Assembly (NCBI GenBank): GCA_977020255.1
Contig: CDROCS010000253.1
Span: 1,116,001 to 1,180,000 of the forward strand
Length of the DNA: 64,000 bases
DNA from: Obrimoposthia wandeli
Taxonomy: Eukaryota
Direction: 5' to 3'
Positions 1 through 64,000 of the stretch are shown here, one piece after another. The translations under genes were made by a program, and so were the position numbers. Below the pieces are notes generated by a model. The model searched no databases. It saw only the letters and a list, made by a program, of their open reading frames with translations, and was not told the origin of the DNA. The first letter of the stretch is position 1; each line of letters opens with the position of its first letter.

Positions 1-560
1 TTAGGTTGGCGCTGGCTTACTTGCTGTTCTAACTGGCTTATTTGCGTCGTTAACTGCTGCAGTTGAGTATCACTATCAATATGTGCCTGTTTGGCGCTTT
101 GTTGCGATTGACTAGTTGTTCTATGCTGCTGTTGTAACTGTCGGTTAAATTCAGCGGTTAAGTTACTCTTTAGCTGTGCTTGGCTTTGTTGTATTGTCTG
201 CTGGTTTTGTTGACTCAGAGTTAAAAGTTGCGCGCTATTTTGTTGCTGTTGCCAAACATAATGGCCAATAGAAGCGAAAATACTCACTGTGGCAATCACC
301 AGTGCAATAGTCGCCGTTTTATTAGTAGGCTTTTCAGCAGCTACACGAGTGTTTGAGGGGGAAGGTTTCCTCGTTACGGTACTTTCCACAGATTTTTTCG
401 GATCAGATTTTGCAAGCGTCGCTTTTGTAGTCTCAGCGTTATTACTTGCTGTTGCTGAGCTTTTATTGGCATTAGTACCCGATGAGAGTGTAGCGGCCTC
501 TTTTTTCTCGGTGTCGCTATTATCCGATAGGTTGTTTTTAGAGACTTCGTTATCCGACAT
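1..560 (-). CDS. hemX: HemX (uroporphyrinogen-III C-methyltransferase family membrane protein), 5' part; runs off the left edge
   Basis: Hand translation from ATG at 560 gives MSDNEVSK..., an S/T/K-rich N-terminus, one TM helix (IALVIATVSIFASIGHYVW), then a Q-rich coiled coil with no stop; directly downstream of hemC-hemD. Confidence 0.8.
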   Translation of the reverse strand, partial: MSDNEVSKNNLSDNSDTEKKEAATLSSGTNANKSSATASNNAETTKATLAKSDPKKSVESTVTRKPSPSNTRVAAEKPTNKTATIALVIATVSIFASIGHYVWQQQQNSAQLLTLSQQNQQTIQQSQAQLKSNLTAEFNRQLQQQHRTTSQSQQSAKQAHIDSDTQLQQLTTQISQLEQQVSQRQP

Positions 561-588
561 AATTCTATATTCCATCTTATAAATAGGC

Positions 589-1431
589 TTACGAACAAGA
601 GAATGCTTGCAACGTATTACAGAGTATTTGTGAGCTAGCGCTATGGGTATTTATTACCCGTGTTAGGCCTAAGGCCTTGGCATTTTTTTCAATACGGTCA
701 CTGACCACGATCCACAGACATTGTGATTGCCAATAATTATCTGTGTTATCAGTTGCACTGGCTAGGTATTTTACTAATGTTACTAATATATCGTTACTAG
801 TAACGACAATACAGTTAATTTGTTGTACTCGCCATTGCTCAGCAATATTTATCGCTAATGTTCGCCATACACGTTGGTAACTTTCGACATAACTTACTTT
901 AGCACCGCGTTGCATTAAACTCTCGGCAATATATTCTCGTCCACCATTACCACGAAATATTACTATTTTTTTACCCGTTACTGTCGCCAATTGTGGCAGT
1001 TTAAGTAAACCTTCACTGTGCTCTTGTCGAGGAGGAGGCGATATAGTGGTAGTAATGCCTATTGTTTGTAATGCTTGTTTGGTGGCATTACCGACAGCAA
1101 AAATGGTTTGAGCTGAATTGTTAGGTAGTGGATAGTTGGCGTGGGTAAATTCAACGGCAGCAACACTAACAAAGATAAGAATATCGGCGTGTTCTAGCGC
1201 TATGGCTATATTGTCAGCGCTGGCGTTACTTTGGTAATCGAATAGGGTTTGGCTGGTATTGACTATGCCTTGTTGATCAAGTAACAAGGCAAGTTGCTGA
1301 GCTTTAGCTTTGGGTCGGGTAATTAAGACCCTAAGTGGTTTACCTGGCATAAGTAAAGCCGACTCATTTGTAGGTGTCTCAAGTGCAGTCACTTGAGACG
1401 TATGTTCGACAGATTTAGTTACTTTCGGCAT
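589..1431 (-). CDS. hemD: Uroporphyrinogen-III synthase (start 1431 or 1350; the ORF-track start at 1512 overlaps hemC)
   Basis: VLITRP, FAVGNAT, EHSEGLL and FRGNGGRE motifs; follows hemC. Confidence 0.92.
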
Positions 1432-2365
1432 TATCTGAATAAACTTGCTGTAAAATTTTATCTGCACCTCGGCTAAGTAACTCTTGCGCGAGTTTATTTC
1501 CGAGCGCTTCACCTTCCTCTACGGGGCCGGTGATTTCACTTTCGATCATCTCACTACCGTCGACAGCGCCAACTAATCCACGTAAGTGAATATTTTTTCC
1601 ATCAGCAGAGATAACGCCGTAGCTACCAATAGGTACCTGACAACCACCTTCAAGCGCTTTATTCATTGCGCGTTCTGCAAGCACACGAATACGGGTAGTA
1701 GCACATTCTAAGGGTGCTAATAATGCTTTCATTTTATCATCACCATTACGACACTCAATGCCAACAGCGCCTTGGCCATTTGCAGGAAGCATTTCTTCTG
1801 GTTCAATGAATTGTGCAATACGGTCACTCATTTCTAAGCGAATTAGGCCCGCAGCAGCTAAGATGATGGCGTCGTATTGACCTTCATCTAATTTTCTTAA
1901 ACGGGTGTTTACATTGCCACGTAAAACACGAATATCTAAATCAGGACGGTTTGCTTTTAACTGGCACTGACGACGTAAGCTTGACGTGCCAACAATAGCG
2001 CCTTGAGGTAAATCGCTTAATGATTTGATGGTATTAGAAACAAAAGCATCACGGGGATCTTCACGAGGACAAATGACCTCTAATCCTAAGCCGTCTGGAA
2101 AATCGACAGGAACATCTTTCATTGAATGAACAGCAATATCAGCACGATCTTCAAGCATGGCGACTTCAAGTTCTTTAACAAATAAACCTTTGCCACCGAT
2201 TTTGGCTAAAGGCGTATCTAACAGGATATCGCCTTTCGTTGTCATCGTAACTAATTCAACATTAATACCGTTATGAAAGTGCTCAAGTTGCGCTTTAACA
2301 TATTCTGCTTGCCATAGGGCAAGGGCGCTTTTACGCGTGGCAATTCGTACTGTGGTGTTATTCAT
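1415..2365 (-). CDS. hemC: Porphobilinogen deaminase
   Basis: [33 protein letters not shown] and GGCQVPIG motifs. Confidence 0.98.
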
Positions 2366-2390
2366 TTGCTTTATCCAAATATATTATGTT

Positions 2391-2421
2391 TATACCAATC
2401 AAATTAACCTTATTGGTATTA
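2391..2421. repeat. 31-bp mini inverted-repeat element (TATACCAAT...ATTGGTATTA)
   Basis: Same terminal motif as the 163-bp MITEs; the cyaY TAA stop overlaps its end. Confidence 0.55.
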
Positions 2422-2739
2422 CTGCGCTGAAAGTGTTAATTCAGTTTCAGCCTGTGTGCTAACAGCGTTTGATAAAAACAGCCAAAACTCTTCGCCACTG
2501 CGCTTATCTGTCCAACTATCGTTGTTCAAGACAAAATGGTGCCCATTGAATTTTGTTGCTACCCATATTTCATGTAAGGGTGCTTGCTTGTTTATTATCA
2601 CTTTGCTGTTATTTTTGAAAGTCAGCGTTAATAATCCGCCAACTCCTTCGTAATCTATGTCGACACCAGAGTCTTCAATCGCCTCTTCTATAGCGAGAAG
2701 AAGTGCTTCGGCGATCAAGTTGTATTGGCTATCGTTCAT
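2419..2739 (-). CDS. cyaY: Iron donor protein CyaY (frataxin homolog)
   Basis: GGLLTLTF, IINKQAPLHEIWVA and GHHF motifs; 106 aa. Confidence 0.96.
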   Translation of the reverse strand: MNDSQYNLIAEALLLAIEEAIEDSGVDIDYEGVGGLLTLTFKNNSKVIINKQAPLHEIWVATKFNGHHFVLNNDSWTDKRSGEEFWLFLSNAVSTQAETELTLSAQ

Positions 2740-2779
2740 TGCTTATCCTTTAAATACCATTAATTGTCTAAGTGAGTAT

Positions 2780-2942
2780 TATACCAATGGCACTAATTAA
2801 GTGATCATTTTCAAATGGCCTAAATATCCAATAACGTCGTTGCTTTCAATCCTAATAGCTAGCTATTGCTCAATCAAGCGTCTTGTTCTTGAAAATTTAT
2901 TCTCATTGAATTCTATAATCTTAATTAATCCAAATGGTATTA
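2780..2942 (+). mobile_element. 163-bp MITE/ERIC-like element, family A, copy 1
   Basis: TATACCAAT...AATGGTATTA termini; 10 mismatches in 163 bp against the inverted copy at 15938-16100 (hand alignment). Confidence 0.85.
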
Positions 2943-3055
2943 TTGTTGATAAGCATGTGAGTATAATAGCAATCAGACAAAATAAATATAGATATAGCGC
3001 GGTTAAGTTACGCTAAAAAGCTTGATTTAAACGACTTTCATGGCAAAAAACCATC

Positions 3056-3358
3056 ATGCGTACTCATAGACTTCATTACTTACATCAAAAGCCACATCAA
3101 AAATTAAAATTAAAATCAATTTTACTGACCCTTGCTGCCGTTATTTTTTTATCTGCTTGTGGCATTAAAGGTGATTTGTACCAAACGCCCGAGCAAGCAG
3201 TTACTTCAAAAGATAAAGTAGCGCAGAGTGATGAAGGCCAAAAGACAAGTGTAAATAAAAACGCTGAGTCACAAAAGCAGCAAGCAGTTCAGCAGCCAAA
3301 TGAGCAAACAGAACAAGTTACTTACCAGTCAACAGACCAAGTTAAAGGGCAACAATAA
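3056..3358 (+). CDS. lptM: LptM/YifL-family lipoprotein
   Basis: Lipobox LSAC followed by GIKGDLY (CGxKGxLY); immediately upstream of dapF. Confidence 0.8.
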
Positions 3359-4188
3359 TGTTAGTCAATTTTTCTAAAATGCATGGTTTAGGTAATGACT
3401 TTTTAGTACTTGATAATGTCACACAAAATGTTTTTTTATCGCCAGAACAAATCGCTAAATTTGCTAACAGAAATTTTGGTGTAGGTTTTGATCAACTCTT
3501 AGTTGTTGAGCCTCCTTATGACCCCGATTTAGACTTTCATTATCGTATATATAATGCGGATGGTAGTGAAGTAGGCCAATGTGGTAACGGCGCTCGCTGT
3601 TTCGCAAAGTTTGTCCGTATGAAAGGTTTATGTAATAAACATAAAATAAAAGTTTCAACCAGCACAGGTAAAATGAATTTACACATAGAGCGTGATGGTA
3701 ATATTTCAGTCACTATGCCGGTGCCACAATTTGAACCGAGTAAAATACCTTTTAATGCACAAAAAACAGAAGGCACGTATATTCTGCGTAGTGAAAGTGA
3801 AACTGTTTTGTGTGGTGTTGTCTCAATGGGTAACCCTCACTGTGTCGTGACAGTAGATAGTGTTGTTGAAGCTGATGTTGAATCACTTGGGCAAGAATTA
3901 TCTATCCATGAGCGTTTCCCTGAAGACGCCAATGTTGGTTTTATGGAAATCGTTAGCCCTAATTATATTAAGTTAAGGGTTTATGAGCGCGGTGCAGCAG
4001 AAACCTTAGCCTGTGGGAGTGGTGCGTGTGCCGCTGTTGTTATTGGTTATATGCAGAAAAAGCTAGCGAAACAAGTTACCGTAGAATTGCCAGGTGGAAA
4101 ATTACGTATATTTTGGCAAGGACCGGGTCATCCAGTGAAAATGTCTGGGCCGGCAACGCACGTATTTGATGGTCAAATATCCATATAA
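3358..4188 (+). CDS. dapF: Diaminopimelate epimerase
   Basis: [16 protein letters not shown] and [13 protein letters not shown] motifs. Confidence 0.98.
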
Positions 4189-4231
4189 CCCGCTACTTTT
4201 CCTAATTCCTATGAGTTAGTGATGGCATCCA

Positions 4232-4945
4232 ATGAAAGAAGAAATTAGCAAAATGAATGATGTGCAACAAGGTATCAATAGTGAAGATATTCCATTAACT
4301 GATGAGTTAGTGGTTAGTTATTTGCAAGATAATCCTGAGTTTTTTAATCGTAATAATAGTCTAATGACGAGTTTACGGCTCAATGATGAGCACCGTGGTA
4401 CTGTTTCTTTAGTGGAACGTCAACAGCAACAACTTCGCCAAAAAGTGCATGGTTTAGAAGATGAAATTACCCAGTTAATGTCAGTAGCTAACCATAATGA
4501 GCAGTTATTTGTACTTTACAGTGACCTCTATTTACGTTTACTTGATTGTCAGTCAGCGGAAGAATTACTGGATTGTTTACACCAAGCAACAACTGAATTG
4601 TTATCTTTATCTTCGTTTAAATTGTGGTTAGTTCCTGCAGATACTACCGATGTTACTCACCATAGCTTATCGACCAATGATTGTGCTGGTGTTATGCAAA
4701 ATCGCTTAACTAATGACGAGTACTATTTTGGTCGCTTGCAAGAAAGTGAGCAAACGCTGATTTTCTCCAAGCCATGCTCAGGCTCCGTAGTATTGATTAA
4801 GCTCATTCATGATGAGCAAGTGGTTGGATTTTTAGCGATTGGTAGCGAAGACGCTCACCACTTTGACCCGCGTATGGATACCTTGTTACTTAATCAGTTT
4901 AAACGCTTGGTTGCTAAGTTATTACACCAACAGTTATCAATGTAA
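4232..4945 (+). CDS. yigA: DUF484 family protein (YigA)
   Basis: YLQDNPEFF, VSLVERQ and HFDPRMDTLLL motifs; located after dapF. Confidence 0.88.
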   Translation: MKEEISKMNDVQQGINSEDIPLTDELVVSYLQDNPEFFNRNNSLMTSLRLNDEHRGTVSLVERQQQQLRQKVHGLEDEITQLMSVANHNEQLFVLYSDLYLRLLDCQSAEELLDCLHQATTELLSLSSFKLWLVPADTTDVTHHSLSTNDCAGVMQNRLTNDEYYFGRLQESEQTLIFSKPCSGSVVLIKLIHDEQVVGFLAIGSEDAHHFDPRMDTLLLNQFKRLVAKLLHQQLSM

Positions 4946-4969
4946 GAATTCTAAGGATTATGTGAGACT

Positions 4970-5782
4970 ATGCAATTTTACCGACGTTTAACCACAATTA
5001 AGGCTATCAGCTTTGATTTAGATGACACTTTATATAATAACCGTCCAGTAATGCAGGCGGTTGAACAGCAGATGGCGCAGTACTTTACTGAAAAGTTCGC
5101 CACTATATTACCTGAGCTATTACTTGGGCCAAAGCAGGTTTTTAACCGACGTTTCTGGGCACCATATCGCCAACAGGCGATCAAAGTACATCAAGATATT
5201 TCTCATGATGTGGTCAGGCTGCGTTTTGAAAGTTATCGTTTAGGTTTGCTGGCATATAATCTCTCTGCAGAAGCAGCGAAAAAAGAAGCACAAGCGGGCT
5301 TAGATTATTTTATTAACTTACGTAGTGATTTTACCGTACCCAAAGCGAGCCATGATTTATTAGCGAGATTAAGCAAAGTATTTCCTTTGGTGTCAATTAG
5401 TAACGGCAATGTAGATACCAAAGCGTTGGGCATTGACCATTATTTTCAACATATTTATCACGCAGGTTTTCAAACAGATAATTGTCATGACGAAAGTGAA
5501 TACTTGTTAAAGCAAAAACCTGAAGTCGATATGTTTTCTTTAGTTTGTCAGCAACTCAATATTTTACCTGAGCAGTTATTACATGTCGGAGATTGTGGTT
5601 TTGCTGATATTCATGGCGCGTTAAATGCGGGTTGCCAAACTGCTTGGTTACCGCAATACGGTGTGGGTAAAAATTTGCAGCAAATACCTCATATTGAATT
5701 AGCCCTAGTAAGTGACTTGTCACAACTGCTACTTGAAAAAACTTATAACTTAAAACTTATAACTCAAAGTATCCCACATTAA
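4970..5782 (+). CDS. HAD-IA hydrolase (YigB-like)
   Basis: DLDDTLY motif I, SNGN, KP and HVGD...DI.GA motifs. Confidence 0.88.
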   Translation: MQFYRRLTTIKAISFDLDDTLYNNRPVMQAVEQQMAQYFTEKFATILPELLLGPKQVFNRRFWAPYRQQAIKVHQDISHDVVRLRFESYRLGLLAYNLSAEAAKKEAQAGLDYFINLRSDFTVPKASHDLLARLSKVFPLVSISNGNVDTKALGIDHYFQHIYHAGFQTDNCHDESEYLLKQKPEVDMFSLVCQQLNILPEQLLHVGDCGFADIHGALNAGCQTAWLPQYGVGKNLQQIPHIELALVSDLSQLLLEKTYNLKLITQSIPH

Positions 5783-5817
5783 AAAAGCACCATACTCATC
5801 AGAGTATGGTGCTTTTT
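5782..5817. terminator. Bidirectional intrinsic terminator
   Basis: AAAAAGCACCATACTC-ATCA-GAGTATGGTGCTTTTT between convergent genes. Confidence 0.85.
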
Positions 5818-5879
5818 ATTATATATTTTCGCTTCGACTAACTCGCTCTTAAAAAATGCCAGTAAAAAAGGTAGTTAGA

Positions 5880-6452
5880 TTATTTGTTAAAACGACGAGC
5901 ACCAAAACCAATAAGTGCTAAAGCAAAGATTGCTAAAGTTGAAGGCTCTGGAACAGTGTGTGCACCTGGTACATCGTATGAAATGCTACCACTAGTATAA
6001 GCATGTGGACCTGATGAACAACAATTAACACCTGAAGATAAATCAAAAGAGATTGAAACAAAACCATCAGCGATGATATTAGCCCAGTCAGCTTGTGCAA
6101 TAGTGGCAACACCCGTCATATTAATATAGTCACTGTGGCTACCAATGTATCTATCATTAGAGAAATTAAACACATCATTGTTTGTGTTGTTATCAAATAC
6201 AAGACCTAGAGAGTAGCCTTCAATTGAAATGGCAACATTTTCATTGCTAGAATCAAAGTCACCTTTAATATTTAGGGTAAAAGTCGCGTCTGAAGTAGTG
6301 TTAACATCAGCAACTAAGTTGATGTAATTAATAACACCACCATCTACGCTAGTTGATTGTTGGTCTAAAGTAATTAAGCCTGCGTTAGCAACATTAATAA
6401 ATGAAGTTGCTGCGAAAAACAAACCTGCAACCGCTGTAGTAAATAATTTCAT
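5880..6452 (-). CDS. PEP-CTERM sorting-domain protein
   Basis: N-terminal signal peptide; C-terminus VPEPSTLAIFALALIGFGARRFNK. Confidence 0.93.
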   Translation of the reverse strand: MKLFTTAVAGLFFAATSFINVANAGLITLDQQSTSVDGGVINYINLVADVNTTSDATFTLNIKGDFDSSNENVAISIEGYSLGLVFDNNTNNDVFNFSNDRYIGSHSDYINMTGVATIAQADWANIIADGFVSISFDLSSGVNCCSSGPHAYTSGSISYDVPGAHTVPEPSTLAIFALALIGFGARRFNK

Positions 6453-6507
6453 AGTGTATTTCCTGAGATTTAATAATGTTTTTAATAATGTTTATAGTAA
6501 TATGATA

Positions 6508-6524
6508 AGCAAAATATATGCCAG
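6508..6524 (-). promoter_or_regulatory. Sigma-54 (-24/-12) promoter of the PEP-CTERM gene
   Basis: Minus strand reads CTGGCATATATTTTGCT (GG-N10-GC), about 55 bp upstream of the ATG. Confidence 0.8.
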
Positions 6525-6584
6525 CATGATAATCCCTTTGTTTTCAATTGCTTATTTGTTTTGTTTTAGATTGGCTAAGTTAAC

Positions 6585-6601
6585 TGTAAAATTTACAGAC
6601 A
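6585..6601. promoter_or_regulatory. Candidate enhancer-binding-protein site (TGT-N11-ACA)
   Basis: TGTAAAATTTACAGACA, about 60 bp upstream of the sigma-54 box. Confidence 0.55.
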
Positions 6602-6644
6602 CTTTCTAATGTCCTTTACACCTAGATTAAATTCTTATTTAGCA

Positions 6645-6660
6645 CTGTAAAAATAAACAG
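6645..6660. promoter_or_regulatory. LexA (SOS) box upstream of uvrD
   Basis: CTGTAAAAATAAACAG matches CTG-N10-CAG; uvrD is a known SOS gene in E. coli. Confidence 0.75.
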
Positions 6661-6765
6661 CGAAGCACAGCACCTAACTACAAATGGTGGTATACTTTTG
6701 CTTTTTGTTTAACACTATTATCTGCCTAACCTAGCTAATACCACCTCAATAAAGGTTTTAACCCT

Positions 6766-8940
6766 ATGGACGTTTCAGAATTACTCGACTCTCTTAATGA
6801 TAAACAGCGTGATGTTGTTGCTGCTCCAAAACAAAATATGCTTATTTTGGCTGGCGCAGGTAGTGGTAAAACGCGAGTATTAGTACAACGTATCGCATGG
6901 CTAATGCAAGTTGAGGGAGTCTCTTCGCACAGTATTTTGGCGGTAACCTTTACCAATAAAGCCGCAGCAGAGATGCGTGCTCGTGTAGAACAAGTGACGA
7001 ATGGTAATACTCACGGTATGTGGATAGGCACTTTTCATGGCTTGGCACATCGTTTATTAAGAATGCACTTCCAAGAAGCTAATTTACCACAAAGCTTTCA
7101 AGTGCTTGATAGTGATGATCAGCTTCGTTTAATTAAACGAATTGTTCGTTCATTAGAGCTTGATGAGAAAAAATGGCCACCGAAGCAATTTGTTTGGTAC
7201 ATCAATGGTAAAAAAGATGAAGGCCTTCGTCCTCAACATATTGATGCCCAGTTCGATCCCACAGAAGAGCTGTTTGTTAAAGTTTATAAAGCCTACCAAG
7301 AAACCTGTGATCGAGCGGGATTAGTTGATTTTGCCGAATTGTTATTGCGAGCCCATGAATTGTGGTTGAAAAATCCAGCATTACTCGAACATTATCAACA
7401 GCGTTTTGGTCATATATTAGTAGATGAGTTTCAAGATACTAATGCGATTCAATATGCATGGCTTACTATGCTGGGTAAGGCGCGTAGTAAGGTTATGATT
7501 GTTGGTGATGATGATCAATCAATCTATGGCTGGCGTGGTGCAAAAATTGAAAATATTGAACGTTTTTTAAAAGAATATGATGAGGCGAAAACCATTCGCC
7601 TTGAGCAAAATTATCGCTCAACTGCTAATATTTTGAAATCAGCTAACCAGCTAATTTGCAACAATACTAACCGTATGGGTAAAGAGCTGTGGACTGATGG
7701 CGAAGCGGGCGAAAAAATCTCAATTTATACTGCTTTTAATGAAATTGATGAAGCACGCTTTATCGCCGGCCGCATAAAACAATGGCGTGACGATGGCGGT
7801 AAACTTGATGAAGTAGCGATATTATATCGCTCAAATGCACAATCACGTTTACTTGAAGAAGCGTTACTGCAAGGGCAATTGCCGTATCGTATTTATGGTG
7901 GTCAACGATTCTTCGAACGACAAGAAATCAAAGATGCGCTTGCTTACATGCGTCTTATTAATAATCGTGATGATGATGCAGCCTTTGAGCGTGTTATCAA
8001 TACACCAACTCGTGGCATTGGTAATCAAACCTTATCACTGGTCAGAGACGCAGCTCGGGGTATGGAAGTAACCATGTGGCAAGCTTGCCAGCAGATGTTA
8101 CAAGCAGAGCAATTGAAGGGTAGGGGCGCTAAAACGATTACAGCGTTTATTCAACTTATTGAACAATTAGAAGATGATACCGCTAATTTAGATTTAGACC
8201 AGCAGGCGAACTTTATTATCAGCCATAGTGGTTTAAAGGCTATGTATCAGGCAGAAAAAGGTGAACGTGCTGCACAGCGTATAGAAAACTTAAATGAGCT
8301 AGTCACAGCATGTCAAACCTTTGAAAGCGATCCTGAATTAGCAGAAGAACAAACTCCGTTAACAGCATTTTTAACCCATGCGGCATTAGAGTCAGGTGAA
8401 TCACAAGCTGATGAGTTTGAAGCGGCGGTTCAGTTAATGACAATGCACTCAGCTAAAGGCTTAGAGTTTCCTTTGGTTTTTATTGCGGGTCTCGAAGAAG
8501 GTATGTTCCCCTCGCAACAATCGGTTGAAGAAATTGGCCGCTTAGAAGAAGAACGCCGCTTGTGTTATGTCGGTATGACAAGAGCAATGCGCAAGCTCTA
8601 TTTATGTCACGCGGAAAGCCGTCGTTTATATGGACAAGAAAAATTCCATAAAGCGAGTCGTTTTTTACGTGAATTACCTGAAGATTGTATCGAAGAAATT
8701 CGCATGCAGTCGCAAGTAAAGCGACCCAGTAAAGTTGGAAAGTTCTCCAATACCTTCACACTTGAAACCTTTGAAAATACAGGTTTTAAGTTGGGACAGC
8801 AGGTTAAACATGCTAAGTTTGGTGAAGGTGTGGTGCTTAACTATGAAGGCAGCGGTGCTCAATCACGTATTCAGGTAAATTTTGCCGATGTCGGTAGCAA
8901 GTGGCTCGTGGTGGAATACGCCAATTTACAAGCGGTTTAA
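6766..8940 (+). CDS. uvrD: DNA helicase II
   Basis: AGAGSGKT, VTFTNKAA, DEFQDTN, GDDDQSIY, HSAKGLEF and EEERRLCYV motifs; 724 aa. Confidence 0.98.
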   Translation: MDVSELLDSLNDKQRDVVAAPKQNMLILAGAGSGKTRVLVQRIAWLMQVEGVSSHSILAVTFTNKAAAEMRARVEQVTNGNTHGMWIGTFHGLAHRLLRMHFQEANLPQSFQVLDSDDQLRLIKRIVRSLELDEKKWPPKQFVWYINGKKDEGLRPQHIDAQFDPTEELFVKVYKAYQETCDRAGLVDFAELLLRAHELWLKNPALLEHYQQRFGHILVDEFQDTNAIQYAWLTMLGKARSKVMIVGDDDQSIYGWRGAKIENIERFLKEYDEAKTIRLEQNYRSTANILKSANQLICNNTNRMGKELWTDGEAGEKISIYTAFNEIDEARFIAGRIKQWRDDGGKLDEVAILYRSNAQSRLLEEALLQGQLPYRIYGGQRFFERQEIKDALAYMRLINNRDDDAAFERVINTPTRGIGNQTLSLVRDAARGMEVTMWQACQQMLQAEQLKGRGAKTITAFIQLIEQLEDDTANLDLDQQANFIISHSGLKAMYQAEKGERAAQRIENLNELVTACQTFESDPELAEEQTPLTAFLTHAALESGESQADEFEAAVQLMTMHSAKGLEFPLVFIAGLEEGMFPSQQSVEEIGRLEEERRLCYVGMTRAMRKLYLCHAESRRLYGQEKFHKASRFLRELPEDCIEEIRMQSQVKRPSKVGKFSNTFTLETFENTGFKLGQQVKHAKFGEGVVLNYEGSGAQSRIQVNFADVGSKWLVVEYANLQAV

Positions 8941-8975
8941 CGATTTCGCGGTTTGACATAGTACTCGTTTATTTG

Positions 8976-9041
8976 GATACGTTTTTTTAGCACCATCGAA
9001 GAAGCGCTCTGCAACAAGCATCTTCAAGAGGAACGGGTATA
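8976..9041. repeat. Family B mini-element remnant (left boundary uncertain)
   Basis: Right end GCATCTTCAAGAGGAACGGGTATA matches 61316-61339 at 20/24 positions. Confidence 0.5.
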
Positions 9042-9090
9042 TCTTGAATCTAACCGCCAGAAATTAGCCTATTTAAAATCAGAAGGTGTT

Positions 9091-10353
9091 GTGATGTCTC
9101 AGAGATTATTAGTAGTAGAAGACAGTAAACCGATAGCGACCGTTATCAAACAGATAGCTCGGTCGTTAAAGTTTGATGTGGTGGTAGCCACTGATTTAGC
9201 CCAAGTGGAAAATATCCTATCATCGGATACTGATTTTTTTGCTGCGACCATTGATTACGCCTTACCTGATGCGCTAGATGGTGAAGCCATCGCTTGTGTA
9301 TTATCTCATGGTATTCCTAGCATAGTGATGACAGGGAGAATGGATGATGAAACTCGGCAAAAAATATTATCACAGCCGGTCATTGATTATATTCCAAAAG
9401 AAAATAGTCAAGCCTTCCTTTATTTAAAGCGTGTTTTACATTGGCAACAAACCAATAATAAAAATACCATTTTGGTGGTTGATGACTCATCTTCGGCGCG
9501 AAACCATATTGTCGAGTTATTAAAACGCCGTAATTTCAATGTGATTACCGCTAATAATGGTGTGCAGGCTTTAGAAAAACTGGCTCAGCATAAAAATATT
9601 AAAATGGTCATCACCGATTTAGAAATGCCGGCAATGGACGGTATTGAGCTGACCAATGAAATTCGTCGTGTTTATACCCGTGAGCAATTAGCCGTAATAG
9701 GTATTTCAGGCGCGAGTAATGGTATTCATTCAGCACGCTTTATAAAAAATGGCGCCGATGACTTTTTACGTAAACCTTTTTGCCCTGAAGAATTCTATTG
9801 TCGTATTACTCAAAATATCGAAAGTTTGAATAACATTGCTAAAATTCAGCATGCAGCCAACACAGATTATTTAACCGATCTAGCTAATCGACGTGCTTTT
9901 TTCCGCAGTGCCGAGTCTCGCATCAAAGAATATATCAATAAAAAAGTCCCTTACTGTTTAGCTATGATAGATATCGACTTCTTTAAGAAGGTAAATGATA
10001 CCTACGGCCATGATATTGGCGATCAAGTATTAAAAGTGATTGCTCTTTATATGCGGAAACACTTTGGTGCAGGACTTACCGCTCGTTTGGGTGGTGAGGA
10101 GTTTGCAGTACTGTTACATGGTTTAGATGCAGATAATTTGTATAATAAATTAGATGACTTTAGACGAGAAATTTCTGTGTCAACTATTCCTGCAGGCGAT
10201 GCCTCTATCTCAATAACCTTGAGTGTAGGGGTAGTCTTTGATAGCCAAGATGAGTTCTCTAAGCAAATGAATGAAGCAGATAATGCTTTATACGCAGCAA
10301 AAGAAAATGGTCGTAATCAGGTAGTCGTCTTTGGGGCAGAATTAGAAGATTAA
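9091..10353 (+). CDS. Response-regulator diguanylate cyclase (REC-REC-GGDEF)
   Basis: Two receiver-like segments (VVED..., VVDDS...ITDLEMP...KP) and ARLGGEEF. Confidence 0.92.
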   Translation: MMSQRLLVVEDSKPIATVIKQIARSLKFDVVVATDLAQVENILSSDTDFFAATIDYALPDALDGEAIACVLSHGIPSIVMTGRMDDETRQKILSQPVIDYIPKENSQAFLYLKRVLHWQQTNNKNTILVVDDSSSARNHIVELLKRRNFNVITANNGVQALEKLAQHKNIKMVITDLEMPAMDGIELTNEIRRVYTREQLAVIGISGASNGIHSARFIKNGADDFLRKPFCPEEFYCRITQNIESLNNIAKIQHAANTDYLTDLANRRAFFRSAESRIKEYINKKVPYCLAMIDIDFFKKVNDTYGHDIGDQVLKVIALYMRKHFGAGLTARLGGEEFAVLLHGLDADNLYNKLDDFRREISVSTIPAGDASISITLSVGVVFDSQDEFSKQMNEADNALYAAKENGRNQVVVFGAELED

Positions 10354-10380
10354 GTAGCAGAGCACCAATTAAAGATGTTA

Positions 10381-10412
10381 AGTAATAGTGTTCATTCATG
10401 ACCACTATTACT
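10381..10412. terminator. Hairpin between convergent genes; possible terminator
   Basis: AGTAATAGTG / CACTATTACT 10-bp stem; weak T-tract. Confidence 0.45.
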
Positions 10413-10423
10413 GCATTATTTTA

Positions 10424-11335
10424 TTAACCCCTCATACCGCGTTTTTTGAACGAATCTAAGCTATAAAGCGCTAATGCAGCCCAAATGAATACAAAGGTAA
10501 TTAATTCAGCACTTTTCATCGTTTCTTGATAATAGAATGTCGCCAATAAAAACATAATACTTGGCCCCAAGTATTGAAAAAAACCTAAGGTCGACAGTGC
10601 TAATCTTTTAGCTGCGATAGTAAAAAATAATAAGGGTGCCGTTGTCACTATACCTGCCATGATCAAGGTAAAGTTCAAGCTGGTGGGATTTATCGCCATA
10701 TTACTTGTACTACTTTCGACAAAGAAAAACCAATACATGAGGGCTATAGGTAACATCATCAATGATTCAATAAATAGTCCAATAAAGGAATTAACGGGCA
10801 GTTTCTTTCTTAATAAGCCATAAATGGCAAAGGTAGTTGCTAAAGCAAGTGAGATGATGGGTAAAGTACCTAAAGCAATGAGTTGTACCAATACACCAAC
10901 CAGCGCTAAACCAACCGCTATTAATTGGTTACGACGTAAACGCTCATGAAAGAACAGCATGCCTAACACCACATTAAAAAGGGGGTTGATATAGTAACCT
11001 AAGCTGGCATCGAGTAAGTGGTTATTGTTAACGGCCCAGATGAACAAAAACCAGTTCACTGCAAGAAAGCTAGCCGATAAAGACAATTGCAATAATATTT
11101 TAGGTTGTTTGAAAATAGCCACTAGCTGTGACCACTTTTTCATAACTATGATCATCACCAACAAAAATACCGTTGACCAAATTACTCGGTGCATCATTAT
11201 TTCACCGGGCTCAATTGCGGTGAGTAATTTAAAATATATTGGCGCAAAACCCCAGAGCAGATATGCACTTAGCGCACTTAATGCACCATTGCGGTTGCTG
11301 TTTTCTTCAAGTTGATTAGCGGCTGATGCACTCAT
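10424..11335 (-). CDS. rarD: RarD-family EamA transporter
   Basis: HRVIWS, DASLGYYINPL and GFFQYLGPS motifs. Confidence 0.93.
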   Translation of the reverse strand: MSASAANQLEENSNRNGALSALSAYLLWGFAPIYFKLLTAIEPGEIMMHRVIWSTVFLLVMIIVMKKWSQLVAIFKQPKILLQLSLSASFLAVNWFLFIWAVNNNHLLDASLGYYINPLFNVVLGMLFFHERLRRNQLIAVGLALVGVLVQLIALGTLPIISLALATTFAIYGLLRKKLPVNSFIGLFIESLMMLPIALMYWFFFVESSTSNMAINPTSLNFTLIMAGIVTTAPLLFFTIAAKRLALSTLGFFQYLGPSIMFLLATFYYQETMKSAELITFVFIWAALALYSLDSFKKRGMRG

Positions 11336-11544
11336 TATTATTTGTTAAACTTCATAAGCTATAAAAAGAGCGAGGATGATAACACGACATTAAGCTGTTC
11401 AAGTATTAAAAGCTAACAGGCTATTTTTCGTATCGTAAACTTGTTAGTACTAACCCATTTATCTCTTGTTAACTATTTGATTTAAATTGAGTTATAAATA
11501 TATTTTTATCTACTAGGTTTTCACGGCTGCGCTGAGTTAAAATA

Positions 11545-13428
11545 GTGATATTATCCATAAGAAAATTAGTCGACACCTTCTTGAATTCTTCCGTTGCCAA
11601 TGACCAAAATAGCACTCAAATCAGTACAGAAACTAGTACCGAAGAGAGTGCATTATTGCTCGATACTTTAAAGCACTATTTTGGCTATGATAGCTTCCGT
11701 GAGGGGCAAGCTAAAATTATTAACAGCTTGTTGCAAGGGCAAGATTCATTGGTGTTAATGCCTACGGGTGGCGGTAAATCATTATGTTATCAGTTGCCTG
11801 CGGTACTATTACCCGGTGTTACTATCGTTATTTCCCCATTGATTGCGTTAATGAAAGACCAAGTAGATGGCTTAACTAGGCAGGGTATATCAGCTGCCTT
11901 TATTAATTCAAGTTTAGAGCAAAGCGAAATCAGTGATATTTTTTCCCGGTTAGGACGAGGTGAAATTAAATTACTTTATGTTGCCCCAGAACGCCTAACT
12001 AATTATTACTTCTTACAAAGCTTGAGCCAACTGCCACTAAGCTTATTTGCGATTGATGAAGCACACTGTATCTCCCAGTGGGGTCATGACTTCAGACCCG
12101 CCTATACCAAACTGCAATGTTTAAAGCAAAATTTCCCCACCGTACCGGTTATGGCATTAACAGCTACGGCTGATGTTACTACCCGTAAAGATATTTTGAA
12201 CCAACTTGCGCTGCCAAACCCTTATATTCATCTTGATAGCTTTGACCGACCTAATATTCGTTTTACTTTAGCGCCTAAATATAATGGCGAAAAACAATTG
12301 TTGGGCTATATCAGAAAGAAGGGTGAAGATAGCGGCATTATTTATTGTAACAGTCGTTGGCAGGTAGAAAAACTGGCCAAGTACTTAGCCGCTAGCGGCA
12401 TCAATTGTGCTGCTTACCATGCGGGACTAGAAAACGAAATTCGTTCGCTAGTACAAGAGGGTTTTACCAAAGATAATATTCAAATAGTGATTGCTACCGT
12501 TGCTTTTGGTTTAGGTATCAATAAACCTAATGTGCGTTATGTTATACATTTTGAGCCACCTCGTACTTTAGAATCTTATTATCAAGAAATTGGCCGGGCA
12601 GGTCGTGATGGCTTAAACGCAGAAGCCTTATTCTTGGTTGATGAGAAAGATGTTAATCGTATTAAGAAGCGCATTAGTGAAGGCGATAATCCACAGCGCG
12701 TGAATGTTGAAATGCAGCGTTTTGCTGCCATGGATGCCTTTATTGATGCACAAACCTGTCGTCGGCAGGTAGTACTGAATTATTTTGCCGAATATACTGA
12801 AAAAGGCTGTGGCAATTGCGATATTTGCTTAGACCCGCCAAGTCAGTTTGATGGCACGATTGCAGCGCAAAAAGTATTGTCATGTGTGTATCGTATTAAA
12901 CAGCAGGGTGATATTAATCATGTTATTGCTGTTTTACGCGGTGAACTGACCGATAAAATTAAACAATTAGCGCACGATAAAGTTTCTACCTTCGGTATTG
13001 GTAAAGGTAAAACCGCAGGTTACTGGTTCTCTATTATTGGACAGTTAATTCATTTAGGTTATTTACAGCAAGATATCGAACAACAATCTATTTTATGTCT
13101 AACACAAGCATCGGGCGTAGTATTAAAAGCACAAGAGCCTTTGATGTTAGCTAGCCCACGTCTGCAAAAAGCCAGCTACTGGCAGGAAAAAAGCCCGAAG
13201 AAAAGTTATGACCGGGTGTTATTCGCGAAACTACGTGAGTTACGTAAAGCGATTGCCGATGGTGAAGATATTGCACCTTTCATTGTTTTTAATGATGCAA
13301 CCTTATCTGAACTGGCACGGGTACAGCCGAAAACATCGCGTGAAATGCTTAGTATTAGTGGTATCGGAGATGTGAAGTTATCCCGTTATGGACAACCCTT
13401 TCTAGCGTTAATCAAAGAGCACAAATAA
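11545..13428 (+). CDS. recQ: ATP-dependent DNA helicase RecQ (start may be slightly downstream)
   Basis: [25 protein letters not shown], Zn-binding CRR...CGNCDIC, RQC and C-terminal HRDC segments. Confidence 0.95.
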
Positions 13429-13446
13429 AAAATTAGTTAAACAGGG

Positions 13447-13491
13447 AAAACAAAAATGCCGATTAACTACTAGGATAGTTGCTCGGCATTT
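13447..13491. terminator. Terminator between recQ and the small minus-strand ORF
   Basis: AAATGCCGA..AACTA / TAGTT..TCGGCATTT stem with a T-tract on the minus strand. Confidence 0.65.
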
Positions 13492-13519
13492 ACACAAACT
13501 ACAGTTGATAGAGAGTAGA

Positions 13520-13627
13520 TTACTCTTTTTCAGCAGCTTCAGTTTGTTCAGTTGATTTATCTTGAGCTTGTTCTTGCTCTTTTTTCTCATCGTGACCTTC
13601 GCCACCGCAACCACCACAACAACCCAT
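13520..13627 (-). CDS. Small 35-aa Cys-rich/acidic protein MGCCGGCGGEGHDEKKEQEQAQDKSTEQTEAAEKE (below the ORF-track cutoff)
   Basis: GGAG RBS 6 nt before the ATG, non-random composition, downstream terminator. Confidence 0.7.
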   Translation of the reverse strand: MGCCGGCGGEGHDEKKEQEQAQDKSTEQTEAAEKE

Positions 13628-13754
13628 AAATTACTCCAGTTACTTAAATTCAATTGGTAATATTAAAACTTGTTGAAATAGTACCTGAGTAATTTACTCA
13701 AGTACTTGATCGAGATCAGCTTTTTTCAGAGAACATCAAAATTAATTAAACCGT

Positions 13755-15917
13755 TTACTTAGGTAATGCAGTAAAGCCCATGTTGAACAAGGTAAAGGCA
13801 TAGATGTCAGCGTACTGTTCAATAGTTTTAGAAACAGGCGTACCGGCACCATGACCCGCATTGGTTTCAATACGAATCAATGTTGGTGCGTTACCTGCTT
13901 GTTTAGCTTGTAACTCAGCAGCAAACTTAAATGAATGTGCTGGCACAACACGGTCATCATGATCACCTGTAGTTACCATAGTTGCTGGATAGCTAACACC
14001 GGCTTTAACATTATGAACTGGAGAATAGCCCTTTAAGTAAGTGAACATTTCTTCACTTTGCTCAGCAGTACCGTAATCGTAAGCCCAACCAGCACCCGCA
14101 GTGAAGGTGTGGTATCTAAGCATGTCTAATACACCAACAGCGGGTAAGGCAACTTGCATAAGATCAGGGCGTTGAGTCATAACAGCCCCTACGAGTAAAC
14201 CACCGTTAGAACCGCCATTAATCGCTAAGTAGTCACTAGAGGTATAATCTTGCTTAATTAAGTATTCACCGGCAGCAATAAAGTCATCAAAAACATTTTG
14301 TTTATCTAACTGAGTACCAGCTTTATGCCATTTTTTACCGTATTCACCGCCGCCACGTAAGTTAGCAACAGCATAAATACCTCCTTGCTCTAACCATACC
14401 GCACGGGAAACACTAAACTTTGGTGTTAAGCTAATATTGAAACCGCCGTAACCATATAAAATAGTTGGGTTTTTACCATTAAGTTCAATACCTTTTTTAT
14501 AGGTAATGATCATCGGTACTTTGGTGCCATCTTTTGAAGGATAGAATACTTGCTTTGATTCATAAGCATCACTATCGAATTTAGCGCCTGACTTAAGGTA
14601 AACTTCACTATTACCTTTATCTATGTTGTAGCTATAGATAGTACCTGGCGTTTTGTAGTTGCTAAATGAGTAATATAAAGTACTTTCGTCTTTATCGCCT
14701 TCTAAGGCTGAAGCACTACCAACACCCGGTAAATTGATTTCACGTATTTGTTTACCTTGATAATCATATTGATAAACTTTAGAAATGGCATCAACCATGT
14801 ACTCAGTAAAGAAGAAACCGCCACCGGTTGAAGCGCTTAATACGTAATCGGTTTCTGCAATAAAGTCAGTCCAATTTTTACTTGCTGGCGCTTTAGCATT
14901 GACCGTAACAATTTTCTTATTTGGCGCGCCTAAATTAGTCACTAAGAATAACTTGTCGCCGTCATTTTCAAGGACATGAGTATCTGCATCAAAGTTATCA
15001 GTAATGGTGACTAATGGACTATTTGGTTTGGTTAAATCTTTAAGATAAAGATCATTACCTGACGTTGAAACAGCACCTGAGATAAGTAAGAAGCGGTTAT
15101 CTTCTGTAACTGTGCCACCAACATAACGACGTTTTTGTTCAGCCGTGTTACCAAAAACAATTTTATCGTCTTTTTGTGGTTGACCTAATACGTGGTAATA
15201 AAGTTTATGTTGGTCAGTCTTGGCCGATAACTCACTGCCTTTTGGCTTGTCGTAACTTGAGTAGTAAAACCCTTCATTTTTAAACCAAGAAATGCCCGAG
15301 AATTTGACATCAACAAGTGGTGTTTCTAGTACTTTCTTTGTCTCTACATCGATAATGATGATTTTACGCCAATCACTACCCCCTTCAGAAATAGCATAAG
15401 CGGCTATTGAACCATCTTTTGAAAAGCTTAATTGCCCCATTGAGGTAGTGCCATCTACACTAAAAGTGTTTGGATCTAAAAATACTTCAGCAGTATCACC
15501 GTCTTTTTGACGATAAACGACATACTGATTTTGTAGGCCATCATTTTTGTAAAAATAGGAATAGTTACCTTTTTTAAAAGGGGCACCTACTTTTTCGTAG
15601 TTCCATAACTCTGCCAAACGAGACTTAAGTTGTCCACGGTACGGAATTTGTGACAAGTAATCGAAAGTGACCTTGTTTTCCGCTTCAACCCAAGCGCCAG
15701 TTTCTTCACTGCGATCATCTTCTAACCAACGGTAAGGATCTGCCACATCAGTACCAAAGAAATTGTCAACCACATCACCTTTTGCTGTCACAGGGTAACT
15801 AATTTTTTGTTGGGCTGAAGCAACAGGCTCTGATGTTTGTTCAACACTGTTACCAGTACAACCGGCTAATACGCTAGTGACCAAGATACTGGTCATGAAA
15901 AGGCTTTTGTTCTTCAT
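13755..15917 (-). CDS. Prolyl oligopeptidase (S9A), lipoprotein; true start MKNKS at 15917
   Basis: DPYRWLE, GGSNGG nucleophile, DDRV and HG motifs; lipobox LAGC. The upstream 41 codons of the ORF-track call largely come from a MITE. Confidence 0.95.
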
Positions 15918-15937
15918 TTGAGTCTCGCTTGTTGAAG

Positions 15938-16100
15938 TAATACCATTTGGATTAATTAAGGTTACAGAATTCAATGAGAATAAATTTTCAAGAACAAGGC
16001 GCTTGATTGAGCAATACCTGGCTATTGGGATTGAAAGCAACGACGTTATTGGATATTTAGGTCATTTGAAAATGATCACTTACTTAGTACAATTGGTATA
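15938..16100 (-). mobile_element. 163-bp MITE/ERIC-like element, family A, copy 2
   Basis: About 94% identical to 2780-2942, in inverted orientation. Confidence 0.85.
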
Positions 16101-16276
16101 AAATATTACGTTAGTTAATTCAGTTGAAATTACTATGATTATTTACATTTATTTTACAAATCGTTCAGCAGTGTAGCAGAAGAGGGTTGAGTAAGACTAC
16201 GGCTTGCTTCATTGAATATTGAGGCAAGCGGCAGTATTTTGTTACAGAGTATTACGGACTGATTTTAAGTGAAAAT

Positions 16277-18664
16277 TTAGCGATTTTCTAAGCGATTAAA
16301 ATCAAGTAAACCGGATGATTTAGGCTGGTTTACTTTATACCATGCGTGTAATTCATCGGCAAACTGCCAAAACTCAGGGTGAGTTCTGCGAATACCGAAC
16401 TGATCTTTAAGTTTACTATAATCTTGCTCTGTTTTTATTGCATTGAGGCTTTCAACAAATTTAGCAAGTTGTGATTGTTCTACTTTAAAAAAAGCATTGG
16501 GGTAGGTGCCAACAATACCGCGTAAAATGGCTAAATTATCTTCTTTTGGTAGACGTCGATTCTCTTCAGAAAATAAATGGGCCACATTACTGTGTGCAGA
16601 GTTATTAATCAAACTATAGCCTTGAAGTTTATCGCCACTTGAAACCATTACATAACTCACTTGTGGTAACAGAGCAACGCTCTCACTAGGTAACTTATTT
16701 ATGTTTGCCATGAGCTTGTCAGCACTGCTTTGTGCTAATGAAGTAAGGTTAAACTGGCTAACATGTATGTTTTTGGTATGCTGACCAACCAATTGAAACA
16801 GCTCTTCTTGTTGGTTGTTGGTTCGATAGTTAATGCCTGTTTCAGGTAACTGGTCGAAATCGTCTGAAAAGATATAATCTTTAATGTCATCACTGGTGCC
16901 TCGATACCAATATTCATGTATCGACTTACGCTGCTTTTTAGGTAATAAACTAATAAAATTACTTTCTGCTTCCATCCGTAAAAAGTCCATATATAAACGT
17001 GTTTTTAATTGATGACCGACACTGCCATAAACATCAAAACCAGCGACTAATAAATAATGAATTCGTTCTAATAATGGATAACTAATTAACCATGCTGTTT
17101 TCGGTGTAGGGCCAACAAACCCCTGTAAAACAGAGGCGCTGTCAAAATGTCTGAAAACAGTTAGGCTAGCATTAGGATTACCTTTCCCTGACCAAATCAA
17201 ATCAAGATTTAGTTGATTTGGCTGTAAGTTAAGCTCTTTCACATAGGCTAATTTGTTTTTTACATATTCTTGCTGGCGTTTAGCATATTGTCGCCAGTAA
17301 AGTAATGAGAGGGTTTTATCACTGGTTCCAGCAGGTAATTGTAATAATTCTGCATTAGCGTTAATGAATTTTTCACTGGGGTAATTATCAAAATTATCAG
17401 GACTGAGGAAAAATACCCAAAAGTTATCTTCAATCACATTCAGCGCAATTTGACCACGACAAACAGGGCCTTTGATAAAGTTCATAATAGAGAACTGCGC
17501 TTGGTCTAATAAAAATTGATAGCGTGCTTTATCTGGAATCGCTTGAAAAGTCTTAAAGGGATTAGAAGCGTTTGCTAGTTGGTAATCAGGTAGTGTGTTT
17601 ACAGCGTAATTGGGTTGGTAGAAAAGCTCAGTGATACGGGCTAACTTTGCTTCTCCAAACGGGTAGGGCATATGGCGCTTGGCAATGATGGTGTCGTTGT
17701 GCTTAATTAATCTGTAGTACACTTGTGGTTTATTAATGATGGCATTAGTGCTGCCATCGCCATAGGGTGAATCAAAAGGACGGCGGGTAGTAATCACCGC
17801 TATTTTTTCACCGCTGGGAGTGCTCGAACGAACAAGTTTGAAATAACTAGATTGTGTTTTATCAAAATATAAATTGGCTAGGTATAAGTGTTCAAATAAA
17901 TAACGGGCAATCAACTGCTCTTTAGCAGAGTTGCCATTGAGTAACTTTTCCCAGCGCGTGATCATTTGTTGTTCTTCAGCACTCGGTGGTATGGCATCTG
18001 GCATTATCGCCCCACGCGCTATCCAATCAGTTAATTGGTCATGTTCAGATATTGATAATGCCGGCAGCGCATAAGGCATACCGCCAAGAGGATACTTATT
18101 TTTATACTGCTCAAATTCTTCTACTGTGGGGCATTGTTGGCTTCTGTCGAGTGAAACATCAAAACTATCATTAAGTAATGGTTCACTTGGTAAGGGATGC
18201 TGCTGTTTTAGTTGTAACATTTGATAGAACAAACTGGCCTGAGTATTGGCTTGCTCAGTTTGTTGACGCTCATTAAGCACAGGAAAAAAGCTTTGTTGAC
18301 GAAGTGGCTCTAAGCTCTCAGTGTTCAGGTCAACTAACTTGCTAAGGCTTGCGCTAATATTTGCTGTAAGTAAGCGCTCACCATTATAAACCATGGCTTT
18401 ATTAGCGCCACGTTCTATACCTGCACGACTTTCCATTTTTAATTGGCAAGGGGCATCATAACAGCCGTGACAAACAACACAGCGGTTTTCAATAATTGGT
18501 TTTATTTGCGTATTAAAATGAATGGCTTGAGCTGTAGTCGCTTTAGGTTGTGCTAGTCGATTCTCCACATTGCTAGCGCCATAAAGCTTATCAAACTCCA
18601 TTACGCCTAACGTGGCACAACCCGATAGAAATAGAAAAATAAATAGCCATTGAAGCTTACGCAT
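16277..18664 (-). CDS. cti: Fatty acid cis/trans isomerase (cytochrome c-type lipoprotein)
   Basis: Lipobox LSGC; CVVCHGCYDAPCQLK heme motif; FIKGPVCRGQ and VAGFDVYG. Confidence 0.93.
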   Translation of the reverse strand: MRKLQWLFIFLFLSGCATLGVMEFDKLYGASNVENRLAQPKATTAQAIHFNTQIKPIIENRCVVCHGCYDAPCQLKMESRAGIERGANKAMVYNGERLLTANISASLSKLVDLNTESLEPLRQQSFFPVLNERQQTEQANTQASLFYQMLQLKQQHPLPSEPLLNDSFDVSLDRSQQCPTVEEFEQYKNKYPLGGMPYALPALSISEHDQLTDWIARGAIMPDAIPPSAEEQQMITRWEKLLNGNSAKEQLIARYLFEHLYLANLYFDKTQSSYFKLVRSSTPSGEKIAVITTRRPFDSPYGDGSTNAIINKPQVYYRLIKHNDTIIAKRHMPYPFGEAKLARITELFYQPNYAVNTLPDYQLANASNPFKTFQAIPDKARYQFLLDQAQFSIMNFIKGPVCRGQIALNVIEDNFWVFFLSPDNFDNYPSEKFINANAELLQLPAGTSDKTLSLLYWRQYAKRQQEYVKNKLAYVKELNLQPNQLNLDLIWSGKGNPNASLTVFRHFDSASVLQGFVGPTPKTAWLISYPLLERIHYLLVAGFDVYGSVGHQLKTRLYMDFLRMEAESNFISLLPKKQRKSIHEYWYRGTSDDIKDYIFSDDFDQLPETGINYRTNNQQEELFQLVGQHTKNIHVSQFNLTSLAQSSADKLMANINKLPSESVALLPQVSYVMVSSGDKLQGYSLINNSAHSNVAHLFSEENRRLPKEDNLAILRGIVGTYPNAFFKVEQSQLAKFVESLNAIKTEQDYSKLKDQFGIRRTHPEFWQFADELHAWYKVNQPKSSGLLDFNRLENR

Positions 18665-18803
18665 GAGAATCCTTAAACTGCTGAAATGAGCACAGAAGTT
18701 ACTAAGTTTAAGCTATGTTGATGAATACTGTAAAGTTACCATGATTTTTACCCTGTATTCGTCAACATTGAATGGCTTATATATTGGGTGTAAATAGTAA
18801 TAA

Positions 18804-19220
18804 CTAATAGCGATTTCTTAGCTCGGGCAAGTCAGTATTATATTGAACAAATTCTACTTCATAACCATCAGCGTCAAGAAAATAGATATTTTCTCTATAC
18901 TCATCAGGAGTACCTTCTTTATGAATTGGAAAGCCTGCTTGTGTTATACGCGCTATGGTACCTTTCAGATCGCTGGTGACATAAGCAAAATGCGCTAAAC
19001 CCACTTGATGACCAGTTAAATCTCTGTTGTCACCAACGCCATTATCGGCAAGGGCTATATATTGATAGTCATCACCAAAATGTAACCAGTTTCTCGGCTT
19101 TCCTGACCACTCTCCTTTATCTCCGCCACGTACATGCCAGTGCGGAAAAGCCGCTTGGTAAAAGGCTAAACTTTTTTCTATATCTGTAACGACTAAATTA
19201 ATGTGTTCTAAAGTAATCAT
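18804..19220 (-). CDS. VOC/glyoxalase family protein
   Basis: LEHINLVV...FY, HFAY and YFLDADGYEVEFV motifs. Confidence 0.88.
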   Translation of the reverse strand: MITLEHINLVVTDIEKSLAFYQAAFPHWHVRGGDKGEWSGKPRNWLHFGDDYQYIALADNGVGDNRDLTGHQVGLAHFAYVTSDLKGTIARITQAGFPIHKEGTPDEYRENIYFLDADGYEVEFVQYNTDLPELRNRY

Positions 19221-19274
19221 AATTGCTCTCCTTTACGTTTGAAAACGTAATGTCTTTGTTAATAGTGTAGTCGT

Positions 19275-19697
19275 TTATGCTTGGTATTTTTTCTCAATTC
19301 GCCAAGGTGGATTTAAACGATTTTCTCCAGCCCAGTACAATTTAATTTTGTTACCACTTGGGTCCGTTAATACCGCTTCACGCCATAGGTAAGATTGTGA
19401 GGTGGGAAGTTGGTCAAACTCAATACCGCGGCTCTGAGCTGTCTCCACCCACAGGTCTAATTGCTCATGCTCAAAATAAATAGTTGTACCTGTGTACAGT
19501 TTATTCTGTGCTGTAGCCAGTGTATTCGTTTCAGCTAAACTTAATGAAAAAGTAGCGCCTTCATCAGGGCAGGCGAAACGTGCATAATGTGGCGTATCTA
19601 CAATCTGCAAGAAACCTAAACAACGATAAAACTCGGTACTTTCGTCCATATTAATGACGGTAAGTGTGACTTGATTTAAATTCATAATGATTTCCAT
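19275..19697 (-). CDS. VOC/glyoxalase family protein
   Basis: LNQVTL...FY..LG and WREA.L.DPSGN.I.L motifs. Confidence 0.85.
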   Translation of the reverse strand: MEIIMNLNQVTLTVINMDESTEFYRCLGFLQIVDTPHYARFACPDEGATFSLSLAETNTLATAQNKLYTGTTIYFEHEQLDLWVETAQSRGIEFDQLPTSQSYLWREAVLTDPSGNKIKLYWAGENRLNPPWRIEKKYQA

Positions 19698-19721
19698 TTT
19701 TTCTTTAGTAAAGCTTTTTAT

Positions 19722-19753
19722 TTATTAAGTAAAGTAAACGCTTTACTTAATAA
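19722..19753. promoter_or_regulatory. Perfect inverted repeat in the divergent VOC/regulator promoter; candidate operator
   Basis: TTATTAAGTAAAG-N6-CTTTACTTAATAA. Confidence 0.55.
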
Positions 19754-19838
19754 GGTCAAGTTAAATGTAAATAAAAAACTTTACTAAAGATTGGTCTCAG
19801 CGATATAATTATGATAAAAATGCGTAATAATAACGATA

Positions 19839-19891
19839 AATACCCAAACGACATGAAGATGAAATACGAATCTTCCAGTGGCTTGGGTATA
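19839..19891. repeat. Family B mini-element (53 bp)
   Basis: ATACCCAAACGACATGAAGAT / ATCTTCCAGTGGCTTGGGTAT: 21-bp terminal inverted repeats with 4 mismatches. Confidence 0.65.
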
Positions 19892-19916
19892 TACCCTTCT
19901 TCCTGCCGGAGATAGA

Positions 19917-20534
19917 ATGAAAACACATGAAAAAATAATTCAGTTATTAAAGACCCAAGGGCCTTTAACAGCAAAAATACTGGCGAGTGAATTGGGCCTT
20001 ACCACTATGGGTATTCGTCAGCATGTACAAGGGCTGGAAGATTCAGGTGATGTGATTTTTAAGGATGAAAAAGCTGCTCGAGGCAGGCCAACACGTTATT
20101 GGTCATTAACTGATAAAGGCAATAGCCGTTTTGCTGATCGTCACGATGAATTAACCGTGCAGTTACTCGATTCAGTTATCACATTATTTGGTGATGATGG
20201 CTTGGAAAAACTCATTAGCCATCGAGAAGAAACATCAATGGTTAATTATAGGTTGGCCCTCGCCGATCGTTTTGGCGTGGAAGAAAAGCTGCAGACCTTA
20301 GCTAAGCTTCGCAGTGACGAAGGTTATATGGCAACGGTAGAAAGGCATGACGATATTTTTTGGTTAATGGAAAATCATTGCCCGATTTGTGCCGCAGCAA
20401 ATAAATGTTTGAGCTTTTGTCGTTCAGAATTACAAATGTTTCAAACGCTAATGAACGAAGTCGCAACCGTTAGCCGAGAAGAGCATATTATTGATGGGGC
20501 AAGGCGTTGCGCCTATAAAGTCATGCCTGTTTAG
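19917..20534 (+). CDS. SufR-like/ArsR-type HTH transcriptional regulator with a Cys-rich C-terminal domain
   Basis: N-terminal wHTH (GLTTMGIRQH...GRP..YWSLT); ENHCPIC...C..FC...RC; GGAGA RBS before ATG 19917. Confidence 0.85.
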   Translation: MKTHEKIIQLLKTQGPLTAKILASELGLTTMGIRQHVQGLEDSGDVIFKDEKAARGRPTRYWSLTDKGNSRFADRHDELTVQLLDSVITLFGDDGLEKLISHREETSMVNYRLALADRFGVEEKLQTLAKLRSDEGYMATVERHDDIFWLMENHCPICAAANKCLSFCRSELQMFQTLMNEVATVSREEHIIDGARRCAYKVMPV

Positions 20535-20577
20535 TAGCAATAAACCTTGTCGCCGTAAATCTCAATGAATTCGTCAA

Positions 20578-20609
20578 AAGTACGAAATAATGGGCGTTAT
20601 TTCGTACTT
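20578..20609. terminator. Terminator hairpin between the regulator and nrdD
   Basis: AAGTACGAAATAA-TGGGCG-TTATTTCGTACTT, followed on the plus strand by an A-tract. Confidence 0.75.
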
Positions 20610-20624
20610 AAAAAACTCTGCTTA

Positions 20625-22406
20625 TTAAGCACTTTCTTTATGATAATGACGCAGGGCATGTTCTTTTTGGCGGCCCTGACTAAAAGAAGTAACACGCTTT
20701 AAATAGCCAATAACTCGCGTTCCGTGATCGATGTTATCACTGCCGCAACTTGAGCAGACATACAAAGTGCGCTTATCTATTTTTTCACATTCATTACAAA
20801 TTGTAATTTTTACATTGATGCAAAAATAATTACAACCCGTTGCTGCCGCTACATTGAAGAGCTTCAAGTAAGCATCGGTAGAAAGCGACTCATCTAAATT
20901 TAAATGCAGTGCGGAGCCACCATCAAGGTATTGAGTCATTTCCTGACCATGCATTACAAACTTATCGATATGGTTTGTTTCCTCATCTTCAACCACATAA
21001 AAATAAGAGTTATAACACTCGCGTGCGACTTGGTAGCCATCTTTCTTATCCCATTTGGCATTTTTAATACCAAGATTTTCTGCGGGTACGAACTCGGTAT
21101 TAAACATATAACCAAACTCTTTTTTAGCTGCTTGATTAGCTTGGTAAATGACTTTTAATTGCTGGCTGACAAACTGCTTATATTCTTCATTATTACCGAC
21201 TTTAATTTGGGAAAATTCAGCCGCTTCAGCCATACCGTTAATACCTATGGTAAGAAATTGCTTATCAAGAGAAATAAAACCAGCATCGTAAACGGATAAT
21301 GCCCCTTGTTTTTGATAATCTTCCATCAGTTTTCGATAAGCGACTTGGTATTTTTGTACTTTTTCAATTTCAATTTTTAAGTCTCGGCCATCTTGTACTA
21401 AACGGTTCATATTAACGGTGATCACATTAATAGATCCGGTGGCTACACCACCAGCGCCTAGCGTATAGGAAAAAGTATTATCAGAAATTTCATTACGTAA
21501 TCGGCAGCATGAAGCTAATGAATCCGCACTATCAGATAAGTAGATAAAAAATGAATTTCCCTCAGCTTTTTGCTGAGCAAGTTTTCGAGCGAACTCTTGG
21601 TCTTTACACTGGCCATTTTCAGTGAGCATTGCTGCGGTTACTACGGGGAAGGTAAGTACCGCTTGTTCACGCTCTTTATTGAGCCACCCTAGGAAAAAGT
21701 GTTGTAACTGGTCAACGGTCTGCCAATTAGGTTTACTAAAATCTGGGAAAACAAATTCGCCAAACATTGAGGCGAAATAGTGTTGATCAAATAATGAAAC
21801 ATTCCAAAATACACTTTGGTAACCGCGGGCGGCTGCGGGTTGATTGATTGCATAAACCACGTGTTGTAAGTGATTTTCAATCTCGGATTTATGCGTACTT
21901 AGATAATCATTACCATATTCAATACGGGCAAAGTAATCAAAATAAGTGAGGAACTCAACCGTGGCTACGGCGCCAGCAAATTGAGCTGAAATGGCAAAAA
22001 TCAGATTAACAAAAGAGCCGCAGAAAGATTCTAAATGCTTAGGAGATTTAGACTCTCCGCCCAACTTAGTTAACCCATCTAATAGAAAGGGGTACATACT
22101 AATTGAGGTGCAATATGGCTTTAAACTGGTCTCATCGTGCACATAAATTTCATGATCTTCAATTTGACGTAAGTACTCTTTAGCTAAATCAGCATCAAAA
22201 GTATCGCGTATTTTGTCATGTACTAACGCGCGATTAATTTGCACAAAACAGTCTTTTAATAACTCAGCTTCTAACGTCGCAATGTTTTTATGGCTGACGT
22301 TGGCATTGGCATCCATTTTTGAGCCATCTGCTGCGTTTTGTGCTGAAAAATATTGTTTAATGAAATCTTTTTTATTAGTGATTTGTTCTTCGTTAAGCCG
22401 CAACAT
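20625..22406 (-). CDS. nrdD: Anaerobic (class III) ribonucleoside-triphosphate reductase, lacking an ATP cone
   Basis: SCCRLRN, TGSINVITVN, PAE, CxxC...CxxC and glycyl-radical loop RVIGYL; AAGGAG RBS before 22406. Confidence 0.93.
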   Translation of the reverse strand: MLRLNEEQITNKKDFIKQYFSAQNAADGSKMDANANVSHKNIATLEAELLKDCFVQINRALVHDKIRDTFDADLAKEYLRQIEDHEIYVHDETSLKPYCTSISMYPFLLDGLTKLGGESKSPKHLESFCGSFVNLIFAISAQFAGAVATVEFLTYFDYFARIEYGNDYLSTHKSEIENHLQHVVYAINQPAAARGYQSVFWNVSLFDQHYFASMFGEFVFPDFSKPNWQTVDQLQHFFLGWLNKEREQAVLTFPVVTAAMLTENGQCKDQEFARKLAQQKAEGNSFFIYLSDSADSLASCCRLRNEISDNTFSYTLGAGGVATGSINVITVNMNRLVQDGRDLKIEIEKVQKYQVAYRKLMEDYQKQGALSVYDAGFISLDKQFLTIGINGMAEAAEFSQIKVGNNEEYKQFVSQQLKVIYQANQAAKKEFGYMFNTEFVPAENLGIKNAKWDKKDGYQVARECYNSYFYVVEDEETNHIDKFVMHGQEMTQYLDGGSALHLNLDESLSTDAYLKLFNVAAATGCNYFCINVKITICNECEKIDKRTLYVCSSCGSDNIDHGTRVIGYLKRVTSFSQGRQKEHALRHYHKESA

Positions 22407-22953
22407 TGTTAGCTCCTTGATTAGATTGATAAGGTTCGAAAGTACTAATCTCGAAAGTATTAGCATCGAAAGAAGTAGTATTTAAAGTATTAATACCGAT
22501 ATTTTTGATAAATAGATGGTTTAACTTTTCACTGGTGATGGCATTACGAAAAACTTGATTTGTAGTAGCGCTTTCTAAACCACCTAACGCTTCATGCCAA
22601 GCACCTGTTTTTAAAAAATTAAGCTGTTGAGAAATACTTATATCGATATATTTTTCGCCCGAGTAGAGGCACGTTTTAAGGCCATGATTTTTAGCGATTA
22701 ACAGCTTTTCAATTAAAGCTTTGGACTGCCATTCGCCACCAAAAAACACCACACAACTGATTAAGCCTTGATACTTTTTGAGCCACTGGGTGAAGTTTGT
22801 ATTGGTGAGCGACATGCCATTATCTTCATGCCATAACTCAGTGCTATGGCAACCTTTGCAGCCTACTTTACAGCCAGTAATACTAAAGCACAGACTAATT
22901 TCATTCGGCACTTCTTGGAAGACAATACTCGGAGTTATACAGTTAAAAATCAT
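22393..22953 (-). CDS. nrdG: Anaerobic RNR activating radical-SAM protein
   Basis: FQEVPNEISL..GCKVGCKGCHS (CxxxCxxC), FFGGEW. Confidence 0.92.
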   Translation of the reverse strand: MIFNCITPSIVFQEVPNEISLCFSITGCKVGCKGCHSTELWHEDNGMSLTNTNFTQWLKKYQGLISCVVFFGGEWQSKALIEKLLIAKNHGLKTCLYSGEKYIDISISQQLNFLKTGAWHEALGGLESATTNQVFRNAITSEKLNHLFIKNIGINTLNTTSFDANTFEISTFEPYQSNQGANNVAA

Positions 22954-22958
22954 CTGTT

Positions 22959-23005
22959 AACCTATATATAGATGTTATTGTTTTAATAAGCACAATATAT
23001 AGTAT
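22959..23005. promoter_or_regulatory. Tandem NrdR boxes, pair 1 (22959-22974, 22990-23005)
   Basis: AACCTATATATAGATG and GCACAATATATAGTAT fit CWATATATWG; starts 31 bp apart. Confidence 0.75.
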
Positions 23006-23022
23006 TTTAGGGGGAGGCTTTG

Positions 23023-23036
23023 TTGATTTAGATCAC
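23023..23036. promoter_or_regulatory. FNR-like site
   Basis: TTGAT-TTAG-ATCAC against the consensus TTGAT-N4-ATCAA, upstream of an anaerobic operon. Confidence 0.65.
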
Positions 23037-23063
23037 AATAACTTGTCGTACTAAAATAATTAA

Positions 23064-23110
23064 GCACAATATGTAGTGTTATATTTGTTTATTCGATCAA
23101 TATATAGTGA
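23064..23110. promoter_or_regulatory. Tandem NrdR boxes, pair 2 (23064-23079, 23095-23110)
   Basis: GCACAATATGTAGTGT and GATCAATATATAGTGA; starts 31 bp apart. Confidence 0.65.
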
Positions 23111-23243
23111 TTGGCATTAACTCACTAATACAAGCTCAGTTAATGATTGATGAATAAATGTCAGAGTTATTATCAGAAGTAAGGGAAATTAATGGGCATA
23201 AAAAATAGTATTTTTAGTACCCATTTATTGGCTGTAGCGTTGG

Positions 23244-24236
23244 CTATTTCAGTGCTGCTGTCTGATCAAGCGGTCTTAGTTCGGGCTGTTTTTTCCGATC
23301 ACCTAACTCTGAGACAAGCATTCCCGCAAGAATCAACCCAGCACCAATCATGCCTTTTTCACCAAGCACTTCGTCCAGAAATACCCAAGCGGCAATGCAA
23401 GCGAAGACGGGTTCTGCAGCAAAGATAAGCGCTACTTTATGGGGCTTAAGCAATGTTTGGCTTACCGATTGAGCCCAGAAAGCGTAAGCAGTACCCAAGA
23501 TCCCAGAAACTAAAATAGCAAACATCATCAAGGGGGTAAACAATTGTTGATGCCAACTAACTGGTTCGGCATTTTGATAATAAAAAGCAGGATCAGGGCC
23601 AATAAATATAGCTATTGTACTATAAAGTGATACCGCAAAAATTTGTACAATACTTAGTGGAATGATGGGTAAGTTCTCGACGAAACGGTCGGTCATAATG
23701 ATATGACCAGCAAAACCAAAGGCGCAGATCAACATTAGAATGTCGCCTTTATTAAAGACCAATTTGTCTCCAATGGTTAACATATAGAGACCTGATGTTG
23801 CGCTAACAACGCCTATCCATACTGACTTAGGAACAGCATTTCGAAATATCAAAAAACCTAATACAGGAACAAGGGGTACACACAGACCGGTAATAAAACC
23901 AGCATTAGTCACCGTGGTAAAACGCATTCCCTCAGTCTGGGTATAAAAGCCAATAAAGAGAAAAAAGCCCAGTAACATACCCGATCTTATTAATAGGACA
24001 TAATCGATTGGCTTACTGGCACCTTTACTTTTTTTTTGCACAAACCACAGCAAAGGTAACATCGCAAGTGTCGCAACAGCAAAACGGATAGCATTGAAGG
24101 TATTTGTTGGCATAACCTCAATAGCAAGATCAATTGGAACAAACTCGACTCCCCAGATAAAGCAGACTATAAGTAGCAACATGGTTGCAATACGAGGTGA
24201 TATAGGTGTCATAGATAAGTTCTTCTTGCTGCTCAC
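23244..24236 (-). CDS. DMT/EamA family transporter
   Basis: About 10 hydrophobic segments; FIWG, NAGFITG and EPVFA motifs. Confidence 0.88.
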   Translation of the reverse strand: MSSKKNLSMTPISPRIATMLLLIVCFIWGVEFVPIDLAIEVMPTNTFNAIRFAVATLAMLPLLWFVQKKSKGASKPIDYVLLIRSGMLLGFFLFIGFYTQTEGMRFTTVTNAGFITGLCVPLVPVLGFLIFRNAVPKSVWIGVVSATSGLYMLTIGDKLVFNKGDILMLICAFGFAGHIIMTDRFVENLPIIPLSIVQIFAVSLYSTIAIFIGPDPAFYYQNAEPVSWHQQLFTPLMMFAILVSGILGTAYAFWAQSVSQTLLKPHKVALIFAAEPVFACIAAWVFLDEVLGEKGMIGAGLILAGMLVSELGDRKKQPELRPLDQTAALK

Positions 24237-24392
24237 TTAGGAGCATATAAATTGAGGACTGTATATTATACAAAAATGGCTAGTTAACAAGTAAAGCGAG
24301 GTTAAAGATATTTAAAACGTTAAGCAATGTACTCACCTTTTTACACACTGCAATAATAGCTTTCTATGAGAAATTATTGACCACTAAAAATG

Positions 24393-24419
24393 AAAAAACC
24401 ATGAAAAGACATGGTTTTT
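24393..24419 (-). terminator. Terminator downstream of mscS
   Basis: AAAAACCATG-AAAAGA-CATGGTTTTT. Confidence 0.65.
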
Positions 24420-24499
24420 ATTACGATATCGGACTTGGCGGGACATCATTGCATATTCTGGATTTTAATCTAGATTGTAAAGGCCAATATTCGTTTAGC

Positions 24500-25441
24500 C
24501 TAAGCTTTTTTTAGGTCTTTTGGCTCAATAAGATGTATATCTTGTTGTGGGAATGGAATGGTGATTTTCTCTTGTTCAAACGCTAAAAAAATCGCTTTAT
24601 AGGCGCTATATTTGGCGGCATATAAATTGGTTGTGGGTATCCAAAGTCTAATGGCAATGGTAATGGCACTGTCAGCAAAGGCATCAATACCTACTTGCAT
24701 TTTTACCTCCTCAGCAAATATATCTAAGCCTGTAAGCGTTTTTTCAATCAGAGCAATAACTTTAATGGGATTGTCATTATAAGAAATGCCCACAGACAAC
24801 TGCAGCAAGGAATCTTTTTTCGAATTATGCAGTACTTCACCAACAATATGTTTGTTGGGAATGGTGATTTCAGCCTTATTTTCGTCTTGGATAATGGTAA
24901 AAGCTAATTGCACTTCTTTTACCACCCCAGTAACTCCTTGAACCTGAATCGTATCTCCAACAACAAAGGGGCGAATAATGATGATGTTAAAGCCGGCAGC
25001 GTAATTGGCTAATAAACCTTGTAAGGCTAAACCTGCTCCTAAAGAAATGGCACCTATGGCAGCAATAAATGGCGTAACACTAATGCCTATTTTACTTAGT
25101 GCCATGATAATTATCATCACCATTACTACCATACGGGTGGTACTGGCGAGAAAGCGACTTAAAGTAACATCGAGTTTTTGTTTTTCACAAAGACGCAATA
25201 CCGCCTTAGCTATTTTACCCGCAACAGAATAACCCAATAAAAATATCAGTAAAGCACCAACCAGTTGAAAGCTATAGTTGGTGAAGAAATCGATAATTAC
25301 TTGATAAATTTGGGATACTTGTTCAATTTCACTACGTAACAACTCAGCAGGAAGGTCGATTGCTTGCTGTGCTGTATCTGTTATAGCGGTGGTTATATTT
25401 TCAGTGTTGTCGGTTTTTAGGTCTGACATTTTAATTTCCAT
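24500..25441 (-). CDS. Small-conductance mechanosensitive channel (MscS family)
   Basis: GLALQGLLANYAAG, RPFVVGDTI, IPN, IPFPQQDIH motifs. Confidence 0.92.
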   Translation of the reverse strand: MEIKMSDLKTDNTENITTAITDTAQQAIDLPAELLRSEIEQVSQIYQVIIDFFTNYSFQLVGALLIFLLGYSVAGKIAKAVLRLCEKQKLDVTLSRFLASTTRMVVMVMIIIMALSKIGISVTPFIAAIGAISLGAGLALQGLLANYAAGFNIIIIRPFVVGDTIQVQGVTGVVKEVQLAFTIIQDENKAEITIPNKHIVGEVLHNSKKDSLLQLSVGISYNDNPIKVIALIEKTLTGLDIFAEEVKMQVGIDAFADSAITIAIRLWIPTTNLYAAKYSAYKAIFLAFEQEKITIPFPQQDIHLIEPKDLKKA

Positions 25442-25472
25442 TGGAATATAGCTAGGGTGTGTAATTTAATGC

Positions 25473-26138
25473 TTAGTCGTCATTTAACAATTCAGTTAAA
25501 CAGGCCATTTGTTCTGTTAATGAAGTCATTTTTTGTTCTAATTCAGTTACTCTTTGCGCGAGTTGAGTTTGCTCTGCTGAAAAAGCTACTTCAGTTTGAA
25601 TCATTACTGGTTGAGCTAAACTCGTTTCATCAAAATCTGAGAGTAAATGCACATAACGAGAGTCTCGCTTACCTGGCTCACGTTCAAGTTTTCTGATCAA
25701 GGTTTGGCCGTTTAAGTCCTGTAATTGATTTAACGTGTTTTCAACTTCACTCACATCAGCAAAGTTAGCCAGTCTATTAGTACGTGTTCTTAATTCACCA
25801 GGCGTTTGCGGGCCTCTTAAAAATAAAACACAAATAACGGCTCGTTGTTGAGACGTAAACTTCAAATTGCCAAATTCGGTATCACAAAAACGATGAAAAT
25901 ATTTATTAACGCGAGTCGATGCTTTTTGGTCAACCATTAGTTGATTCATTTGCACCAGTTCATCAACTAGGTTTTGCACGTCACTTTCTGATAGTGACAT
26001 TACCGGATCACGATTACTCTTTTGATTACAGCCAGTTGTAATACTGTTTAAAGATAGAGGATATTGCTCAGGCGTGGTGGTTTCTTTTTCAAGCATTACG
26101 CCAATAATACGGCATTGTTCTGCGGAAAGTGTAATCAT
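25473..26138 (-). CDS. yceH: YceH/DUF480 family protein
   Basis: EKETTTPEQYPLSLN, CNQKSNRDPVM, LRGPQTPGELRTR and EPGKRDSRY motifs. Confidence 0.92.
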   Translation of the reverse strand: MITLSAEQCRIIGVMLEKETTTPEQYPLSLNSITTGCNQKSNRDPVMSLSESDVQNLVDELVQMNQLMVDQKASTRVNKYFHRFCDTEFGNLKFTSQQRAVICVLFLRGPQTPGELRTRTNRLANFADVSEVENTLNQLQDLNGQTLIRKLEREPGKRDSRYVHLLSDFDETSLAQPVMIQTEVAFSAEQTQLAQRVTELEQKMTSLTEQMACLTELLNDD

Positions 26139-26222
26139 CTTGAAGGTACCTTTATAAAATAGCTAATGATGTTATAGCAAGCTATATGCCTCATTACTAT
26201 GTTGACGTGTTTGATTGCTCAC

Positions 26223-26263
26223 AAAAAAGCCATAGCTAAGGCATTACTTAGCTATGGCCTTTT
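26223..26263 (-). terminator. Intrinsic terminator, probably the ancestral yicC terminator
   Basis: 12-bp perfect stem GCCATAGCTAAG / CTTAGCTATGGC with T6 on the minus strand, just past the displaced yicC-end copy. Confidence 0.75.
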
Positions 26264-26377
26264 AAGGATTAAACGCGCTTGAAGCTTATTTGATATTCGC
26301 GTTCTGAACTCGAACTAGATAATAAATATTTAATTTTTAAATGATTTAAAAATACAATTTCTATTGGGAACACATTT

Positions 26378-26456
26378 AATAATCCTATTTAAATAGGATT
26401 ATTGCCAAGTTACAATTTATTATGTATATTAATCCTATTAAGATAGGATTAATATA
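26378..26456 (+). promoter_or_regulatory. hipBA promoter (TTGCCA-17-TATATT) with two palindromic operators
   Basis: Perfect 26-bp palindrome at 26378-26403; 14-4-14 inverted repeat at 26425-26456; shared core AATCCTAT-N4-ATAGGATT. Confidence 0.8.
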
Positions 26457-26458
26457 TT

Positions 26459-26746
26459 ATGGCAAAACGAGTTATTGCGACAAAAGCACCAAACATAGAT
26501 CTCCCCATAAACATGATACGACTGGGGGAGTTTGTTCGCTTTAAAAGAACCTCCTTAGATATAACAATTGAAAATGCTGCTAGTCTTTGTGGTGTATCTA
26601 AACAAGCCCTCAATAACATTGAACTAGGTGTTGATTCGGTAAAGCTAGTAACGCTATTTAAAGTCATTAACCAATTAGGCATATCACTATGGCTTGAGAG
26701 CCAGAGTGCTGAATGCGCTGAGGAGATAGATGATGAGTGGCTCTAA
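26459..26746 (+). CDS. HipB-like XRE HTH antitoxin
   Basis: LGEFVRFKR..LDITIENAASLCGVSKQALNNIELG HTH; overlaps the hipA start. Confidence 0.85.
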   Translation: MAKRVIATKAPNIDLPINMIRLGEFVRFKRTSLDITIENAASLCGVSKQALNNIELGVDSVKLVTLFKVINQLGISLWLESQSAECAEEIDDEWL

Positions 26747-27580
26747 TCCATTTCCTTCAATATCTATATTCAGCCAATCCGAAAAAGTAGGTACATTAGA
26801 ATTTATTGAACCTGGAAAATGCACTTTTGCATATGATGACTTTTGGGTAAAGAATAGATTTCCAATTTCCCCGTGCATTCCGTTTGATGGCGAACCTTCA
26901 CCCTTAACTGTCATTAACTTTTTAAGAAATCTTTTTCCAGAGGGTGATGCTTTTGACCTTTTGTTAACAAGCCAAAATCTATCGAAACAAAATTTATATG
27001 CCATTCTCATTACAATAGGCATCGATACTGCTGGTATTTTGTCTTTTTCTGATATTGAGTATCAAGAAGAAGAAACAATACTTCGTGAGGTTAAAGAGCA
27101 AGAGTTAATTCAAAAACTATCGTCAAATGATATTCAAGAACTGGTTACTTGGGATGGTAAATATCGTTTATCGGTCGCAGGGGTTCAAAATAAACTGAAT
27201 GTATTTATAGATACTGATGGTCGGTTTATGCTGGCAAACGGTAAATATTCGAGTACACATATTCTAAAATTTGCATCAAAAAAATATGAAAGCATTGTGA
27301 TCAATGAGCTCTTTTGCATGAGGTTAGCTAGAGAGGTTAAGTTAAACGTTGCTAATGTTTCATATAGAAAATTTGGAAAACACGATACCTTAATTGTTGA
27401 ACGATTCGATAGAAAAATCACACATGAAACAGTTAAAAAGCGTCATATTATAGATGCATGCCAAGCCTTAGATTTACCCCCTGAGTATAAATATGAACAT
27501 AACTTTGGCTCTGGTGAGCATGTTGCGTAATACCATTCAAGCCGATCACTTTTTTGTCTTCCAGTAGAACTCCGTAAAAT

Positions 27581-28345
27581 CTAACTTGAGTGATCGGCAT
27601 CAGTCAAGGAATTTAGTTTTTTTCGCATCGATTCGCCTTTTAATTCTAACTTAATTGACCCGTGAACAAGCCGATCTAGGATCGCATCCGCATGAGTGGA
27701 TTCTCCGATCATTTCATACCAATTTGCTATGGGTAATTGGCTCGCAATTAAGGTTGATTTTGTATCATATCTGGCATCAATTAATTCAAGTAAATCACTG
27801 CGTTGTTGAGCCGTTAATGGCTCTAATCCCCAATCATCTAAGATCAGTAAACTGGCAGAGCTAAGTTTGTTGATTAGTTTGCGATAACTGCCATCAGCTT
27901 GCGCCAAAAACATTTTTTCTAATAGCTCTTTGAGTCTGAAATAATAAACGCTATTCCCTTGTTGACAGTGGTTTTGCCCAAGAGCACAAGCAAGGTAAGT
28001 TTTGCCACAACCCGTTGCTCCCGTGATCAAAATGTTTTGGTGAAGGCGAAGCCATTCCCCTTGCGCCAATGAACGGATCTGAGTTTTATCTAGTTGTCGT
28101 GCTGCGCCATAGTTGAGTTGAGCAAGCGTACCGCCAACTCTGAACTTTGCTTGTCGAGTTAGTCGGTCAATTTTACGCTGGTCACGCTTAGTTATTTCAT
28201 GCTCAAGCAATAAACTTAGCCGCTCTTCGAAGCTTTGTTCAACGTATAGATTAGGTTGTTCATATTGCTGCAATAGTGCGTCACGTATACCGCTTAGCTT
28301 TAAATTACTTAACTGGTTTGTGACTTGTTGATTTATGTTTTGCAT
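27581..28345 (-). CDS. istB: IS21 helper ATPase
   Basis: Walker A GATGCGKT, Walker B LLILDDWG, DAILDRLVH. Confidence 0.96.
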   Translation of the reverse strand: MQNINQQVTNQLSNLKLSGIRDALLQQYEQPNLYVEQSFEERLSLLLEHEITKRDQRKIDRLTRQAKFRVGGTLAQLNYGAARQLDKTQIRSLAQGEWLRLHQNILITGATGCGKTYLACALGQNHCQQGNSVYYFRLKELLEKMFLAQADGSYRKLINKLSSASLLILDDWGLEPLTAQQRSDLLELIDARYDTKSTLIASQLPIANWYEMIGESTHADAILDRLVHGSIKLELKGESMRKKLNSLTDADHSS

Positions 28346-28373
28346 AGACTTCCCTTTAGTTTGTTAATTTTCA

Positions 28374-29936
28374 TTAATGGTAATAGTTGTTGCCACGGAT
28401 ATTTTGATGGTCAATTTCTTGTAGTAAATCACCTTGAGCTTCTGGCAAGGCTTGTTTATCCAAGCCTTTTTCTAAGATGTTTTTTACTTGTTTTACTCGC
28501 GTGACACCTGTGGCTAAGGCGCGATGACAGGCCGCTTCAAGCCGTTGGTCAGTAAACTTCTTGCCTAGACTTAACAATCCCATACAAGCACGGTAGCTTT
28601 GCTCTGGGTGCTTTTTAGCTTGCATCAATTGCATGACAAATTGCTCAGTTGATGCGCCGAATTTACTTGCCCAATTCTCAAATCGCTGCGGCGTCCATTG
28701 CTGTTGCTTTTGATGAGCGATAGGCATGTGTAGCTCAAGTGTTGTGTGGGCACCTTCTCTGTGCGATCTAGGGTGAACAGCCACTTGTATGCCTTGATGG
28801 TAAAGTGTTATCAATTGCCCTGAGGCATGAGCTTCAAGCTTTTGTTTGATTAAGGTATGTGGCACTGAGTAGTAGTGCTTTTCAATTTCCACATGATAAT
28901 CAATATGCACGCTCACCTGTTTTACTAAGGTATAGCTGTAAGCCTGTGCGGGTAACGATTTGAGTGCAGGTCTGTCGATAGCGTCAAACTGACTGAGCCT
29001 TGAGCCAGGATGCTTTTTCATTTTCCTCTGATTTAAATCGACCAGTAATTCTTGTATTTTTAAGTTTAATTGACGCAAGCTAAAAAAGGTTTCATTACGA
29101 AGGCGTGCCATTATCCAACGTTCAACAATTTGAACACCCACTTCGGCCTTCGCTTTATCCTTGGGCTTATAAGGTCTCGCTGGCACAATAACGGTATCGT
29201 AATGTGTAGCGAGTTGTTGGTAAGTTGGGTTTAAATCAGGCTCATAACGACAGGGTTTTGTGACGGCACTTTTAAGGTTGTCAGGAATTACCAGCTCTGG
29301 CACACCGCCAAGAAACTCAAAACAACGGGCATGACTCATTACCCAATCTTCGAGTTTCTGGCTGTAAGTCGCCTCAGCATAGGTAGAATTTGATGCACCC
29401 ATGACCGCGACAAACACTTGTGCAGTACGGCATTCGCCTGTACTTCCATCAACAATATTCATGGTTGGGCCACAGTAGTCTACAAACAGTTTTTCACCTG
29501 CTTTATGGTTTTGTCGCATCGAGGGCTTTTGGCATTTAAGCCATGCCTTGTACTGGCGGCAGAAGTGGGTATAGCTGTAAAATCCTTCCGCATGTCGCTC
29601 TTTATATTCCTCCCAAAGCAATAACAACGTCATGGTTTTTGGTCGTAGTTCTTGTTGAACCAATGACCAGTCAGGGATCGTAAAGCCTTTTAATCTCGGC
29701 TTTGTTTTGAAGAACGCTTGTTGCAGGGAGTGATCATCCCACTTTGCATCGAGCGGCCAACAAGTGATGCCTAGCTCTGCTGATTTAGAGGCATATTTAG
29801 ATACGATTGAAGGTGAAACAGATAAGCTTTTTGCTATCTGACGATGACTGAGTTTACAGCCGTATTTTAGTCTTAAAATCTCTTTAAGTTTACGCATTGA
29901 AATAGGTGCCGTTGGCATGGTCATTCTCATCATCAA
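28374..29936 (-). CDS. istA: IS21 transposase (start probably 29924 or 29918)
   Basis: HKAGEKLFVDY, VIPDNLKSAV and PKDKAKAEVGV (DDE). Confidence 0.96.
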   Translation of the reverse strand: MMMRMTMPTAPISMRKLKEILRLKYGCKLSHRQIAKSLSVSPSIVSKYASKSAELGITCWPLDAKWDDHSLQQAFFKTKPRLKGFTIPDWSLVQQELRPKTMTLLLLWEEYKERHAEGFYSYTHFCRQYKAWLKCQKPSMRQNHKAGEKLFVDYCGPTMNIVDGSTGECRTAQVFVAVMGASNSTYAEATYSQKLEDWVMSHARCFEFLGGVPELVIPDNLKSAVTKPCRYEPDLNPTYQQLATHYDTVIVPARPYKPKDKAKAEVGVQIVERWIMARLRNETFFSLRQLNLKIQELLVDLNQRKMKKHPGSRLSQFDAIDRPALKSLPAQAYSYTLVKQVSVHIDYHVEIEKHYYSVPHTLIKQKLEAHASGQLITLYHQGIQVAVHPRSHREGAHTTLELHMPIAHQKQQQWTPQRFENWASKFGASTEQFVMQLMQAKKHPEQSYRACMGLLSLGKKFTDQRLEAACHRALATGVTRVKQVKNILEKGLDKQALPEAQGDLLQEIDHQNIRGNNYYH

Positions 29937-31117
29937 AAATGAAAAGAATAACGGTTAAAAACACCTACTGGCTAGACAAAAGAGTATGAATATTGAACGG
30001 TACTATTCAAGCCGATCACTCAATACCATTTTGACCGAAAAGTGATCGGCATCGATGGTATTGAGTGATCGCGATGAATGGTATTAGGTGATCGCGATGC
30101 ATGAGAATATGCACATGTACAGCATATTCGTGACGGAGTGAGTTTTAATAAATTATTTGAATTCGCAAAAACGTGCTCAGTTCCAGCCATCGTTATTCAA
30201 AACCTAATCGATTGGTGCATATTCAACTTAATTATTGGAAATAGTGATGCCCACGGTAAAAATACTAGCTTTTTTGTCGGTTCTAGCGGAATTACTATTA
30301 CGCCTTTCTATGATCTTGTTTCTGTCACCTATGAAGCATCCAAAAATAAAAAAATAGATACGGCCTTAGCAATGGCAATTGGAGATAATTTTGATATTAC
30401 TAGTATCACTGCATACGACTTATTGTCGCTTGCTGATGAAGCAGGTATATCATTTAGTTTTTTGAAAAAAAGAGCGGCTAATTTATCAACTCTTATAATG
30501 AAAAAAATAGATAACTTAAACTTTGATGAGTTTGAATTGGATAAACCAAGCCTATTCATTATTGAAGAATTAAAAGAGCTGGTGGCTAAACAAGCTAATT
30601 CATTATTTGATGAGACAAGTCTAATGGATATGGTTGCTACAGAGGCTTTTTAGAGATTACGACTCCAATGTGGAGCCTGTATTGCCCACTCAACTTTTTT
30701 TGATAATATTTTGATTAAATGAATACACCACAACTGACCTTGAAAGCGACTGTGTCATGATACTTAGCTTCAAGCCTAAGCTAAATAAACCTGTATATTT
30801 TTGGTGCGAAGCATGGAAAAGGAATAATATTGATATTTGGCGTGATTTTGGTGAAACACGTCTAACATTTCTAGCATATTTATTAATTGGTGTAGCAAGC
30901 TCTACTTTTCCTGAACTTCTTTTAAATAGAGAAGGCCAAAGTCGAAGTTAATATTATTGAGTTGTTACCAAACAGGTCACCATTTCGTATTTAAAAAGTA
31001 AGGTTTAATGACGGTAGAAGAGGTCTATAGAGTACTAATGACGCCATAACAGCCTGATATCTCAGGCTTATGACGGTTCAAGACGTTTTTTAACTGTTTG
31101 AAAAGGCAGGTGAATGC

Positions 31118-31981
31118 CTACTCTATATTCGCGATCTGCTCACGCATTTGTTCAATTAATACTTTTAACTCCACAGCACTTGCCGTGATGTCAGTATTAA
31201 TTGATTTTGAGCCTAGGGTATTTGCTTCTCGGTTAAACTCTTGCATCATGAAATCTAAACGACGACCTTGTGCGCCACCTTTATTCAAGATTTTCTTCGT
31301 TTCAGTAACATGGCTGTTTAAACGGTCAAGTTCTTCGGCAACATCCATTTTTTGTGCTAATAACACTAACTCTTGCTCAACACGACCTGAGTCTAAATCA
31401 ATTTTAGCATCGGTGAATTTTTCAATGATGCGATTACGCTGCCAAGCAATGACATCCGGCATATGCGCAGCTACTTTATCGGCTTCGTCGGCTATTGCAT
31501 CAAGGCGTTGTTCAATCATCACCTTAAGGTTTTCACCTTCGCTGGCGCGAGCGGCAATAAAGTCTATTAGCGCTTGGTCAAAAGCAGCGAGTAATTCAGC
31601 TTGAATTGCCGACATATCGCTTTCAGGTGCTTCCATCACACCAGGCCAGCGCATTACTTCTAAAGGATTTACTTTACTGTTTAGTGTTTGCTCATTAATC
31701 CAGTTAGCATGCTGAATAAGTTGTAGAGCCAAACTTTCATTAAGTGCTAATTCGTTTTTGTTGGCAGGGTTGGCATTAAAACGTAAGTGACATTCTACTT
31801 TTCCGCGATTAAGTTGTTTACGAAAACGCTCACGTAAAACAGGCTCTATGCCACGAAATTGTTCTGGTAAACGGAAATAGGTCTCTAGAAAGCGTTGATT
31901 AACTGAGCGGATTTCCCAAACGGCGTTGCCCCAGTCGCCTTTAATTTCAATGCGAGAAAATGCGGTCATGCTGTAGATCAT
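31118..31981 (-). CDS. yicC: YicC/YloC family endoribonuclease
   Basis: MIYSMTAF, WEIRSVNQRFLE, GRRLDFMMQEFNREANTLGSKS, EQMREQIANIE; 287 aa from 31981. Confidence 0.96.
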   Translation of the reverse strand: MIYSMTAFSRIEIKGDWGNAVWEIRSVNQRFLETYFRLPEQFRGIEPVLRERFRKQLNRGKVECHLRFNANPANKNELALNESLALQLIQHANWINEQTLNSKVNPLEVMRWPGVMEAPESDMSAIQAELLAAFDQALIDFIAARASEGENLKVMIEQRLDAIADEADKVAAHMPDVIAWQRNRIIEKFTDAKIDLDSGRVEQELVLLAQKMDVAEELDRLNSHVTETKKILNKGGAQGRRLDFMMQEFNREANTLGSKSINTDITASAVELKVLIEQMREQIANIE

Positions 31982-32075
31982 AAGTGTTACCTGAAAGTTT
32001 GCTAAAATAGGGTACTCAAATATAGCCGACACCCCTGTCAATCCGCTGTTCCGAAATGAGTAATTGAAACGAGCG

Positions 32076-32108
32076 TGGATTCCCGATTAAGTGACTTCGG
32101 GAATGACG
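32076..32108 (+). repeat. REP/dRS3-like palindrome, copy 1
   Basis: TGGATTCCCGA-N10-TCGGGAATGACG. Confidence 0.7.
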
Positions 32109-32149
32109 ACAATAGGACTAGGTTGATTAATACCAGTGAATTAAGCTAA

Positions 32150-33877
32150 TTATGCCTGTTTCTGTATCTGCTGCCAATGCGCTTTTATTTTATCGGCAAC
32201 TCGAAAGGCGTTGGCATAAATGGTAAAGGTGTAGGGTACACTACCGCCTGTCGGCATAAATGAGCCATCGGTAACATACAAGTTATCAACTTCATGGGCT
32301 TGGCAATTTTTATTGAGCACTGAGGTTTTAGGATCATTGCCAAAGCGACAACCACCAGCCATTAAATTTGTTGAAGGGTAACCACTCACTGAAGAAGACA
32401 CATTTTTTGCACCTAAGGCTTCCAGCAGTTTTTCGGCCTTTTTAGATAAGTATTCGCCCACTTCAAGGTCGTGATCATGATAACCAATACGGACTTTGGC
32501 TACTGGGTCGCCCCATTGATCTGTTACTTCGCTATCTAAGCTGACAAAACAATCGTCAGTTGGCAGCCAATCATTAAACACTTCAAAGCGTAGCGTTTTA
32601 TAACTGGTAAACTCTGTTTTCAAACTTTGTTTTAGCTCTTCACCCCATAGCAGTTTATCATCACCATTTTGATCTGAGCCCCACTGTGTTCCGCGAGCTC
32701 TAGCGATAGGGTTTTGGTGGAACAAAAAGTCGATAGTGCCGCCTTTAGCTTGGCCTTTTTTATTAGCGCCGGTAAAACTTGTGTCGCTAATTTGATACCA
32801 GTCTTGCAGTGCACGATTAATAAAAGGACCTACTTGTTTTAATTCACCGACTTGTTTGTCTGATAAATCAGCATAATTAAAGTCACCTTGTCCGGTACCG
32901 CCACCACTAAACAGTAAGTTTTTACCAACTTGGCCATTATTATTCGCGAGACCTTGTGGAAATTTTTCACTGGTAGATGCTAGTAATAAGCGAGAAGTTT
33001 CTACCGCTTGGCAAGCCACTACATAAATTTTGGCACTAACTGATTTTTTGCGGCCCACTTTATTGTAATAATGTACCGCAGTAATTTTTCCGTCTTTGTC
33101 ACTGGCAATTTTGTATACTTTGGCATTAGCTTTGATTGTACAGTTACCCGATGCTACTGCCGTATTTAATAATGCTGCTCGGCCACTACCTTTAGCACCT
33201 GATGCACAGCCATAACTACTGCAATAACCGGAATACTCACAACTGCGCCTGCCCATGGCGGGTTCAGATAAAATGGCTCTAGGTACAGGAATGGCATGGT
33301 AACCAATTTTTTTCGCCGCTTTATCTATCCATGAAGACATCGGCAGTTCGGCAATAGGCGGGTAGGGGAAGTCTGTTGAGCGTGGCTCTTGATGTGGGTG
33401 TTCAACCACACGACCAGATACGCCCACTTCACGCTCTACTTTTGCATAATAAGGTTCGAGTTCGTCGTAACTAATGGGCCAATCTTCAATATTGGCACCT
33501 TTTATCGTGCCAAATTCAGATTTTAAACGGAAATCTATTGGTTTTAAACGATGAAAGTAACCACTCATGAAATTTGAGGAGCCACCGACCACGTTGCCAT
33601 TCCACCAACTCCAGCCCGAATCACTGGTTTTTTCACCTTGCCAGAAAGGTTGGTCATTTTCATCAAAGTATTCTTCTTCAATAACGTGCTGCTCATCACT
33701 TAGTTTGGGATTGTAAGCATCATGTATGCTGATGGTCAGTTCATCTTTGAAGAATTCTTTTTCAGTCAACCAAGGGCCTTTTTCAAGCACTAATACTTTA
33801 GCACCCGCTGCTGATAATTGATGGGCAATAGGAGAGGCACCAGCGCCGCTGCCAATGATGCAAATGTCATAATTCAT
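32150..33877 (-). CDS. GMC-family FAD oxidoreductase (gluconate 2-dehydrogenase-like large subunit)
   Basis: IIGSGAG, VGGSS, CEYSGYCSSYGC, GCRFG.DP..SV, NLYVTDGS and PYTFTIYANA motifs. Confidence 0.9.
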   Translation of the reverse strand: MNYDICIIGSGAGASPIAHQLSAAGAKVLVLEKGPWLTEKEFFKDELTISIHDAYNPKLSDEQHVIEEEYFDENDQPFWQGEKTSDSGWSWWNGNVVGGSSNFMSGYFHRLKPIDFRLKSEFGTIKGANIEDWPISYDELEPYYAKVEREVGVSGRVVEHPHQEPRSTDFPYPPIAELPMSSWIDKAAKKIGYHAIPVPRAILSEPAMGRRSCEYSGYCSSYGCASGAKGSGRAALLNTAVASGNCTIKANAKVYKIASDKDGKITAVHYYNKVGRKKSVSAKIYVVACQAVETSRLLLASTSEKFPQGLANNNGQVGKNLLFSGGGTGQGDFNYADLSDKQVGELKQVGPFINRALQDWYQISDTSFTGANKKGQAKGGTIDFLFHQNPIARARGTQWGSDQNGDDKLLWGEELKQSLKTEFTSYKTLRFEVFNDWLPTDDCFVSLDSEVTDQWGDPVAKVRIGYHDHDLEVGEYLSKKAEKLLEALGAKNVSSSVSGYPSTNLMAGGCRFGNDPKTSVLNKNCQAHEVDNLYVTDGSFMPTGGSVPYTFTIYANAFRVADKIKAHWQQIQKQA

Positions 33878-33973
33878 GATTACCACCAAATACAGGAGAA
33901 GTTAAAATTTTTTTATCAATAAAACCGCACTGGCAGCCACTACCAGCAATATAAGTAAGCCAAATGTCATCAT

Positions 33974-34750
33974 TCATGATTTTCTGGTTCCTTGCGGTGA
34001 TTTTTTACGGCTGGTTGCTATGGGGTTGTTGTCATGACTTATTAGGTTATTGTCACTATCTATTCGTTTCTTGTCGTAATCTATTCGGCTGATCAAATCA
34101 ATACGGGCTCTGCTGGGTAATTCAAAGTAACGCTGACCTTTTTCAGGCAAGGGAAAGCCCGCTTGATGCTCTAACCATTGCCAACCAATACCGTCAGGAT
34201 TACCGCCATAACTAGCAGGAGCAAGCATGGCTTGAAAAATATAGCCGAGTAAGGTGTTTAACCAGTTTTGTCCCGCTGTAGATTGGCTAATGCCTCGAAG
34301 TAACTGCTCTTTGTCGGCAAAACTTAATTGTGCAAAATCTGCGGACTTTTCGCTGTTGGCATAACCATTTAACCAGCCAACACCTTTGAGTATAAAGTCT
34401 TTTTCGTCTTGCTCGGTAGGTTGTACCGTCATTACTTGATATAAATAAGCGGTCGCTCTAATTTCACTCGCGCTGGGACCTGTTGGTGAGCTTGGTAATA
34501 ATTGATTTAGTGTGGCATCAAGTGTTAACCAAGGTTCAGTTTTAACGAGGGTTTTAACTAATTCGCTCAGCGAGGTTTGCGTTTTAGCACTAACACTAAA
34601 CGTCGGTAAACTGGCTAATGCGCCCATGCCCGCGGCCGCCTTAAGGAAATGACGTCGATTTTGCTGCGCTTGTCTCTTTTTGTTTTTGATAAACTCAGGC
34701 GTTTGGTAATTTTTATCAAAAAAAGACGTACATTTATCTTCATTAATCAC
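33974..34750 (-). CDS. Gluconate 2-dehydrogenase subunit-3-like Tat protein
   Basis: Twin-arginine motif RRHFLK; YGGNPDGIGWQWLEH..G.P. Confidence 0.85.
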   Translation of the reverse strand: MINEDKCTSFFDKNYQTPEFIKNKKRQAQQNRRHFLKAAAGMGALASLPTFSVSAKTQTSLSELVKTLVKTEPWLTLDATLNQLLPSSPTGPSASEIRATAYLYQVMTVQPTEQDEKDFILKGVGWLNGYANSEKSADFAQLSFADKEQLLRGISQSTAGQNWLNTLLGYIFQAMLAPASYGGNPDGIGWQWLEHQAGFPLPEKGQRYFELPSRARIDLISRIDYDKKRIDSDNNLISHDNNPIATSRKKSPQGTRKS

Positions 34751-34796
34751 GAATGTGCTCCTATAACCAGGGTAGGTTTGATACTTGGAATATTAG

Positions 34797-35336
34797 TTAT
34801 TTTACTGAGGCGGTTGTTGATAACTGTGCTTGGGCATTAGTTGCATTAACAGACCAGTCACTTAAAAAGCTTAACCATTGTGATTTTGAATAATTATTGC
34901 CAGCCAGTAATTCGGCAGTATCTTTAGATAAAATCATTTTTCCTTGCGCTGTTGATACGTACATATGTGGGTAACCCAGTACCGGGGGAAGTGATTTCAT
35001 AAAATCATTATTTTCATTACTGTCACTGACACTTATTTTTAATAAAACATATTGGCTATGCAATGCTTTATATACGTCAGGATTTTTAGCAAGAAAGGCG
35101 TCCATTTTATGGCACCAGCTACACCAGTTACCGCCTATTTCAATCAGTACTTGGCGATTAGTTTTTTTCGCTAAGGCTAGTGCTGCCGTGGCATCTTTAA
35201 AAGGGTCACGTTGGTCATCGTAAACTTTACTGTAAGTGGGTAAGTTCGGTGCTATCACCGTAGATGCAGTATTTGCCGCTGCAATACTACTGAGTAATAG
35301 ACTTAAACTGATAACCAATGTGGTGATAATTCTCAT
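34797..35336 (-). CDS. Exported thioredoxin-family protein
   Basis: Signal peptide; GGNWCSWCH; GYP. Confidence 0.82.
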   Translation of the reverse strand: MRIITTLVISLSLLLSSIAAANTASTVIAPNLPTYSKVYDDQRDPFKDATAALALAKKTNRQVLIEIGGNWCSWCHKMDAFLAKNPDVYKALHSQYVLLKISVSDSNENNDFMKSLPPVLGYPHMYVSTAQGKMILSKDTAELLAGNNYSKSQWLSFLSDWSVNATNAQAQLSTTASVK

Positions 35337-35415
35337 GGAGCTCTCTGATAATATTTATTGTTCGGACAATTAACATGACCTTGCTTTGTTGAACTATATT
35401 TCAAAAAATGTGTTT

Positions 35416-35473
35416 TATAGCCGCTATCATTCAAAGTGCTCTGAAACCTACATCTTGATTGGTAGCGGGTATA
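35416..35473. repeat. Family B mini-element (58 bp)
   Basis: TATAGCCGCTATCATTCAAAGTG / CATCTTGATTGGTAGCGGGTATA: IR with 18/23 matches. Confidence 0.55.
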
Positions 35474-35537
35474 AGCCTTATAATAGCCGGAATTAATTTA
35501 TCAGTCTTAACTTATATTTACTATAAAGGAACACACC

Positions 35538-36251
35538 ATGCGTCCAAGCGGCAGAACATTAGGGCAAATTCGCCCAGTAACGATTACCCGTCAATTTACC
35601 ACTCATGCGGAAGGCTCAGTACTTATTGAGTTTGGCGATACTAAAGTAATTTGTACTGCGACCGTTGAAGTAGGTGTACCACGTTTCTTAAAAGGCCAAG
35701 GTAAAGGTTGGATTACCGCTGAATACGGTATGTTACCTCGTTCTACGCACACACGTATGCGTCGCGAAGCAGCCATGGGTAAGCAAAGTGGTCGTACGTT
35801 AGAGATTTCTCGCTTAATTGCACGTGCCTTACGTGCCGCGGTCGATTTAAAAGCCTTAGGTGAAAATACTATCTCAGTTGATTGTGATGTTATTCAAGCC
35901 GATGGCGGTACACGTACTGCTGCTATTACCGGTGCTTGTGTTGCGCTTGTTGATGCACTTAACTATATGCGTGCTAAAGATATTATTAAAACTAATCCAC
36001 TTAAGCATATGATTGCGGCAGTGTCAGTTGGTATTTATAAAGGCGAAGCCGTAGCTGATTTAGATTACCCAGAAGATTCAGCGGCCGATACCGATATGAA
36101 TGTTGTTATGACAGATACCGGTAAGCTTATTGAAGTACAAGGTACTGCTGAAGAAGAACCGTTTAGCTTTGAAGAAATGCAAGCGATGCTTGAATTGGCT
36201 AAAAATGGTATCAACGAATTATTCGACCTACAAAAAGCAGCATTAAGCTAA
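35538..36251 (+). CDS. rph: Ribonuclease PH
   Basis: [30 protein letters not shown] motifs. Confidence 0.98.
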
Positions 36252-36269
36252 GCGCACAGGAAAATAACT

Positions 36270-36935
36270 ATGAAAGATTATCAACGCGAGTTTATTGAAT
36301 TTGCGATAGAGAAACAAGTATTACGCTTTGGTGAATTCACTTTAAAATCTGGCCGAGTGAGCCCTTACTTTTTTAACGCGGGACTGTTTAAAACCGGCGG
36401 TGATTTAGCGCGTTTAGGTCGTTTTTATGCGGCTACGTTAATGGATGCAAAAATTGATTTCGATTTGGTTTTTGGTCCTGCTTATAAAGGTATCCCAATT
36501 GCGACTACCACGACGGTTGCGTTGTTCGATCACCATAATATAGATGTGCCTTATTGCTTTAACCGCAAAGAAGCAAAAACCCATGGTGAAGGCGGTTCAT
36601 TAGTGGGCGCTGAGCTTGAAGGTAAAATCATGCTAGTTGATGATGTTATCACTGCTGGCACTGCCATTCGTGAATCAATGGAAATCATTAAAGCCCATGG
36701 TGCAAAGCTTTCGGGTGTGTTGATTGCGCTTGACCGTCAAGAAAAAGGCCAAGGTGAACTTTCTGCTATTCAAGAAGTTGAACGTGATTTTGGTACACAA
36801 GTTGCAGCAATTGTTACTTTAGGTGATGTGGTAACTTTCCTTGAAGAAAAGCTTGAAGGACAAGTAGATAATCAAGCTGACTTAGTCGAAAACTTAGCAA
36901 GCATTAAAAAGTATCGTTTAAATTACGGTATCTAA
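36270..36935 (+). CDS. pyrE: Orotate phosphoribosyltransferase
   Basis: [30 protein letters not shown] motifs. Confidence 0.98.
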
Positions 36936-36968
36936 TAGTTAGTGAGTAGTGTTTACTTACCTTTAAAT

Positions 36969-37010
36969 AAAAACGCCTTTGAAGCATGATGTTTCAAAGG
37001 CGTTTTTTTT
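36969..37010 (+). terminator. rph-pyrE terminator
   Basis: AAAAACGCCTTTGAA...TTCAAAGGCGTTTTTTTT. Confidence 0.85.
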
Positions 37011-37071
37011 GCGTAATCTTTGGCTCTTACCGATCGAGCAATTAATCGAAAAATTTAAATAAACAGGAATA

Positions 37072-38436
37072 ATGATGAAAAATGTCAATAAGTACACGTT
37101 ACTATTCATATGGCTAGTGAGTACCTTGTCATTTGCTCAAGCACAGCAAGATTGTCTGAGTATTCAAGATGATTACGTTTCCCTCATAGAATCAGGAAAG
37201 TATCGTTTCTCTATTGAAGCGCCAACTGAGTCTTTAACAAAAGTTAACTTCAAAAAGCTAACAAACTACCAACAATACCTTACCGATGCTTATCAAGTCA
37301 TTAGGAATAAAAATCCTAGAGCCAATATGCCGTGTCCGATTGCTACGGATACCTACCAGCAATTGGCTAAAAAAAATCAATGGTCAAAAACACCGACAAT
37401 AAGCCAGTTGGTTGCTCCGTTTGAATTAAGCCAAGATAATAACGATAAAGCTATTTTGCTTATTCATGGCTTAACGGACTCCCCGTTTTCCTTTCATGAT
37501 CTTAGCCAGTTTTTCTACCAACAGGGTTTTACCGTACGTACTTTGTTATTGCCAGGGCATGGCATAGCGCCTTCAGCATTGTTGAATACTGACTATAAAG
37601 CGTGGCAACAAGCAGCAAAATTTGCCATTGAAGCAACACTTAATGATTATCAGCAAGTGTACCTTGGCGGGTTGTCTACCGGTGGGACGCTTATCTTTGA
37701 TTACTTGATGCAACAAAAGCACGTTGATGAAAAAATTAAAGGTCTACTTATGTGGTCACCCGCCTTAAAGGCAAAAAGTGATTTAGCCTGGCTAGCGCAA
37801 TATATTGATGCCATTCCCTTTGTTGACTGGATTGATTTAGATGCCGATATCGATTTTGCTAAATATGAGTCATTCCCCTATAACGCAGCAGTACAAGTGC
37901 ACGCCTTAATGGGGCTTGTTGTTGGGGATGGGGCCTCAGCTAGTCGACAACTACATGATATTCCGTTATTTGTTGTTGCCAGTGAGCATGACCAAACAAT
38001 AGATACTGAGCATACTTTACAGCTAGTTCAACAGTGGCAGCTAGCATCACCTCCAGAACAGATGAAAAAAAGTGTGTTGATTTATTATGGTGATAACAAC
38101 AAACTTCCTACGAAGTTAGCAGATGTGATGGCAGTGATTGTGCCTGAATGCTCACCTGAAAGTTTATGCAGTGACATTTTTGATGTGTCTCACATTGCTA
38201 CGACCAATTCCCCAGATAATCCACATTATGGCGTTAACGGGCTATATAGAAACTGTGGTCACTATGTAAAAGGTGCTGCTCGTTATCAAGCGTGTAAACA
38301 GAATAAACAGGTTATTAAGGGGGAAGTAACAGCAATGAACCTTACGCGTGATTTACCAATGCAACGATTGACTTACAACCCGTATTATCAAGAGATGCTT
38401 GAGGTTATAACATCGTTTTTAAAAGCGACTAAATAG
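37072..38436 (+). CDS. Exported alpha/beta hydrolase (esterase/lipase-like)
   Basis: Signal peptide; HGLTDSP, GLSTG (GxSxG), HDQTID. Confidence 0.8.
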   Translation: MMKNVNKYTLLFIWLVSTLSFAQAQQDCLSIQDDYVSLIESGKYRFSIEAPTESLTKVNFKKLTNYQQYLTDAYQVIRNKNPRANMPCPIATDTYQQLAKKNQWSKTPTISQLVAPFELSQDNNDKAILLIHGLTDSPFSFHDLSQFFYQQGFTVRTLLLPGHGIAPSALLNTDYKAWQQAAKFAIEATLNDYQQVYLGGLSTGGTLIFDYLMQQKHVDEKIKGLLMWSPALKAKSDLAWLAQYIDAIPFVDWIDLDADIDFAKYESFPYNAAVQVHALMGLVVGDGASASRQLHDIPLFVVASEHDQTIDTEHTLQLVQQWQLASPPEQMKKSVLIYYGDNNKLPTKLADVMAVIVPECSPESLCSDIFDVSHIATTNSPDNPHYGVNGLYRNCGHYVKGAARYQACKQNKQVIKGEVTAMNLTRDLPMQRLTYNPYYQEMLEVITSFLKATK

Positions 38437-38467
38437 TTTATAACGCATGCCCAAATAGTTTTAATAA

Positions 38468-38499
38468 CGTCATTCCCGAGTTTACTTGTCGGGAATCCA
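38468..38499 (-). repeat. REP/dRS3-like palindrome, copy 2
   Basis: Reverse complement TGGATTCCCGA-N9-TCGGGAATGACG; a degenerate partner TGGATCCTCGA starts at about 38528. Confidence 0.7.
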
Positions 38500-38598
38500 T
38501 GCTGTTAAAAGCTCAAGGATTAGAGGCTGGATCCTCGACTAGAGACTTCTCTAATGGTTAACAATATCATTGACGAATTTATTCTAGTTTAAGTATTC

Positions 38599-38919
38599 TT
38601 ACCGTGCGTACTTCAACCAAAGCTTATAGAAAACAGCATTACAGGTTTTATTATCATCCATTTTTCCATCTCTATCACAATCTGAACCGGTCAATGATTT
38701 AGTCACTTGTTGCCCGTATTCCTCTATATCTGTTTTTGATGGTATAACACTAATAGTGACTTTTGGTGATTGCTCAATAAAGTCCGCCACATCTTGGTAG
38801 GCTGAAAAATCTGCTTGAGTAATCAAATGACTAATATCACCTGCTACAGGCCTTTTTGCGCCCGAGGTAAATGAGAATAAAGCCAGGACTATGGTTAATA
38901 TGGCGATAAAGTAACTCAT
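38599..38919 (-). CDS. Exported hypothetical protein
   Basis: Signal peptide; DCDRDGKMDD loop and a second Cys; tightly coupled to kdkA. Confidence 0.75.
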   Translation of the reverse strand: MSYFIAILTIVLALFSFTSGAKRPVAGDISHLITQADFSAYQDVADFIEQSPKVTISVIPSKTDIEEYGQQVTKSLTGSDCDRDGKMDDNKTCNAVFYKLWLKYAR

Positions 38920-38921
38920 TA

Positions 38922-39707
38922 TTATTGCTGCCTTTCAACATCGGCAATGTTGGCATCCTGATAGCCATCCTTCAACGCTTGCCAGTTTTTTTCAGTAAAA
39001 TTGAACTGCTCCAGTTTATTTAATTCCTTTAAAAAAGAGCGCTGTAAACGTGCCATATTGGCTTGCTTCCAGTTAGTCTCAACGGGGCTAGTACGTAATT
39101 CACCACGGTCAAAGTCGATTAAAAATACCTGCTCTTTATCATCGAGTAAAATATTATGGCTATTTAAATCATGGTGATAAATACCATGATAATGAAAGCG
39201 TTTAATAGTGGTGCCAATGCGCTGCCATACATCATCAGCTAACGCTTTTTCACTTAATATCGCCACTAAATCTTGGGCGTGTTGAATGCGGCTGGAAAGC
39301 AGATCAGCTTTGTAGACCAAGCCTTGTTGAATAACGCGATAAGCGATAGGCTCAGGTGCAGGAAGTTGTAGCGTTTTCATATGACGCAATAGCGCAAACT
39401 CACACGCTGCACGGGTACTTTCTAAGTCACTAAACCAGTAGGAATCTTTATTGATTTTACCCATTAAACCACCGCGGTAATAATGGCGTAATACCCAATC
39501 GTGCTGAATGTTATTGTTATCACTATAGGCGACAAACCAAGTGGTGCCACGTCCTTGCGCTGAGCCAGTGACGGCATTTTTTTGTTGCCAATAACTTGGG
39601 TTAAGCATCTCTGCACTGAAATCAGTAATGAGTGTTTTATTGAAAAAACAAGCGACTTTACCTTGTTCAAGCTTAGAATACTTTGCGCTGATTGTTGCTT
39701 GACTCAT
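38922..39707 (-). CDS. kdkA: 3-deoxy-D-manno-octulosonic acid kinase
   Basis: GRGTTWF, LRHYYRGG, HHDLNSHNIL, IDFDRG, NMARLQRS motifs. Confidence 0.95.
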   Translation of the reverse strand: MSQATISAKYSKLEQGKVACFFNKTLITDFSAEMLNPSYWQQKNAVTGSAQGRGTTWFVAYSDNNNIQHDWVLRHYYRGGLMGKINKDSYWFSDLESTRAACEFALLRHMKTLQLPAPEPIAYRVIQQGLVYKADLLSSRIQHAQDLVAILSEKALADDVWQRIGTTIKRFHYHGIYHHDLNSHNILLDDKEQVFLIDFDRGELRTSPVETNWKQANMARLQRSFLKELNKLEQFNFTEKNWQALKDGYQDANIADVERQQ

Positions 39708-41071
39708 TAGTTATCTCCTACTGGCTTTGGCGTAGTGTCAGTATCAATAGTGTTACTATCAATAGGAATATTAGGCAGCAGCTTTATTACTTGAGCCAAG
39801 GTTTTTTCACTGGCTCCTTGGTTATCTAACACCACTTTTAACGCATTTTCGCCTAACGTTTTTTGTCGAGTTGGTTGTTGTAATAAGGCGCTAATTTCAT
39901 TGACAAGTTGCGTACTAGATTCATTAGCTGGCGTATTATTAGTCAGTTCAATAATGGCATCTTCTTCTCTGAGTTGCTGCATTATTTCGTTGAAGTTACT
40001 CATGTTGTGGCCAACGATGATGGGCTTATTAAATAATGCCGGCTCTAGCGGGTTATGACCACCTACTTCACTGAAACTACCACCCATAGTGACAATATCA
40101 CTTAAATCAAAGGCCGCCATTAATTCACCAAGGCTGTCGAGCAACCATACTTGCTCATCACTAATAACTGTATTTTCACTGCGCCTTGCTAATGATAAAT
40201 CGTGCTCAAGGCAAAGGTTGGCGACGTGCTCAAAACGTTCTGGATGGCGGGGTACTAATACTAATAACAATATTGGATATTGAGATAACAATGTTTTAAA
40301 GGCGGTTAAGGTAATTTCTTCATCGCCCTCGTGGGTACTGGCAACTAACCAAATGGTTCTTTTGGGTTGGTTATCATCAGCAAAAAGTAACTTGGCTAAC
40401 TCTGCCTTTTTATTGATAACTTGTTCATTTACACTGATATCGAATTTTAAGTTACCACTATTTACACAACGGCCTGCATGCGCACCGAGTTGTAAAAAAT
40501 GCGTTAAATTTTCTTGGCTTTGCGTGAGGATTTTATCAAAGCGATTTAAGCAGGGCTCAATAAGACGACTGACTTTTTGGTAGCTGGTTAAAGAGTTTTT
40601 TGATAAACGGCCATTAATTAATAACAACTTAACCTGCTGCTGAGTACATTGTGAAATTAAGTTAGGCCATAACTCGGTTTCCATGAAAATCATCATTTTA
40701 GGTTTTAGTCGGTGCAGGAATAATACCGTGCAGGGAAATATATCCAGTGGCAAATAACCATGCTGAACACGCTCACCAAATAGTTTGATTATTTGCGCAG
40801 AGCCAGTCGGCGTAAATGCAGTAATGGTGATGGGTAAATCTGGATAATTGAGTAATAACTTTTCGATAAAGCTTTTTAACGCAATAACTTCACCAACACT
40901 GGCAGCATGCACAACAATGCCACCCTGTTTATGGGGTTTAGGAAAGAAACCCAACCGTTCAAACAAACGTTGGCGGTAAGCTTTGTTATTTTTAGATCGC
41001 AGGATCAAGAAAGCAAGTATCAGCGGTAATAATAGCAAGAGTAAAATTCGGTAAATTAGCAAGGAAATCAT
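39707..41071 (-). CDS. waaA: Kdo transferase
   Basis: HAASVGE, ETELWPN, VPRHPERF, GGHNPLEPA motifs. Confidence 0.96.
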   Translation of the reverse strand: MISLLIYRILLLLLLPLILAFLILRSKNNKAYRQRLFERLGFFPKPHKQGGIVVHAASVGEVIALKSFIEKLLLNYPDLPITITAFTPTGSAQIIKLFGERVQHGYLPLDIFPCTVLFLHRLKPKMMIFMETELWPNLISQCTQQQVKLLLINGRLSKNSLTSYQKVSRLIEPCLNRFDKILTQSQENLTHFLQLGAHAGRCVNSGNLKFDISVNEQVINKKAELAKLLFADDNQPKRTIWLVASTHEGDEEITLTAFKTLLSQYPILLLVLVPRHPERFEHVANLCLEHDLSLARRSENTVISDEQVWLLDSLGELMAAFDLSDIVTMGGSFSEVGGHNPLEPALFNKPIIVGHNMSNFNEIMQQLREEDAIIELTNNTPANESSTQLVNEISALLQQPTRQKTLGENALKVVLDNQGASEKTLAQVIKLLPNIPIDSNTIDTDTTPKPVGDN

Positions 41072-41322
41072 ATCGGTGAATATTGCTCTATAATAAATTT
41101 ATCAGTAGATTATACCAAAGGCTTTCCAAATAAGCGTTAGCATTAGCTGAAAAAATCCGAGGAATCCATGGTGTTATTAACGGCAGAAATGACTTATGTC
41201 GATAAATATTTGGTTAATGATATTGCACTGTGGTTGAAATTTACTATAAATACCCCCTAAATGATCAGTCAATGAATGATCACCGCCTTTACGAGAGGAG
41301 TTTCAGTTGTTAAATGGTAGCA

Positions 41323-41781
41323 TTAACGCTCAAAAATGGTATCAAGAATAATAGCAGAGTTGGTTCTTTCTACTCCTTCAGTTGAACAGACCATATTGAG
41401 TACTTCACTGAGTTTTTCTAGCGTGCTGGCTTGTATGGTAACCAATAAATCATATTCGCCACTTATTGAATGGATATGACTTATTTGGTGAACTTTTCTT
41501 AAGGCGATACAAATGGTTTGTCGTAAGTTTGGCTTTACTTTTAACGAGACATTAGAAGAAATTAAGCCACTGGTATAGGCGCTGTCGAGTACAACGCTGT
41601 AGGCTTTAATCACATTATTATTTTCAAGCTTATTGAGTCGGTTTTGTATCGCTGTTCTAGAAACGCCAGTTGCTCTGGCGATATCTGAAACACTTGCTCT
41701 AGCATTTAGCTGTAATATTGACAGCAATTCCTCATCTTTTTCGGTTAACAAACTACACTCCTCATTAATCAATATATTCAT
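41323..41781 (-). CDS. Lrp/AsnC family transcriptional regulator
   Basis: LQLNARASVSDIA..GVSRT...R; ISGEYDLL. Confidence 0.92.
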   Translation of the reverse strand: MNILINEECSLLTEKDEELLSILQLNARASVSDIARATGVSRTAIQNRLNKLENNNVIKAYSVVLDSAYTSGLISSNVSLKVKPNLRQTICIALRKVHQISHIHSISGEYDLLVTIQASTLEKLSEVLNMVCSTEGVERTNSAIILDTIFER

Positions 41782-41803
41782 AATATAGCTGCTAACTTAC
41801 ACT

Positions 41804-41823
41804 TTGACATATCTATATGTCAA
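41804..41823. promoter_or_regulatory. Palindrome in the Lrp/kbl divergent region
   Basis: TTGACATAT-CT-ATATGTCAA. Confidence 0.5.
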
Positions 41824-41929
41824 TTTAACTATAAAAAAGGTCATATCATCAAGTAGTGTCACTTTATTATAGTACGCACTGAGTTGATAATATGATTATT
41901 AAACGATAATAATTATTTAAGGAATTCAC

Positions 41930-43138
41930 ATGACGGATACTACATCGACCAAAGGTTTTTACTCGCATTTAACAGCGCAAATAGAGCAAGTAAAAGAAGA
42001 CGGCTTATACAAGGCCGAGCGTATTATTACTACTGCTCAGCAAGCTAAAATAGCCGTTGCTAGTGGTGAACAGGTGGTTAATTTTTGTGCGAATAATTAT
42101 TTAGGTTTAGCAAATCATCCTGAATTGATTGCTGCGGCAAAAACAGGCTTAGATGAACATGGTTTTGGTATGGCTTCAGTACGCTTTATTTGTGGTACTC
42201 AAGATATTCATAAAACTTTAGAGCAAGGCATCAGCAAATTTTTAGGTATGGAAGATACCATTTTGTACTCTTCTTGTTTTGATGCTAATGCCGGTTTGTT
42301 TGAAACCTTATTAGGGCCGGAAGACGCGATTATTAGCGATGCGTTAAATCATGCCTCTATTATTGATGGCGTCCGTTTATGTAAAGCGAAACGCTTCCGT
42401 TATGCCAACAATGACATGGCTGCTTTAGAGCAAAGCTTAATTGAAGCTGATGCCGCTGGCGCTCGTTTCAAGTTAATTGCTACCGATGGCGTTTTCTCAA
42501 TGGACGGCGTTATTGCCAACTTAAAAGGCGTGTGTGATTTAGCCGATAAATATAATGCTATGGTAATGGTTGATGATTCACATGCGGTAGGCTTTGTTGG
42601 TGAACAAGGTCGTGGTAGCCATGAGTATTGTGAAGTGATGGGTCGTGTAGATATTATCACTGGTACTTTAGGTAAAGCCATGGGCGGCGCTTCAGGCGGC
42701 TTCACCGCAGCTAAAAAAGAAGTTGTTGAATGGTTACGTCAACGCTCTCGTCCTTACTTATTTTCTAATTCACTAGCACCAGCAATCGTTAACGCTTCAT
42801 TGAAGGTGCTTGAGTTATTAGCCGATGGTGGCGAGTTACGTAAAACCCTTAAAGATAATGCAGTCTATTTCCGTAATCGTATGGAAGCCGCTGGATTTAC
42901 TTGTGGCGGTGCAGACCACGCAATTATACCGGTAATGTTAGGTGATGCTAAAGTGGCAAGTGCTATGGCTGACCGTTTATTAGCAGAAGGCATTTATGTG
43001 ATTGGTTTCTCTTTTCCTGTAGTACCTAAAGGACAAGCGCGTATTCGTACACAAATTTCTGCCGCACACAGTAAAGCGCAGTTAGACCATGCGATTGATG
43101 CCTTTACCCGTATCGGTAAAGAAATGGCAGTTATTTAA
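41930..43138 (+). CDS. kbl: 2-amino-3-ketobutyrate CoA ligase
   Basis: [33 protein letters not shown] motifs. Confidence 0.98.
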
Positions 43139-43149
43139 CTCACCAGTAG

Positions 43150-43192
43150 TTGTATAGCCCAATCTATATTTACTCTATAGTGGGCTATACAA
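43150..43192. other. Intercistronic hairpin between kbl and tdh
   Basis: TTGTATAGCCCA / TGGGCTATACAA 12-bp stem, no T-tract. Confidence 0.5.
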
Positions 43193-43231
43193 GCTTCACT
43201 TCGTTGAAAATTTAAAAGACAGAGAACGATA

Positions 43232-44257
43232 ATGAAATCATTAGCTAAATTAAAAGCCGAATCCGGCATCTGGTTAACCCGTACTGAGAAACCAAAACCA
43301 GGCCATAACGATCTGCTGATAAAAATTAACAAAACTGCAATCTGTGGGACAGATATTCATATTTACAACTGGGATGAATGGGCACAAAAAACCATTCCAG
43401 TACCCATGGTTGTCGGTCATGAATACGCAGGTGAAGTTGTTGGTATTGGCCAAGAAGTCAAAGGCTTTAGCTTAGGTGACCGTGTTTCAGGTGAAGGACA
43501 TATTACTTGTGGCCATTGTCGTAATTGCCGAGGTGGTCGAACTCACTTATGTCGTAATACCGTTGGTGTTGGCGTTAACCGTGCGGGCTCATTTGCGGAA
43601 TATCTGGTGATACCTGCTTACAATGCTTTTAAACTACCTGACGAAATTTCTGATGATTTAGCGGCCATTTTTGACCCTTTTGGTAATGCAGTTCATACCG
43701 CATTATCATTTGATTTGGTTGGTGAAGATGTATTAATCACCGGTGCTGGTCCTATTGGTATTATGGCTGCAGCAGTAGCAAAACATGTAGGTGCTCGTCA
43801 TGTGGTTATTACCGATATTAATGAATACCGTCTAGATCTTGCACGTAAAATGGGTGCAACCCGCGCTGTTGATGTTAGTAAAGAAAACCTTGCTGATGTT
43901 ATGACAGAATTGGGTATGACAGAGGGATTTGATGTTGGTATGGAAATGTCAGGAGTTCCAATGGCATTTACTAGTATGTTAGAAAATATGAATAATGGCG
44001 GAAAAATTGCCATGCTGGGTATTCCTGGTAGCGATATGGCCATTGATTGGAGCCAAGTTATTTTTAAAGGGCTTACCATCAAAGGTATTTATGGTCGTGA
44101 AATGTTTGAAACTTGGTATAAAATGGCCAGTTTGATTCAATCTGGCCTAGATCTCACGCCAATCATTACCCACCATTACCCTATCGATGACTTTCAGCAA
44201 GGTTTTGATATGATGCGCTCTGGTCAATCTGGCAAGGTCATTTTAGATTGGACCTAA
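43232..44257 (+). CDS. tdh: L-threonine 3-dehydrogenase
   Basis: ICGTD, GHE, CGHCRNC...C, GAGPIG motifs. Confidence 0.98.
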
Positions 44258-44408
44258 ATTCGTTATACTAATTTTTAGAAATGTGATTTATTGATACTAC
44301 CGACTAACGTTATAGAAAGTAGTAAATAGATTGCGTTTCGATTAATATCTGAGATAACGAATTCACTGCCATAAAGGCAGTGATTAAAAATTAAATGAGG
44401 AATATATC

Positions 44409-44735
44409 GTGTCAGAGAATAGTTTTAAGCATATGTCAGTCAGTGATTTACAAAACGTTATGGCAAATAAATCACATGTTGTGGTCGATATTCGAGATGC
44501 CAATTCTTTTGCCAATGGTCGTATCGTGGAAGCTATTAATTTAACTAACGAATCATTACCTGATTTTTTACGTGAAGCTGATCTTGATGCTCCTGTAGTT
44601 GTTTGTTGTTATCACGGGATCTCCAGTCAACAAGCCGCAGAATTTTTAATAAGCCAAGATTTTACCGACGTCTACTCTCTTGACGGTGGTTTTACTCAAT
44701 GGCAAACACAATTTCCTGACAATATAGAGCGATAA
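44409..44735 (+). CDS. glpE: Thiosulfate sulfurtransferase
   Basis: VVDIRD, CYHGISS, YSLDGGF motifs. Confidence 0.93.
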   Translation: MSENSFKHMSVSDLQNVMANKSHVVVDIRDANSFANGRIVEAINLTNESLPDFLREADLDAPVVVCCYHGISSQQAAEFLISQDFTDVYSLDGGFTQWQTQFPDNIER

Positions 44736-44740
44736 TTAGC

Positions 44741-45631
44741 ATGACAAGTGAGTCTGCTGAGAATATGGATACGTTACAGCCACTGGTTCAACTTAAAGAT
44801 CATAATATTGCCCTATTATTCAGTAATTATTTACAATCTTTAGGTATCCAAGCGCAGCTTAAAGCAAGCCAAGAAGAAGGCCATGTAATTTATTGTCCGC
44901 AAGATAAAATATCACAGGCAAAAGTAGAGTTTGATGCTTTCATTTTAAAGCCCTATGATGATAAATATCAGCAAGCAGCATGGGATAGAGGTGAAACCGT
45001 CACCTTAAATGCAGATGAATTCGGTTTACTAAACAGTTTTAAAGACAGCTTTTTAGCACATGCTGGCATTGTTACTTTACTGGTTTTCGCTCTTTGTTGG
45101 CTAGTTTTTCTCGGTAGTGAACTTGGTTGGGCGCAAAATATTTTTAATACCCTGCAGTTCTATCCACAATTATCAATTGATGCATTATTCGCTGAACCGA
45201 TCCGTTTGATTGGCCCAGCATTTTTTCACTTCTCTTGGCTGCATATTGTCTTTAACACCATGTGGTGGTGGCAATTGGGTGGCAGTGTTGAAAAAACGTT
45301 AGGTAAAGCAACACTCATTAATCTATTGCTGCTCTCTGCAATTGTTTCCAATGTTGGGCAATATTTAGTGTCAGGTTCAAATTTTGGTGGTTTATCGGGT
45401 GTAGTGTATGCGCTGGTAGGCTTTGTTTGGTGGTTTGGTTATTTAGCGCCAGAGCGAGGTTTGTCGCTTGCTAAGCCATTAGTTGGCTTTTTATTGTTCT
45501 GGCTTGTATTGGGCTTTGCTGATTTATTACCGGTTAATGTGGCTAACACGGCACATTTACTTGGTTTATTATCAGGTTGTTTACTTGCCGTGTTTACCGT
45601 AAAAGTGATTGGACTAAACGGTAAAAAATAA
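44741..45631 (+). CDS. glpG: Rhomboid protease
   Basis: HFSWLHIVFN, FGGLSGVVY, ANTAH motifs. Confidence 0.95.
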   Translation: MTSESAENMDTLQPLVQLKDHNIALLFSNYLQSLGIQAQLKASQEEGHVIYCPQDKISQAKVEFDAFILKPYDDKYQQAAWDRGETVTLNADEFGLLNSFKDSFLAHAGIVTLLVFALCWLVFLGSELGWAQNIFNTLQFYPQLSIDALFAEPIRLIGPAFFHFSWLHIVFNTMWWWQLGGSVEKTLGKATLINLLLLSAIVSNVGQYLVSGSNFGGLSGVVYALVGFVWWFGYLAPERGLSLAKPLVGFLLFWLVLGFADLLPVNVANTAHLLGLLSGCLLAVFTVKVIGLNGKK

Positions 45632-45672
45632 TCTAAAAGTAATAGTAATAAGTTTTTGTGATCAGAAGCTTG

Positions 45673-46104
45673 TTAGTTATCTAACCACTGGGTAAAAAGT
45701 AGTTTTTTGATCAGTGGTTGGCCGGTCTCTTTGGTTAACAATTCTTTTACCTGTTCTTCACACAGGAACTGAATCTCAGCACGACCCTTTATTGACTTCA
45801 CTTTACCTTCCGGTTGCTGACCAATGATATTAATAATAGCATCACGCAATAAAGGCGAGTGATGTTCAACTATGGTTAAGTTATTGCCTTCAACCATCAA
45901 TTCAACGGTTAAACGTACATAGCCCATCTTCTTTTTTACAGCGACATAATTGGTGACAATATCAGGTTCAAAGCCAAAGTAGGCATAATCACTCGCTTTT
46001 GCCTGAGAAACACTTGCAGTTAACGTAAGTAAAAAGGAAAAGAAAAATAGGTATTTAAACATAAAATAATAGTCGACAGGGGCGATTGAACTTACCCTTA
46101 TCAT
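45673..46104 (-). CDS. FliL-like protein (stand-alone)
   Basis: EPDIVTNY, HHSPLLRDAII, LFT motifs. Confidence 0.85.
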   Translation of the reverse strand: MIRVSSIAPVDYYFMFKYLFFFSFLLTLTASVSQAKASDYAYFGFEPDIVTNYVAVKKKMGYVRLTVELMVEGNNLTIVEHHSPLLRDAIINIIGQQPEGKVKSIKGRAEIQFLCEEQVKELLTKETGQPLIKKLLFTQWLDN

Positions 46105-46245
46105 AACCCGATTTTAGTTTTTTACCTGATTATTTTTGATAAAATTAATATTTTTCTACTCGCGTGATTGAGATAAATGAGTTTACTGTTTAGGTCTGTT
46201 ACTATGGCGACGATTTTACATCCTATTATTCTTTGAAGTAGTTTT

Positions 46246-46863
46246 ATGAAGCAGCCAATAGTGAACTTTCCAACCTTTCCTATAACCTTGACGGGCCAAT
46301 GGCAGTCACCTAGCGCGGAGATCTTCTCATCATTATCTGCGCCACTTAAAAATTGGTTGCTTGATGAAGGCTCACTGACGGCTCGTTTAAAAAATCATTG
46401 TGACAACTTTCAGGTTAAGGTGATTGGAGAGCGACAACAACCTTGTTCAGCGGCAGAGGCTTGTGATCTGATTAAAGTTGGTGAGCCCATTTTAGTGCGT
46501 GAAGTCATTTTATATTGTGATAATGTTGCTCAAGTTTTTGCAAGAAGTTTATTACCCCTAGCTAGTTTAACGGGCAAAGAACAAGTGCTTGCTAATTTAG
46601 GAGAGCAACCGCTAGGGCAAGTACTATTTAATAACCCATCATTGCAACGTCTTCGATTAGAGTTATCTTCTTTTGCAAGTGACTCTAGTGTGGTGAAGTT
46701 GGCAACTAAATTAGCAGCTAAGCACTCGAGTAATAGCTCAGCTGTAAAGGCATCAGTAATAGCCAAGCAAGAGCTTTGGGGACGGCGCTCTATATTCATG
46801 TTGGATAACAAACCATTGATGGTAGCTGAGGTTTTTCTACCGGATGCTTTTGCTTATCAATAG
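46246..46863 (+). CDS. ubiC: Chorismate pyruvate-lyase
   Basis: [39 protein letters not shown] motifs. Confidence 0.93.
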
Positions 46864-46950
46864 TCAACAGTTGCTAAAATAATAGACAAAGAAAGACTTA
46901 AAATAAAAATTTAACGTCACTATAAAAGTAATTATAAAAGAAACATAGAC

Positions 46951-47814
46951 ATGCTGAAAACACTTCAACAAAAATGGTTAGCGATTAAATTAATTACTCG
47001 TATGGATAAACCTATCGGTACTTATCTTTTATTATGGCCAACGTATTGGGCATTATGGATTGCGAGCGATGGTTGGCCGAATATGCACCTATTGTTGGTT
47101 TTTAGTTTAGGTGTTTTTGTCATGCGCAGTGCCGGTTGTGTGATAAATGACTATGCGGACAGAAAAATAGATGGCGAGGTGGAGCGCACCAAGAACAGAC
47201 CGCTTGTTAATGGCATGATGACTTCTAGCGAAGCCATCAGCTTGTTCGGTGTTTTAATTGGTATGGCATTTGCTTTGGTGCTCATGCTTAGTTGGTCAAC
47301 TATTTACCTCTCTGTTGTTGCGGTATTTCTAGCGGCGATTTACCCCTTTATGAAGCGCCATACTCAGTTGCCACAACTATTTTTAGGGGCTGCTTTTAGT
47401 TGGGGCATGATAATGGCATTCTCAGAAGCACAAGGTGAGATACCTTTAGTAGCTTGGTTGCTGTTTGCAGCTAACTTATGTTGGACGGTTGCTTACGATA
47501 CCATGTACGCCATGGTTGATAGAGAGGATGATATTAAAATCGGGGTGAAATCTACCGCTATTTTATTCGCTGAAAATGATAAGCGTGTTATCGGATTTTT
47601 ACAGTTAATGACCTTGGCATTACTATGGACAGTCGGTGATATTTTAGCGTTTGGTTGGCCGTATCAACTTTGCCTTATTGTGGCTGCGGGCTTATTTAGC
47701 TATCAACAGTTATTGATTGTTAATAGAGAACGGGACGCTTGCTTTCAGGCATTTTTACATAATCACTGGGTTGGTTTAATTGTCTTTGTTGGTATTGCAA
47801 TTGAGTACTTATAG
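46951..47814 (+). CDS. ubiA: 4-hydroxybenzoate octaprenyltransferase
   Basis: RMDKPIG, GCVINDYADRKID, YDTMYAMVDREDD motifs. Confidence 0.97.
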   Translation: MLKTLQQKWLAIKLITRMDKPIGTYLLLWPTYWALWIASDGWPNMHLLLVFSLGVFVMRSAGCVINDYADRKIDGEVERTKNRPLVNGMMTSSEAISLFGVLIGMAFALVLMLSWSTIYLSVVAVFLAAIYPFMKRHTQLPQLFLGAAFSWGMIMAFSEAQGEIPLVAWLLFAANLCWTVAYDTMYAMVDREDDIKIGVKSTAILFAENDKRVIGFLQLMTLALLWTVGDILAFGWPYQLCLIVAAGLFSYQQLLIVNRERDACFQAFLHNHWVGLIVFVGIAIEYL

Positions 47815-47826
47815 CGCTCAATTTCA

Positions 47827-49638
47827 TTAGTTCAACAGTTGGACAAACTCATCAAAGGGTAGCGGACCGCTAAAATAGAAGCCTTGGTAATGATAACAAC
47901 CAAGATCTTTTAAACAGTTAAGTTCGTCCTGTGTTTCAACGCCTTCTGCTAGTATATCCATATTAAGGGTTTTTCCTAAACTGATAATCATACTGGCAAT
48001 GGCCGCACTCTCACTACTTTTGGCTATGTTAGCTACAAATGAGCGATCTATTTTTAATACGCTCGCGGGAATACGTTTTAAGTAAGTGAGGGAAGAGTAA
48101 CCCGTACCAAAATCATCAATAGCGCAATCAATAGACATTTCTTTTAACGAGGCGATTAACTTGATTGAATCTTCAATGTTTTCTACCAAGAGATTTTCTG
48201 TTAACTCTAAGGCTAAACGGCTAGCAGGGATATCATTTAACTTAATAGCGCTCAGTACTTTCTCTTGAAAGTCATGCTGAATTAACTGCTTAGCACTGAT
48301 GTTAATCGCTATTTTATTAAAACTTTCTGGTAGCGCCAATTGCTCTAGTTTTTTAATGTCACGACATGCTTGCTCTAATACCCATTGACCAATGGCGAGA
48401 ATGAGATCGCTTTCTTCGGCAATAGGAATATAGGCCGCAGGTGACTCTATACCATGAACAGGGTGTTGCCAGCGTAACAATGCTTCAGCGCCAATCATGT
48501 CACCATACTGATTATATTGCGCTTGATAATATAATTTAAAATCACCTTGCTCTAACCCTTGCTTCATATCATCGACATAAGCCAAGCGTCTTTTTATTTT
48601 TTCAGACATGACACTTTGATATTGCTTACCTCGCTGACTTTTAACTCGTTTGGCTTCGTACATGGCAATATCGGCAAATTTAATAAGATTATTAACCGTA
48701 CTGCTTTGTAGTGGGAAAAGTGCATAACCAATACTACAAGTGAGTTTGTATGAATTAGTATTGATAACAAAAGGAATGGTAAGCAGTTGGTTAACTTTTT
48801 CAATGAGTTGCTTAATTGTTTCTTGATAATCTATTTTGAGGTTTTTTAGCAGAATAATAAACTGATCCCCGCCAAAGCGACCAATATCTATATGTTTACT
48901 GCTTAATGAATGCAGTCTATTGGCTAAAGTGAGTAGTATTTTATCGCCGACAGTATGGCCCATCGCATCATTTATTGGTTTGAAGCGGTTTAGGTCGATA
49001 AAAACAACACCACCAATTTTTTTGTTATCGTGAGCATCTTTTACAGCATGGCCCAGTATATGATTTATATGTTGGCGATTAAACAAACCGGTTAAGCCGT
49101 CGTGCTGTGCTTGGAAGGTAACTTTTTCTTCAATGAGCTGCCTAGAGTGCACTTCTTTAACGAGGGAGTCATGGACTAGTGATGTGTAGCAACTCGTGGC
49201 TAATTTATGCAAAATTGGTTGTAGCGCTCTTTGTACTTCATTGGTTAAAGCATAGTGAGTTTCAAAGATGAGCAAGCCATGCTCGGGGATAATAAAACCA
49301 AATAAATATTGTCCATTTTCACATTGAAAAGAAATACTTTTTTGGGCGTTGTTAAGCTGTCGTGTAAAGTTTGTCAGTATGGCGTTTTCTGACCAGGGTT
49401 GACCCTGCTTATTTTTTGGAATACTTAAAAAATGTTGATAACTTATGCCTTCAAATGATAATAACTTGCTAGGCATACCAGTATGATCACAATAGATGTA
49501 GATATGTGCACTCGTTAAATCAAGGCGATTAAAGCATACCTTTAAGAAAACTCTTAACATGGCCTTTAAGTCAAGCTTATTGCCAATAGCCATGGCAAGT
49601 TCATGTTGTAGTGAAATAAGAAACAGTGCTTTATTCAT
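47827..49638 (-). CDS. GGDEF-EAL protein (degenerate GGDQF; EAL intact)
   Basis: RFGGDQF; EALLRW, IDDFGTGYSS, AEGVET. Confidence 0.9.
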   Translation of the reverse strand: MNKALFLISLQHELAMAIGNKLDLKAMLRVFLKVCFNRLDLTSAHIYIYCDHTGMPSKLLSFEGISYQHFLSIPKNKQGQPWSENAILTNFTRQLNNAQKSISFQCENGQYLFGFIIPEHGLLIFETHYALTNEVQRALQPILHKLATSCYTSLVHDSLVKEVHSRQLIEEKVTFQAQHDGLTGLFNRQHINHILGHAVKDAHDNKKIGGVVFIDLNRFKPINDAMGHTVGDKILLTLANRLHSLSSKHIDIGRFGGDQFIILLKNLKIDYQETIKQLIEKVNQLLTIPFVINTNSYKLTCSIGYALFPLQSSTVNNLIKFADIAMYEAKRVKSQRGKQYQSVMSEKIKRRLAYVDDMKQGLEQGDFKLYYQAQYNQYGDMIGAEALLRWQHPVHGIESPAAYIPIAEESDLILAIGQWVLEQACRDIKKLEQLALPESFNKIAINISAKQLIQHDFQEKVLSAIKLNDIPASRLALELTENLLVENIEDSIKLIASLKEMSIDCAIDDFGTGYSSLTYLKRIPASVLKIDRSFVANIAKSSESAAIASMIISLGKTLNMDILAEGVETQDELNCLKDLGCYHYQGFYFSGPLPFDEFVQLLN

Positions 49639-49651
49639 ACCTGCCTAGTTG

Positions 49652-50791
49652 CTACCAAGAGCTAATTACGATTGATTTATTGAGCAGGCGAATAGCACCA
49701 CTTTGACTATTGGCTATTTCCCCTAATGAAAGTACCCCGAATAATGCAGGTGAAGGGCAGTGTTTAGTGATGACATTGAGTTCTCTTTCAAACTCATCTC
49801 CCATAAATAATACTCGACTAATACAATCAAATACCATAGTTGTTGATATCGATGTTTTGGGCGGATCAGAAAATAGGGATAATACTGATTTTTCTGTCGA
49901 GGCCACTAAGGTATCTACATCACCATCAAGTAAATAAAGCATTGAATTTATTGGAATATTACCAACACATTGTAAGTGACTATTTTTCGATAAAATAGGG
50001 TCGCGAACAATCATATTATTGTTGATATCTTTAATACCTAATGGAAAATGCTTAGCAATATCAAAAAACGCAGTATTATTGAATTTGTGTTCAGTGGCAT
50101 TTTCAATTACTTGGCAATAAACGTCATAAGCGGGTTGGTAATTTAAACTTTGAACGGTTTGTCCTTGTGCCTCTGATACCAAAAAAGGTCCTTGAAAGAT
50201 CTTCCAACCATGAGCGATACGGGTGTTAAGTTTCCGTGGTAAAGTGACTAATAAAACAGCATTGTTATGAATGCCTAAGTTGCTAAAGATGCAAGGGCGT
50301 TGGATAAAGTCTGTATTTCCAGCACCACCACCTGCGATATTAATACCGTGGTCTAAACACTCAAAAAGGCAATCAATAAAACCTTCAATATTGTCTATTA
50401 AAGCATCATAAAACATCAAGAAGTTATCTTGGCCACGGAAGTTATGCTTTTTTTGTAGAGTTGCGGTAATGAATTTTTCTAAGCAGTCTTCATTAGTTAC
50501 ATGATTAAGATGAGAGAATAGTGTGACATCAAATTTTTCGTTAAAACCAATAATCAAAGCGCCCTGTTTAATTAAGTTACCTTGCAGAGTGAGCATTGGA
50601 TAAATGCCACCAAAGAGCTGTAATGGACACGCACTTAATAGTGAGTCGAGCTCTTCTTCAGGATAATTGTTTTGGCTGCACGTAAGTACCAATAAGCTTT
50701 CAGCGCCACTGTTTTGGGCGAGACGTAAACCTTTTTTAAAATCACACAAGGTATCGCTTAGAGTATGCCAAGTAAATAACTCAGTTCTCAT
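49652..50791 (-). CDS. FIST (FIST_N/FIST_C) domain protein
   Basis: FGGIYP, AGGGAG, HGWK..GP, FDCISR, GVLSLGEI motifs. Confidence 0.85.
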   Translation of the reverse strand: MRTELFTWHTLSDTLCDFKKGLRLAQNSGAESLLVLTCSQNNYPEEELDSLLSACPLQLFGGIYPMLTLQGNLIKQGALIIGFNEKFDVTLFSHLNHVTNEDCLEKFITATLQKKHNFRGQDNFLMFYDALIDNIEGFIDCLFECLDHGINIAGGGAGNTDFIQRPCIFSNLGIHNNAVLLVTLPRKLNTRIAHGWKIFQGPFLVSEAQGQTVQSLNYQPAYDVYCQVIENATEHKFNNTAFFDIAKHFPLGIKDINNNMIVRDPILSKNSHLQCVGNIPINSMLYLLDGDVDTLVASTEKSVLSLFSDPPKTSISTTMVFDCISRVLFMGDEFERELNVITKHCPSPALFGVLSLGEIANSQSGAIRLLNKSIVISSW

Positions 50792-51048
50792 CTTATTGTA
50801 TCTCTTGGTTTTTTTTTATTATTATTTTACTGCTATAGCATAATGCCTAAGTTATTTATAGAAAACTAGTGTTAATTATTGTATTTTAATCTAGGTGCTT
50901 GTTTGTTCGTTAATAGTCGTTAGGCTAGACAATGAACGATGTAACTACTATATATTTAGTTGCGCTGTTTAATAAAAGTACAATACAACGTAAAGGTGAA
51001 GTTCTAATATAAAAATAATTAATGACAATAAGTTAAAGGGAAAGACAG

Positions 51049-52137
51049 ATGAAAAAATCAATGTTCTTAAAAGCAGCACTCGTGGTGTCGCTTGGATTAT
51101 CCTCGCTAGGGCTTTCAGCCTTAGCCCATGCAGATGATGATAAAAAGTATCGTTGGCGCTTAGCTGAAACCTGGGGACCTAATTTTCCTATTTTTGGTGA
51201 TGCCACTAAAAATATGGCCAAAATGGTAAAAGAAATGTCGAATGGTCGGTTGACCATTCGCATTGATTCTTCGAATAAGCATAAATCTGCATTAGGTATT
51301 TTTGATTTTGTAAAAAGTGGCCAATATCAAATGGGGCATTCAGCTTCATATTATTGGAAAGGAAAGAACTTTAACACCATGTTTTTTACTACCGTGCCTT
51401 TTGGTATGTTGGCGTCTGAACAATATGCTTGGTTCTACTACGGTGGTGGCATGGAGTTAATGAAAAAAGTCTATGATCAATATGGCATTATGTCATTCCC
51501 CGGGGGGAATACTGGCAACCAAATGGGCGGTTGGTTCAAAAAAGAAATTAATAGCGTTGAAGACCTAAAGGGTTTGAAAATGCGCATACCAGGTTTTGCT
51601 GGCGAAGTATTAGCAAAGCTAGGTGCTAAGCCTACTAATATCCCATCTGGTGAGCTTTATACCGCATTAGAACGTAACACGATTGATGCTTTAGAGTGGG
51701 TTGGTCCCTCTTTAGATTTACGTATGGGTTTTCATAAAATAGCACCGTATTACTACACAGGTTGGCATGAGCCAGGTACTGAGTTGCAATTTATGGTCAA
51801 CCAGAAAGCCTACAACACTCTGCCAAAAGATTTACAAAAAATACTTACCGTTGCTATGAAAGCTGCTGCTTATGACATGTATTCGCAATCAATGCATGCT
51901 AGTGGTGTGAACTTAGCATCATTGAAAAAAGATTACCCTAATGTACAAATGCGCTCATTCCCTAAACCGGTAATGAATGCGATTGTGCAGGCAAATGATG
52001 AGTTACTAAAAGAATTTGCTGCTAAAGATCCTATGACAGCAGAAATCCTTCAGTCGTTAAATGATTATAAAAATCAGGTACGCGCTTGGACTAACTTGTC
52101 AGACAGAGCTTATCTAGATAATTTTGATGGCAAGTAA
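51049..52137 (+). CDS. TRAP transporter substrate-binding protein (DctP/TakP-like)
   Basis: HSASYYWKGK, GNTGNQMGGWFKKEI, MRIPG, DALEWVGP motifs. Confidence 0.93.
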   Translation: MKKSMFLKAALVVSLGLSSLGLSALAHADDDKKYRWRLAETWGPNFPIFGDATKNMAKMVKEMSNGRLTIRIDSSNKHKSALGIFDFVKSGQYQMGHSASYYWKGKNFNTMFFTTVPFGMLASEQYAWFYYGGGMELMKKVYDQYGIMSFPGGNTGNQMGGWFKKEINSVEDLKGLKMRIPGFAGEVLAKLGAKPTNIPSGELYTALERNTIDALEWVGPSLDLRMGFHKIAPYYYTGWHEPGTELQFMVNQKAYNTLPKDLQKILTVAMKAAAYDMYSQSMHASGVNLASLKKDYPNVQMRSFPKPVMNAIVQANDELLKEFAAKDPMTAEILQSLNDYKNQVRAWTNLSDRAYLDNFDGK

Positions 52138-52173
52138 CATCTGTTGTTAGTGTGAAATATTGTTTAAAAAATA

Positions 52174-52204
52174 AAATCAGTGGGTAAAGTTAACCCACTG
52201 ATTT
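52174..52204 (+). terminator. Hairpin after the binding-protein gene
   Basis: AAATCAGTGGGT-N7-ACCCACTGATTT. Confidence 0.65.
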
Positions 52205-52268
52205 ATGTTATTAATTGATGAAATATTACATTATGTTAATAACGTAGTATGACTAACTGAGAAATTAA

Positions 52269-52790
52269 ATGGATTCAGTGTTAAAAATAATAGGAAAAAT
52301 TATCGATGGTCTAGGTAATTTATGTAGCTTGCTCATGGTCTTAATGATCATGAATGTTTTTTATGACGTGATTATGCGTTACTTTTTTAATGATGTCAGT
52401 ATTGGTATGCAAGAGCTCGAATGGCATCTATTTGCTGCTATGTTTATGTTTGGTATTGCTTATACCCTTAAAGAAGATGGTCATGTGCGAGTAGATATTT
52501 TCTACGAGGCCATGTCAGCAAAAAAACAAGCCGTAATCAATATTTTTGGTTCATTAGTTTTAGCATTACCTATCACTTTACTTATTCTTTATTACAGCTG
52601 GGATTATACCTTTGAAGCCTATCAAATGGGCGAAGGTAGTGGTGACCCAGGTGGCTTGCCACATCGCTGGATAGTACGCAGTGTTATTCCAATGTCTTCA
52701 CTATTTTTGATTCTTGCTATTTTCCATGTGCTGGTTACTCAGTTGAAAATCCTTACTGCGCAAACACACCCAGAAGAAGGGGAACAATAA
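52269..52790 (+). CDS. TRAP small permease (DctQ)
   Basis: QELEWHL, GHVRVDIFY, DPGGLP motifs. Confidence 0.92.
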   Translation: MDSVLKIIGKIIDGLGNLCSLLMVLMIMNVFYDVIMRYFFNDVSIGMQELEWHLFAAMFMFGIAYTLKEDGHVRVDIFYEAMSAKKQAVINIFGSLVLALPITLLILYYSWDYTFEAYQMGEGSGDPGGLPHRWIVRSVIPMSSLFLILAIFHVLVTQLKILTAQTHPEEGEQ

Positions 52791-54070
52791 TGACTGGTAT
52801 TGTACTTTTTGCAATTGCTCTCGTGTGTTTGTTTCTCGGTTACTCTGTTGCGTTTACTTTTGCGGGTGTTTCATTAATTGTTGGCACTATTGTCTTAGGC
52901 GCAGACTTATTCGCGTTTATGCCTTATCGCATTATGGCTATTATGGAAAATACCATTTTAATGGCCGTACCTATGTTTATTTTTATGGGTATAGTGTTAC
53001 AAAAAACAGGGCTAGCGGAACGGTTACTGGAATCTGCCGCTAAACTCTTTGGCGGCATTGCCGGAGGCGTCGCTATTTCTACCATAGTGGTTGGTGCGTT
53101 GTTAGCAGCGTCAACAGGTGTGGTGGGTGCTAGCGTTGTTGCTATGGGGGTTATCTCCTTGCCGGTAATGTTAAAAAACAATTACCATCAACCAACGGCT
53201 ACCGGCGTAATTTGCGCTTCAGGCACGTTAGGGCAAATTATTCCGCCTTCGATTATATTAATCATTTTAGGCGATGTTATGGGCGTGCCCGTAGGGGACT
53301 TATTCCGAGCAGCCGCGTTACCGGGCATGTTGTTAGTTGTTGTCTATGTGCTATATATTTTAATATTAGGCAAAATTAAGCCTGAGTTCGTACCGCCTTT
53401 AGTTGTCACTGAAAACAAACGTGAATTGCTAGTACAAGCGTTAAAAGATATTGTGCCGCCATTAGTGCTTATTTTAACTGTGCTAGGCTCCATATTTGCA
53501 GGTATTGCCACACCAACCGAATCTGCCAGTATAGGTGCGGTCGGCGCGGTTATTTTATCTCTTTTATATGGCACATTTTCTTTTAGTAAAATGCATGAAG
53601 TTTCCAAAGAAACAGTGAAAGTCACTTCAATGGTTTTTGCGGTATTAATTGGTGCTACGGCATTTTCTATGGTGTTTAGTTATTCGGGCAGTGAATATCT
53701 CATTGAAGAATTCTTTATGGAGCTGCCAGGTGGCAAGTGGACTTTTATTGCCTTGGCGATGATCGCTATTTTAATACTCGGTTTCTTTATTGATTTTATT
53801 GAAATCGCTTTTTTAGTTGTCCCTATTTTACTTCCGGTAGCGATAGCTTTAGATGTTAATTTAGTGTGGTTTGCTATTTTAATTTCTATGAACTTACAAA
53901 CTTCGTTTTTAACACCACCCTTTGGTTTTAGTTTATTTTATCTCAAAGGTGTGGCGCCGAAATACCTTAAAACTACCACCATATATAAAGGGGTGATCCC
54001 CTTTATTTTAATGCAAATAGCAGTGTTGCTATTAGTGGTGTTTTTTCCTGAGTACTTAATTATTTCTTAG
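52790..54070 (+). CDS. TRAP large permease (DctM)
   Basis: SGTLGQIIPPS, ATPTESA, SFLTPPFG motifs. Confidence 0.94.
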   Translation: MTGIVLFAIALVCLFLGYSVAFTFAGVSLIVGTIVLGADLFAFMPYRIMAIMENTILMAVPMFIFMGIVLQKTGLAERLLESAAKLFGGIAGGVAISTIVVGALLAASTGVVGASVVAMGVISLPVMLKNNYHQPTATGVICASGTLGQIIPPSIILIILGDVMGVPVGDLFRAAALPGMLLVVVYVLYILILGKIKPEFVPPLVVTENKRELLVQALKDIVPPLVLILTVLGSIFAGIATPTESASIGAVGAVILSLLYGTFSFSKMHEVSKETVKVTSMVFAVLIGATAFSMVFSYSGSEYLIEEFFMELPGGKWTFIALAMIAILILGFFIDFIEIAFLVVPILLPVAIALDVNLVWFAILISMNLQTSFLTPPFGFSLFYLKGVAPKYLKTTTIYKGVIPFILMQIAVLLLVVFFPEYLIIS

Positions 54071-54238
54071 CTAAGGCAGCTGCTCTTAAAGTAATACAAG
54101 AGTGTTTTATATTGGCATAGTGTCGGTATAAAACACTTATTCATCAGGCCGTTTAAATTTGGCCTGTACCTTCCTTATCTGTTCTCTAAAGTTACTATCA
54201 CCATAAGCAAAGAGGCCGTTGTCGTTAGAGTAAGTCGC

Positions 54239-56674
54239 TTAACGAGCAATACTTTGCAGTACTTCAATATCTACTAAGTTAATCACAGTGGCTTTTATTT
54301 CAGCCATGCTATCACTAGTGATTAGCAAGCCATCATCATTCACTTCAAGGTAACCTTGCGATCTAATAGTGGCGATTAACGTAGATTGAGCACGTTTGTC
54401 GATAAACTCAGGAGCATTGATATTGTTTAATACCGATAAACGCTTAGCAATAGCGACAACTTTAGTTTCTAAGTCACGCTTACTTAAAGGCGCTAAACGA
54501 CTTGCGAGTGACGTAATAATTGCTAGGCGTTGTAAGCTCTCATCGACACACTCTGCCATGGCATGTACTTGACTAAGTAGCCCAACATCCTCGGTAAGTG
54601 ACCAAAAGCACGCTTTACTTTGCTTAGCAATCTCCATGTCTTGTAAAACAGTAAGGGTTTGCAACGTTTGCTGTTCAACTTGTTTGGTATCTTGATATAG
54701 ATATAGGTCTTCTTTAAGTAATGCCGTTAAGTTTTGAACTTTTACCACTAATTCGTCTTGATTTATTTTGCTGTGCTTATCAAGTAAGCGACAAACCATG
54801 GCTGGTACTACATAAGTATGCAAAATATTATTACGGTAATAGCGCATCTCTAAATTAGCGGTGTCAGTGAGCGAAACTAAGCTGCCAAAACTATCTTCGG
54901 TGATGGTTACTTTATTGAGCGAAATAACGTGAGTCAGTAGCTCTGCGCCGGTTTCATCTGGAATAGTAAGTTGTTCACTAAAGGGGGCTTGACGCTGTAA
55001 ATTTAAGAAAAAATCAAGCTGTGTTTCTAGTTCTAATTTAGATAGTGCTTTATTCTTGCTGGCATGGAGGATCAAGGCAATTAAAGCAACACCATTTAAA
55101 GCGGCACTCTTATTGATATTCTCCATTACTTGCTCAGCAAGCACATTGATCGTCGGTGTTAACCACGTAGGCTTCTGCGGATCAATAGGGTCAATCGAGT
55201 CTTTCCAATCAGGTACTTGTTTATTTAAAAACTCGTTAATGTTCATCGGCTCACCAAAATTTACATAACCATTACCATAGTTACGTAAGCTCTTAATGGC
55301 TTTTAATACACCAAACATCGACTCACTCTTTTTCTCGCTACCGCTTAGTTCTTTATGGTAAGTGCCTACTTCCATAACATGCTCATAGCCTAAGTAAACG
55401 GGTACTAAGGTGAGTGGTCTATCAATACCGCGCAGTAAGCTTTGAATGGTCATTGCTAGCATGCCTGTTTTAGGTGCTAGTACTCTACCAGTACGACTGC
55501 GACCACCTTCGGTGTAGTATTTAACGGCATAACCACGTTCAAATAAAAGCCCTAAATATTCACGGAAAATAGTGGAATATAAACGGTTACCACCGAAACT
55601 ACGGCGAATGAAAAATGCGCCGCCTTTTCTAAAGACACTACCCGCAGGCCAGAAGTTTAAGTTAATACCCGCGGCAATGCGTGGCATTACTAAACCTTCT
55701 TGTAATATCACATAAGAAAGTAACAAGTAGTCCATATGGCTACGATGACAGGGTACATAAATTATCTCATGGCCATCTTGCGCCAATTTACGCAATACTT
55801 TGGCGTTACTTACATTAATGGCGCTGTACAAGCGCTTCCATAACCAATGCAAAATAATTTCACCAAAGCGTAACCAAGAAACACTATAGTCACCCGCAAT
55901 TTCATTCATGATGACTAACGCTTTTTTCTTTATTTCAGCTTCAGATACTTTTTTATTTTTTGCTTCATCACTAATAATACGCTTGACTGAAGGGTTGGCA
56001 AATAAAGCGGTGAACATCTGCTTACGATGCATTAACCTAGGGCCTTTAGCCGCAATGGTTTGACGATGAAAATGAAAGCGAGCAACGCGTAAAAACTTGT
56101 GGGCGGCGGCTTCATCGCTACCATGATTGTCAGAGATATTACGAAAAGAGAAAGCTTCGCTAAAACGCACTAAGGTATCACGACCTAAAAACAGGACGAT
56201 AAAAAATTTTCGTAACCAATTGGGTGATTCTTGATCTGCGATTAGGGTGCCTATATTAAGATTTTTACGTTCTTTGGTCGGAGTTTTGCCCCAAATTAAA
56301 TTGGCTGGGATCAATTTAGCATCGAGTTTTTTATTAATAACATGTTGATTTAGTAACGCTAAGCCTTGTGCGGTTGCTGTTGTTTTACTCGCTTCCCCCC
56401 AGGAACAAAGTGGTGTCGATTTTGCTAAGCATAAGGTGCGATTAAAGCTTTTTCCGTTAATAATTACTTTCCCGAGAGGATCAGGTAATTTTTGTTTTTT
56501 ACAAGCACTCTGCAAGGTGAGTAAGTCAGATGCAGACTGATGTCGAACAATGTAAAAAATTGGCTGACTTGGCTGTTCAGTAATGCTTTGACTGTCAGTG
56601 ATAATTTTACAGCGAACCAGTAACTTAAGAGGGAATTTTAATAATAAGTAGAAAAAAGAACGTAAGGCCAACAT
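54239..56674 (-). CDS. plsB: Glycerol-3-phosphate 1-O-acyltransferase
   Basis: HRSHMDY (HX4D), GAFFIRR, EGGRSRTG motifs; 811 aa. Confidence 0.96.
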   Translation of the reverse strand: MLALRSFFYLLLKFPLKLLVRCKIITDSQSITEQPSQPIFYIVRHQSASDLLTLQSACKKQKLPDPLGKVIINGKSFNRTLCLAKSTPLCSWGEASKTTATAQGLALLNQHVINKKLDAKLIPANLIWGKTPTKERKNLNIGTLIADQESPNWLRKFFIVLFLGRDTLVRFSEAFSFRNISDNHGSDEAAAHKFLRVARFHFHRQTIAAKGPRLMHRKQMFTALFANPSVKRIISDEAKNKKVSEAEIKKKALVIMNEIAGDYSVSWLRFGEIILHWLWKRLYSAINVSNAKVLRKLAQDGHEIIYVPCHRSHMDYLLLSYVILQEGLVMPRIAAGINLNFWPAGSVFRKGGAFFIRRSFGGNRLYSTIFREYLGLLFERGYAVKYYTEGGRSRTGRVLAPKTGMLAMTIQSLLRGIDRPLTLVPVYLGYEHVMEVGTYHKELSGSEKKSESMFGVLKAIKSLRNYGNGYVNFGEPMNINEFLNKQVPDWKDSIDPIDPQKPTWLTPTINVLAEQVMENINKSAALNGVALIALILHASKNKALSKLELETQLDFFLNLQRQAPFSEQLTIPDETGAELLTHVISLNKVTITEDSFGSLVSLTDTANLEMRYYRNNILHTYVVPAMVCRLLDKHSKINQDELVVKVQNLTALLKEDLYLYQDTKQVEQQTLQTLTVLQDMEIAKQSKACFWSLTEDVGLLSQVHAMAECVDESLQRLAIITSLASRLAPLSKRDLETKVVAIAKRLSVLNNINAPEFIDKRAQSTLIATIRSQGYLEVNDDGLLITSDSMAEIKATVINLVDIEVLQSIAR

Positions 56675-56824
56675 GTTGTATCGCTCGGATTAGTCATTAA
56701 CAGCTATAAAGGTTGGATTTTAGCATCATTAGTCAAAATTGTCTTGGTTTGTAGGTAAACTGGTAGCACACTAAAGTTATCAAGTTTGATCTTAGATAAA
56801 GACTTTTACTTTAAGGGGTTTTCA

Positions 56825-57298
56825 TTGAAAAAAATTGCGGTATTTGTCGATGTACAAAATATTTATTATACCACACGGGATACTTTTGCTAAGCAATTTA
56901 ACTACCGTTTATTATGGCAAGAATTGATGGCACAAGGCGAGATTACTATCGCTAATGCTTATGCTATTCAACGCAGTGATGATCAACAGCATAAATTCCA
57001 AAAAGCACTGAAGCATATTGGTTTTGACGTTAAACTAAAACCTTATATTCAACGTAGTGATGGTTCGGCTAAAGGTGATTGGGATGTAGGTATTACTATT
57101 GATATTATGGAAGGGGCAGCTGAAGTTGATACTGTAATATTACTTTCAGGGGATGGCGACTTTGATTTGTTACTACGAAAAGTTCGTGAAAAATATGGGG
57201 TTACCACTGAAGTTTATAGTGTTGATCATTTAACTGCAAAGTCTCTAGTTGAGGCAGCGGATGTTCATCATAAAATTGAGAAAAGTCTACTGTTGTAA
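56825..57298 (+). CDS. NYN/LabA-DUF88 domain protein (probable TTG start)
   Basis: FVDVQN, KGDWDVGITID, LSGDGDF motifs. Confidence 0.88.
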   Translation: MKKIAVFVDVQNIYYTTRDTFAKQFNYRLLWQELMAQGEITIANAYAIQRSDDQQHKFQKALKHIGFDVKLKPYIQRSDGSAKGDWDVGITIDIMEGAAEVDTVILLSGDGDFDLLLRKVREKYGVTTEVYSVDHLTAKSLVEAADVHHKIEKSLLL

Positions 57299-57337
57299 AA
57301 CTAAATAGTTGTAGTACTAAATCTTGGTAGAGGATTA

Positions 57338-58084
57338 TTATCTCAACTTTTTATGCTTTTTCACTAGATAAGCAGTTAAAAAAAGGGCAATAATAAATAA
57401 TATTGCGCTAGCAATTAATTCATTTTGTGCCCCTAAACGCATACCACTGCCGGCAAGAGAAAATATGATCATTTGTGGGATAAAACCGACAAAAGAGCCA
57501 CTAACATAAGCGGGCATTGATACTTTACTAACCCCTGCAATAATGTTGGTTATAAAATTACTGCCTAAGGGTAATATTCGAATAACGATCGCTTTTAAAA
57601 AGGTTTGCTCACCAAGAAACACGGATAACTTTGCGAGTTTACTTGGGTATTTACGGCTAATGCTATTGCTTAATAAATAACGAGCGACACTAAAAGTGAT
57701 GAGGCAGCCGAGTGTTGCTGCTAATGTTGCAACAATCACACCGATGAAAGCACCTAAGTTAATACCCGCAACTACGGCGGCAATTTGTCTGGGTAAGCCA
57801 ATACTGGTTGCCAGCGATAAAAAAACAAATAGCAACAAGGTATTAAAAGCCTGTGAGCTACCTTCTTGCTGCCAATTAAGCTGCTCAACTAAGTCGATTG
57901 TCCAGTTGCTTAAACTAAAACCTCCTTCTGTTATACTCGGTGTTGTGGCCAGTGTTGAAGAAAGTGCTGAGGGATGTATTAGCCATTGATATAAGCCGGT
58001 TATGATAATGATTATCATAATGAGGCTCGCCAGTATTTTAGTGGTACGTGCGCGAGAGGAAAATAAGAGAAACTTAGAAAGCAT
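57338..58084 (-). CDS. TVP38/VTT (DedA-like) membrane protein
   Basis: IGLPRQ, IRILPLGSNF, SFVGFIPQ motifs. Confidence 0.85.
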   Translation of the reverse strand: MLSKFLLFSSRARTTKILASLIMIIIIITGLYQWLIHPSALSSTLATTPSITEGGFSLSNWTIDLVEQLNWQQEGSSQAFNTLLLFVFLSLATSIGLPRQIAAVVAGINLGAFIGVIVATLAATLGCLITFSVARYLLSNSISRKYPSKLAKLSVFLGEQTFLKAIVIRILPLGSNFITNIIAGVSKVSMPAYVSGSFVGFIPQMIIFSLAGSGMRLGAQNELIASAILFIIALFLTAYLVKKHKKLR

Positions 58085-58131
58085 GGTTATACCAAATGGA
58101 TTAATGACTGCGTTTTATGTCAACGGTCTAA

Positions 58132-58292
58132 TAATACCAATTTCATTAAACTTTTGCCCACTTGTACTTGTTAAAATATGTCAAGGCAGCGCTGTTTTCA
58201 ATCCTTAATAGCCCGCTATTGTTGAATCGAGTAACTGCCTTGATTTATTTCTCTACGCACAACAAGACCACAAACTTAATGGAAATGGTATA
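58132..58292. mobile_element. 161-bp MITE related to family A; overlaps the 3' end of the upstream CDS
   Basis: TIR TAATACCAATTTCATTAA / TTAATGGAAATGGTATA; core TTCAATCCTTAATAGCCCGCTATTG resembles family A. Confidence 0.7.
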
Positions 58293-60423
58293 ACTTGACT
58301 TTTGCTTGCTCAAATTCATCAGCAGTTAAAAAGCCTTGTTGCCGTAGTTTAACTAATTTTTCTAATGCGTTCACCAACTCTGTTTCTATTTTGGCGGACT
58401 CTATTGCTGCGTTGTCATGATCGTTAGGTAATGAATCCCCATCGCCATTTTCCTTAGAGGCAGTCACCTCTGCCATTTTTTCAGGCTCTACAGTTTCTAT
58501 TATTGAATGAGGGTGAGTTACTGGTCGAATAATCGCTGCTTGTGTATGTAGCGGTGTATCATCATGATTCTTATGTACAGAATCGTCTATCTCAGCAGTG
58601 AACTTAGGTTTTAAAGAACGCTTTCCGGTCTGATCGCCATTGATTTTATTGGCAATGAGCCAGCACCAATCAAGGGTATCTTCGACTACTTCAAAGTAAC
58701 CTTTTTTGGTTATTCTATCGCTGCCTTTACGCAAATATAAACAAATGATGTGTTTCTTTTTTCCTTGAGTATTAAGCGCTAAGTTAATGCGACGAACTTT
58801 GCTATCAGTCATTTTTGCAATTTGTTCGATATGAAATATCTCGCGTAATGCATGCTCTTGTTGTTCGTTAAAGCCGTGTCCTAAAGTGGTATTAATTGTT
58901 GCAATGACCAAATCACCAAGCAATATTTGGCATTGTTTAACATCCGTTAATGCAATGACCTTTTTTGCGTCTTTCTCATGGCGTTTAAATAGCTTTAAGG
59001 ATAGTTTGTCTTCAGTTAGCTCTAGCTGAGAAAACTCCCTACGAACGAAGGCTTTAGCAGACTTATTTTGTATCTTTATCTGATAAAAAATATAACCGCA
59101 AAGCAAGGCTAACATGAGCATGATCAAGAAAGTTATACCGCTGAATCCGCTTTTTTTGCTTTCTTTTATAGCTAATTTTATGTCTTGTTGAAATAGTTGG
59201 TATATAGCGCCAGAGTCTTCATTGAAGAACAGTAGTTCTCCGCGATTATCACGGTAGAGAGTTAAGATATTTGCTTGTAATGCTGCTTGCTTTAATTGCC
59301 ACTCTATTGTTGGTAAAGGAAGTGTCTTTTGTTGTTGAGTAACGTTCGTCAGCTCAGTGACTATTTCACGGGACAGTGAGTTGAGTTGCCATTGTTGTTG
59401 ATTTTGCGTTAACAATAACAACTTATTACGCAAAGCAGGTGCATTTTGACCTCGGTATACTAATAAACTATTGGCAGATAAGCTCTTTTTATTTTGATAT
59501 AAAAACTCCTGAGGTTCCTGTTTGCGCCAGTCTTCACCACCATCACTATAAGAAAGCCAATGTCTTATTGTGTCATTAAAACTGTATTGATGTGATATCA
59601 ATAATTTAGTGCCATATTGATCAGGCCAAATAAACTGTTTTATTTGGCCTGCGCCGAATAAATAAAGTGTTTTTTCAATTTTTTCATTGGCGTAATAAGG
59701 GTTGTTATGAGGCACGCTATAACTTTCGGTGTCATTTTGTTGTGGATGAATACGTAAGATGGCACCAGAATAAAGTGGGTGCTGCTTTAGTTTTGGACTC
59801 TGTGACAGTGATATATACAGTTGTGAAAAGTCATCATGCCATGATTTACTATAAGGGTTGAAGTTCAATTGTCTAATGCCATTTTTTAAGGTGGGAATGG
59901 CTATCCTCAAAACTTCACGTGGACTTGATTTATCTATTTGCTTACTTACATTTAATCGCCACTCGGTCACTACGGCATCGAAAGAAAGTGGCACGGTGAC
60001 AGTTGGCTCTAGTAAACGCTTTGTTTTGCTGTTGTTAGCAACTTTTTCAACATGAGCAGTATAGAAAGTACCGTAACCTGTTTGATCACGTAATGAAAAG
60101 TTAGGGTGTAAGGTGAAAGCGCTGAGCTCAAGCATGGACTCAGTAGAATAAAAGCGCTGAAAATCTAATAATAAAGAGGTACTATCAGGACTATCTTGCT
60201 CTAGCTGATAAACTTTTCCTTGTTTATTCGCTAGGTAGTAGTACTGACTGTTGCCAGGCTGTTCAAGCAGCAGTAACCACTGGTTATTGTCGGTTTTTAA
60301 TTGCGGGGCTTGAGCTACTTTTTGCAATAAATATTGGTTTTCTTTACTGGCGCCGCTGGCACCACTGACGAAAAACAGACATAGGGAAAAAAGTAAAAAG
60401 AGCGCGTTCTTTACGGTAAGCAT
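58276..60423 (-). CDS. Membrane-anchored protein: sugar-dehydrogenase-like beta-propeller, TM helix, cytoplasmic domain, C-terminal SHOCT-like segment
   Basis: Signal peptide; AFTLHPNF...FYT, GAILRIHP..YSVP.NNP; TM ITFLIMLMLALLCGYIFY; LEKLVKLRQQGFLTADEFEQAK. Confidence 0.7.
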   Translation of the reverse strand: MLTVKNALFLLFSLCLFFVSGASGASKENQYLLQKVAQAPQLKTDNNQWLLLLEQPGNSQYYYLANKQGKVYQLEQDSPDSTSLLLDFQRFYSTESMLELSAFTLHPNFSLRDQTGYGTFYTAHVEKVANNSKTKRLLEPTVTVPLSFDAVVTEWRLNVSKQIDKSSPREVLRIAIPTLKNGIRQLNFNPYSKSWHDDFSQLYISLSQSPKLKQHPLYSGAILRIHPQQNDTESYSVPHNNPYYANEKIEKTLYLFGAGQIKQFIWPDQYGTKLLISHQYSFNDTIRHWLSYSDGGEDWRKQEPQEFLYQNKKSLSANSLLVYRGQNAPALRNKLLLLTQNQQQWQLNSLSREIVTELTNVTQQQKTLPLPTIEWQLKQAALQANILTLYRDNRGELLFFNEDSGAIYQLFQQDIKLAIKESKKSGFSGITFLIMLMLALLCGYIFYQIKIQNKSAKAFVRREFSQLELTEDKLSLKLFKRHEKDAKKVIALTDVKQCQILLGDLVIATINTTLGHGFNEQQEHALREIFHIEQIAKMTDSKVRRINLALNTQGKKKHIICLYLRKGSDRITKKGYFEVVEDTLDWCWLIANKINGDQTGKRSLKPKFTAEIDDSVHKNHDDTPLHTQAAIIRPVTHPHSIIETVEPEKMAEVTASKENGDGDSLPNDHDNAAIESAKIETELVNALEKLVKLRQQGFLTADEFEQAKVKLYHFH

Positions 60424-60478
60424 TAAATTGAGTCATCCATAGTTCAGTGTTTTGCTAACGAGTTTTTATATTTTTATT

Positions 60479-61177
60479 TTATGTGCCTTTAAATAAATGC
60501 ACATTTTTTACTTCAATAAATTGATTTTTGTTAGCACCACTGGTGTAACTTAATTTGCCTTCTAACATCAGTTCATCACCAATATCGCCATGTTCTGCTA
60601 GATCTTGCGCTTGTTTCCCCCAAACATGAATGGCGCGTTCTACTGAAATTGTCTGCCATGCTTGCTTATCGGTATTATAAATATGCTGGTTAATGATAAT
60701 ATTTGCTTGAGTTATATTCTTATTTTGTTCGGTTAACATTAATTTTGGTTTTGAGGTTAATTGGGCACTACAATGAATTTGGTTGATTGCTTGCGTGTAA
60801 CCTTTATTAAATTTTTGTACGAAGTTGGCGTGCACAATACCTAGATGATTAGTATTTTTATCGGTTGTTTTTGGCTTGATATTACTTAAATAGCCATGCA
60901 GTAAAATTATGTCACCTTTGTTGGCGTGTAGTAATGCCAGTTCGACCAATTCACCTTCTACTTTCACATGATGGTAGCTAGTCCATTCTTTATATTTATT
61001 GGTGTTTTTATCTAGCCATTTACTGGATGTAGCTAAAACAATTTCAGTCACTGCGATTGCAGGATTCGCACGGTAACGTATATCTGGCGTTGCTACTAAA
61101 TTGCCTAACAAAGTCACGACACAAAGCTGTGGACTTGGTGTTTTTAGGTGCTTATTAACAGTATCAGATAATGACAA
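60479..61177 (-). CDS. SSB-like protein with two tandem OB folds
   Basis: VTLLGNLVATPDIRY...KGDIILLHGYL and HVWGKQA...GDELMLEGKL resemble SSB; no acidic IPF tail. Confidence 0.78.
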   Translation of the reverse strand: MSLSDTVNKHLKTPSPQLCVVTLLGNLVATPDIRYRANPAIAVTEIVLATSSKWLDKNTNKYKEWTSYHHVKVEGELVELALLHANKGDIILLHGYLSNIKPKTTDKNTNHLGIVHANFVQKFNKGYTQAINQIHCSAQLTSKPKLMLTEQNKNITQANIIINQHIYNTDKQAWQTISVERAIHVWGKQAQDLAEHGDIGDELMLEGKLSYTSGANKNQFIEVKNVHLFKGT

Positions 61178-61287
61178 ACGTTTTTCCTGTGAGATTAAAA
61201 TTAAACCAATTACTCCACTACTTATTATCTCTTTGTGTGGTTAAAGGATCAAGTGTTTATATTTCAATATGAATAGGTTAGGATTTA

Positions 61288-61339
61288 TATACCCTTTCTC
61301 GACTTGCTAAAATCTGCATCTTGAAGTGGAGCAGGTATA
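61288..61339. repeat. Family B mini-element (52 bp)
   Basis: TATACCC...GCATCTTGAAGTGGAGCAGGTATA. Confidence 0.55.
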
Positions 61340-61387
61340 GTAATCTGTTGTAAAATATTTCGAATTATATATTTCCAAGGAATCAGG

Positions 61388-63310
61388 ATGGTTTTAATGA
61401 ATAAAAGAATAATCTCTATAATTTTCTTATCTCTAATGTTTTGCTCTAGTATTGTCAATGCAGCCAATGTCAAAGATTTTTCTCGTCATGCTCAATACCA
61501 TAATGTGAAAATATCACCAGATGGCAAACACTTAGCGGCCTTAGTTATCGTTGACGGTTTAAAGAGTTTAGTCTTCCTTGAAACAGATAGTTATAAAGTC
61601 ACTTACTCGTTAAGTGCCAATAGAAAAGGCCAAGCAGCGGAATATTATTGGGCGAATAATGAACGAGTAATTATTCAAGTTGAGCAAATGCGCGGTGCTC
61701 TAGAGAAACCAATTAATATGGGGGAAATATACGCACTAAATTATGATGGTAAAAAGAAACGAATGATTTTCGGCTATCGTTCTAAAGGGGGGATAGTTCT
61801 TTCTGCCGATGGTGGTTTTTTAATTGACAAATTAGTCGGTGACTCCAAACATGTACTTATTCAAAAGCGAGAACTTTCTCGAAAAACAGATGTTTTAGCA
61901 AAAATTGTTAAGCTTAATATTTATAATGGTAAAGAAAAAATAATTAAAAGAGCTCCTATGCCCTATAGCCAATTTCTTATTGATGGCAATGGGCAGCCAC
62001 GTTTTGCCGCGGGTGTTGATAAAAACCACGATACCAAGATTTTTTACTCAAAAGGTAAGGGAGAGCCTTGGCGGTCATTTGGCAAAGATATCACAGGGGA
62101 CTTTAATCCTATTTCTTTTGGCCAAGATAATAATAGTGTTTATGCGTTAAAAAGTGAACAAGGCGAGCCACAAGGTTTGTATGAATATAATCTAGAAACG
62201 TATGAAGAAACTTTGTTATACCGAAGTGAAATTGCCGATCCAACCTATGCTGTTAAATCTGATCTTAATGAGGTCTATGGTTTACGTATTGATGAAGATT
62301 ATCCTAAATATGTCTACATAGATGAGAATGTTAAAGATGCCCAGTTACATAAAGCGTTATACAAATCGTTTAAAGGCGATAGCGTTGCTATAACAAGTAA
62401 AACGGCTGATGGTGAAAAAATCATTGTGCATGTTAGTGGTGATAGAAACCCCGGCACGTTTTATTTATTTAATACTAAGACGATGAAAGCAAGGCATCTA
62501 TTTAATGCTCGTCCATGGGTTAAAGCGAATGAAATGGCTGCAACTGAGCCATTTCGCATTAAAAGTAAAGATGGTTTAGTTTTAAACGGTTACCTAACTC
62601 TACCTATTGGCAAAAGTAAAAACTTACCAACGGTGTTACTGCCTCACGGTGGGCCACAAGCCCGTGATTATTGGCGCTATGATCCGCAGGTACAAATGTT
62701 AGCTAATGCGGGTTACGCAGTAATACAGGTTAACTTTAGAGGGTCAGCAGGTTATGGGCAGGCGTTTGAGGAAGCTGGTTTTAAAAACTGGGGCACAAAA
62801 ATACAAGATGATATTATCCTCGCGGCTAATTATGCCGTGCAACAGGGGATAAGTGATAAAAATAGATTATGTTTGATGGGCTCAAGTTTTGGTGGTTATA
62901 GTGCTTTGCAAAGTGCGATTAGAAAACCAGAGTTATTCAAATGTGCTATTGGTATCGCTGGTGTATATGACCTGCCAATGCTTTATAGTGAAGGTGATAT
63001 CAAAACCTTGAAATGGGGTGATGCATTTTTAGATAAAGTATTAGGTACCGATGTTGCTGTGCAAAAGTCACAATCACCGGTACATCACGTTGATAAATTA
63101 AAAGCGGCAATATTTATTATTCATGGTGAAGACGACGAGCGTGCGCCTATTGAACATGCAGAAGCATTAAAAGCCTCCTTAGAAGCAATTAACTATCCAT
63201 TTGAGTGGTTAGTGAAAGACAAAGAAGGCCATGGCTTTTATAATGAAGACAATATTTTAGAATCGAATCAAAAAATCTTGTCTTTTTTGGACAAGCATAT
63301 AGGAAGTTAA
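61388..63310 (+). CDS. S9-family peptidase (dipeptidyl aminopeptidase/acylaminoacyl peptidase-like)
   Basis: ISPDG, PHGGP, NFRGS.GYG, GSSFGG, HG..D.R, EGHG motifs. Confidence 0.93.
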
Positions 63311-64000
63311 TGAGCCCAACTATTGCCAGCGAACAGTTAAGTAAGGTCGCCCTTGGTTACGTAGACAGTGTCGATAGCGAATACGCTAAAAGACTTGCCA
63401 AAAAATGGCAGTTTAATTACCTCGGGCATATTGCCGCTGCCAGTAAACAGCCAGAGCTTGAATTTATATTGCAAATGCATCATCACGCATTAGAGCTTTG
63501 TAAATTAGATGAACCTAAACTCGGCGCTATTAAAGTAGACTTTGTTGAAGGCGCAGTCGCTCATCGACGTAAATTTGGTGGCGGTCGTGGTCAAGATATT
63601 GCCAAAGCGGTAGGCTTAAAACATGGTTTTACACCCCATGTGTTAGACGCAACCGCAGGGCTTGGCAGAGATGCGTTTGTATTAGCTAGCCTTGGTTGTA
63701 AACTTACTTTATTGGAACGTATGCCTGTTGTTGCTGCACTGTTAGATGATGGTATTGAACGAGCCAAACTAAATCATGAAGTTGCCGATATTGCCAATAA
63801 CATGCAGTTAATTCACGGTTCATCACTTGAGGAAATGGACTTAGCAAACGCGCCAGACGTGGTGTATTTAGACCCCATGTATCCGCACCGTGAAAAGTCA
63901 GCCGCGGTAAAAAAAGAAATGCGAATTTTTCAATCACTTGTTGGTGAAGATCTTGATGCTGATGGCTTACTTGAACCAGCCTTAGCGTTAGCTAAATATC
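63310..64000 (+). CDS. rsmJ: 16S rRNA m2G1516 methyltransferase, 5' part; runs off the right edge
   Basis: Hand translation from ATG 63310 (TAATG overlap): [30 protein letters not shown]. Confidence 0.93.

Follow-up and report, generated by a model that had tools for sequence, protein, structure and literature searches.

A probable decayed, integrase-less island remnant at the 3' end of yicC in a Colwellia chromosome

The locus lies on Colwellia contig C253, within a window of 64 kb (the whole stretch of DNA that was analysed). The gene yicC (31118-32041, minus strand) encodes the Pfam domains YicC-like_N and YicC-like_C, and its last 21 bp (31118-31138) are found again 4.8 kb downstream as a copy identical at 16 of 21 positions (26286-26306), placed directly before a terminator (26223-26265, minus strand). 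This terminator is strong, with a 17-bp stem, -26.3 kcal/mol and a z of -6.5. The islet thus delimited (26286-31141) measures 4856 bp, or 2261 bp once an insertion sequence (IS) and a single copy of the target duplication are subtracted. The islet carries hipB, hipA, a gene fragment (orf64) and the genes of the IS; any further open reading frames (ORFs) are only overlapping frames without family support. Rfam gave no match in 25900-31500 at E <= 0.1.

The toxin-antitoxin (TA) module is located at the yceH side of the islet. hipB (26459-26746, plus strand) encodes an HTH_3 antitoxin/repressor that is 96% identical in amino acids to the HipB of metagenome contig L095, and its end overlaps the start of hipA. 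The latter is present in two parts, of which the 5' part (26730-27523, plus strand) encodes Couple_hipA and the first half of HipA_C, and the 3' part (30119-30653, plus strand) encodes profile positions 99-193 of HipA_C. The 5' part aligns with the HipA of L024 up to residue 272 and the 3' part resumes at the same residue; searched and compared as two separate pieces, HipA is closest to the proteins P0001 (97%) and P0002 (90%). The kinase domains of a HipBA pair and the adjoining HTH antitoxin are therefore represented, and the toxin frame is interrupted by the IS (27524-30113). The promoter region (26380-26451, plus strand) contains two 22-bp operator palindromes (26380-26401 and 26430-26451), with the best sigma-70-like site, TTGCCA-17-TATATT (26402-26430), between them. 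The palindromes are kept in six hipBA loci, with three to four copies in the relatives and only two in the window.

The inserted element (27524-30113, minus strand) is ISShfr5-like and belongs to the IS21 family (Pfam IstB_IS21, rve and Mu-transpos_C_2). It contains istA (28374-29936, minus strand), which encodes the DDE transposase, istB (27581-28345, minus strand), which encodes the AAA+ helper, and terminal repeats, and it is flanked by a 5-bp target duplication, CATGT (27519-27523 and 30114-30118). Its boundaries are marked by loose ends at 30113 and by a joint from 27518 to 30114 sharing 5 nt. The element is 90% identical in nucleotides to copies on Pseudoalteromonas and Alteromonas plasmids, and G000 yielded a single full copy. 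In run X19, one contig suggests an IS-free hipA allele at lower depth. The first-pass annotation had put the cargo without the IS at about 2.2 kb, made up of hipBA and a fragment; size and fragment hold (2261 bp, orf64), with the correction that hipA itself is split by the IS. Its suggestion that the islet is kept by TA addiction cannot hold now, because the IS sits inside hipA and HipB, the repressor, is now all that the module can produce. In annotations, hipA should be called a pseudogene.

Between hipA and yicC lies orf64 (30757-30951, plus strand; 64 codons), which corresponds to the C-terminal 28% or so of an ORF of 224 aa; the full-length version is found in the island of L028, a distant Alteromonadaceae MAG. 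The fragment is 92% identical in amino acids to L028 9132-9311 by tblastn and 95% identical in nucleotides over 198 nt; Pfam and PADLOC gave no match. Judged from these alignments, orf64 is a deletion scar.

The two copies of the yicC end have the composition of attachment cores. In the attL core (31118-31138, minus strand), which is the rebuilt end of yicC with its stop codon, the letters after GCGAATAT are supplied by the island. The attR core (26286-26306, minus strand) is composed of the island P side (TTCAGAAC), the shared GCGAATAT and the displaced original end of yicC, CAAATAA. The two cores share a 14-mer, CAGANCGCGAATAT, of which the 64-kb window contains exactly two occurrences, compared with an expectation of 0 from 100 shuffles. 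On its own, the repeat is weak evidence, because its extension to a 24-mer matches at only 17 of 24 positions and some control loci reach this score by chance; as stand-alone proof of insertion it was therefore rejected. It is the synteny, rather than the repeat, which at the level of sequence comparison decides that the insertion is real.

Seven Colwellia relatives (L009, L010, L011, L015, L022, L026 and L029) have an empty site, in which yicC and the following yceH/DUF480 are separated by about 150 bp containing a single strong terminator. The original yicC terminator, now apart from the gene in the window, is kept in these sites. In the nearest relative, L009, the empty site aligns with the window from 26306 to 26200 (86% over 108 nt); the alignment begins within the end of yicC and extends across the terminator, and the L009 sequence reads GCGAATATCGAATAA followed by the terminator. 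Further, the window changes its similarity partner at the 21-mer. Upstream of it, the window is 93% identical to L009 and 75-80% identical to L028, whereas downstream it is 93-94% identical to the L028 island and unrelated to L009. No L028-like tract is present inside yicC, and the change falls exactly at the 21-mer, which in such comparisons is the mark of site-specific integration. The type of recombinase is indicated by 15 of 80 related loci, where a P4-type tyrosine integrase (Arm-DNA-bind_3, Phage_int_M and Phage_integrase) is encoded immediately after yicC, its gene starting 150-300 bp after yicC.

These findings bear out most of what the first-pass annotation had proposed. The empty sites and the partner switch confirm that an island was inserted in the 3' end of yicC, rebuilt the gene end and displaced the original one; the integrases after yicC, together with the switch at the 21-mer, support its origin from a tyrosine-integrase element; L009 matches exactly the predicted reading of the empty site before the terminator; and yicC is joined to the 26223-26285 terminator in the seven empty-site relatives, as expected of relatives without hipBA. 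That yicC is a known island target is also on record (PMC8978831, PMC5704250, PMC8409611). In annotations, yicC should be described as intact here but chimeric in its last codons.

Some features of the interval could be explained in a different way, with yicC-yceH as a generic variable hotspot that received hipBA by homologous recombination via the flanking core genes, or kept it by vertical descent. In several Colwelliaceae (L105, L150 and L097), hipBA of the same lineage is found between yicC and yceH, beside other neighbours and in the absence of an integrase, and ordinary-looking genes occupy the interval in L013, L014 and L021. However, hipBA is 85-89% identical in nucleotides to the L150 copy, compared with only 73-75% for the flanking core genes, yicC and the GMC gene. 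Vertical inheritance was rejected on these values, and with it the conservation by descent that had been named beforehand as evidence against an insertion. The duplicated yicC end, moreover, bears a P-side prefix, TTCAGA, that is typical of attR in other islands (L012, L039, L050 and L085). As far as sequences can tell, the clean empty sites of the closest relatives, the nucleotide identities and the partner switch, with its lack of an L028-like tract in yicC, already largely refute the generic hotspot, which we consider very improbable.

Like the yicC-specific islands, the islet is integrated in the 3' end of yicC, is bordered by imperfect direct repeats and has rebuilt the gene end, and it has no tyrosine integrase of its own adjoining attL and encodes no excisionase or directionality factor. 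As had been noted before, no ORF for an integrase or an excisionase was found in 26286-31141 with the ORF list and Pfam, nor was one for a relaxase or another transfer function; the list, with a minimum of 40 aa, also contains no recombination directionality factor, and the islet contains no mob gene or recognisable oriT. On contig C253, the best integrase match among the best candidates scored is 27% identical and contains a stop codon, and a second query, of the L024 type, found nothing. A cognate integrase was thus not found in the chromosome; other contigs of the assembly could come from the same cell.

The P' arm of the former attP (30958-31117, minus strand) is 94% identical in nucleotides to L028 and 78% to L152, and folds with a z of -4.85 into a small hairpin with a T-run right after the new yicC stop, followed by a second hairpin. 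It retains putative arm-type repeats, GGTGAC/GGTAAC, in tandem and 12 bp apart (30964-30981), with no second pair of this kind elsewhere in the islet. Islands that bear int have these tandem repeats immediately before the gene; in the window no int follows them. The residual P arm on the yceH side (26307-26379, minus strand) is A+T-rich, no arm-type repeats were found in it, and the homology of this side to the nearest hipBA copy (L095) ends at about 26376. In the relatives L012, L019, L039, L050 and L085, tandem repeats are located 70-95 bp upstream of the attR core, from which we infer that the yceH-side arm lost its arm-type, predicted integrase-binding repeats by deletion.

A P' arm without int is also found in L152 and in L028 (the latter cut by the contig end, with an integrase possible elsewhere in its island), the yicC genes of their hosts being only about 75% identical in nucleotides. 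Counter to pure decay in situ, the element seems to have spread after int was lost from its canonical place, and the arrangement common to L028 and L152 is a hint of mobilisation, be it in trans or in cis. Such observations would suit a still-functional minimal satellite, an att-flanked hipBA cassette using the int/xis, and ultimately the conjugation machinery, of a co-resident yicC island or ICE, in trans or by tandem accretion. Both core sites of the islet are intact, the acquisition boundary falls exactly at the core, and the P' arm with its repeats is 78-94% conserved over three int-less elements in three hosts. In L152, an attP-like P-core-P' junction adjoins hipBA, away from yicC. Int-less islets between yicC repeats also occur in L019, L039, L050 and L085, with arm repeats on both arms in L039 and L085, hipBA only in L050, and hipBA plus a second TA pair in L085. 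A working satellite is nevertheless at odds with the apparent lack of repeats in the yceH-side arm, with the deletions betrayed by the truncated gene fragment and the lost operators, and with the lack of a cognate integrase on C253 and of a mob gene or recognisable oriT. The sole empty-site contig in the public runs (run X20, joint from 26262 to 31122) cannot be taken as excision, because its 25 intervening letters differ from the window attR flank; it represents the empty allele of another strain, and no excision product was seen among the public-run contigs. We regard a working satellite as unlikely. Between the two options left by the first-pass annotation, a decayed island or a satellite mobilised in trans, the truncation of orf64, the apparently missing yceH-side repeats and the failure to find a cognate integrase favour the former.

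It is likewise doubtful that the window islet, L028 and L152 form a lineage of int-less, att-flanked TA/defence cassettes that borrow the int/xis of co-resident yicC islands and spread among Alteromonadales. If they did, such cassettes would be a third-tier parasite at the yicC hotspot, since yicC islands themselves borrow conjugation machinery, and the TA-only mini-islets (L050 and L085) would be a recurrent minimal form of the lineage. Int-less islets between yicC repeats are present in Colwellia, Thalassotalea, Alteromonas and Vibrio, some with complete arm repeats and many with defence or TA cargo.

The islet at 26286-31141 is probably a decayed, integrase-less remnant, of the cis-mobilizable element (CIME) type, of a yicC island. 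A P4-type tyrosine integrase would have put the island in place, with the 21-bp attachment site in the yicC 3' end as its target. Integration, as the comparison with the empty sites establishes, gave yicC island-borne last codons and an island-borne terminator, and moved the original end, with its terminator, to a distance of 4.8 kb. From what is seen in relatives, internal deletions would then have fused a gene fragment to the hipBA module beside attR, and deletions would also have removed the integrase-binding repeats from the yceH-side arm. By analogy with the yicC-type island GI21, for which this has been demonstrated, hipBA probably once stabilised the island through post-segregational killing; the ISShfr5-like element later entered hipA cleanly and left HipB as the only product. 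The islet would now be an inert passenger, whose movement would depend on integrase and excisionase from a related island and would be poor even with them. It is an ordinary decaying hitch-hiker, of a kind already known, at a well-known insertion hotspot, and it offers a fully delimited case of hotspot ageing, in which att sites and an addiction module outlast the recombinase, and the toxin is later disabled by an IS. In annotations, these 4.9 kb should be labelled as the remnant of an island and not as core genome.

Among known systems, the islands GI21, GISpuPO1, GISspANA3 and GIPspSM9913 of Shewanella and Pseudoalteromonas (PMC8978831) use the same target at the 3' end of yicC, with att repeats of about 21 bp. 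In yicC islands, int/xis are located at attL and hipAB at attR, and HipAB prevents island loss (PMC8978831); hipBA of the window is likewise beside attR, as is the HipA/HipB pair reported to stabilise GI21-type islands, and defence or restriction cargo is common to these islands and to the relatives of the islet. GI21-type islands, however, span at least 20 kb and carry integrase and excisionase beside attL, both absent from the islet, and, by their published description, their gene order is hipA-hipB, whereas in the window it is hipB-hipA with hipA disrupted by the IS. The Vibrio islands of the MGIVflInd1 type, mobilised by SXT/R391, and MGIVmi1, mobilised by IncC, use the same yicC site and are small and helper-dependent, some with TA pairs (MGIVchUSA1 is listed with two TAs; PMC5704250). 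Unlike the islet, in which none of these is present or recognisable, they have their own genes for Int and RdfM, together with an oriT mimic or MobI. The MGIVflInd1 type is further marked by SetCD-responsive promoters, and its oriT imitates that of SXT/R391. As a type II TA module, hipBA is typical in its HTH_3 antitoxin gene overlapping a Couple_hipA plus HipA_C kinase gene and in the operator palindromes that bracket the promoter; it differs in that the toxin gene is interrupted by the IS, so that the IS-bearing allele is not a functional addiction module. CIMEs were defined in ICE systems of Firmicutes (PMC5704250), and one arm of the islet looks truncated; the definition nonetheless applies to it, as an islet derived from a larger integrative element, with tandem or accreted arrangements in relatives such as the attP-like junction of L152. 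The int-less islets between yicC repeats in Colwellia, Thalassotalea, Alteromonas and Vibrio raise the possibility that hitch-hiking of the CIME type, for which most descriptions come from streptococci, occurs at the yicC hotspot of marine Gammaproteobacteria too.

The yicC gene (31118-32041, minus strand; Pfam YicC-like_N and YicC-like_C) ends in a 21-mer at 31118-31138, of which a copy matching at 16 of 21 positions lies at 26286-26306, followed by a strong terminator (26223-26265, minus strand; 17-bp stem, -26.3 kcal/mol, z -6.5) and then by yceH/DUF480 (25473-26138). A 14-mer shared by the two copies occurs twice in the window and was found in none of 100 shuffles. When 24-mers were compared, the match was 17/24, which is not far above the level reached by chance in some control loci, so that the repeat by itself was set aside as proof and reliance was placed on synteny. 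In seven loci of Colwellia type (L009, L010, L011, L015, L022, L026 and L029), yicC is followed by about 150 bp with the same terminator and then by yceH. The empty site of L009, the nearest relative, aligns at 86% identity over 108 nt to window positions 26306 to 26200, from a start within the yicC end. The first-pass annotation had described a repeated yicC end followed by a strong terminator, which this synteny bears out, and the empty-site sequence that it predicted has an exact match in L009. Sequences resembling the yicC end were also observed in other arrangements. L022 carries a 20/24 copy (14995-15018) 6 kb downstream of yicC, past yceH and mscS, and its yicC-yceH junction looks empty. 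In L096 (11380-12263), such sequences lie on both sides of yceH (minus strand, starts 12263 and 11408), the second one adjoining hipA-hipB, and there is no yicC within the locus. The Aliivibrio MAG locus L042 (8898-12503) contains a 3.6-kb module with HlyD-like, MFS-like and TetR-like genes, flanked by a yicC 3'-end duplicate that exceeds 50 nt, far above the 21 bp of the att.

The window YicC protein shows 96-98% identity with its counterparts in Colwellia psychrerythraea ND2E and in an uncultured Colwellia MAG, and several other bacterial yicC genes are present in the same 1.35-Gb assembly of 6912 contigs. This finding indicates that the window is a Colwellia chromosome within a host-associated or mixed assembly. 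One of the other genes, from another bacterium (G000:C5705:1-2154; loci L006, L089 and L091), encodes a YicC with 51% amino acid identity to that of the window and is directly followed by a P4-type integrase gene with several stop codons, making it another yicC island in decay, independent of the first, within this sample.

How the DNA was acquired was addressed by comparing the window with L009 and with the Alteromonadaceae MAG locus L028, whose yicC has only 75% nucleotide identity. The last 320 nt of yicC ahead of the 21-mer are 93-94% identical to L009 and 75-80% to L028; the first 160 nt past the 21-mer are unrelated to L009 and 93-94% identical to L028. Because the similarity breakpoint falls on the 21-mer and no donor-like tract was detected within yicC, the pattern points to site-specific recombination and not to homologous replacement. 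Fifteen of 80 fetched loci have, beginning 150-300 bp beyond yicC, a gene whose product combines the domains Arm-DNA-bind_3, Phage_int_M and Phage_integrase. Several published island lineages occupy the yicC 3' end, namely MGIVflInd1, MGIVmi1 and SGI1-like elements (PMC5704250, PMC8409611) as well as GI21, GISpuPO1, GISspANA3 and GIPspSM9913 (PMC8978831). The island side of the attR core starts with TTCAGA in L012, L039, L050, L085 and the window, where yicC has GAGCAGA, and this common prefix supports homology of their attP sites.

From yicC towards yceH, the islet opens with the attL core at the yicC end, followed by a 160-bp P' (yicC-side) arm (30958-31117) that brings a new stop codon and two hairpins, one of them small and accompanied by a T-run. 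At the end of this arm, two GGTGAC-type repeats lie 12 bp apart (30964-30981), and they are putative arm-type integrase sites because the same kind of tandem repeats occurs just upstream of int in int-bearing islands. No int follows them in the islet. Next comes orf64 (30757-30951), apparently a deletion scar, which matches the final 60 codons of an ORF of 224 aa, intact in L028, at 92% amino acid and 95% nucleotide identity. The hipA gene is split into a 3' piece (30119-30653) and a 5' piece (26730-27523), both abutting the same residue of the intact HipA of the related locus L024; they are separated by an IS21-family element of 2590 bp that encodes istA and istB and is accompanied by the 5-bp duplication CATGT. 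Plasmids of Pseudoalteromonas and Alteromonas carry ISShfr5-type copies with 90% identity to this element, of which the assembly yielded a single full copy. The 5' piece of hipA has VAGVQNK and the 3' piece GNSDAHGKN and YDLVS, corresponding to the kinase motifs of E. coli HipA; with these motifs present across both pieces, nothing besides the IS seems to disrupt hipA. At hipB (26459-26746), the promoter-like site that ranks best in this region is bracketed by two putative operator palindromes of 22 bp, which are kept in six related hipBA loci, where there are three or four of them versus two in the window. A residual, A+T-rich P (yceH-side) arm of about 70 bp, the attR core and the original terminator complete the order. 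The G+C content of the islet is 33-35%, against 42-45% for the IS and 37-43% for the flanks, and an Rfam search of the islet region gave no match.

Public sequencing runs were examined as Logan contigs. In X19, probably the source sample, the entire stretch was covered at a depth of about 40. One X19 contig (depth about 10) joins 27518 to 30114 with the 5-nt duplication shared and a shorter side of 25 nt, which is suggestive of an IS-free hipA allele and of an IS insertion that is polymorphic in the population. Relative to the window, the X19 contig is longer by 22 letters at position 27528, within the left terminal repeat of the IS, a difference that may reflect a collapsed repeat in the assembly. 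X20, from another study and with another organism label, contains the same islet and IS junctions at 99.9-100% identity. In an X20 contig, the terminator is joined to the yicC end through 25 letters; as these differ from the attR flank of the window, an excision product was rejected, and the joint is the native empty site of a co-occurring strain. No attP junction was seen among the Logan contigs of the runs, from which rare forms could escape.

Close relatives of the window HipA (79-97% amino acid identity) come from Colwelliaceae and Alteromonadaceae genomes and metagenomes, and in L105, L150 and L097/L151 they occupy the yicC-yceH interval with other neighbours and no integrase. Such a distribution raises the alternative that hipBA is ancestral at the site. 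This was rejected on the comparison with L150, in which hipB-hipA is 85-89% identical in nucleotides versus 73-75% for yicC and the adjacent GMC oxidoreductase gene, values that argue for horizontal origin. The HipA proteins of L024, L050 and L085 have only 27-43% identity with that of the window, indicating that different hipBA lineages have been repeatedly recruited to yicC islands. In GI21, HipAB adjoins attR and keeps the island from being lost after excision (PMC8978831). By analogy, the original role of hipBA in the islet was likely a similar prevention of island loss.

The int-bearing L012 has arm-type repeats 70-95 bp upstream of its attR core, as do four int-less loci (L019, L039, L050 and L085); none were found in the P arm of the window. 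Nor was a cognate integrase found on contig CDROCS010000253.1, where the best match was 27% identical and contained a stop codon, and where an L024-type integrase query gave no match. Together with the orf64 fragment, the lost operators and the IS in hipA, these absences are sequence evidence for decay. Other observations speak for mobility of such elements even when they lack an integrase. A P' arm without int is common to the window, L028 and L152 (78-94% nucleotide identity), the last two also having a further 90-bp spacer in common; the L028 contig stops 2.2 kb into its island. Since the three hosts are far more diverged than these arms, int had apparently already gone from its canonical place when the lineage of the window gained the element. 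L152 has an attP-like junction at 8650-9010 (G050:C5, about 15450-15810), consisting of a P-like side, a core and the conserved P' arm. It adjoins hipA-hipB, lacks an upstream yicC and has genes of TonB/ExbBD type on its other flank, and it may reflect a tandem arrangement or integration at a secondary site. Another contig of this genome carries yicC followed by an integrase gene with internal stops. Int-less islets between yicC repeats were also present in Colwellia asteriadis (L019, 4.9 kb), a Thalassotalea MAG (L039, 8892-15084, 6.2 kb), an Alteromonas sp. (L050, 8868-11068, 2.2 kb) and a Vibrio (L085, 8895-11815, 2.9 kb). In L039, an identical double repeat of 22 nt occurs in each arm, P and P'; L085, which encodes hipBA and a second toxin-antitoxin pair, has six arm repeats, four of them in P' and two in P. 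With tandem arm-type repeats on both arms, these two are better candidates than the window copy for helper-dependent, CIME-like (cis-mobilizable element) mobility. L050 contains only hipB-hipA, oriented as in the window, and its HipA is distant (about 35% over a short stretch), which suggests convergent reduction to a toxin-antitoxin-only islet. We conclude that the window copy is a CIME-type remnant; it looks crippled, although helpers may once have mobilised its lineage.

In relatives (L012, L019, L028, L105 and L150), the cargo of yicC islands is mostly anti-phage defence, which fits the current view of such hotspots: L012 encodes Olokun OloA/OloB, L028 a type IV methyl-directed restriction enzyme, L150 SoFic, and L019 HerA with an OLD/Gabija-like ATPase, and Fic/AbiEi-like proteins also occur within this group. 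The islet resembles, and derives from, yicC-specific tyrosine-integrase islands, with GI21 and MGIVflInd1 compared by description, but it differs from them in having neither an integrase nor an excisionase of its own. It is best classed as a CIME-type derivative of these islands.
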